A stretch of DNA of 64,000 bases from Rhina ancylostomus (taxonomy: Eukaryota), in contig JARFYF010000001.1 in the NCBI GenBank assembly GCA_030265395.1, positions 34,426,527-34,490,526 on the forward strand. Reading direction: 5' to 3'. Each line of letters begins with the position of its first letter. Positions within the stretch are counted from its first letter, which is position 1. The notes below the pieces were generated by a model, which searched no databases, was not told where the DNA came from, and was given only the letters and a program-made list of their open reading frames with translations. A program made the translations under genes and the position numbers. Shown here piece after piece: positions 1 through 64,000 of this stretch.

Positions 1-12437: not shown

Positions 12438-15400
12438 CTGCGAAAGACAAAATTTCAGTCTATTAGCAAACAGTGTTAGGAAAACTGTCTGACATGCAGT
12501 AGCATCAAGTGTTTGCACAGATTTACACTGCATCTCAAAGACCAAAGAGACCGCAGGGTTTTCACCATTAACAATAGCAGTTTAAGTATTCCTCGACTTA
12601 TTAGCTTAAGAATTCCTCTATAACCTTCCTCTATAGTTGATACTTTCTAAACACTATCCACTCTGAAAGTACGTAACACTTTGTGATGGAGGCTAAAATC
12701 AACTGAATCCAGTCAAGCCACTGGCTTCCATCCCTCGCCACAGGCTTGATGATTGGCAGGTACTTGGAGATGAAGGTCAGCAGCACAAGTACACAAACTA
12801 TGTGACCAAAACCCACTCCTGGTTGGAAAACAAGTTATTTCTCCTCAGGAGGGATTTAACAAAGGAATATAATATTTTTATGGCAACCTTTTTCAACTTG
12901 TGTCTTCTACTGCTGGGGACAACCTGTTTTTAAATTACATCTAACTTTAAATTATTCTGTGCTTGCACAATCTTTTAATTGGGTTTTGTGATAAATATAT
13001 ATTAAGAAACTGTCATACAAATATTAGAAAAAAGCTGTCAATAAATCTCATTCCATCACATTTATAATATCTAAAAGTATTGCAAATTCATTCATGGTGA
13101 TTTTTCAGTATGAAGTAATGTTATGTTTGCCATCTTAATTTACAAAAACTAAACTAATGATCCCATCTCACAGCAGAGCCCGGTACTCAAAAGCAATCAG
13201 AGGCACTAGAGTTGCTGGTCACTTCTTAATGCAGTTTCCGTTTTCTTTCTAATATAAAACATGAGACACAGCTGACATATCACTGCTAGGATACCTTTCT
13301 GATTTTATACCGAACACCTAGTTAGCGTGGTATAATGCACCCTGTGCAGAACAATATGACACAGACATTTCAGGTCATTCTATAATCCAACTCTCATCTG
13401 AGTGGTCTGAGACAGTTTCAAATCTGCTTCACAGAGTGCAGCAAAGCAATCTTCCAGGCAGCGCTCCATCGCTTTCATCACACAAAGCCTACAACTCGGC
13501 ATGAATTACAACTGGCCCTTTTGCTTCTTAGTCCTGTTGTCGAAGCTCTGAAAAAACAAGCGTCACTTGTCTGCCAGTCCTCTTTCTTTAGCAGCCTTCA
13601 GGGTACAAAAGGCACTGGGCAACATAATCCTGCCATTTTCACACAAACTCAAAACACTATGAAGCTGAGCAGCGATATTTAAGGTTGCATGAGATCCCCG
13701 GCACAACATGCAATAATGTTATACTTCATTCCCATAAATCCACAGACTCCCCTGAAAGTGTCATCTAACTCTGTCCCAAGTCTTACCTGAGCATGGCACA
13801 CGTTACTGTTTTGCTGCAGCTGCATCAACAGGCTCCCTTAATCTCGATCATATTACTAAAAGTGATTTTTCCACAAACAGTCCAGTGCCCTCTGGCACAG
13901 ATTCTGTGATAAGGGGAAGGCCCAGTTGAATTGAAGCATCTGTGGCACTGCTCCACTCTGAATTATTACTGTCTTTTCTTTACGGCTCCCACCCCCTCCT
14001 CTTCTCCTCCCCCTCTTTAGCTGTTCACAGCCTGGATGAGGCATCAGATGCGGCTGCTGTAGCCTTGCTCTACTAAACAAATGCAACATACTGTTTGCCT
14101 GGTAACAGAACAGCATGTCGATTCCCATCTGACACCCTCTCCGGCATTAGCAAACCGCTGCACCAGACACTGGGAGCTAATTAACAGGATGATGCTTTGT
14201 TAATTGTGTTAATTTACTGGGTTTAATTCAAAGAAAACCACAATATAGTTGGCACCCTTGTTACGCTTCCAACTTAGCACTGAAGAAATGTACGAAAATG
14301 CAAAGACTGAATATGCACGGTGGCTGAAAAATGCCGGGATGAGTAAGGATGGGAAAAAGTCCAGCATTTCATTGCAGCAAGGTCAAGACAATATCACAAC
14401 CACCCACTGAAGTTAAAAAGATATAAACATCATGAAAATAAAACTTCTATAATTGAACTTATACATATAACCAGATTTATTAAAAGGAACATAACCGGTG
14501 TGATTCTGTGATTAGTTTGTTTTTGAAGCTTGGGAATTAGTTAAAAATTATTTGATTACCAACTCATCACGAACTTGACACAATAACCAGTTTAAATGTC
14601 AGTGATTTTGCGATAAAATAATTAATCAGCATTACTCTTTGGACCTTAATGTGCAACTGCCATGGGAGGAAGCTTTTCTTCCAAGATATGAATAAGCAGA
14701 GTATCCGGAACTTCAGCTTCAATTTTGTCAAAATCCCTTGCACTTTCTCTGCAATTAGTGCTTGTAATTAAATAATTAGAAACAGCCACAGTTCACTATT
14801 AGTCATGATGCCCGACGAAATTTACTTTGTGATTCTTAAGGTGCATGTCTCTAAATTGATTGTCATTTTCGTTCTTGGACTAATAGACTTCTTTAAGATT
14901 AATTATCAATATTTAGCAGAATGGTGATTACTTTGTTGTGTGTTTAGACTTTTTTAAAATATAAACTACAGGAATTAATGGCATTAATGTACTTTGCTAA
15001 CAACATTAAAATTAAATATGAAGACACACTGCCCACTTCATCCATGATTTTAACGAAGAATAATGTAACAGAGGAACTTGCTCTCTAAGGCTAATAGATT
15101 CCAATTTAAATTCAGGCAGAAGAGCATTCCTTTTAAATCACACTTTCACACCTTGCATTTGCAGATTATATTACATCTTGTGGCAAATTACTTTTTTCCC
15201 ATTTCATTTGCATGAGGAGGCACCTACCACAATCTCAAAAGTCTTTTCTCCAGCAGTGTATGTTTATAGCAGGTACAGATGCAACCTCACAACATCAAAT
15301 GCTAAATAAAATGGAAACAGAAAATTAAAATGAAGCACAATGACTGACTTGAAGTCATTCAACCATAGCTTGAACTGTGGCTGACAGGCTCTGCCCATTC

Positions 15401-18400
15401 TCTGTGGATATGGACAAAATGTAACTGTTTGCAAGTCTAGCTTCACTGCAAACATTTCAAGTTATGGACACAAGTATTACCCATGTGCAAAATTCTCTCC
15501 TCCACATCAGTGCTACCAGAAACATTTAAACAAACAAAAGGGTAGACAAGTGGTCCATAGTGGAGGGACTGGTGGATTATTAATTTAGTGTTGGCTCTAT
15601 TCTTGTCGTGTGCATACTCCCAAATCATCCCAAGACAGTCAACTGTTGAAATTGATTTCAGAGCTTCTGGCAGCATTAAAGCAGCTTCACAGTTCATGTA
15701 AAAGGATCCAGAACTAACGACTCATGTTGTGCTGTCTTCTGCACAAGAGGACCAAAGTTCATTCTGTGGCAGAAAAGGCTGAGGCTCATTGTCAGTGAAG
15801 GAACCCTAGTTATTGGTGGGTGGGGAAGATGGTGTTGGGTGGGGGTGGAAACCGCTGCCCGAGTGAAACATCCAATCTTGAATTCGAAAAAAACCTGTCA
15901 CCTCCATGTGCACCAGTCAACAGTAACAGTTGTTTGTTCTTATTGCCTTAAACCACTGAGATCCCTTTCACAGTATATCCCCAGTAATATCAAACACACT
16001 TGCACGCAAGAGAGAGAAAAAAAAAATCACACTTAGGTTGTTGGTTTAGAAGGGAACTGGGTGGAAAGTCCACAGCACCATTTTTTGCCACAGTTTGATT
16101 ACACAACATCCCAATAATGAAATAGTTTCTGACTGGCTCGAGGGCCTCGGCTCACATTCCACTGATTAGCACCTCAAAAGACTCACAAAGAATGCACTTT
16201 TGTATAATTTAACAGCGCTTGGTGGTCGAGCCTTCTGCACAATGATAAAAACCTACAACATTTTACAGCACATTCTTTATGCTTTGTAAATGTCAATCTC
16301 CAGTAAAGCATGCAAAAAATTGCCACATGAAGTTTGTTTTTTTTAAAAGAAAATCTCCTTCATAGAGATGGGTCATAAGATTTTCCTGTATTCTGATAAG
16401 CAATGTTCAGAATTATTTTTTAAACATGATTAACAAGTCTTTTTCTTGAAAACTCAAAGTAATATTTTCACCACCCAGACTCAGTGAGCAAACAATGCAA
16501 AGCTGACCTTATTTAGTACTATTAATCTCTGTATTCTTTGCCATTTTTAAGCAAACATGACTGCGTCTCCAGTATGTCCATCCAATTTCCCACCACGTAA
16601 ATTGGACTGCCGTTTGCACAATTCGCTATTCATTATGGAACAGCTGAAAGAAAACACAGAGGTGGCTGTTCTCATGATGCCTTGTAGCTGGATTCCACCA
16701 CATCAAAAAAGAATTTTATGCTAGGAGAGCACTGTAATTGAAATTCATTCTCATCAGACTCATTACTGCTTTCATCGATTTACAATACTAAAGATGCTTA
16801 TTAAGTAACTATGTTCAATAAACCACCATGTTAAAAAAAATCTGTAACAAGTTTGTAACAGCCAATTTTCACCATGATTATAAATGTTAAGCTGCTTTGT
16901 AACCGGCAGATTGCAAAATAGTCCTGACATCAAACTGAAGTTTCATTGTCTAGGGTTGAGTTCTGATGTTCTATATTGCTCAATATAGAAGGCTCACTTT
17001 TTTTGTTTAAAATTGAGTTAATTGAGAATACTGAAAACAATTAAAAATATTTTACAGCACTATTATAGACAGAATTCAATGCAATTATTACTGTTAAGTG
17101 CACACTAAAAATACAATCTGCTGCTGTCTGAAACCAGTAGCCAACTGAACGTATAAACATCTCAACTGACCATCAACTTGCAAATGTTATAAGCAGACAA
17201 TAGTGATAATTGTGTTTTGTTAAATATTTACACTCTACACAAAAAAAACTACTGTCTCAAGTATAATAGCCAGCTCCCAGCCTCTTTCCCACCAGTTGGG
17301 AAGGTTGCATTTTACATTGTGGAGCTTGTGAGTGAAGTCTCTTGGAAGTGAGGGATAGATATGACAGTGCCTCTGGTTCAGCTATTAATTTAAATATTAT
17401 AAAACAATTTAGCACAAGTAATACCAAAGCCACACAGAACCATATTTGGCTTAAATATTATCAAGTCCTTTATTTAGCTATATTATCCACTTTCAGCGCT
17501 ATTTCAATAATCTGCATTGAAAATGATAAAACATCAAAACTACTGATTGCCAAGTTTAGGGAGGAAATTGCTCGATTNNNNNNNNNNNNNNNNNNNNNNN
17601 NNNNNNNNNNNNNNNNNNNNNNNNNNNNNNNNNNNNNNNNNNNNNNNNNNNNNNNNNNNNNNNNNNNNNNNNNNNNNTTCCATCCTCAGTTACTTCTTTC
17701 GCAAAAAGCAACACTTACAAAGCACTGTACTCAGTGAGATTTTGTGTCAGGTGTAAACTCTCCAAATGGAGGTCAAGATCCATAATCACAAGCATTTCTG
17801 CTGCGTGCATTGTTTGGCGAGATTGCAATGCCCCAAAACGTGTAGCCTTCTTGTATGCTAAAGCTGCGAATACATCGCAAGGAGGCCAGTAAGTAATCAA
17901 ACACAGCAGGGTAAAGACTCAGAACAAAAGAAAAAATTAAAACAAAAAAAAATCAGATTGCGTGGTTGCACAAGGCAGTCTCAATATCACATGAAGGCTA
18001 GCACATTGTTGGTGTATTGTGGAATCATATTCACACTAATAACTCTGGCAGATACAGCTCACCATAGGTGCTGCTAATAAATCCACCATCATAGGCAGCA
18101 GTCTGATGACCTCACGTTATCACATTGGCATCTCATGCTGCCTTGAAACATGCAGTATAGATCAAAGAAAGATTGTGTTGTGAAGCACTGACATTGCAAG
18201 TTGCAATGCAGCAAAGAACCTGCGGTTATTAATAAAATTAAGGAATTAGCTGGAAGGAGAACAGCAGTTTGTGGAGAATGAGAAAAACGAAAGAAGTGAT
18301 TAAAATGAATGAAACTGTAAGGATGTTTATTTGCTATTTCTGGAAGTTTGGAATTCTTACGCTTCTCTGGATGTTGGTAGCATCCACTGCTTTACCCAAA

Positions 18401-19128
18401 CAGCTACTGTTGATGTGGGAGCATTTACTGAAAATTTCACAAGCCATTCATAGAAGGCACCACAGCTAAAACTAAACCCGCTCTCAATTTGCATTTTACA
18501 GTGCTCTTCAGCAACGATTTGGAACCCTGGCTGATTTCTTTTCCCCTAATTCAAGATATTGAAAACCAGTAACAGTATTTTAATATTACTATCGACAAGA
18601 TTAGTTAATTCAGCACAAATTAGGAGATATTAAGAAGAGTTACCAGAATTTGGTAAACAAAGTAAGAGAAGGGAGGCTTGGGGTAAAGCAAGGAGATAGG
18701 AGGCTTAGGGAAAAGAATCTGGAGTTAAGCTGCTCAGGGCATTTCAGTGAATGGTGGGGCAATTAGAGAAGGATGAACAAATTGCCAGTCACAAAGGAAG
18801 TCTTTATGTAGATTGTTCATCTGAAGTTTGGAGAGATACAGTGCGGCAAGGTCATTGAAGAATTCAAAATGTATGAGACTTCATATTTGACATTTAGCAT
18901 GGTCAGTACTCAAAGCAGGTCAGCAAGTCTGAGAATGATGAGCAAGTGGGATGGGACAAGCTTGAGAACTAAAGCTTATGAAGGTTAGTGAATGAGGTCC
19001 AACCAAGAAAGCAGTGGAGGAAGAAGAGGGCTGGAGAAGGATTGGAGCTGATGTCCAGGATATGAATGCATATGATTTTTAACTCCAGGCACCAAAATTG
19101 TAGACAGACTAATTCTGCCCAAGTCAGT

Positions 19129-19394
19129 ATTTGCATTCGGTGCTCCAAGTGTGGCCTCCTCTACATTGGTTAGACCAAATGCAGACTAAGTGACTGTTTT
19201 GCAGAATACCTGTCCATAACCATGACCTGCATTTCCCCGTTACCTGTCACTTCAAATCCCCCTCCCACACTATCACTGATATGTCAGTCCTCGGCCTCCT
19301 CCAATGTCAGGAGAATCCCAAGTGCAAACTGGAGGAACAGCACCTCATTTTCCATCTTGGAACCTTGCAGCCTAACGACATGAACATTGAATTC
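19129..19394 (+). mobile_element. Penelope-like element fragment, GIY-YIG endonuclease C-terminus (runs into a gap)
   Basis: Translates as CIRCSKCGLLYIG*TKCRLSDCFAEYL...MSVLGLLQC...KLEEQHLIFHLGTLQPNDMNIEF, with stop/frameshift decay. Confidence 0.85.
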
Positions 19395-19974
19395 NNNNNN
19401 NNNNNNNNNNNNNNNNNNNNNNNNNNNNNNNNNNNNNNNNNNNNNNNNNNNNNNNNNNNNNNNNNNNNNNNNNNNNNNNNNNNNNNNNNNNNNNNNNNNN
19501 NNNNNNNNNNNNNNNNNNNNNNNNNNNNNNNNNNNNNNNNNNNNNNNNNNNNNNNNNNNNNNNNNNNNNNNNNNNNNNNNNNNNNNNNNNNNNNNNNNNN
19601 NNNNNNNNNNNNNNNNNNNNNNNNNNNNNNNNNNNNNNNNNNNNNNNNNNNNNNNNNNNNNNNNNNNNNNNNNNNNNNNNNNNNNNNNNNNNNNNNNNNN
19701 NNNNNNNNNNNNNNNNNNNNNNNNNNNNNNNNNNNNNNNNNNNNNNNNNNNNNNNNNNNNNNNNNNNNNNNNNNNNNNNNNNNNNNNNNNNNNNNNNNNN
19801 NNNNNNNNNNNNNNNNNNNNNNNNNNNNNNNNNNNNNNNNNNNNNNNNNNNNNNNNNNNNNNNNNNNNNNNNNNNNNNNNNNNNNNNNNNNNNNNNNNNN
19901 NNNNNNNNNNNNNNNNNNNNNNNNNNNNNNNNNNNNNNNNNNNNNNNNNNNNNNNNNNTCCAGAGATATGGAAT

Positions 19975-20210
19975 TGAACTTATGTTGAATTTGAACTTGT
20001 GCCTTTGGGTGATGTTCCTGGGGACCAGCACATAGGACAGGATCATGGATTGATCCTTGGGGGTGGGGGGGGGGGGGAAGGGAGAAATAATTGTAGAAAT
20101 ACACCCATGTCAGTCAAACAAAGGTGAGCAATGTCAATAAACTGGACAAGCGAAAAAAATTATTTGAGGTGTGGTCAATTGTGTCAAAGACCATAGAGTG
20201 TGTGAGAGAC
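19975..20210 (-). mobile_element. Old L2-like LINE reverse-transcriptase remnant
   Basis: Residual motifs VFDTIDH (~20165-20185) and PQGS (~20052-20062) on the minus strand, in RT order. Confidence 0.5.
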
Positions 20211-20369
20211 AACGAAAGTTAATGCACCATGGTCTCAGTTGCATGGAATGTTATTTGTGATTTAAATTAGTGACATTTTAGCATTGTAAGAGAGACCAAA
20301 AGGTATTCAAAATAATTCACATGATCGCTTGAATCTGATTTTACTAAATGTTATGAAAGGCCAATGACC

Positions 20370-20432
20370 CAAAAGGCTAATTCTGCTTCTGTTGCCTGAC
20401 CTGCTGAGAATTCCAGGATTTTGTTTTTATTT
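20370..20432 (+). mobile_element. Penelope-derived terminal repeat remnant
   Basis: TGCCTGACCTGCTGAGAATTCCAGGATTTTGTTTTTATT is the same motif family as 31530, 35000 and 42250. Confidence 0.6.
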
Positions 20433-20497
20433 GACAAAATGTTGATAGACTTCAGAGGGAAAAGGTTACTTAATTTCTTGGGTCTTGGGCACCAATG

Positions 20498-20870
20498 GCA
20501 AGATTGAGAAAAGTATTGAGGCAATAATGCAACCTTGCTTGAGCCAGCCTGCACTGAGACAGGGTGTGCTGTGGACCTGTTGATTGGAATCAAGGCCTGT
20601 ATGCCATCACATAACAGATGCAAAATAGAAACAAATTTCTTTGGCATGGCCAGATACAAGGAGGATTCACCACAGGTCTTCTCATTGATGGAGTCAAAGG
20701 CTCTAGGAATTCAAGACAGGACACATGTGGCTGAAGCTGCTCCCTGCATTTCTTTTGTTGCATGGTGACTAATCATGTACACTTTGCCTCTAGTTGTTAG
20801 GAATCCACAGTTTGATTCAGAGAGCAGCTATTTGGCTACTGGGAGGAGGTGGTTGAGGTGGACCCTTGCA
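20498..20870 (-). mobile_element. RTE-clade LINE RT fragment (inverted 5' part of the adjacent copy)
   Basis: Decayed motifs LNHLLPVA..ESNCGF, KKFVSILHLLCDGIQA and KQGCIIASILFSI. Confidence 0.8.
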
Positions 20871-20896
20871 GGTGATCTCTCAAGACAGAAAACGGT

Positions 20897-21870
20897 CAGC
20901 TCTTCTCCAACAAGCTTCCCACTGGAGCCAATCTAAAGGACAAAAGGGAATTATTTCAGCCTACTTCGCTTCCACTCCACCCGAGTCATCGAGCAATATG
21001 CAGATCGTGCATGTGCATACACCCGTTTGGTGACTGGGCTCCAAATCCTCATTGATTGTTTAACTGAAGTGTATTGGATAATGGGCATTACACTCAAGTC
21101 CTACAAAGCACGTAGCCTACCAACCTGCCCCCATGTGCACCTTACTACCCTCTGACTCCAAAGGTTTCATGAGGAGATCCCGGAAAATATGAACTACTTT
21201 CCACTTCCCAGAAATGAAATTCATCACTGCCTCCAGTTTGCCAGCCGCTGTCTGAAGAACATTTAAAGATCAAAGCCTCAAAAACGGTGGTCAGACAGAA
21301 GTGGGCCTTATCCTCCTTTACTCTTCAGAGATTTAGATGACCAAAAGCTGGCACCTCAAAGCACTGGAAGGATATGCCGTTTCTGCAAGAATCTCCAAAT
21401 CCACGGTCAGGATAAGTAAACCAACATTAACATCCTTTTCCATGCCAGCTTTGAGGCCCTATTTAAATTCAGCTGGCTATGATGGACAGGCCAGATTGCT
21501 GTCATGCCCAGCACTAGATTTTTGAAACAGACTCTTAATGACAGGAGATTACCAGGGCAACAGAGGAGATCTGTCAAGGAGGCTCTCAAAGCCTCCCTGA
21601 CAAAGTGCAATAGGTCCAATGAACTTGTGGCAATCTCTGGCCCATAATTGCTCAAAATGGAAATGCAGGATGGCGCTAAAGACCCTTAAAAGATATTTGG
21701 AAGCCCAGTGAAAACAGCTGAAGCAGCACACCACCTTCTCATATCACACATCCACCTACCCCATCAAGCACCTTCTGCCCAACCTGCGGCAGAGTCTGTG
21801 GATTCCACATTGGCCTTATTACTTGTCTCAGAACCAAGTCCCCTCGACCCCAAGGGAGGAGGAGGAGGAG
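20897..21870 (+). mobile_element. RTE-clade LINE 3' portion
   Basis: QYAD-like motif at ~20992-21005, terminal CGRVCGFHIGL Zn-finger-like motif (~21784-21820) and a (GGA)n tail; homologous to 28900-30187. Confidence 0.8.
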
Positions 21871-24800
21871 GGGGACGATAATAGCAACACAGTATTTATT
21901 GGCAATGAGGCTCCACATGGCTGAGACAGCTTAGTCATTTTGTAAACCAGCTGGGTTTTACTAGAACTAGTCACCTTTCTTTATCATTTAATGCCTTGGG
22001 AATAACCAATAAATAATTCAGTTTATTGAATTTGATTTCATGACTTGGCAGAGTGGGATTTTACTCCAGAATCCGTGGGCCTCTATTCCAGCACTGGAAT
22101 CAGATGGCTGGTGTTATAGGTTAGACACGGGTGCATCAGTTTGCAAGGACAGAGCTCAAGGGTGGATTTTTGAAAAGAGAGATTTGATGACAGCAGTTCT
22201 GAAAAAAAAAGATTGTGCCCAAAAGGATGGAACAATTTACAATGTCCACCAGCAAGAAGACGAAAAGGGAAAATTCAAGAGTCAGAAGTTTATGTCAAAG
22301 GAAAAAGAGGTAGGTCTCGTGTTGAAGAGTGAATTGGGAATATGGATGNNNNNNNNNNNNNNNNNNNNNNNNNNNNNNNNNNNNNNNNNNNNNNNNNNNN
22401 NNNNNNNNNNNNNNNNNNNNNNNNNNNNNNNNNNNNNNNNNNNNNNNNNNNNNNNNNNNNNNNNNNNNNNNNNNNNNNNNNNNNNNNNNNNNNNNNNNNN
22501 NNNNNNNNNNNNNNNNNNNNNNNNNNNNNNNNNNNNNNNNNNNNNNNNNNNNNNNNNNNNNNNNNNNNNNNNNNNNNNNNNNNNNNNNNNNNNNNNNNNN
22601 NNNNNNNNNNNNNNNNNNNNNNNNNNNNNNNNNNNNNNNNNNNNNNNNNNNNNNNNNNNNNNNNNNNNNNNNNNNNNNNNNACAGAGAGGGGTAGGAGGG
22701 GTGGACAGTGAGGGAGAGGGAGAGGGGCAAATGTGAGTATCGGAGGAAAATTTGGTCATGAGAGCACAGGAAATGGAAAAGCAAAAGGTCTCTAAATGAA
22801 TGATGAAAACACCTGCAAGCCATCCTGCTTTACTTCTAGCTTATATCTATATTTTAATGTAGCAAAAGTGAATCGATTTCAATAATCACAAGCGATTACT
22901 GCAAGAATGACTACTGCTTTATCTAATGTTACCTTTTTGCCTCATTTCATCATATTAATGAACAACTTAGACATAAAAAAGATCAATTTTGTATCTGCAT
23001 GGAAGCCAAATGAAGACGTTTCTTGAAACACCTTAGTCTCCTTTCAAATATGTAATTTCCCAGGAACTTCTTCATGGTTGCCTCCACATAAAATAATTTT
23101 CTGATTTAATTTCATTTTATTTGCCTTAACCTGCAGTCGTCATAGGTACAATTTTCAATTTTTTCATTACACATCAACAACTTCATGTTGTATGCAACCA
23201 ATTACAAATGAAAGCAGATAAAAATAATGATTATGGTTGTGATAGTTGCATTGAATTAAACCACACATTTCAAATTCTGATCAACAAATTCCATGGTATG
23301 TTTCTACTGCGGAATTAGAGGGTATCAAAACAAGAATTTTCTTTTAAAAAATGTAAAGAAACTCTGAAACATTACTGTCAGTTTAAGGGCATCTGTTTCA
23401 GTCAATCGGATGGACACTTAGTCCACAACAAAATAATAATTATGGAAAAGTCTATTTAAAAATCTAAAATTCTTAGAAATGTAATTCCTTCCATTAGAAA
23501 AAGACAGAATATTCCATCATAATCAGCTGTAAATTACTTGAACACAAAACTAACAATTTCTAATCTTTTCTTCCTATTAAATGCACTAATCCCCTTCGCA
23601 ATAGCTTTCTGAAAAAAAAGTTTATCTGGATTCCTGTATTGCAGTGAGATCTGAACCACAGACTCTACAATTGGTCCATTTGAATGAAGCACGCTAATAT
23701 CCACAGTTTACTTGGTATTGGAGTTGATGGGTCTTATACAAATGGCAATGCACAGACACACTGGATAGCTCCTCACATTTACGTCCTACCACTAAAAAAA
23801 ATCCTCCTGTTAGCTTCATGATGTCAGGTTGAGCGGGTGGACAAAAACAATGACAAAATGTATTTTATAAAATAAACTGGTCCATCTTCCATGACATTGC
23901 ACTTAATAAGTCAAAACCAAGCATAGTCTTTAGGTGAATCAGATTTGAGGCTGGGGTTAACTGTACTTGGACATACAGACATAGTTCAGTCCTTATTTTA
24001 AAATCATACATTCTGTCTTACAAGAATTATTTGGCCGTAGATTACAATGGAAGCTGATTCTAAGCACCAGCCATACAATATGCACACCCTAAAAATAAAT
24101 CCTTTTAGAATGAGGGAAGCTGCCAGTCTGCCTTTCACTCTGGTTCCTTCTTTCTCCCTGCCTTTCCCCTCTGTCCCATTAGTATTAGGTTAGAATCCTT
24201 ACCTTACAGGTGGGGCATAATTAGCATTGAACTTACCGACAAGGAAATACAGGTAAGACAAGTATATGTCTTCAGAATACTTAGAAGACTGAAATAACAT
24301 TAAATGAAGACACACAAGTTTTCATCTCTTTATTTCCTTTTCTCCTTTCTATGTCACCTTACTCTCTGACCCTGGTCCCTGCTCTTTTTTTCACTTGCTA
24401 AAGTTCATAAAACAAAGGTTACAATAGTTGTGTAATCAGACACCATCACTGTTCTCACTGTATCACACCTACAACTTCAAATTGTTCTTCAGCTTAGTTT
24501 GAAGATACTTACACAGGATTGAGCAGTAACCATCTTCTTTGGCAGTTTAGTGGATAGGATGTTTCAAATCCTCAGGCAAAAAGTGGAAGTTCACAGGCAC
24601 GAGCCTAGTACATTTTAAATCATTGTTGCATACAAGAAGATTGCACTAATATACTTCATGATACACTTGCTCAGAATTTGCTGGAGCAGAGCATTTTACG
24701 GATACATCTAATAATCATGTTTTTTACTCCCCCCTCATACTTTCTAACAAGCAAATTCTTTCTGCTTGAACGTGCTGAAGTGTGAGCTGACAACAGGGCA

Positions 24801-25689
24801 TCTGGGACCTTGGCGAACCATGGCATCAACAGTTTATCTTGTTAATCAATTAAGGATTGCAAAAGAAACTGAGTAAGGATAGGGCAGGAAATAGAACCAG
24901 GTACAGAAAGATACATAGAGAGAGGGTAGAAGGTTAGAAGGTCTGGATTAAGAGACAGGGAGATAAAAGAGACAGAAGCAAAAAGAAAACAAATAAAATG
25001 CAAATCTCTCAGAACAGGTTACCAGCTGCAGGAATAAAACTGCACATACATTTGCTTCCTTTCCGAGATGGAGGTTGAGTGGGAATGGAGAAACAAATCT
25101 CTTAATTAAAAGAACACTTAAAGCTGTTAACTAACCAGTCCTGGTTTTCTTTGGCAAGTTTAATCGTTAAAGAATGTGCAAATACAATAATTCCTTTTAA
25201 ACTCACAGTAAGGTTTAGGGCAAGCTGCTGTTTCAGTGAGTCCAACAACAGAGGACCTCAACTCCTCCAGTAATTTGTAATAACTCACAACTCAGGGGTA
25301 TGGGGTATGTCTCCCTCACCACAAATTACAACTTAATTTCCACATTAATAATGGGAAACCATATTAAACTCATCATTTGCCCAGTAAATTCTGTCCCCCT
25401 TTGATAACCTGTCTTTAATCATGTAATATAAATTCAGAATACCTCTTGGATTTGAGACGGCAGTCTTTACACATCATATCCTTATAATATCAACTAGCAT
25501 CAGGAGAGCAACTCTATTCTTCAAAACTGAAAACTCCCATCAAATGTTGATACAAACAGAACATAAGAGTAGAAATAAAATTCCGTGCTTCTTCTCTCTT
25601 AGGGTCATCCTGTAATCCCTAAATTTGCCCTTGTTGGCAGCGGTTGGGGAAGACCCTATATCCAAAGAACGCAAGCATTGGGATGTGAG

Positions 25690-25870
25690 GAATTAGGAGG
25701 AGAGAAAAGGTGGTGGAGGGAGAAGATGAGTGGTGGATGAAGGACGATAAAGGAAGGTGAGAGAAAGGGTGGGGGAGCAAGGTGGGGGAGCAAGGTGGGA
25801 GAGAAGGCAAGGTGCTGAGAATAATGGAGGGAATGAGGGAAAGGAGGTTAGGAGAGCAGGGAAGAGAAAA
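25690..25870. repeat. Purine-rich low-complexity tract with GGTGGGGGAGCAA tandem units
   Basis: GGTGGGGGAGCAA twice plus a partial copy at 25768-25800, within an A/G-dominated stretch. Confidence 0.7.
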
Positions 25871-25959
25871 GCCGAGGCTGCTGTGTTAAAGCACGTATAT
25901 TCTGTGTCTATTGGTGTGTGTGAAACGAAGCACATGTGCAAGGTGTGTCTGCGTGCAGC

Positions 25960-26473
25960 TGCTGATACTTATAGTCTTGTAATCAGAAGTTGCTTACTTG
26001 GCTTCAGGTGCCTACCTGTGGCCATTCACCAATCTCCTGACCCCACCCTAGGCTTTTCACTCCAGCATCTGGCTCTCTTTGCTGGGCTCCCCAATGATTG
26101 AGCTCATCACGCCAGTGAAATCTCCCAGCCCTTGCGTTGGTGGATGGCCCCCACCATCGGTGATCCAAGCGCTCCCAACAAGAGTCAAAAGACCTGGATT
26201 GCAGAATGGTAGAGGCACATTGATGTCTTCTGATGTACAAAGCTGTAGTTTCACACCCGCCCAACCCCCACCCCAACATGGCTTCAGCCTCTTCAATGCT
26301 TTTGATCTCCTACCAATTACAACCATCTTGCTCCTCCAGCTTTGCTGAAACTGCAGTGTAATTAGTTGCAGGACACCCAAAAGTACAGATTGGCTGGAGG
26401 CATGCCAGACAAAACAGCATAATCTCAAAAGCATGAGTACCCATCAGAAGCTGTTTGGGGGGCATTGAAAGAT

Positions 26474-26529
<56 letters not shown>

Positions 26530-29500
26530 CCGAGCCTAGTCACTCTTCATATTGGATATCCATGCAATTGGGCCAGGGGTTTTTCCTGCAAAAAAACCCT
26601 AGTTGGTGGTTTGCAATGGCCACCCCATGTCAAGAGATATCAAGGACTGGCATTTTCCAATTCTGAAAATAAGACGAGGACCTGAAAAAGCAAGGCACTC
26701 AAGAACAACCCTGACAGCACAGAACTGAATGCCATTCTACTATCCTAGCCCAGGAACTCAAATGCTTCAACACAGACATTGTCACCCTGAGTTAGCATGA
26801 GAGAATCAGCATCAGGAACATAGTGGCAGGTACAGCCTCTTCTAAAAGAGCAAATCATAAGAGGAATGCCGACTTCATGGGGAGGATTTTGCTCTAAAGG
26901 ATTAATGTCCTAGTGTCTCCCCTGTGGGATGTTGAACATCTCTTGACCCTCTCGCTCATTAAGGTTGCCTATAAGTGCCTTGCCTTTCCAGGTCCTCGTC
27001 TCATTTTGAGAATTGGAAACTGCCAGTCCTTGATGTCTCTTGACATGGGATGGCCATTGCAAACCACCAACAAGGGTTTTTGCAGGAAAAACTCCTGGCC
27101 TAATTGCATGGAAGTCCAAGACAAAGAGCAACAATGTTCTGTATGCTACAATGGGCATAGTCTCAACTCTTGAGCAGCGGACTAGGCCAATGACGGACCT
27201 TGAATGGTCCCCGATTTGGATCCCAAAGCCAACACACCAATCCTTCTTGATGACATCAATGTTAAGAGTTGGAATGGACACTGGCTTCTTAAAAGGTGGA
27301 ATTGGTTAAAAAAAAGAGCAAACTAACTCCATTGGGGCCGTCCTCCTGATGAAATGCTTGAAACGTGGCCTTGTCGCAACCAAGATCTCATGGCACTGGC
27401 ACCTGTTATATTACATCATCATCCAAGGTGAGAGACTGCACAGATGTCCACATCAGTCGTGCCATGACAGGTGCCAACAACTGCTAGATGGATCACTACT
27501 TAATCCAGCCTGTCATCTCCATCAACCTTGCCCCTACATGGCAATGCCAACAGAAATGCTGCTGCAGGAAAATCAATACCAAAGACCCTGCAAAGGAATC
27601 TGTTCAAGATTTCCAACCAACAGAGCTGTGAGAGTGTCAATGGTGCCCGATCTACCTTGTAATCAGCCAGAACTAGCACTTCTAAAAAGACCTTTAGTTT
27701 GTCTACCTGAAAACTGCAGGACTAGTGAGAATGACAAGAAGATCTCCAGGACTTAATTAACCACAAATGCAATTGCCTTTTAAGGAGATATGAAACAGAT
27801 CTACCCAGATCTGAAGGCCAAGGTTCAAACACAAACACATGACCTGATATATAGATAGTGAATGAAAAAACCACAGGAGATCCAGGAACTACCCAATGAC
27901 CACAAATCACATGGATTCTTCACTGGTGTCAAGAACATCTACAGCTCAAACACCAACCCCACTGACAGCCAAGAATGGAGGAGAGCTTGTCAAGGGCAGA
28001 GAAGCAGCCAGCACCTATGGAAGGAGAACTTTTGAGAAGTCTTCAATCAAAACTCTGTCTTTGACACAATGTCATCGACTCCATTTCACAACATGCTATG
28101 TGATACAATCTTGGTGCTACCTGAACCCTGTGAGAGGTTGAAAAGATGATTTAATTTGAAAGGGAAAAAAAACTTCTGACATAGATAGATTCGCCGCTGA
28201 AGTACGAAAACTTTGCAGAGATTACTTGATTCTCCCACTCCCTCCCCACCCCACCCCATCTGGGAAGAGGAGAGCAAGCCAGTGGATCTCAGTGACACTA
28301 TAAGCTCGTCCATCTTCAAGAAAAGATGAATGGTGGTACTCACAGTGGGGTCTCCCTGCTGTCTCCCACAATGAAAGTCATTGCAAGAGCCTTCTGAACT
28401 TGATACTTCCCAGAGTCACAATATTGATTTCATCTATCACAATGAGCAATAAAGATGACCTTCACCATTCAAGAAATCCAAGAAAAATGTGGGGAGCAGA
28501 ACCAACCCCTAAACAAGGCCTCTCAATCTCTCTTAATTCCTCTAACTTTGCCAACCAAGAGCGATTATCTTCTTAAATTTGGCTATCCACAGAAATTTGT
28601 TGCCATTCTAATCTGCAACATGATGCCATGCAAGTTATAGTCCTCATCAACATTCCTCATCACATTTTCAGATCCCAGTNNNNNNNNNNNNNNNNNNNNN
28701 NNNNNNNNNNNNNNNNNNNNNNNNNNNNNNNNNNNNNNNNNNNNNNNNNNNNNNNNNNNNNNNNNNNNNNNNNNNNNNNCATGATGACATGCAAGTTATA
28801 GTCCTAATCAACATTCCTAATCACATTTTCAGATCCCAGTGATGAACCTGACCAAGCAAGGATGTGTCATTGCTCAAAACTTCTTCTCCATCTTTCTTGC
28901 TGCATTTCAGCTCCTCCCCTCAAAACCTTCCCATTGGAGCAGAGTTGTTCAAAAGGATGAGCAGAAAACCATTCAAGTCCTGATAATCCACTCTGGAATC
29001 AACATTCCTACCATCAGTCATTGAGTTACAACACACAGAGGAAGCACTCTCAGGGACCAGGCACCTGGTCATTGTTGACTCCCTGACAAAAGGACGGGTC
29101 TAAAAATCTGGAATAGAAAAGAGTTTTCCACTGATCTACATCTGCCCACCCCACCACCCCACAAAACACCGCAACCTGACAATCAAGATCCATGACAAGA
29201 TCCTGGAAAACACGGATCAGTTTCCATGTCTGGGGAGCCACTGTCAGCAAAATCAGACACTGATGATAGAGGTCATGGCTGCCTCTGGTGTGCCAGTACA
29301 ACCTTGGCCAACTGGGGAAAGGCATGTTTGAAGGTTAAGACTTCAAACTCAGCACTAAACTCAGTTTACTGAGCAACAGTGGTCTCCATCATTCTGTTTG
29401 ATTCAGATACATGAATACCCCTACTGGAGGCATCTCTAAATACTGTAGAGGCACTACAGTGCCCACAAAATCATTCAATCCAGGCAGGTTAGACAAAGGA

Positions 29501-30187
29501 ATGTTAGCTTCCTCACCCAGGTCAGCATCCAAAGCACACAGGCTCTGATCACGCTCAAACAGCTCCAGTGGGCAGGCTGTATTGTCTATTTGACTTCCAA
29601 AACAATGGCACCTACTTCAAATCTCCCAAACTTTTTATTTTTGTCTACCTGGCAACCTCTTCCCATGAAGTTGGCACAGAGGGTCCGGCCTTGTGTTAAG
29701 GCATACAAATAATGTGGCCTGCCCAATGGAGCTGACTGCATGTGACAAGGGACTCAGTGCTGGGGATGTTGGACTGGGCAGGAACACTGACATGGTGGTG
29801 GGACAGTACTACATGCAAACCCTTTAAAAGCAGCATATTTAAAAGGTTTCCAGGAGGACTTAAAATTGCTTCAAGAACACTCCCAAAGCCTCCTTGAAAA
29901 AGATAGTGTAATATCATCATTGGCTCATGGGAATCCTTGGCCTAGAACTGCTCAAAATGGAGAATGGACATCCTCGTCCCTATGAAGAGAGCTCATGGAG
30001 GCTATGCACAAACAACAGAAGGAGAGCACAACTTCCCAAACAAACTACTCGCCTCATCCAGCTGCAGCTGCATCAATTGTGCCAGGATCTGCGGATCCTG
30101 CATTGAACTCAAGTCACCTCAGAACACACGCAACTGCTGTGGAAGCAAGTAGCCCTCAATTCTGAGGGGCTATCTCAGAAGAAGAAC
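25960..30187 (+). mobile_element. Near full-length, heavily decayed RTE-clade LINE
   Basis: Endonuclease start (ILAQELKCFNTDIVTLS, ~26742-26792), RT motifs LLKFGYPQKFVAIL and KQGCVIA, terminal CARICGSCI and an (AGA)n tail. Many stops and frameshifts; 5' boundary approximate. Confidence 0.85.
26476..26527. repeat. (GT)26 microsatellite
   Basis: Perfect dinucleotide run. Confidence 0.98.
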
Positions 30188-30524
30188 TTTTCCCAGACAA
30201 TTAATCATCCCTGCCTGAAATGGAGGCCAAATGCACATCCATGGTTTCATCCAAATACATTTTTGGATGCTCATGTTAGTGCTGCTTCTTCTCCTTTGCC
30301 AGTGCCTAGGGATCAAGGATAATTTCCATGCTGAATCGTGGGTTCTGAGGTCATTGATGCTAGTTGGAACAGCAGATCCTTCCACAGATGGGGCAGGAGG
30401 TGGGTAGTTTGGGAGGTGAAGCACTCCTCTGCCACTACACGGAATTTGTGTTTGTTCTCAATAGTTGGACTTGAGGCCCTCAATACCAGGACTATTCTGT
30501 GCTGTTCTCCTCAACAGACAGTGG

Positions 30525-31005
30525 GAAACATATGACAGCACTGGAGAGGGTGCAGAGGAGATTCACCATGATGTTGTCTGGGATGAAGCATTTCAGTTAT
30601 AAGGAGAGACTGGGTCTGTTTTCCTTGGAGGAGGAGGAGGTTAAGAGTGGATATGACCGAGGTATACAAAATACTGAAATAGGGTAGATTGCAGGAATTC
30701 TCTTCCCATGTCAGAAATGGAAAGAAAAATGGGGACATAGATATAGGGTAAAGGGTAAGAGATTCAGAATGGATATGAGGGGGACCTTCTACCACCCAGA
30801 GAGTAACAAGTACCTGAAATACACTACCAGAAAGAGTGGTGGAAGCAGAGGCACTGACAGTATTTAACAAGAGTCCAGATGAACATTTAAGTTGCCTAGA
30901 AGGCTACTAGCCAAATGCTGGAAAATGGGATTAATACAGATTGATGTCCCTTGTTAGCAAGGATGTGGTGGGGCAAATGGTCTGTTTCCATGCTGTATGA
31001 CTCAA
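30525..31005 (+). mobile_element. CR1-type LINE 3' end (HER1-like)
   Basis: ALERVQRRFTMMLSGMKHFSYKERLGLFSLE followed by a 3' tail GGGCAAATGGTCTGTTTCCATGCTGTATGACTC. Confidence 0.85.
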
Positions 31006-31524
31006 TGACCCCATCCTGCATGTTCCTTCTCCATAGACCAGAGGTTCCCCAGAGTCACTGGGATTGTTGCATATTTTCAGGGAAGCACTGTGTACAATCT
31101 TGGATCTATTCCTTTACACCCCTGGTATTCTCTACCGATGAACTGGAAATCTTGGGTTGGGAATACGAACAATGTGCCTGCCCAATAGAGACATCTGCAT
31201 GTAGCAATGGCTTTAATACTGCAGCACATCAAGGGATTTATCTTGGTTTTACTTAACATCTTCACCTTCCTGGTCAAGAAGGACGTAAATAAAGAAAAAA
31301 AATCTTCTCCTTTGAAACTGAGATTGGCAACATGGTGCACAGAACATGCAGCAGCTGCCCTGGAGGCTACAAGTTGCTTCCACTGAGACTGTTGATTTAA
31401 TGCAGGCCATTACTATTGGGCAAACACAGACAGCGTCAGTTCTGAAGGCTTTCTCATACATTAATCAGATATATCAGCATGCTGATGATTTAAAAAACTC
31501 AACAAAGCAGCAACTAAATACAGG

Positions 31525-31672
31525 TAGAAAAATGAAATGCTGGAAATTCTCAGCAGGTCAGGCAGCATATGTGTAGAGAGAAACAGAGTCACTGTTTCAG
31601 CTCAATGGTCTTTCATCTGAACCATTACCAGCACCTTTTATTTTTATTTCAGATTCCTAGTACTTGCAGCTA
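31525..31672. mobile_element. Short Penelope-derived fold-back element with decayed hammerhead core
   Basis: ATGCTGGAAATTCTCAGCAGGTCAGGCAGCAT arm; the minus strand has CAGATGA-AAGACCATTGAGCT-GAAAC, a mutated CTGANGA...GAAA core. Confidence 0.7.
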
Positions 31673-32384
31673 TATTGCTTAAATTTTGCTTAAGTTCTTG
31701 CTTTGATAATTTTTTTTTGGAACCTGAATCTGATTTAAATAGCACACACACTTTCTCCTCTCGAATAATTTGTCTACTACCTGAAACAAAGGAAAACTGC
31801 AAGTGACTTTTAGGTACAGCAAGTCCTTAAATTAAAATCCAGTTAGGGAATGAACATGAACACAATGAACTGGAAGCAAAGCTGTAACTTTACAAAAGCT
31901 TAAGACAGCCGAGGCAATGAAAAGAATAAATAATGTCCTGTACCGATAGGGGCACTAATCTGTTTTCAATTAAAAGTCACCGGATTTCATTTATTTTGGC
32001 ATCAAAAGATTTTACATTCTCAGAATGAAATCATTAATAAATGATAGCTTCAATTACTTAACACAGATAGACAACAGAATTTCAGAAAAGTACCGCGCAA
32101 ATCAAAAAAACTGATTATTACTGTAAAGACCATGGCAAAGATGAAATATCCTGATTAGAAACAAAAAATAATCTGAGGATGGGATAAGAAAATAGTTTCA
32201 TTTGTTAAAAAGAAACTCAATGTGGTCATTTCACATGCAAGGGAGACTACATTCAATAGCCCTGAAAATCAACATGAAAATTGTGGTGTCCAATTAGTTA
32301 AAGGGTAGGCAGCAAAAAAAAACAATTGCTAATTACAATGATTATTGTATTCAGTTGGTTCTGGTTACTGTTCCTTGGAAGAGC

Positions 32385-32640
32385 TGCATTGATACAGCAT
32401 CTTTCACATCTCTTTCAGAATGACCCAAACTGCCTTTGAATGTATTTGAAGCATAATACTTGTGGCAACGTAGGAAGATTGGTAGCCAATCTATGCACTG
32501 CAATCTTCCATCACCCTCAAGATAAGAATGACCAGATAATCTGTAATATATGTAGAAATCTTGACTGAAGGGTGAACATTGGCCAGGACATGAGGGATAA
32601 CATCTCTACTCTTCAGCAAACTGCTCTGGGATTCTTGATT
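32385..32640 (-). mobile_element. Deu-domain SINE (SacSINE1-like) fragment
   Basis: GACCAGATAATCTG...GAAGGGTGAACATTGGCCAGGAC block, homologous to 45200-45420. Confidence 0.65.
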
Positions 32641-32840
32641 ATTTGAAGAATCTCAGAGACCTCAATGGAGGAACTCGACACTTGTCCTATATTGAGGAGT
32701 TCTGGGGATTCCAGACACAGTAGGAGTGGTCAACCCTACAGGTAAATGCCTTGAGAATAACCCCAAGGGTTCAGATCCAGCAGGGAGGCAAGAAGCTTAT
32801 TGATCTCACAGGTGCATTCAAAGATAGCAAATACATCTTT

Positions 32841-33622
32841 AATCAGAATCAGGTTTATTATCACTGACTTGTATGTCATGAAATTTGTTATTTTGTGGCA
32901 GCAGTACAGTGTAAAGACATAAAATTACAAAATAAATAGTGCAAAAAGAGGAATAAAAAAAGTAGTGTTCATGGACCATCCAGAAATCTGATGCCAGAGG
33001 GGAAGAAACTGTTCCTAAATCATTGAGCATGGGTTTTCAGGCTCCTGTACCTTCTCCGATGGTAGTAATGAGAAGTAGGCACATCCTGAATGGTGAGGGT
33101 CCTTAGTGATGGATGCCGCCTTCTTGAGGCACCATCTCTTGAAGATGTCCTTGACGGTGGGGAGAGTTGTTCCCATGATGGATCTAGCTGAATCTACAAC
33201 CCTCTGTAGCCTCCATACGAGGCAGTGATGCAACCAGTCAGAATGCCCTCCACCATACATTTATGGAAATTTGCAAGAGTCCTTGGTGACATACCAAATC
33301 TCCTCAAACTCCTAATGAAGTAGAGCCACTGGTGTGCCTTCTTCATGATTGCATCAATGTCTTGGGCCCCAGATAGATCCTCTGAGATGCCGGCACACAG
33401 GAACTTGAAGCTGCTCACCCTTTCCACTGCTGACCCCTCAATGACAACTGGTGAATGTTCTCCCGACTTCCCTTTCCCAAAGTCCACAATCAATTCCTTG
33501 GTCTTGTTGATGTTGAGAGCGAGGCTGTTGTTACGATACCACTCAACTAGCCAATCTTACTCCTGTACGCCTCCTCGTTGCCATCCTAGATTCTACCAAC
33601 ATCAGTGGTGTCATCAGTGAAT
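32841..33622 (-). mobile_element. Rex1/Babar-type LINE 3' end, relatively young
   Basis: KELIVDFGK...VERVSSFKFL..ISEDLS...KKAHQWLYFIRSLRRFGMS...ILTGCIT with a 3' tail AATAAACCTGATTCTGATT. Confidence 0.85.
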
Positions 33623-34479
33623 TCATATTGCCATATACTGCCAACTGCACCACTAGCCTCAGGTATTGTCCAATTCACAACAACCACATTGCTCACCTAT
33701 TAAAAACCTCTACTGGAATTCATTCATATTTAACATTTCTATCCTCTGTTCTTTTGAACATCTCACAGCTTGCACGATCTGCTAGCTACTTGACCACGAG
33801 AGCCAAAAGAAGAAATGACATTGAGTGTCTTACAATAATTCACTTTCCATTCTCCTACATCACAAGGTGGCACACAACCACACAATGGCAACTAGAAGGG
33901 AAAATGTCTAGCACATCCCTAACTGTATGTAAGAAATGGTACTACCCAGTATTGGGAAGCTGCTGTTGAGTGATAGTGAATTATTGATAGCAGCAGTATC
34001 TTCACACTTAATCTTCTTTGCCACATCCCACTTCCCCACAACCCACACATTTTTCACACTTACCAGCAAAGGATGGGATAAGCATCCACCTTCTGCTTAA
34101 CCTACATTTCCACTCCTGGACAATTACCTTCACTTTGTACTTTTGTTCCCAATATAGATATCCAAGAACGTGAAGTAAAAGCAAAAGGTTGACAACAGTG
34201 ATGATGAAAGCATACTGTCACAGAATCTCTAAACCCCAGATACCTACTCAAATATTAATCCTAGGCAATACCTAGAGGAGAGTCAAATGGTAGGATCTGC
34301 ACATGGTAAGCATCATGGAGTCTGTACCAACTAACCAGCAGACAAGTTCTGCTTCAAAGAACACTAACGACTATTTTAAAATGGGGCAGGTGACAGGTGG
34401 GTATGCAGAATGAACTGCTTGATACATTCAAAAGTCTGCCTCAAAGCCTGAATTCAAGGAGCAAGGAGTAGCCTGGCAC

Positions 34480-34690
34480 CAAATTGACAGAGGGTTTTTA
34501 TACAGAGCTTAGAGCCCACCCTTTCCAGGGAGGAACGTGGTCAATCCGGGAGCGGGAAAGGGAAGAATAATTTGAAGGGCGGTGGGGAAAGGGCACAGGA
34601 ATGGTACTGGAGAACTTGCTATACCAGGCACAAGAATGGACTCAAGGGGCCAATGCCCTCCATCAGTGCTGTAATGGTTCTACAATTCTG
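34480..34690 (+). mobile_element. Decayed CR1 3' tail
   Basis: GGGGCCAATGCCCTCC..GTGCTGTAATGGTTCTA tail motif, similar to 30960-31005. Confidence 0.5.
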
Positions 34691-34999
34691 TCGGTGACAG
34701 AAAACTATTGTATAGGACTGTTGGAAAATGGGGATTTCAATGATTGGAATGACATTCAGATGGGTAGTTGTTCTTACACCAACTCATCCTTTGCTTCGGC
34801 TGCTTACCCTTTGCTGGTGAGTGGGGTGCATCCCCATGACAGCAAGTTGTGCAGAATGCAACAAGCTACTACAAACCCTGAGGGTAGCTCTGCTGCATAC
34901 TGCAGAGCCACTCCTGACAGAGTGTCATTTCTGCATGCTGATGACCTATTGTTTTATATTCTGTGCTGCAGAGTTGCTTTCACCGCACAAATTAAAAAG

Positions 35000-35098
35000 G
35001 GAGAATGCTGGGGATCTTCAGCAGGTTAGGCACCATCTGTTGAATATCCTCAGCTATTCCTGTTTTTGCTTCAAATTTCCAGCATTTACAGTTTTTAA
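35000..35098. mobile_element. Penelope-derived fold-back remnant lacking the ribozyme loop
   Basis: ATGCTGGGGATCTTCAGCAGGTTAGGCACCATCTGT joined to TTCCTGTTTTTGCTTCAAATTTCCAGCATTTACAG. Confidence 0.55.
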
Positions 35099-35149
35099 AT
35101 GCTCTTCAATTCATTGTATAAATGCTGCCCAAGTGTGCATACATTGGAA

Positions 35150-35803
35150 TCATTGGTTATGTGTGTTTAATGGGTTGCCCTTGTCAATTGGTTTTCCAAG
35201 GTGGATCCAATGCAGGTGGTACAGTGGACTGCAAATCACAGTGTCTGTACCAGGACACAGGGCGCTCACTTGCACGATATGTTGCCAATAAATGCAAGTA
35301 AATGGGATTAGTGTAGATTGGCGTGGGCGTGGCGGGATGAAGGGCCCATTCCTGTGCTGTACAATTATGACTCTGACTTCAAATGGCTGACTGCATTCCA
35401 CTCTCTTGCCAGAGACCATCTAATGAAGAGAGCACCGGCTGTGCAGGTGTTGCCACATATATAGGGCATGACTGACTGTACGCACATTATCTTGCGGGTT
35501 TCTTATGTTAATACAGCCTTTTACCAGAATGAGGGAGATACCATCCCATAACACCTNNNNNNNNNNNNNNNNNNNNNNNNNNNNNNNNNNNNNNNNNNNN
35601 NNNNNNNNNNNNNNNNNNNNNNNNNNNNNNNNNNNNNNNNNNNNNNNNNNNNNNNNATGTCTGACTACGGGCAACATATCTTGCAAGTTAGCATCAAGTA
35701 TCCTGGTACAGACACTGTGATTTGAAGTCCACTGTACCATCTACATTGGATCCACCATGGATAACTAATTGACAAGGGCAATCTACTGACCACATGACCA
35801 ATG
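35150..35803. repeat. Long imperfect inverted repeat (arms ~35150-35286 and ~35670-35803)
   Basis: The arms are reverse complements; the ORF track shows WIQCRWYSGLQITVSVPG on both strands. Confidence 0.9.
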
Positions 35804-35819
35804 TGTATTACCTTTGTAC

Positions 35820-36990
35820 ACTTGGTCACATCACCTCCTCTGGCAGCAAGTTCCACATTTCAACCACTGTGTAAAATAAAAACATTTCCCCTCAAATCCC
35901 CTTTAAAATTCCTTCCTCTCATCTTAAACCACTGCCCTCCCATTTTTAATACCCCTACCATGGGAAAATGATTATGACCATCTACTCCATGTCTCCATTT
36001 TAAAAGTCTCCCACTTATTAAATGTCACTTCACCTGCAAGCATCAGCTCCCAATCTATTTTAAACAGGCTACTGAAATAAGCCTTCCGCCAATTTAGGAC
36101 CTTAACTCAAGGACCAAACTCATTCCTTTCGATAACTACCTTGAAACTGGCAGAATGATAGGCAGTATTCCCAAAGTGTTCCCCCACCAACACTTCCACC
36201 ATCTGCCCAGTTTTATTTCCTAAGATGAGGTTGAGTACTGCCACATCTCTAGTAGAACTCTCTAAACATTGTCTCAAGAAACTCTCTTGGATTCACTTAA
36301 CAAATTCTACCCCATCTAAGCTCCCCACATGAAGGCAATCCAGTCAAAATCAGGAAAGTTAAAATCCCTCACTTCTATAACCCTTTCGCTCTAAGGCCTT
36401 TTTGCGATTTGCTTACATCGGTTCCTTTAATTTCCACTGACTATAGTACATAACCCCAGCACAGTGATTGCCCCTCTCATTCCTAAATTCCACCCACGTG
36501 GCCTAATTGGACGATCCCTCCAGGATATCCTCTCTTAGTGTGCCGTGATGCTCTCCCTAATCAGTAGTGAAATATTTCCCCTTCCTCTATTGCATCCACC
36601 ACACCTCCCACCCCATCATATCTGAAATTACCATGGAACATTAAGCTGACAGTCCTGCCCTTCCCTCAATCATGTTTCCTTGACTGCAATATCATAAGCC
36701 CACAGTCTGATCTGTCCTCGAAGGTAATCTGATTTACCTACAAGGTTCCTTGCAAAATGCAAGTCTGGAAGTAAATGCAGTTGAGCCTGCCAGCCCTCGG
36801 TACTTCCTAACTTGCTTCTGTCTGCTCTGTCCACCGGTCTTGCTTGACCTCCATCCCTGCAATTAGGCTTCCCCCACCTGCTGCTCTGCTATTATGTTTC
36901 CCACCCTCCCCCTGCCAAATTAGTGTAAACCCTCTCAACTAGTGTGAGCAAATTTCCCTGCAATGACATGATATTAGCTCCCTTCTAGTT
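35820..36990 (-). mobile_element. CR1 LINE fragments (3' end, endonuclease region and ORF1/ORF2 junction)
   Basis: Minus strand gives DGVEFVK*IQESFLRQCLESSTRDVAVLNLILGN (~36216-36318), typical of CR1 endonuclease; 3'-end motif at 35830-35990. Confidence 0.75.
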
Positions 36991-39900
36991 TAGAAAGGAA
37001 AACATTATTGATCTCCCTTACGTAACAGATGATGGCAAACTGTGAGATGTGACAAATATCTCCAGATGGAAGAAATCAATATTGAAAATAAAAATCACCT
37101 TGATAGTCATTGACTTTGCCCTGCTCTAAGACTGAAGATTGGCTGAACCCAGATTGCAGATTTTGGGGGCGATGTCCACATCAAAAGGTCACACCTCACG
37201 TTGCTCTGCACTGGGAATTAGATAGGAGAATTGTTTCCAGAAAGCTCTGGATAGCTATGGGATCTTGCTAAAAGCCTTGTCCCCTCTCCTCCTCCCTCTC
37301 TCAGTAGTATTTTTCTGTTCTGGGTTGCTTCTACCCAATCTCCTCACATGCCTCATTGCAAACAAAATGGCTAATAATGTACACACATCCGGGTTTGTGC
37401 AGAAATCTAAAGCCTGGAGAAAGGCATTCAGTAAACATCCCCGACTTTTCCCTGTGGGCCTCTGCAACTTGAACCAGCAATGATGTACACTAAACTCCTG
37501 CATTAAAAGCAAAAAGAAATCAACCCAGTTACTGACCAGTGCTGGCAGAGAGAAGAACTGAGTGAGGGGTGAGGGCCTTCTTTGCAAACATGTTTAACCA
37601 CGTGTGTTTAAGCAGCACTGAATGTCAAAATGATAATGCTAAAGTCAAACCGGTATCGTGTAATTAATGATGCCATGATCTGCATTTGTCTGCCAGGAAT
37701 TCAGTGAACATTTACTAATACAATCACCAAAATGGAATCTGGCTCAAAGCATACTCTAGAGTTCAACATAGAGGTCTTTTGAGATTCCAAAAAACTCCTG
37801 CAGCTGCTAAAATAAAGTGTACTACTAAGTCCAGTTTAGTTAAATGGTGTCCCATCTTGNNNNNNNNNNNNNNNNNNNNNNNNNNNNNNNNNNNNNNNNN
37901 NNNNNNNNNNNNNNNNNNNNTGCATTCCTCTTAACGGCTAATTACAGAGCACTATCAACTGAAACATTACAGCAATGGCCTGTGTGTCCTTCCAGCACAG
38001 ATATGGAATAACCAGAAAGATGGAGAAAAATTAAAATTAATTAAAGACCTTATCTGATTTACAGACTGAGGCCCAATGCCTAATAAAATGTTCAGAATAA
38101 TATATCCACAGAACTACACAAGTATGCCCAAGTATACATTGTATCATTCTAATTAAAAAAGTGTCCATGTACAATTCTCTTCAGATTCAGCCGACCTTGA
38201 ATTTTGAAATGCAACAAGAAGTCAACACTATCATCTTTCCTGCCACATGACTGTTTTTAGCATCTGTATCAATCCTTCAGCCTCCGGTTAGTTCACTTCT
38301 GAATTAGCCAATACAGAATGGAAAAAAAAACGGTAAAAGGTGAACAACAAACAATAGATAATTAAATGAAATTGGATTCTTGAAATGCAAACTAGATCTG
38401 TAAATGGACTTTTTTTGCCCCCCAAACACTAATAAGTACAACCTAGAAAGAAAGATCAAAACTAGGACAAAAATAATTCAGAACTCAGGCATATTGCTAA
38501 GCTAAAAGAATGTTTGGATTAATATATGTTTGGTCAGGTACCAACTGAGTATTAGGTGCTATGCTGAAATGTATCTGTCCACCAACGATTGGAGGGTTAT
38601 TTCTAAATGAAAATTACCCATCTGTTTGGACAGGTATAATGAGAACATCACCTTCCTCAATCTAAAATCTACCTGTCAAGGACTGGAACACAGGTTATTC
38701 TTAAAGCAATGTTCTGTTTTATTAAATGGTGTATTCCCAGAGGGGTTTTGCAGCAGACTGGATTTAGCTTCTGAGTAAATAATCTTGTGTAAATGCTACC
38801 AGAGTCGTAACTAAGGATTCAATAAAATTCATCTCCCTTGGATGCAGTTTGATTTGGAAGTGAGTCATGAACCAGAATTGCCTATGGAAACAGCGTGACA
38901 TTAGCTTTGAGCAATAGGAGATGCCAGTGACTTCTGATCACCTTCCTTTGTTATAGCTGTGTGGCTATATGATACATAGTTCAAAGATTGAAGTCCTGAA
39001 CTGAGAGCTGCATTTAAAAAAAATACACCAGATCACATTATGCAAATTATAAGCGATTATAAAGTGTTGGTGAAGATTACTCCAAATGCCACAAATTAGG
39101 AGGTGAGACACTAAATTTCTTGAGATATGATGTCCCTTCATCTCCTGGTGCCTGTTCACTTTTATACAACCAAAAAACAAATATAGGGAGCAATGTATTG
39201 CTCTATGCTGAGTATATGATGTCAGACTGCTGCCTGGGACAAATGGCACAGCAAATTAGAAGAATGCATTTTGGTTTTGGAAATCCAATCCTTGGTGGAC
39301 TAGCCCTGCTGCCGAGGATTATATTCAAAACACTGAAATGAATTTTTGGTAAATAGAATGACAAATTTTGCCGTCGCAATTTCAGGCAAAAAAAACAGCT
39401 GGCAGTCACCAACTCCATTTCATCTTGTCAATAATTGTTGTATTGTGTTCTTGTGGAAATAATAACTTTCCTTTTGCCTTTCAAATATCGACTCACCCAT
39501 GTTTTTTTCCAGCTATTCAGTTTTTATTGTTCATATTTGTCATTTTCTAAATCTTTCAGCAGAAAACTAATGGTGCAGCGTGAGATTGGCTGGGCATGTT
39601 TTCACAGGGCTACCCAAAAATCAATATCCACAGTGTGCCAGTTTTGTTTGTAGTGTAGGAACCAAGGATCTACAGAGATGAATGACTAGACCCACCCCCC
39701 TCCCAACCAGGAACTCTGTCATATCTGAGAGTCANNNNNNNNNNNNNNNNNNNNNNNNNNNNNNNNNNNNNNNNNNNNNNNNNNNNNNNNNNNNNNNNNN
39801 NNNNNNNNNNNNNNNNNNNNNNNNNNNNNNNNNNCTGGAACTCTGTGATATCTGATAGTCATTTTACTCTGTCACTATGGCTATTCAAAAATATACATAT

Positions 39901-42209
39901 TATGATTTATTTTAATGTAATGCCAAATTGCATACAGTAACTAGAATATCACAAAATATCTTGCAGCAGAGCAGCATCTAACAATCATTGAATTGCTTTT
40001 CAAATGTGCTTAAATATGTGATAATTCATACCTCTATTGTGATTAGATTACACCTCCTAATCGGTCTTAGCTTTCTACAAAAGAAATTGTCAATCAAAAT
40101 CTATTTGAAGAGGCTGACTGCATCAGTAACAAAGAAAAGTGCTTATATATTAAAATATATAGAATGGTATGCAATTGTGGTTAGTTTAGTGGGGTTGTCA
40201 ATCAATCAGAATTACAGTGTGACAAGGCATAATCTGTTAATGGTATAAACATAAACTGTATTTGTGTCACTCAACAAATCGTTGAATGGAGACATAAGTC
40301 CAACACAGTAGGGTTCTAAGCTTAAGCAAGCCTCATTTTTCTGTGTACTACATGGCTCTTACTCCTTGCTCTGTCAAATTAGTAATCGATGATGCTTTTG
40401 ATATAGTTATGGTTTCTACCTTTGTCTGTCAATTACTATATCGTGTGATTTTAAAAGCCCTGTAATTGGGAAATGTTTGTGCAACACACACAAAGCATCT
40501 TCCCAGGATAAAATACTTCCCTTGCTAAAGAGCTTCTCAGCTCCTAATTATAGATTCCAAAGTGCAAAGAACTGTGTGACAACAATTGCAGCAGATCAGT
40601 ACAAAAGTTAATGCCTTATAAGTATAACCTACAATGCAGCTCAAAATGGAGTAGAAATCTGTCCTCCATTGCAAATGCTGATGGTGAATATGATAGAAGC
40701 TGTGAGTTCAATGGAAGTAAATTTCAGAAGTAGAGTTTAATGCACAACTGCTATTATATCGCACATTTACAGCAAGTGACTAAACAAATACCTGCCCTGA
40801 TGTGTACCATGGAAGCTCATTAAGCATTTACTAGCAATTTTAGAGCCTCAGTAGTAAACAAACCACCAGCTTTATTCCAACTGGAGGAAACTTTCCTTGG
40901 AAAAATATTTCATAAAACTTCCAAGTAAAATGGAATTGCTCTGTTTAATTCCATACATCCTGCAGGTAAACAGAGATTCATTCATTACTGGGTACCAATG
41001 TTTCAGTGCCCTAATTTTCAGATAATAAAAACCCAGAGGGCTGATTTTAACCTGGGTCATGATAAGGATAGCTGAGTGACAGGGCAGAGAAACCTCCTCA
41101 GAGACTTTGGCTCATAGACTGGGCTATTGTAATTCCTGGATCTCATTTAAATACTGCAACACTGCTTCCTGCCTGAAACAGAAAGGTGTGCAAGGTGCAT
41201 AGGAAAGGTGTACAAGGATAGTGGATAAGAGCATAGGTAGAGGATTAAGTTATATAGCTCCTCAAGCATAAGAAANNNNNNNNNNNNNNNNNNNNNNNNN
41301 NNNNNNNNNNNNNNNNNNNNNNNNNNNNNNNNNNNNNNNNNNNNNNNNNNNNNNNNNNNNNNNNNNNNNNNNNNNAGAGCATAGGTAGAGGATTAAGTTA
41401 TTTAGCTCCTCAAGCATAAGAAAGAAGCAGGATTAGGCCATTCAGTCCCTCGTGCCTGCTTTGCTATTCAATAAGATAATGGCTAATCTTTTACCTCAAT
41501 GCTACTTCCTTTTACTGATCTCACATCCATCAATTTCCTTAAATTCCAACAATCTATCAATCACCATCTTGAATACCCTCAGCAACTGAGTGTCTACAAG
41601 CCTCAAGGGTGAAGAATCCAAAGACTCACTACCCTCTGGGTCAACATATTTCTTCTCACCTCCATCTTGAATGGCTGACAGCTTACTTTGAGACATCCCA
41701 GTCAAAGCTATCATCATTCTTGCATCTACTGTCAAGCCCCATAAGAATTTTGTACTTTGCCATGAGGTCCCCTTTCATTCTTTAAAAATTTACACAGTGC
41801 AAGTCCAACCTACTTAATCTCTCCTTGAAGGACAATTCCCCAATTCCAGATATCAATCTGGTTAACCTCTGCTGTGCTTCCTCTGAAGCAAATATATCCA
41901 CATTTAGACCTTGCTCCAACATTCAATATGATTGTGGCTGATCTTTAATCTAACTCCATGTACTCCCATTATCCCTTAAAATGTGCTTAGTTACCACAAA
42001 TCCAAGATTTATTAATTGGCCTGGTACCACCTGTAAATTTCTGCAGCCCACAGTGAAGTACAATTTTATAATGTTACTCCTGATTCTCCTTGCCCTAGTT
42101 ACCCCAACCAGCAGAAATAGTTTTTCTCTATCTACGCTGTCAATTCTTCTGAACCCTCTGAGGAACTCAATCATATCAACCCTTAAGCTATTTAAATTCA
42201 AGCAAATAA

Positions 42210-42380
42210 CAAAGGACTGCAGATGCCGGAATCTAGATGAAAAACACTATTATGCTAGAGGAACTCAGCAGGCCAGGCAGCATCTGTGGAGCGCAGTCCT
42301 GAAGAAGGGTCCTAACCTGAAACGTTGACCGCCTGCTTTTCTCCACAGATGCTGCCTGGCCTACAGAATTCCTCCAGCAT
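42210..42380 (+). mobile_element. Short Penelope-derived fold-back insertion with candidate TSD
   Basis: Inverted arms at 42252-42291 and 42341-42380; flanked by TCAAGCAAATAA (42198-42209) and TCAAACAAATAA (42380-42391); interrupts a CR1 fragment. Confidence 0.85.
42293..42332 (+). ncRNA. Minimal type I hammerhead ribozyme motif (Penelope pLTR type)
   Basis: GCAGTC-CTGAAGA-AGG(GTCCTAA)CCT-GAAAC-GTT-GACCGC: both core boxes, a 3-bp stem II, a 5/6-bp stem I and a loop-less palindromic stem III. Expression and activity are unknown. Confidence 0.75.
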
Positions 42381-43348
42381 CAAACAAATAAAACCCAAGT
42401 TTCTATAATCACCACTCATAATTTAACCCTTGCTTGTCAAGATATCAAGCTGGTAAATCTACATGGTACTCCATCCAAAACTGGAATATTTTTCCCCCAA
42501 GGTGTGTGTCCAAGTATGTTCATAATACTCTGGGTATGGTCTAACCAGCACTTGAATGGCAGCAGCAAAACTGCTATTCCCTTATGCATCAGGGCTTCTT
42601 GAAGGAAAGCCAATAATCTGTTAACCATTTTAGTATCTTATCAAAGATATAGAGTCCATCTACACAGATTAGAAAAGTGTAGATCTATGTAGATGGAGTC
42701 CATTAATCTTTGCTGCTAACATTTCACCATTTAGGAAATATTGAAGTCTGAAGTGGAAGGTTTTCCCTACATTCAAATCTATTTGCCATTATGCTGCCTA
42801 TTCACTCAACTTACCAGTAGCCCTTTGAAACATCATTTCCAAATACACTACAATAGGCAAATTTGCTTCCAAACATCTATAAATACAGTGAACCTAGCTG
42901 CAGATACATAACAGATCCCACTAGTTCCATCCTACCAATTTGGGTGCCTGCCCATTATTACTTCTCTCTCCTGCTGCTCAGTTAATTGCCTAGCCAGGTC
43001 AATAAATTGCCTTCATATCCATGAGCCTCAACCTTAGCCAACGGCTTCTTATGAGAGATTTTAGTAAGTACCTTCCAGAAGTCCATATAATTAACTTCCA
43101 TGGCACTGCATGCCCATGACCTTACTCAGCTCTCCCAATAAATCCAATCAGGTTTGTCAAGCATGATCTAATTTTCAAGGTGTTCAGTCAATCCACAGTT
43201 AATTGCAGAATCCAGCAATCTCCCAACAGAGGCTTGCTATTCTTCTGAATTCTCTTTCTCACCTTTTGTAAATTGCAAAACAGCTCAAACAATTCTCCAT
43301 TCTGAAAGCATTGTTCCCAAATCAAGAGAATTTTAGTAATTATATTAA

Positions 43349-43635
43349 GGGCAACACGGTAGTGTAGCATTTAGCATTATGCTATTTCAGTGCCAGCAAC
43401 CCAGATTCAATTCTGGTCGTTGCCTGTAAGGAGCTTGTACGTTCTCCCCGTGTCTGCGTGGGTTTCCTCCAGGTGCTCCGGTTTCCTTCCACATTCCAAA
43501 GATGTATGGGTTAGGAGTTGTGGGCATGCTATGTTGGGGTCGGAAGTGTGGCGACACTTGTGGGCTGCCCCCAGAACACTCGACACAAAGGAATGTTTCA
43601 CTGTGTGTTTCGATGTGCGTGTGACTAATAAAGAT
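43349..43635 (+). mobile_element. HE1-like tRNA-derived V-SINE
   Basis: tRNA-like head followed by the V-domain GTTCTCCCCGTGTCTGCGTGGGTTTCCTCCAGGTGCTCCGGTTTCCTTCCACATTCCAAAGA; tail ends in AATAAA. Confidence 0.9.
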
Positions 43636-45191
43636 ACCTTAATCATCTACTTTTAAACTCTGAGACAGAAACACAATCTGGTCCTGGAGATTTACTCTCT
43701 ACATACATTATCTTGTTGTTGACAACTTAGGGCAGGGAGGGAACAAAAGGTGGTGTGGTCCTATCCCAGTTTTATGTTATTTTTCTTGGAATGTCCAAGA
43801 TGCTATCCTCTTCCCCAGCTTACACATGCCAAGCAAATATCCAGCATTTCCATTCTATTATTGTTTACAGCATCAGCATTTTTCCATTTTAAGGGATCCT
43901 TATTGCTCCTAGGTGTCCTTTTTTATTTAATATTATTGCACAAAATGTCTTGTTTTTTTTAAAATGCTCTCTCTTGTAGTGTTATTGGTTTGTCATATTG
44001 TGTTCTGTGTATCTCTTCCAGGCACCAGGTCCTGCTTTATGTGCTTTTTTTAAAAAAAAACAAAATGTTGTTTCTATCCCCTTTGGTCATTCGTGACTTT
44101 TTTAAAAAAAAGATTGCTTCTCTTTTTAGGGTATACACTAGTTCTGCATCACATTAAATTCTCTTTTGAAAACCTCCCATTGCTTTGCTGTGATTTTACT
44201 CATTAATAGATTTGCCCAGATTACTGAGAACAGTCAGTCTCCTCACAAAGAAGTCGGCCTTAGCCATCTACTTTGCATTTCTCTCCTTCCATTGCCACAT
44301 TGAACTTCATTGCATTTTCATCTCTTCATGATAAAAGCTCAGGTGCCATTAGGTTATGAGCTACATCTGGCTCATTACTCAATGCTAACTCTATTATGGT
44401 CAGCTGCCTTGTTGATCTTTGGACACACCACTGCAGAAAACTGTCCTGCATACACTGCAGAAACTTACTAGCTTTTGGATATGAGTAAATTTCCTTATCC
44501 CAATCAGCAAGAAAGTTAATGTAACCATTAAAAATGTCTGATTTCTGCATTTAAGTATTCTGCCATTTCACAGCTGCTACCAGGTAGTCAAGATACACAA
44601 CTCCAAAAAGAAACTGTCTTAATTTCACTCTGCTTGCCACCTCTTATTACATGGTCCTTCATCATGACATGATTTCACCTTTACTCACCAGGGCTATATT
44701 TTCATCTCTTCTGTTTTCTCTATATTATATCATATTTCTCAGTCATTGTACAGAACTGAGGGAATGCCCTCTGATGCCATTATGTAGAGGTGGAGAGGCT
44801 TCCACATGTTAATACTGGTCCTGGATGGGGAAAGTAGTGAAAAACTCTGGGCTGCACTTGGAAGCACTTGAACCTTCGCTCATGGGCTAAAAGGAGCACT
44901 CCATAGAAAGGGTCAATTCAAGCACTCAGCCAGGCCTATTCAATGGCAACTGCCAATGCCTTCCATCTGTTTTGGAACTGTGTGGATCATCTGAGTCTGT
45001 TAGTTAAAAATGGCCTTGTGATATTGAGAACATTATTGAGTTGTGAGTTATGAAAATAAAGCAAGTCCCTGCCTGCCTGGAATAAACACCTGTCATAGGT
45101 GAGCCGAGATGAAGGGGGCTCAGGAATACTCTGGAACTGAGTCTCCACAATCTTCTTACCACATGCACAACATTGATGAAAAGACAGAAAG

Positions 45192-45610
45192 GCAAAATGG
45201 TATTTATATACCACCTTTTGCAACCTCAGGATCCCCTAAATGCTTTATAACCGACCTCTGAAGCGTGGTCACTATTATAATGCAGGCTTACACTGAGCTT
45301 GATTCCACAGCAGCAAAATATAAGTGATCAAATAATCTGCGTCTGTGATATTAATGGAGGGATAAATATTGACTCCCACAGTCTTTGTCAAAATAGCTTC
45401 ATGTGATCTTTTACTCCACCTGAGGGGGCAGTTAGGGAATTAGTTTGAAACATTACCAAAATCTTTGCACTGCCAACAACACAGCACGCTGCATTCCCCG
45501 AGTACTACGCAAGAGTTTAGTTTACATTCTTGCGCTCAGGTCCCTGAAGTAAGTGTCCTAAACCCACAACCTTTTGATTCAGAGGTGAGGTTGCTATCAA
45601 CTGAGTCAGA
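45192..45610 (-). mobile_element. Near full-length Deu-domain SINE (SacSINE1-like)
   Basis: Minus-strand tRNA head TGACTCAGTTGATAGC...GGTTGTGGGTTTAGG and a central CCCTCAGGTGGAGTAAAAGATCACATG block. Confidence 0.75.
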
Positions 45611-45651
45611 GCTTACACAAAGTCTTAGCGTGAGTTTATTTCATTGTTAAT

Positions 45652-45810
45652 ATGGCTTAGTAGTAGTGTTCTCACCTCCAAGTCAGAAAGATCTTGGTTC
45701 AGGCCACATACAACGAAGAGTTAATTCATATTCCAGGCTAAAATTCCATTGCAGCATTGAGTGGTATATTTCTACAGTGCTGAATTGCCTTCTGGTGGCA
45801 TAGTTCAAGG
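45652..45810 (+). mobile_element. 5' part of a related tRNA-derived SINE
   Basis: A-box-like TGGCTTAGTAGTAG and B-box-like GGTTCAGGCC; homologous to the head of the adjacent minus-strand copy. Confidence 0.6.
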
Positions 45811-48800
45811 AACAAGCAGTCATTTTAACTTTTTGACAAAGCATAAAATGGGTAATAGCGGATTGTCTGACTGTTAAAGACTCCACTTAATATTCCTTTG
45901 CACTGAAGTCAGTGGATGATCAATCCAATAACAAATATTTCACATTATTGCCAAAATTTGAAGTGATGCTTATGGAATTTTTTTCTGCCTTGGTCAGTAT
46001 CCTTTTCTCTGCTATTTGTCCCAAATAAAACAAGTGAAATAAACATTAAACTTGTTTAAGACCACTTATAGAACAACAGTTACTGCATTTTATTTCAAGC
46101 TTTAGAATGTTCTCGAGAAACTTATTAAACAGCAGTATGAAGAAAGTCCTCTCCCTACTTAAATTTGTTAAGCTAATTTAAAAGGATTCAGTCTGTATTT
46201 ACTTTGCAGTGTTGGAGATGAAGTTCCTGTCTAGCATTCGAAAAGTTTTTAAATGATTGAGCAAAATAGGTCTTACTTATGAATTAAGGAGAGTCATGTA
46301 GTTATTGTAAAAATAAAACCTTAAGCTGAAATTCAAGTAAAATATAGGAAGCATTGTTTGTAACAGGATTCTATTGCTATTCAAGGCCTGGAATGACCTT
46401 TCGTCACACCAAACTACAGGATTACAATCAATGTCAGGATATTCTATAGCAACAGACAACGTAATTTTAATTCCACTGCATCTTTTTTCCCTATCAAAAT
46501 ACATTTGTATGTCTAAAATTGCTCATGTAAATATCAAAGTAAAACTATATTGAAATAGAAAGTAATTTTATCACTGTCATTAGATTTTTGAGTGAGTTTT
46601 CTTTCAATTTGCTTCCCATTCAGTCACTTAACATTTGATAAAGTACAAACTACACAAGCTCACATCTATTAGCATACCACTCATGGTGTATTACTCAGGT
46701 TTGTTAACTTGCAACCCCTCTCACCCATCCAATCCTTCAGCATTAATACAGCACATCTGGTACAGTGCACCCACTCTGTTGATGACAGTCAGCTAAACTG
46801 AAATAATCATGGCAAATTTTGAAATTTCTAACAAATGCAGTGAGTTTGTTGAATGATTTAATTAAAAAAAAAATCAGGGTTGTAATCACACTGATAAATA
46901 TAATAGAATGGCCCAATGGAAAAGACTTTGCTTTTAATTATAATACTGTAGATTATACAATTACACTTAGTACAAAGCACTAGATCAAACCTTAAAATTT
47001 ACAGTAGATATAAATGCATGCAACATTTAGACAGTAACACCTTTCAGCCATCGGTCAATACTACTTCTTACTGCCACAAATTCCAAAATTTATCAAATAT
47101 CTATAACATTCAGATTTATTATGAACTGAATGAGATTACTGGAAAATAGTGCGGAAAGTTGCAAGGAGTCCATAAAAGAAACACAGAAGCTGTTGTTTAA
47201 GTTTGACTTTTTATAGTTTTGACCTATAACCAAATCAATTTNNNNNNNNNNTAGTAAAAAGAAATGCCATCTTCTTTAATAATAATGTGCTGTCAGTGAC
47301 CGATTGATTGCAATGTGCTCAGTTCAAAATCAGTTCTGAATCTTACTCTGTTTGCTGAGATTTCCCCTGCAACTTTTCACAGTTGATGTAATGCATGCAT
47401 AAATTCTACACAATGGCACTCAAAAAGAATTTCCCCAAACATCTGCAAGCATTCCTGAATCTTCCTTATGTTGAACTCGAAGCGCATGAACAGAGAAGCT
47501 TGTTGCAAGGGCTGGTTTGTTCATGTGCATTCCACTGCTGTAAATAGGATGATGTGGAAATAGCAGGCAAGTCATCTGGTCAATGTTCTGGTTCTCCAGA
47601 GATTGCACACAATGATAAGACTTCACCTTTTGGAACTTTCTGCAATTTTCACGTCAATTGTAGATCATTTAAATTGATAGCACTAGAATACAGTTATTAA
47701 AGCTAATGGTAAAAGGCAAGTATGTGAGAACACATAATGAAAGTTTGCAGCTCAGGAGATGCAGCCGATGACTAAACAGGAATAATCAAGATCTTTTCCA
47801 TCTATTGCAGCTACCAGGAAATAATACTTTTTTTTAAAAAAGAGAAAAGCTTGATTTGCAATCACCTTGAAACAATGCTACATTATGATTCAGTGACAAA
47901 GGTAGTTTGATTGGTTTTGCCCTTCAAAACATGCAAAAATTAATTACGTCAATCTGAAAGAGCAATGAATATACAATCTGATTTTCTATTCACTACTGGA
48001 ATCAGTACAAGTTAACTGAACAATGAATGTTTGTTCCCAGGCTCACATATTGCTCTAAATGTCAGAGCTTTAAATTGATCACTACTGCCATTTTAATCAT
48101 TTCACAGGAAAGTGATACATATAACTGGCACATTATAACACTGTTGATGTGTTCCCCATCCATAGTACTGAGAAGAATGGGTGTAGAAGAAAGTTAATTT
48201 GCTTTTTAAAAATCAGCACTCCTACCACCACCAAAATAGTGAGAATTGAATAATCATGCAATTTCCATTACCAAATCCATCCAAGAACTTTTTGTACTCT
48301 CTCTCTCCAAAGGAAGCAAATTCAAAATCACAAGGTCAGCACAACATTTTTAGAGTAACATTCGTTTCATTTACTTCACTGAAAGTCAAAATAGTCTAGA
48401 ATACCATGATAAATGGAGTCTACAGTCCAATAGTTCCTTCTTTTTAAAAGAACAGCCAAATGATAAACATTAAATGCTTAATGAACATGTCCCAATTTCC
48501 CCAAGGAGAAAGTGAATGATTTCTATAAGCAGTACTTAGAAATAAGGAACTTTACAAAATGATGAAAGAGAAACTGTTTAAAAGTGTGGGGAAGATATAT
48601 AAATGGATAATGCTATGCACTATTTCCTTTCAACATACACCAAATACACCAGAATGGAAATTATACATACTGGGAAATTATAGGTCTCACTAATGTATTT
48701 GCAAACAAGAAGTCTCCAGTCATTGAATCCACTAAAAATTTGGTTAATAATTTAGATCCGTGACAGAGACCAGAGGTGTTTGAAAGGAGTACTAATGACT

Positions 48801-51800
48801 GACACTGGATTGAATGACTCATGTTCTGCTGGCATTTGAAGTCCAAGCAACAATTGGTATATTTTCCACATTCCACTGTTCTCAAGTCATGTTCTGTTGG
48901 CTTCCAGTCAATGATACTGAGAGTACAATATAAAAATGGGCGTCGAAAGAAGAATTCAACACTGATTCCTTTTTTGATCCAGTGATTTTCAGGTCAATAT
49001 AGGTTTGAAAACAACTTAAAATTTGAGATCAACTACTGTGCAACAACTAATTGCATCATTCAAAACTCAGACGCAACACAAAATTCACATCCTGACAGAT
49101 GGGGAGAAAAAACGCACTGCTGGAGTTTGTGAATAATTTGCTTCCCTATTTAATACACTGCGTTCATAATTCATCTATTGTTAAACAGCAAATTCCACAA
49201 AGCTGAGCACGTTTCATCCTTTCGAATGGAATTGTTCACTACATGCTTCTTATGTATTCTCCTCCACTGAACAATTACCCAGGCCTAACTATGAGAATGA
49301 AAATGAATATATTCCTTATTCTAGAAAATAGGACATTCAAAAGATGTCTAGTGTCTTGTTTCTATGTTCCTTGTCATTCTCAAAGACACATCTATTGGTG
49401 CTTGACAGAGAAACTGCTTTAGTAAAAATTTCTACTGCAGTCCTTTTCAGTGACTGAAACATTTCCCGTCTGTTCCATTCCAGAAATGTAGACTATTTTC
49501 CATGTGAAGGAAACATAATTACTTGGTAAGAATAGCCAAAGATGTCCACTTATGAATAATAATTTATATTGCAGAGCACATTCACTTTATTCATGTACTG
49601 CTGTTGACCAGATCAGCAAGACTAAAAAGACTTTAAATTAAGACCTCAGGGAAAAGCTGTATCGGTATTTATCCGGGAGCGTAAAATGCACTACCATAAT
49701 GACAAATAAGTCTTTTTTTGATCAGTAGCAAATTAACTGAAAATTCATAAATGATAATTGATCTGACATTGTGCAGATAGATGCCAGTGACAGGTTAAAT
49801 ATTTAGAAATCCTTGTGGCCAATCTCTTTTAATAATTTCACAATAAAGTTAACAGATGATTTTCTGTATTAATGTGTTTAATAGATAAGTGTCCAGTTAT
49901 TTAACTAAAATTGCTTTTTCAGTATTTTGTGCATTTAAAGTCTATCAACATTAACGTGGTGACTATTAACATCAAAAGATGAATGGCAGAATACTTAATA
50001 TTTAAGAACTTATATTTCATTAGAAACTAAAAAACCGTGGATGTTTAAGTTTTGCAAGTTTTGGTATTTTAAGGTTGCTGATATTTATTATTTATCCATA
50101 ATATTTGCTTGTGTCATGTCTATTAATGAACATATTACATGAATGAGCATTTTAAATTATACCTGTAAAATGTATTATTTTCCAAATGCAGTGTTTAAAC
50201 CAACCTCTCGCCAAAATACTAACAATTTTATATAACACAATCCCCGCTAAATGTTGAACACAAATACTAAAAAGAACTATTTCAGAAAAGCAAACTGTTT
50301 AAAGATTGCTGGCATTAGTGTATTATATCTTTTGAACCCCAGAGTTGTCTAATCATCAAACATAGAAACATTGTGCATTAGTTCTTCAATGAGCTGTTTC
50401 CCAAGCATGACCGAACAAAAATTTGGCAGCTAATTCCCCAGATAGTTTTAGGTCCTGGATTGTGGCCTGGAGAGGTGCTGAACAGAAAGGTGCTTTGCCA
50501 TCAGATAACTGGATGACACGGGTAGCTTTATTAACGGCACAGGAGCGCCTCATCTGCCTATTTTCTCAGCACTGTGCAGGAGTAAGCAAAAATGAGCAAA
50601 ACAAGAAAAGCGAAAACATTTAAATTAAGGGTGGAGTGAATGGGGTACAACATTACCTTTCCTTTTCCTTTCGTTGCTGCACAGAAATCAAAGACAGCAT
50701 CTAAAATGCATGACCTGTACTCAGTTTAAAGTAAACAGTGGAGAGTGGTTCCAATCCCCCAGTGTCACCGCAATGATGGCTTGACAGGTTAGACTATGAG
50801 CAGACAGAAATGAAAGCTATGACTTCAAATTTAATTCAGCAAACTTTCAAATTTAAAGAGTTTGCCCTATTATTGGAACCTCTTTTGAAGATTAAGCAAT
50901 TGCATGGAATTATTAACCTTAATATTATTTATTTTCAAATGTTTAAACAAGATACATGGTGGTTTCTCAGAGCTGAGGTATCAGTGCTTACTCTCGATAA
51001 TACTGGAAAGGAAAAGGAGTCAAGAGTAGAGAATTACAGCAAGCTTGAAAATAGTTGGAAGTATAAATATTAGATTTAATCTTTGGAAATTTTCCTGTGC
51101 ATTCAAGACTAAATGTACACAAAGTTACAAAAATTTGTTAGAAAGCAGTACAAAACAATTAGAAAAACTAATGGAATAAAGGGAAAAACTGGTTTATCGT
51201 TTGGATGTAACACAATACAACAATGTTCAGAAATTGCACTATTAAGCGTTTACTCAAAAGAGAAGAGCTTGAAGTGTCGAAGTTTTTTTTTGCTATTGCT
51301 GCTCGAGACAAATACTACTGACTAAAGGAATTTTAACATTCACCTCGGAGTGCAGTTGAAATAGATATTTACAAGTTAAATCATAAAGAACTAATAAAAC
51401 GTAAATATTAAGTTCCAGAAAAGAAACTTATCAAAGAGCAGGATGTACCTCATCTAATGTCATTCAAAAACACAATAAGCTCTCTTTCCCCTTCACCCTG
51501 CCCTTGAATTTCATGTTCATTTTAAAGGTATTCCCACTTTTAGTAAAATTTTGTGTGGTTAAATTTTTCTGTGCATTNNNNNNNNNNNNNNNNNNNNNNN
51601 NNNNNNNNNNNNNNNNNNNNNNNNNNNNNNNNNNNNNNNNNNNNNNNNNNNNNNNNNNNNNNNNNNNNNNNNNNNNNTGTGGTTAAATTTGGTAGTCATG
51701 ACAATGGATATCTCACCCAGCCCTTTGTGCAAACTAGCATTTATGGACATGCCAACAAGTACCAAATGTAAAAAGAAAATCAACTTTTCTTAAGCAGTTC

Positions 51801-54800
51801 TTACAAAAATACATAGAAAGAGTACTAAGTAAGCATACAAAAGGTTCTTGCAAGACCTGCCAAAGTTATATCTAAGAGGCTTAATACTAATCTAAACAAA
51901 CCCTTACTTACCCCCACACAGAAAACTCCTGACTCAAAATATACAGCACTCAAATTTTAAGTTTGATTTGATATGGTATGCATTAAAACATAGAATATGG
52001 AATTATTACCATGTTTTCCATGATTGCACGTTATTATGCAGAGGCAAAATACAAGTAAATTAGCTCATGGGTAGTCAAAGCATGGAGCAATGGGTTCATC
52101 AAGATAATGAAATAATACATTGCTCTGCTGATGGGTGATACAAGTGACCATGAATTTCATACACTTACTAATAAAAATGTTTTATTAAATGTATTAAATT
52201 ATAAATATAACATGGTTATTCTGGGCCCCACTGTAATTTTAAAGTAATGATTAAAACAGGATATCCAAAGGGTTCAATGGTTTACTGTATGACAGTACAT
52301 TACAGAAGCCTCAGTCAATAAGAAAAAGACAGTCACATGTCCTGACATTTGGAAATATTTTCAGGAAAACCAATGAATGTACTTAAATCAAAAATGCTTT
52401 GAATACAAATTGAAGAAAACATTATTCACTATGACAGGACTCACAGTTTTGGAAGTCAGATGGCTGCATCCTAACACACACCGCCAATGTTGTGGACAGC
52501 TGCAGAGTTATGGAGACGCCCAAAGAATGGATATCAAAGCTTCTTCCCATAGTACAAAGTGCAACACAAATGAATACTGAGAGAAGACTTAAATGGAAAA
52601 TGAATGCGAGCAGCAAATTACATGCAAGAAAAAGTGCAAAAGTAGAAACCCAAGACCAATACTACAAAAAAAAAAGCCAAAATTGAGGTTTATTAGCTCT
52701 GCCAAACCATTAAGGAAAGAATTAAACCTACAACCGGTGACCTCGGTAGAGCAAATGTGGAATAGCAACAGCAGCCAATATTAAGAGCTAAATAAAGACA
52801 AACCGATTTAGATTTCCAAGTACAGGAATGTGCATATTAGATTATTTTTACAAAAATGTTGTCTGTATCACTTAACTAAAAAAAATATAAAACGTCACAC
52901 AAATTGGCTTTACTTTGATGCACATCATCCCACATGAAAAGATTTTTGGGCCAAAATGCAATGCACTGATTACCAACAAGAATGTAATATCAATTAGATT
53001 GATATTATTTTTCAGCTCCTTCCCCTTAGCCTTAGATTACTCTTTAACTTTTCTCAAATCTCATAAACACTAACACAAATACTGAACAAAACCATCAGGA
53101 GGGCAGATGTTTGAAACTTTGTTAGTATTGCTCTGTACTTGTGCACTGAAATGCATGCAAGAATAATTAGGGAGACTCGTCTGAGTTTCTTTCTATCCCC
53201 CTCAAGAAACATTTTAGCTTCAATTTAATTTCTTCCGTTGAACTGAAGATCGGAATCTGGTCCAGCACTGCACTGTACAGCCGAATATTCTTTTCCATTG
53301 GTACATTAGTCAATCATGGAATATTTGCCTTAGATTTCCATATGGCTATTCATCCCAGCATATTAAAACTCTGGCTGTGTTAAAAATTTAAAGTTGAAAT
53401 TCAAGATACAAAGTATCTTAAGTGTGCAATAGATATGCAAACCATGATTCTTTATTCCTATTTCAAAACAAGTTGGGCAATTGTTTCCAAATTTACTTTG
53501 AACCTCTAAGTTATATAATTTTAAAATATTAACCCTTTGTCAAACTTTTCTGATAAAGTAAAAATTCATAATACTGTTCCAGTTATTGGTTGATAGACAT
53601 GTTATTTAATTCCTGATAATAATTTTAAGCTGCTGCTTAGAATTTTCAATTAATTGNNNNNNNNNNNNNNNNNNNNNNNNNNNNNNNNNNNNNNNNNNNN
53701 NNNNNNNNNNNNNNNNNNNNNNNNNNNNNNNNNNNNNNNNNNNNNNNNNNNNNNNNTAGAATTTTCAATTAATTGCATCTGGTAGACACCTTAAACTTAA
53801 TTTTATGCAGATGAGACTTTACTGACTGAATAAAACATATACTTAAATCAAATCTCAGGTGCAAGAATATAACCTCATGAATTGGGTGTGGGAAATATAA
53901 ACTTCATGTGCTCATGGCAATTTATTTTCCTTATTGTGAAAATATTAAACCTCAAGAATAACTGTGCAGTAAAAGCGGTTATGCCACCTGTAACAAGGCT
54001 ATTTTACCCAAGAATAAATTGTTCTGCTTTCTGGAGCTAACAGAGTGCCACTGTATCACAATCATGTATAAATTGATCTTCAGTAATTATTGCAAAACCA
54101 AAATAGTCAAATCATAAAATTCTAGTTTAACTAGAAAGCCAGACCAATGCTGGTTAATATACATTTTGCTGAAGACTGAATTAGGGTCTGGCTCCTAAAG
54201 TAGTAACACGATTTGACTGCATTTTCTATTGGAAACTGGATGCGATTAATAGTATTGCTTACAACAAGAGGGTCAAACCCTAATCCTAAACTCACTATGG
54301 TAAAGAGGAAAGCAGATGGGTCACAACTCGACATTTGCACTTGAATGAATGACAAGTCATAACAGACCCAAATAACCAATTATTCCTTGACTTTAGCAAA
54401 TAAAATTTGCTTTAACATGCCGCAGTTTAGCACAATGTTAAAANNNNNNNNNNNNNNNNNNNNNNNNNNNNNNNNNNNNNNNNNNNNNNNNNNNNNNNNN
54501 NNNNNNNNNNNNNNNNNNNNNNNNNNNNNNNNNNNNNNNNNNNNATAGACTCGCCATGTTGTGAACAGTGGCTCCTGAAATAGGGTGGTGAACTAAATCA
54601 TTCCAAGTCTTCTGCAATGGTAAAATTGACTAAACATCTTATCTCTACCATCACCAACTTAAAATACTCTGCATGGAAAACACATATAGTACCCAATAAT
54701 TACACTGTTAATACGGAACACAGCAGAGCCCACCACAAGTGATCACAATGGTGAATATTTAGCTTAAGCTTCATCAATGACAAATTAAGAATAACTTTGT

Positions 54801-56299
54801 TTTCACTCATTAGCTCCATTTACTTCTACGCAAAATACAAAAGTTAATGATAATAGAAACATTTAAAAAAAATTAAATTTTTGAAAATCTTAATCAAAAT
54901 TCCCATTGTCCAGCATTATAGAGCTGCAAATTTTGTGCTTTATGAATTGTTAATCCAAGCTTCATTTTTCTATTTTACTATAATTAATTTAGATTTACAA
55001 TACCCTCAGAATAAAAATGTTATGTGAACCTTAAATGTACTTTCATCTTGTAAAAAAGCAATGAATATTACAAGTAAAATCTGAGAAAACAGTAAGGTTT
55101 ATTAAATCTAAATACAGTCCAAAGGGAACAGTGCAGTTACTAACTAGTGATTTTTCAACTACTTTCTTTATCTTAAAGCTATTGCAATATAAAAATTATG
55201 CACATCCCCTCATACATTAACCATAAAATAAATTAGTGTTAAAATAATTGAAATTCAAAAAAAACTGTATGAGCTTATAAAGCAGATAATGAAATTTATG
55301 TAATATATGATTTTTGAGTCAATTGTTGCAGAGAATAACAGCTAAAATGCACTTTATACGGCTATTAAAGATATGACCCTATTGCAGCTCTCTTTTGTGG
55401 TGCACTTTCTACATCGGCAAGGCCATTAATCAAATGGCAGGTTCAAATTGATGCATTTTTTATAGACAGCCCTGACCACACACTTTAATTGCCTAGTATT
55501 AAATAGTAATTAAGTTTCCAAGCTTTAAAGTTTAATTAAAAAATTAAGTGGATGTTACAGCCATTTATTGGTTTGAAGAAGTCTTTAGCAGTCACAGTAC
55601 TCTTAGTCTGAATGGTGAAGATGCTGCAATTTGTTATCGACAGTCACTCAAATATGAGGTCATTTCCCAAGTCTGCTGTGAACAAAGGTGAACTAGGCAA
55701 CTAATGAATGCTATGACCAAGAAGAACAGAGACAATCTGGAGGCAAATGGTAATAAAACTTAGTAAAAATGTAGCAGTGATTGGGACACACCTTCATAAA
55801 GTACTGCCATCAAGCAGTTTTACTGACAAACAGTTTGCTCTTCCTTTACATACATCATGAGCCACCAGGCAAAGAAATTTCGATTATCACAAAATTCCAT
55901 CATTCTACAGTTGATTAAATAGGATTGACCAGAAAACTTACTTTTATTAGAAGCCCAGAATGAACCATTCCACTTTATATTATTGAAATGTTATACAATA
56001 CACATCCTATGAAATTATTCATGACTAAAACTGCATTTTCATTTTTAAGAAATAATTCATATTTAAAATCTGAATGATATACATTTAACAATTGCAGTTA
56101 TTTGACAGAATAATTTCAAAGGTACTTACATTACATAATATCATGCTTATATTAACCCCATTTTGTTCACTGTCCTTCTGTTCACGCAATATTTCTGATA
56201 TGGAATTTATTATTCTACACTGAATCTTTAACAGCCACATTTATTCAATCACTTCTTATTAAGATTAAACTAGAAGATTTTAAACAGGCTTTCCTGATT

Positions 56300-56435
56300 G
56301 TTCAACCAGCTGATCAAGTGAGCAACAACTAGACCAACCTGAATGATCCAGGGTTCGATTCCAGTCTGTGCTAAATTAGTCCTCTGCCAAAGCACAGAGT
56401 TTGCCACAGCACCTCTGTGTTGGGGAGGAAGGAGA
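56300..56435 (+). mobile_element. Ancient tRNA-derived SINE-like fragment
   Basis: B-box GGTTCGATTCC (56351-56361) followed by AGTCTGTGCTAAATTAG; no cloverleaf. Family not identified. Confidence 0.4.
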
Positions 56436-59400
56436 AAAAAAAACAGGTTTCATTTTTTTAATCCAATGAATCCTGTTGAGAATGAGTCTGCACATATAGA
56501 TTTGAACAGCCTACCAACATCACTGCTTTGACTTGCATGTAAACAAAAGCCAATTGAAAGTATCACAAGGTAACTGAAGCCTACGTATAGATGATCCAAC
56601 AAGAAGTCCAAGCATTTATAAAAGGTGGGGATGAAGAAGATTATAAAAACAAAGATTAATGTCATTCTTGAACCAATTGTAGTGAAATGTTGCTCAGTGG
56701 TTCTGTTGCTTATGTTACTCAATAACTATAGTGCAGTGGTATTATTAAAGCTACTAAAATGTCTGTTTCTTAAGAATTTGCAATGCAGAACAACTTTCAT
56801 TGAAAGAATAAAGCTGGATTTGGTAAAGATTACAGTAATTTTGGTAAATACAGTTGGAAAAAAATCATTGTTCCCAATATTTTCATTACACATTTGTGAA
56901 TATGCAAGATTGCCATGCAAAACACAGGAATTATAAAATTAATGCTTTTACAGTCTCAGCTGGTTGGTTCTTGTAACTAGAGAGTCTGATTTTCACCAGG
57001 ACTAATGCACTCCACAAGGCAAAGAATTGTAATTGTGTTTTTCAGTTTCATATTGCAGCAAAGTAAAAAATCAATACCGTTTGTCTAGCCTGCAGTAAAA
57101 ATGGAATCTCTTATTGAGTAATTAAACACCCATTATTGTCATGGACAGCAAAACAATGAATTTTAAAAGAGAACAAATTTTTATAATGAAATACTGGAGT
57201 GACAAATACATTTCTAGAAATAAACGGACAATAAAATTCCTAAATGCTTCTGGTATCGAACAAGGCAAAGAACTGGGGGGAAAAAAAAGATCATGCAATA
57301 ACAATGTAACCTTGAACTAAAATCATTTCAGCTAGGAATAAAATACAGGGTCCAGTATATGAACATACTTTGAACTTTATCTGTGGATCACTGTCAGTAT
57401 TTGAAAGAAAGTAAAGAATTCTAGCAGCAGTACGATTAATGTAAATAGGTAAGAATTTGCTGCATTCATATTTTGGACCATCTGAATTCACATTTTGTTG
57501 ATACAATGCTAACTGTGACTTAGCATCTAGCTATATAAGTAATTGATCATTCATTTCATAGTGCACCATATTTTATTTTGTGATTCTTTTATGCATGTTT
57601 TTCACTACATTTAAAAAGTTAGCTTTGTAATGCTCATGCAAGTAGTGGCCCTGTTACCAAATCTGTGTCTGGCCGTTGCAATGAATCGTTGATTTACTAA
57701 TGCAGTGGTCAGCAAGTATGCTTTGCACCCACAGACTTCTGGTCAATAGACAGCTATTTCCAATCCAGGGTGTCTTAGACAGGAGTTTGAAGCTGATTAC
57801 ACGGACCTTTTTCCGACATTCCCTAAACCCTCATGGCAGTTTACCAACATTTTCATCACATTTTTACAGACCAGAGAACTGGTAAGCTCTCAGGTGCCAA
57901 GGCTCCTGCAGTCAATGTCTGGCATTCTGCCAAGTACGTAGCTACATAGTGCTTCAGAGCCTTGTATAAAACATTCAATGGCAGCAAAAAGAGAACTCTG
58001 CAGAATATTGGAATATAATAAATCCAATTTATAATAAATCAGGATTTGGATTCAGGAACTTGAAAATGTTTCAAAACTTAATTTTCCTTCATTTCCATTG
58101 CTTTGTATTTATGTTATGAAGCTGGTTTAATTTTATTTTGCTCATAACTTGCCATAAAAATATTATAAAGTTGTCCCTCAGCTACATTGTAACCACATAT
58201 AGCAGTTACTAATCTGCTCTATTAAAATGTAAACACCATAATGAAGACATCAGTTTTTAGGCAAATGTCTTCCTGCGCCACTTGGGATATGATAATTACT
58301 AGTGTAAATCTATGGATGCTCATGAATTCTCTACAAGTCCAGATTAAAAGTATTAACATTAAACCTCCCTTCCCCCCACCCCTCCCCTGCAACCCACTCC
58401 TCTCACCCTCCCCCTCTTTAGGGACTCCCTTGTCCAATTCCCAATTTACACACAAACAATCCAAATACCACTTCCTATCAGCAATTGATCTGCTTTTTAA
58501 TTGTAAAGCAAGTATCTAATAGGCAACATCCAAAATCCTGCTTCTTAATGCAACACTGCTGAATTACAACTACCTTAACTGTTTGGAAAGAAACAGACTC
58601 TCTGTTTCATTCTCATGTAGCAGAGTGAATATTTCATTGGTGAAAGGTACTTTGAGGAGGCTAGCACTGATGCTTCAAACAGAATCACAGGAGGAACTGA
58701 AGGTAAAGGACAGCATTGCATTTGTGCTCAAACTTTTTTGCTTTAATTTGTTTGTGCTGCATGCTGTCAGTCAGAACACAAAAAAATTGACCAAGCAGAC
58801 AATCTCAGCAGCTGAATGTTGATCATGTCAGGGAAGTGTGTCAAGGATTTGTGGTCCTTCATCTTCGCAGCAGAGCAAACACATCCCTCAGAGCAGCGAC
58901 AGACAGCTGGTTTCACTTTATAATGTAGCCCAACCTAGATCTGTACAAAAATTGTCAGCACTCACAGAAATAACACAAAGAAAACATATCCAGCTGCTGG
59001 AAGGGTGAACATCATGCATATTAGAAATGGGATTTGTTATATTTGCATGATGCTAGCTCCCCTGGGTCTCCTCTTTCTAATCTAAAGCACAAACACAACA
59101 CTTAACATATTTGCTTACAGCTGACAAGCTGAGGTTGATGGTATTTTACTACAGCAGTCTTATTTACAGATACTGTAAAATGCATTATACTTTAACCAAA
59201 GGTACTGTATATTATACACTTGCTCAAATATTCATTATTTTCATTGCTAATCTATTAAGCAATGAAGCATACACGCATTAAAAATCATTTCCCCCCCCCC
59301 CCACAAAGTTTAAAATAATTATATTTGAAGCTGCAGTGATTACAAAATCAGGCAATTTTGTATAAAGTTATTTTCCATATACAAATAAATATTTTAACCC

Positions 59401-60758
59401 TAAAAGCCTAATATTCTGCCAACACTGACATTGTTGAACAATTTCACAAATTCAAACTTGGGCAACTAAGAATTGCTCCCTACTTGTGATGATTTCAGCG
59501 CCTTTCTGAAACGTATTATTCGCCGATTATATATTTTGACTAAACAAATAGATTGCATATAAGGCAGATTTTTTAAAGTTGCTGTTGCTTGTATATGTGC
59601 TACACTCTGGATAGAGTACACGGGAAAGCATATTGTTTTCCAATGTTTACACCACGGCAATTCGCTCACATGCAAAATACTTTAGCGAAGGTCCCAGTAC
59701 TTCCTCCGCATACTAATATCGATGCCACGTTTTGCATGGGGATCCAAGGACCAACAGTCCTCGAACTGGAAGGGAGACGGATCGGGTAGACATATGTCAT
59801 CATCAATATGTGGAAGTACACTTCACGGTGTTTACGTGATGCCACTGAAGGACTTCCATTCATTGACCACCTCAGGGAGGCGAAACCAAATAACCCTGAC
59901 ACATTGCTTTCACGCGTCCCTGGGCCGGGTGAAATTCATAAGTTTGAATTTTATTTCTATGGAGACTCGCCAAGGTAAAAGTCTTCACATCAAAATTAAC
60001 TGGTGGCCCTATTGATTAGGCAAATTACGAATTCCTGTAAATGTCTCATTAAAACAAACTAAGCGTAAAAAATCAGATTCTACTCCAAATATCTAACAGC
60101 ATAAGGTCTTTATTACTATCTTCGATTTTTGACTTTAGAACAACATTAATTGGCGGAACATTTTATTTCCCTTGTCTTTAACTCAAACCACTCTTGGTTT
60201 GTTATGGCTGTGTACACATCTGTATCCATGCAATGCAATTAAATGACATCCATATTCACATATAATCCTCGAAAATAAGCAGCTATCCAGTCTCACAAGG
60301 TTTCATAAACTGTAATTGATTAATGCGTCCAAGTTTTGTCGCCAATAGATTTTTTTGAATAAACGGTGCAGCAGTATTAAAATAAATCCTAAATCATACG
60401 ACTGATAATTACAGGCAACCGTTGCCTAACCCTAACCTGTTTTCCGTTGGCCGCTCACTGTGAAATTCGCACTAATGAATACCAATAGCAAAAATCGCAT
60501 TCCCATCAAATACCAGCTCTCATCACTTGTACTGCCCCCGATTTAAAATTTATAAACGCGATAGCCTCTCCACAGCATCCTGAGCGCGCCACTACTAAAT
60601 CCGCTATGAATATATATTACAGCTTTAACATGAAATCGGAAGACTCCCTGAAGCTCCAAATTATGAATGGTGTATATTAAACATGTTTAAGGAGAAAAGC
60701 CTTCTGCTCTCAGAGTCTTTTGCAAATGACAAAATACAACAGCAACAAAAAAACATAC

Positions 60759-60783
60759 CATAAACACTCGCGCTACTGATCAT
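60759..60783 (-). CDS. FIGN: Fidgetin first coding segment (MISSASVY + G), 3' end of exon 2
   Basis: ATG ATC AGT AGC GCG AGT GTT TAT G|GTATGT. The phase-1 donor joins the phase-1 acceptor at 12437 to give MISSASVYGLKMQW, matching the known FIGN N-terminus MISSTSVYGLKMQW. Spliced CDS is 25+2282=2307 nt, 768 aa. Confidence 0.93.
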
Positions 60784-60918
60784 TTCTTGCAGCCGCACAA
60801 TTGGATTCACATTCAGAATTCCAACGGTTGGGTTTTCATTAACCACTTTTTTTCCCCCTCTTGGCTATCAAATTTCACTGCTGAAAACGTGGAGCCTTTC
60901 GTCAGGTATTCATTTAAC
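60759..60918 (-). other. FIGN: FIGN exon 2 (5'UTR plus start codon), 160 nt
   Basis: Acceptor ATGTAG|GTTAAATG at 60919/60918 with a CTAAT branch-point-like motif about 15 nt upstream (~60932-60936); donor at 60759/60758. The acceptor choice is inferred and its pyrimidine tract is weak. Confidence 0.7.
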
Positions 60919-60984
60919 CTACATGCATATAATTAGGGGGAAAGCGACATCAACAAAAAGGGATCCGAGAGACCAAAGGAGAGA

Positions 60985-60989
<5 letters not shown>

Positions 60990-61025
<36 letters not shown>
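60990..61025. repeat. (CA)18 microsatellite in FIGN intron 1
   Basis: Perfect run preceded by GCGCG. Confidence 0.98.
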
Positions 61026-61027
<2 letters not shown>

Positions 61028-61848
61028 AAATACAACCACATGATCACGAATCCAAGTCGCTGTCAATTTCACTCACTTCCATGGAAACTAACAAGAAGCT
61101 CCGGGGAGCACAGTAATAGGATCACTCTACTGTATATACCATTAGATTATACATCTCGTTNNNNNNNNNNNNNNNNNNNNNNNNNNNNNNNNNNNNNNNN
61201 NNNNNNNNNNNNNNNNNNNNNNNNNNNNNNNNNNNNNNNNNNNNNNNNNNNNNNNNNNNNCTCGTTCTCTCTTCGTTTCATGGCACAATACGCCCACCAT
61301 GCTTCCTTCCAAGCCTGAAAATAGATGATGTGGTTATCTCTTCAGACCCGAACAGTTACAGCATAGGTTCAGCCTCGGTTCTGACACTTGGGTGCTTTTT
61401 TTGAATAAAGAATTCCCCGTATATACCATGGCAAGTAATGGAGATCGGCTTTTATTACACTTTGACCAGAAGTTGTTTCCCCAGCAGATCCAGCTCCGAA
61501 GCACTCTCACTTTCTCACCGCTGCCTGATTCGACAGCAGAATAAGTCTGCTCAGCTCCAATGGGGAGCAGAACATGCACATGGGGGGTGGGGGTGAACTC
61601 TTGAATTCTCACTACTGCAATTGCCCGCTTACTTCAATGAAAACTCCGATTCTTCCTTTGTTTTGCAAGAGTCCGCTGCAGGCCACGGATAATGCAAGGG
61701 GGGTTCTCCCGGTGAAGATAAACATTGGGCAAGTCAGGCGCGGGTTTTTTTTTCGCTCCGTGCACATAATCTCTCCCCTTGCGCTCGCTTCGGCTTACGG
61801 GATTCAAACATAAATGTTGCTGCCACTCGGGGCGAAATAAAGTCTTAC

Positions 61849-62119
61849 CTGGGATCGCTCAGAGGGCCGCCGCGGGAATTCGAACCATCCACCCAGTGTT
61901 TACCGCCGAACGGGAACTCGACGTAAGTGAGAGTGCCAGGGTTTGGAAATCATTCCAAGTTTTCAAACCAGTGCGCTCGGAAGCCTGCCATGTTGGAATT
62001 CGGACCCAAAACAGCTGCCTGGGCCGAGGAGGGCAGCACGCATGCGTCGGAGCCGGAGAGGCAATTTCAAACCAGATCTGGGCAATGAAACTGCAGCAAG
62101 GGTATGGAGCCCTTCATTG

Positions 62120-62120
<1 letters not shown>
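61849..62120 (-). other. FIGN: Probable non-coding FIGN exon 1 (5' boundary unknown)
   Basis: Strong donor CAG|GTAAGA at 61849/61848 inside the CpG-rich segment, ~0.9 kb upstream of exon 2. The TSS cannot be determined from sequence alone. Confidence 0.6.

Positions 62121-62122
<2 letters not shown>

Positions 62123-62152
<30 letters not shown>
62123..62152. repeat. (GA)15 microsatellite at the putative promoter
   Basis: Perfect run. Confidence 0.98.
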
Positions 62153-62157
<5 letters not shown>

Positions 62158-64000
62158 GGGGACGCCCGGCTTCAACACTGTTACATTTGCGTGCAACGCG
62201 TGTCTTAACATGCTCTTCAATCTCGCCTGCTCCCCTTCGCGAAATATTCCTTGCATCTCTCCCCCCCCAATGAAGAGTTCAAAACCACTGATCTTTTTTA
62301 AAAGCCTCTTGATTGACCGATGTGTGTGGTGTTCACGTGTAAATGTATTTAGCACTGTTGCTAAAATGTTAACATACTTCAAGTTTTGGATTAATTGCAA
62401 TTTTTATGAACAGGTGTACTAAATTATCCCCATACCAACGACTGTGAAACATCCGCTCGTCATAATTCAATAGCCCAGAAATGAAGATTAAAGGACGCCA
62501 TTGTATTGACCGATGGCATGGATATTGGGGCATCAAGTACTGTAGGGATTTTTTTTATGTTCTGTTGTTAAACATCATACTGTTAATTGTCGTTGTCGAG
62601 CTCCGAAGTATCCCGAGTTATTCTCTGACGGTTCAGTAAGTCTGATAATATACTTAATATATCACATCAAATTTTAATCTCAGAGTTTTGAAGGAAAATT
62701 TTTCACCTTTGAAATCTGAAATACAGACACACATGTAGCACTTTCTATGTATACGTTCCACTAGCGATTTAGAAGAGATCTAAATGTCAGCTTAGAAATA
62801 TCAATATGTTTATAAAGAATATTTCGTTTTAAATTTATAACAATGACAAAGTAATCCTTTATACTATAACGGGACGTTTACAGAGGGAAATGAAACAAAG
62901 ACATTATAATTAAATAAAAAAACAAATTATGAACTGTGTAAAGTCCAACTGGACAAATGTTGGATTAACATTGTAATTGTGATGGTTCCTTAGGAGATGA
63001 CCATTAATACACCATGTATATTAATACAAAGGACCAAATTGTGTTCAAGTGGCGCAAATTCATGGGTTCACTACATCAGATCGAGCCTATATCTCACATG
63101 GGATGTGCTTATAGTGCAGTTTTGAGTAAAGTTTTATTTAGGTGGAACTGGTCAATGTATGCAAACAGTTTTGTACATTTAGGACAAGGATATTTCAAAA
63201 TGTAAATGAATGCTCCAAAGTCTGGAAATGTCAGATTAAAACAGAAATGTAGAAATGTGCGGAATGTCAAAGATCCCCAATAAAGGGAAAAGGTGACTGA
63301 TAGCATCCTGGCCATGCACTTCATATCAGCTGAAAGCTAGCGGATGAAGAGTTATTATAATACCTTTGAACATAGAAATGAAGCCAGAAGGGGGGAGAAT
63401 GTAGGAGAAAGGGATTTGTCCCTGCCGAAAAAAAGTCTGGCAAATAAATGGGGGAACAAGGATGAAAACACAGCGTATGTGATATTAAAGGACAAACAAG
63501 ACGACAGCTTCGCCAATCATGAAGTGGGGGGAAGTGGTGAATAATGTTCGTCAACCCCATAGGCTCGGACTTTGATTATCTTGGGTACCGAGTACTTTTC
63601 CAACCTAACTAAGAGCCTACCCTTCTTTCTCTGGATACTGACATATATAAGAAGCAAACAAATGAACGTGGGGCTCAGCTCTGAAATCACCAGAGTTAAT
63701 GTTAGGATCAAAGAGTTGCGGAATGTGCGGGGAAGGAAGTCGTCTTGTTCTTGAACTCTGTATTGAAGATTATTCGGACAATGTTGAAGTGGGATTGAAA
63801 GAGCATCAGAAACAATATTCAGTGGGTGCTCTGCATTCTTCCCAACCCTCTTAACGCATCTACACATGCTCAGTCCATTTTCAGTCAACACACAAAATGC
63901 ACCTGCTAGCTATTCCAGAATGTTAAAAAGATCTTTGAGCCATTTCAAGGGCCACCCTCATTAAGGGGCATTGGGTGCACTGTTGCTGCCTAATGGATAT

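Follow-up and report, generated by a model that had tools for sequence, protein, structure and literature searches.

A 175-nt hairpin is an old, very short Penelope-like retroelement insertion bearing the minimal hammerhead motif of its parent

Introduction

Insertions of EN+ Penelope-like elements (PLEs), such as Pen2a_Av of Adineta (PMC3846280; scheme in PMC8557442), are described as carrying head-to-head pLTRs, a tail of 30-40 nt at one end, TSDs of about 9-15 nt and heavy 5' truncation, and their pLTRs contain TATA and Inr-like motifs. In Poseidon of Anolis (PAc), the RT is followed by a C-terminal GIY-YIG domain, the pLTR carries a hammerhead and two classes of 3' ends define the tail. 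In vitro, the Poseidon protein was reported to nick and extend both strands, to begin synthesis at two internal sites, which determine the tail, and to use uncut RNA (Frangieh 2024, PMC11167929). The hammerheads of metazoan PLEs are minimal, i.e. they possess the core boxes, an unpaired nucleotide preceding stem II, a short stem I and a loopless palindromic stem III. According to Cervera and de la Pena (PMC4209133), the minimal PLE hammerhead showed no activity as a monomer and weak activity as a dimer, and paired hammerhead motifs on opposite strands 100-700 bp apart have also been noted. Finally, non-LTR retrozymes are PLE-derived, non-coding and equipped with a type I hammerhead (bioRxiv 10.64898/2026.07.22.740005).

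The locus described here is a hairpin at positions 42208-42382 of the window, i.e. of the whole stretch of 64,000 nucleotides that was analysed. Its layout, comprising an inverted pLTR, a tail at one end, a TSD and a minimal hammerhead, has already been published and is seen here at its shortest. Like the EN+ insertions, it combines an inverted, 5'-truncated pLTR and a TSD of the variable kind with the optional one-end tail of 30-40 nt, but it lacks ORF sequence, its direct arm starts from the Inr-like site and it measures 175 nt in all. The likeness to Poseidon PAc concerns motifs and ends rather than an RT tree, and neither an intact ORF nor a 5' pLTR-ORF junction was found for the family. 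From the hammerheads as detailed in PMC4209133 it departs by the family triplet GUU, by a stem II of 4 bp and, in this copy, by a G.U at G10.1-C11.1. Non-LTR retrozymes are presented as head-to-tail tandems with one hammerhead per unit (bioRxiv 10.64898/2026.07.22.740005), whereas the locus at 42208-42382 has a single motif within a pair of head-to-head pieces and no tandem units each with a hammerhead. The statistics of the family to which it belongs bear on the origin of inverted pLTRs with a one-sided tail in Penelope-like elements, and on whether the RNA serving as template is cleaved by the hammerhead.

Results

Judged by its letters, the 175-nt unit is two head-to-head pieces of a Penelope-type 3' pseudo-LTR. 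Family positions are numbered from the C of CUGA (= +1), which is 42299 in this copy.

42198..42209, no strand: left TSD copy, 12 bp, its last 2 nt overlapping the element end (direct repeat; paralogue bridging the rejoined site)
42208..42291, minus strand: inverted pLTR piece including the tail, family +43 to +126, 79/84 identical to the family majority
42292..42293, no strand: two junction letters matching neither arm (sequence and family majority)
42294..42382, plus strand: direct pLTR piece without tail and without TATA box, family -5/-4 to +84, 83/89 identical to the family majority
42380..42391, no strand: right TSD copy, its first 3 nt overlapping the element end; 42384 is G in related organism C

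An earlier note on this DNA had drawn inverted arms at 42252-42291 and 42341-42380, and these were indeed recovered as 40 nt with 90% complementarity. The true arms are longer, however, comprising 84 nt on the left and 42294/5-42382 on the right, and about 42 of the 84 nt of the left arm are unpaired for want of a right-side partner. Folding of the region as RNA, which had been suggested as a check, yielded z = -6.3 against 200 shuffles. The 12-nt direct repeat 42198-42209/42380-42391 was confirmed with 11/12 identical positions, and with the G found at 42384 in one contig of organism C both TSD copies are identical. Compared to the family majority, the copy carries 11 changes in 173 positions, an ordinary divergence for this family, and its right end at +84 lies about 13 nt before the most common position of the short end class (+96 to +98). 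We conclude that the hairpin is an old, very short Penelope-like retroelement insertion that bears the minimal hammerhead motif of its parent.

The surrounding DNA is an older repeat:

42083..42585, minus strand: older repeat split by the insertion (paralogue alignment), which we take to be a CR1-type LINE from its degenerate translation

The claim that the unit splits a CR1 fragment held as far as the split of an older repeat is concerned, since a paralogue spans the join free of gaps; the assignment to CR1 is putative. This paralogue, L247, is one of two other matches, and its alignment passes from one rejoined flank to the other with no interruption at the join (81/115 in the left part, 130/177 in the right part); the left flank alone scored 70, compared to a shuffle maximum of 48.5. 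L248, the second paralogue match examined, lent no support to the left flank. The motif is antisense to FIGN, as had been stated: a fidgetin-family ORF is located on the minus strand at 10156-12459, and the position at 42 kb presumably lies within an intron of this gene. Two related organisms, B and C, also carry the insertion at the orthologous site, and their contigs run from the flank into the element on the right side only (B) and on both sides (C); a search for an empty orthologous site, as proposed earlier, found none in these organisms. Since flank contigs of both B and C enter the element, the insertion is old.

The loop of the hairpin contains the following elements.

42296..42329, plus strand: minimal type I hammerhead motif (sequence, column counts and folds; definition from PMC4209133)
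42296-98/42327-29, plus strand: stem I (sequence)
42299-42305, plus strand: catalytic core CTGAAGA, followed by the unpaired A 42306 (sequence)
42307-10/42315-18, plus strand: stem II, with C>T at 42318 (sequence and column counts)
42319-22, plus strand: GAAA box (sequence)
42322-25, plus strand: palindromic ACGT (sequence)
after 42326, plus strand: predicted cut (sequence)

While CTGAAGA (42299-42305), GAAAC and GTT proved to be as first described, the stems required revision. Stem II is present in another register than proposed, as the family stem runs from G9-C20 to U12-A17 and leaves an unpaired A after the core, and stem I, drawn with 5 of 6 pairs, loses its outer G-C pair, which derives from the junction letters and not from the element. 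The suggestion that GUU had decayed from GUC at a CpG did not hold: T occupies this column in 74 of 76 copies, whereas true CpG columns are decayed in 25-36%. GUU is the state of the family rather than a decay in the copy at 42208-42382. The form GTCGAC appears in the loose-end consensus of a related family, and an older change from GUC in the master lineage is possible.

All further hallmarks of the minimal PLE hammerhead, i.e. CUGANGA, GAAA, NUH, the unpaired nucleotide at 9/10.1 and the palindromic 15.2-16.2, were found, but the pair G10.1-C11.1, retained in the family majority, is a G.U in this copy due to C20>T at 42318. An Rfam scan gave no hammerhead match up to E 10; the models that did match describe hairpins and remained under their gathering scores. 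This reflects a minimal form outside those models rather than absence of the motif. Among the fetched loci only the motif of this family was returned, and no hammerheads of other families. In the fold model, stems I and II of this copy form with probabilities of 0.22 and 0.32. Lacking the TATA box, changed at G10.1-C11.1, in need of a dimer partner and antisense to the host gene, the copy is probably inert. Dimer cleavage is reportedly the subject of a study by Lunse et al. 2017. Taken by itself, the locus is a dead repeat of an ordinary kind. Retention for a host function, be it as an intronic hairpin in the fidgetin-family pre-mRNA or as an active antisense ribozyme, could be read from the stable hairpin and from the occupied orthologous site in two related organisms, but is most improbable, as the divergence is family-typical (11/173), the arms are devoid of excess shared changes, a conserved stem II pair is changed and stems I and II form at a probability of 0.2-0.3.

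In the family, stem I is preceded by seven letters that are reverse-complementary to the catalytic core (-9 to +7; e.g. L117:2042-2057), and the upstream UCUUCA is predicted by the fold model to mask the core in read-through RNA (P ~1.0). A folding switch was considered and rejected; RNA starting at -4 likewise has a mostly paired core (~0.85), hence there is no clean switch.

To what kind of element the pLTR belongs was addressed with sequence patterns. A core pattern of 31 nt had at least 3,381 exact matches and an arm pattern of 32 nt had 4,943, with 0 for the reversed control in both cases. Most of 30 loci picked by the core alone extend upstream into a common pyrimidine-rich region with TATATA, and the inverted arm is joined in about 5 of them. 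Walking upstream on single loci revealed the order RT motifs, GIY-YIG-type frame, stop, pyrimidine-rich pLTR, hammerhead and tail. Pfam signals were obtained in 2 of 4 fragments, i.e. GIY-YIG (PF01541) in one of the four scanned (E 4e-4; 20.9 bits, just under the cut-off of 22.6) and RVT_1 with an RT fragment (E 0.035), while a fifth fragment had no match; the weak scores are explained by the decay of the copies. As read from these frames, the pLTR is tied to an RT with C-terminal GIY-YIG as in EN+ Penelope-like elements, and the coding sequence on longer copies supports the earlier view of an extremely truncated Penelope insertion. A full-length copy was not found (0 pairs with common downstream sequence among 161 tail ends), so that the source RNA is unseen. 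A PDB search with the RT fragment returned chance matches only, and a genome-wide Pfam search for GIY-YIG gave 5 matches, all on small contigs and none resembling the family. L094 and L095, on the small contigs C23785 and C12343, carry long open frames of the Penelope RT-GIY-YIG type, 315 and 377 aa in length, that are unlike this family and possibly represent younger families or foreign DNA. At L059:900-1640, a family stub lies inside the ORF start of a different Penelope family, itself beginning with an inverted pLTR arm. To judge by its repeats, the host is presumably a cartilaginous fish.

The alternative offered by the earlier note was a non-autonomous, retrozyme- or MITE-like family that moves as a unit. 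The best BLAST matches have their left end in common, and one junction type recurs (6/42). However, the common left end is an effect of query selection, and examination of copy boundaries detected TSDs and heterogeneous inner boundaries. A pattern restricted to the inner arms identified 159 fold-backs, with highly varied junctions among the 100 of 159 listed; junction strings were distinct in 41 of 42 analysable copies, and copies with the commonest junction type share 0.20 derived changes per pair, compared to 0.25 in random sets. Arm spacing ranges from 14 to 925 nt in 24 pairs from arm-selected loci, and the series extends to L079, L099 and L116, in which the inverted arm is joined to EN-bearing pieces. 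TSD scores of 8 or more were reached by 19/30 fold-backs and by 1/150 mismatched controls. TSD length varies (about 8-18 nt), the element ends are asymmetric and the tail switches sides between fold-back copies. A tandem array was seen by eye in none of the 42 copies, nor is there a DNA-transposon TIR/TSD signature, and the homogeneous interior, common diagnostic changes, fixed-length TIRs and fixed-length TSD of MITEs are missing. Copying as a unit is therefore largely refuted and very unlikely: the fold-backs are a truncation series. Gene conversion between the arms was likewise rejected, as 59 short pairs exhibited no excess of common changes (5 observed, 4.7 expected).

Ordinary 3' ends cluster at about +97 and at about +131 (14 and 14 of 30). 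The outer end classes are about 34 nt apart and separated by the 34-nt tail, in agreement with the tail of 30-40 nt published for Penelope-like elements (PMC8557442, PMC3846280). In short head-to-head pairs, leaving out 3 that are N-masked, the tail was present at one end in 27/31, at neither in 4 and at both in 0 (p 2e-5). Among 25 long pairs, with 2 left out, the respective numbers were 16, 6 and 3, amounting to a one-sided tail in 43/56 pairs of all spacings. A BLAST-ranked set of 26, which was selected for the left tail, had 20 one-sided and 5 both-sided tails. A separate table of fold-back ends gave a Fisher p of 2e-5, but overlaps the short and long pairs and is not independent of them.

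These tails bear on how the inversion arose. The same truncated Penelope origin would also be compatible with an inversion in which one cDNA primes itself or switches template, possibly on antisense RNA. Arkhipova 2013 accounted for the junction palindromes of Adineta elements by such self-priming, with an antisense template (PMC3846280). Short microhomologies (CAG, GTC) are frequent at the junctions of the present family, and the core is immediately preceded by its own reverse complement. Nonetheless, a folded-back cDNA cannot template an uncopied tail, yet the tail is often on the short arm and missing from the long arm (the reverse also occurs), and both outer ends coincide with the two sites at which ordinary 3' ends are located (of 30, 14 short and 14 long), making this route unlikely. 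In our view, the TSD-flanked head-to-head pLTR pair probably stems from a single insertion, with both strands of the cut target serving as primers, each for a cDNA of its own and each at one of two RT start sites. We infer paired priming from the one-sided tails together with the two-strand extension from two start sites reported in PMC11167929; pairs with both tails (5/26 in the BLAST-ranked set, 3/25 long pairs) argue against it.

For 5' ends, we sampled 90 arm-selected loci, i.e. 30 plus 60 of 70 further listed places, the 10 skipped being already in the sample, partner arms or the last two listed. Owing to N, 24 were indeterminate; a further 24 extended past -40, and the remaining 42 had their 5' end in the interval from -39 to +52. 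In eight of these 42 it was located at -4/-3 (p 3e-6; corrected p 1.5e-4). The A at -4 is part of an Inr-like TCAGT, and the TATATA upstream of it has its first letter 31 nt away, a distance for which the spacing rule for TATA and Inr provides the yardstick. In 4 of the 8 copies a TSD lies at or within 9 nt of the -4 start; the other 4 are without a clear adjacent TSD. The hammerhead cut was dismissed as the 5' end of copies, as only 1/42 ended at +28 to +30. The sequence around -4 would also make a good splice acceptor, and a reading as such is kept alive by D. virilis, where the 3' boundary of an intron coincides with the 5' edge of stem I (PMC4209133). A spliced upstream exon as the cause of the peak at -4 is unlikely in view of upstream letters that differ between copies and of the nearby TSD in 4/8. 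A TATA and Inr-like pair is described in Adineta pLTRs (PMC3846280), but the layout is not universal, as the Drosophila virilis promoter is reported as TATA-less in PMC2377424. The solo stub L161 (contig C1 near 4998850) shows a short stutter of its first letters between TSD and -4 start, as if the template end had been reached twice in copying.

Discussion

Starting from the observed family membership, RT/GIY-YIG link, two outer end classes, one-sided tail, variable junctions and TSDs, paired priming could have proceeded at 42208-42382 as follows. The protein of the element would make staggered cuts, 12 nt apart, at an AT-rich site. One target strand would prime at the tail site and give rise to the left arm, stopping at +43, while the other would prime at or near the short site and produce the right arm, whose cDNA would run to the 5' end of an uncut RNA beginning at about -4. 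The two cDNAs would then be joined. The hammerhead would be part of the insertion because the motif represents the first 33 nt of that RNA.

More tentatively, and in our estimate somewhat short of an even chance, the stubs may be run-off ('strong-stop-like') products: an RNA driven by the TATA/Inr promoter of any pLTR would begin at the 5' edge of the hammerhead, a Penelope RT-endonuclease dimer would prime both target strands, one per start site, and the uncut hammerhead would be copied whole. If true, the stubs would provide evidence on a genome scale that the two start sites known in vitro are used in pairs and that the hammerhead rarely cuts the template. No paper stating a paired-priming or run-off model was found in the literature searched, a coverage outside which most subscription journals fall. 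The regularities of 5' ends and tails are a hint at mechanism.

Elsewhere in the window, a second piece of the same Penelope family is located at 19134-19394 on the plus strand, where the 3' end of a GIY-YIG-type ORF leads into an N stretch. A separate small inverted repeat with 21-nt arms (86% complementary) and a 13-nt spacer lies at 42649-42703, 260 nt to the right of the element.
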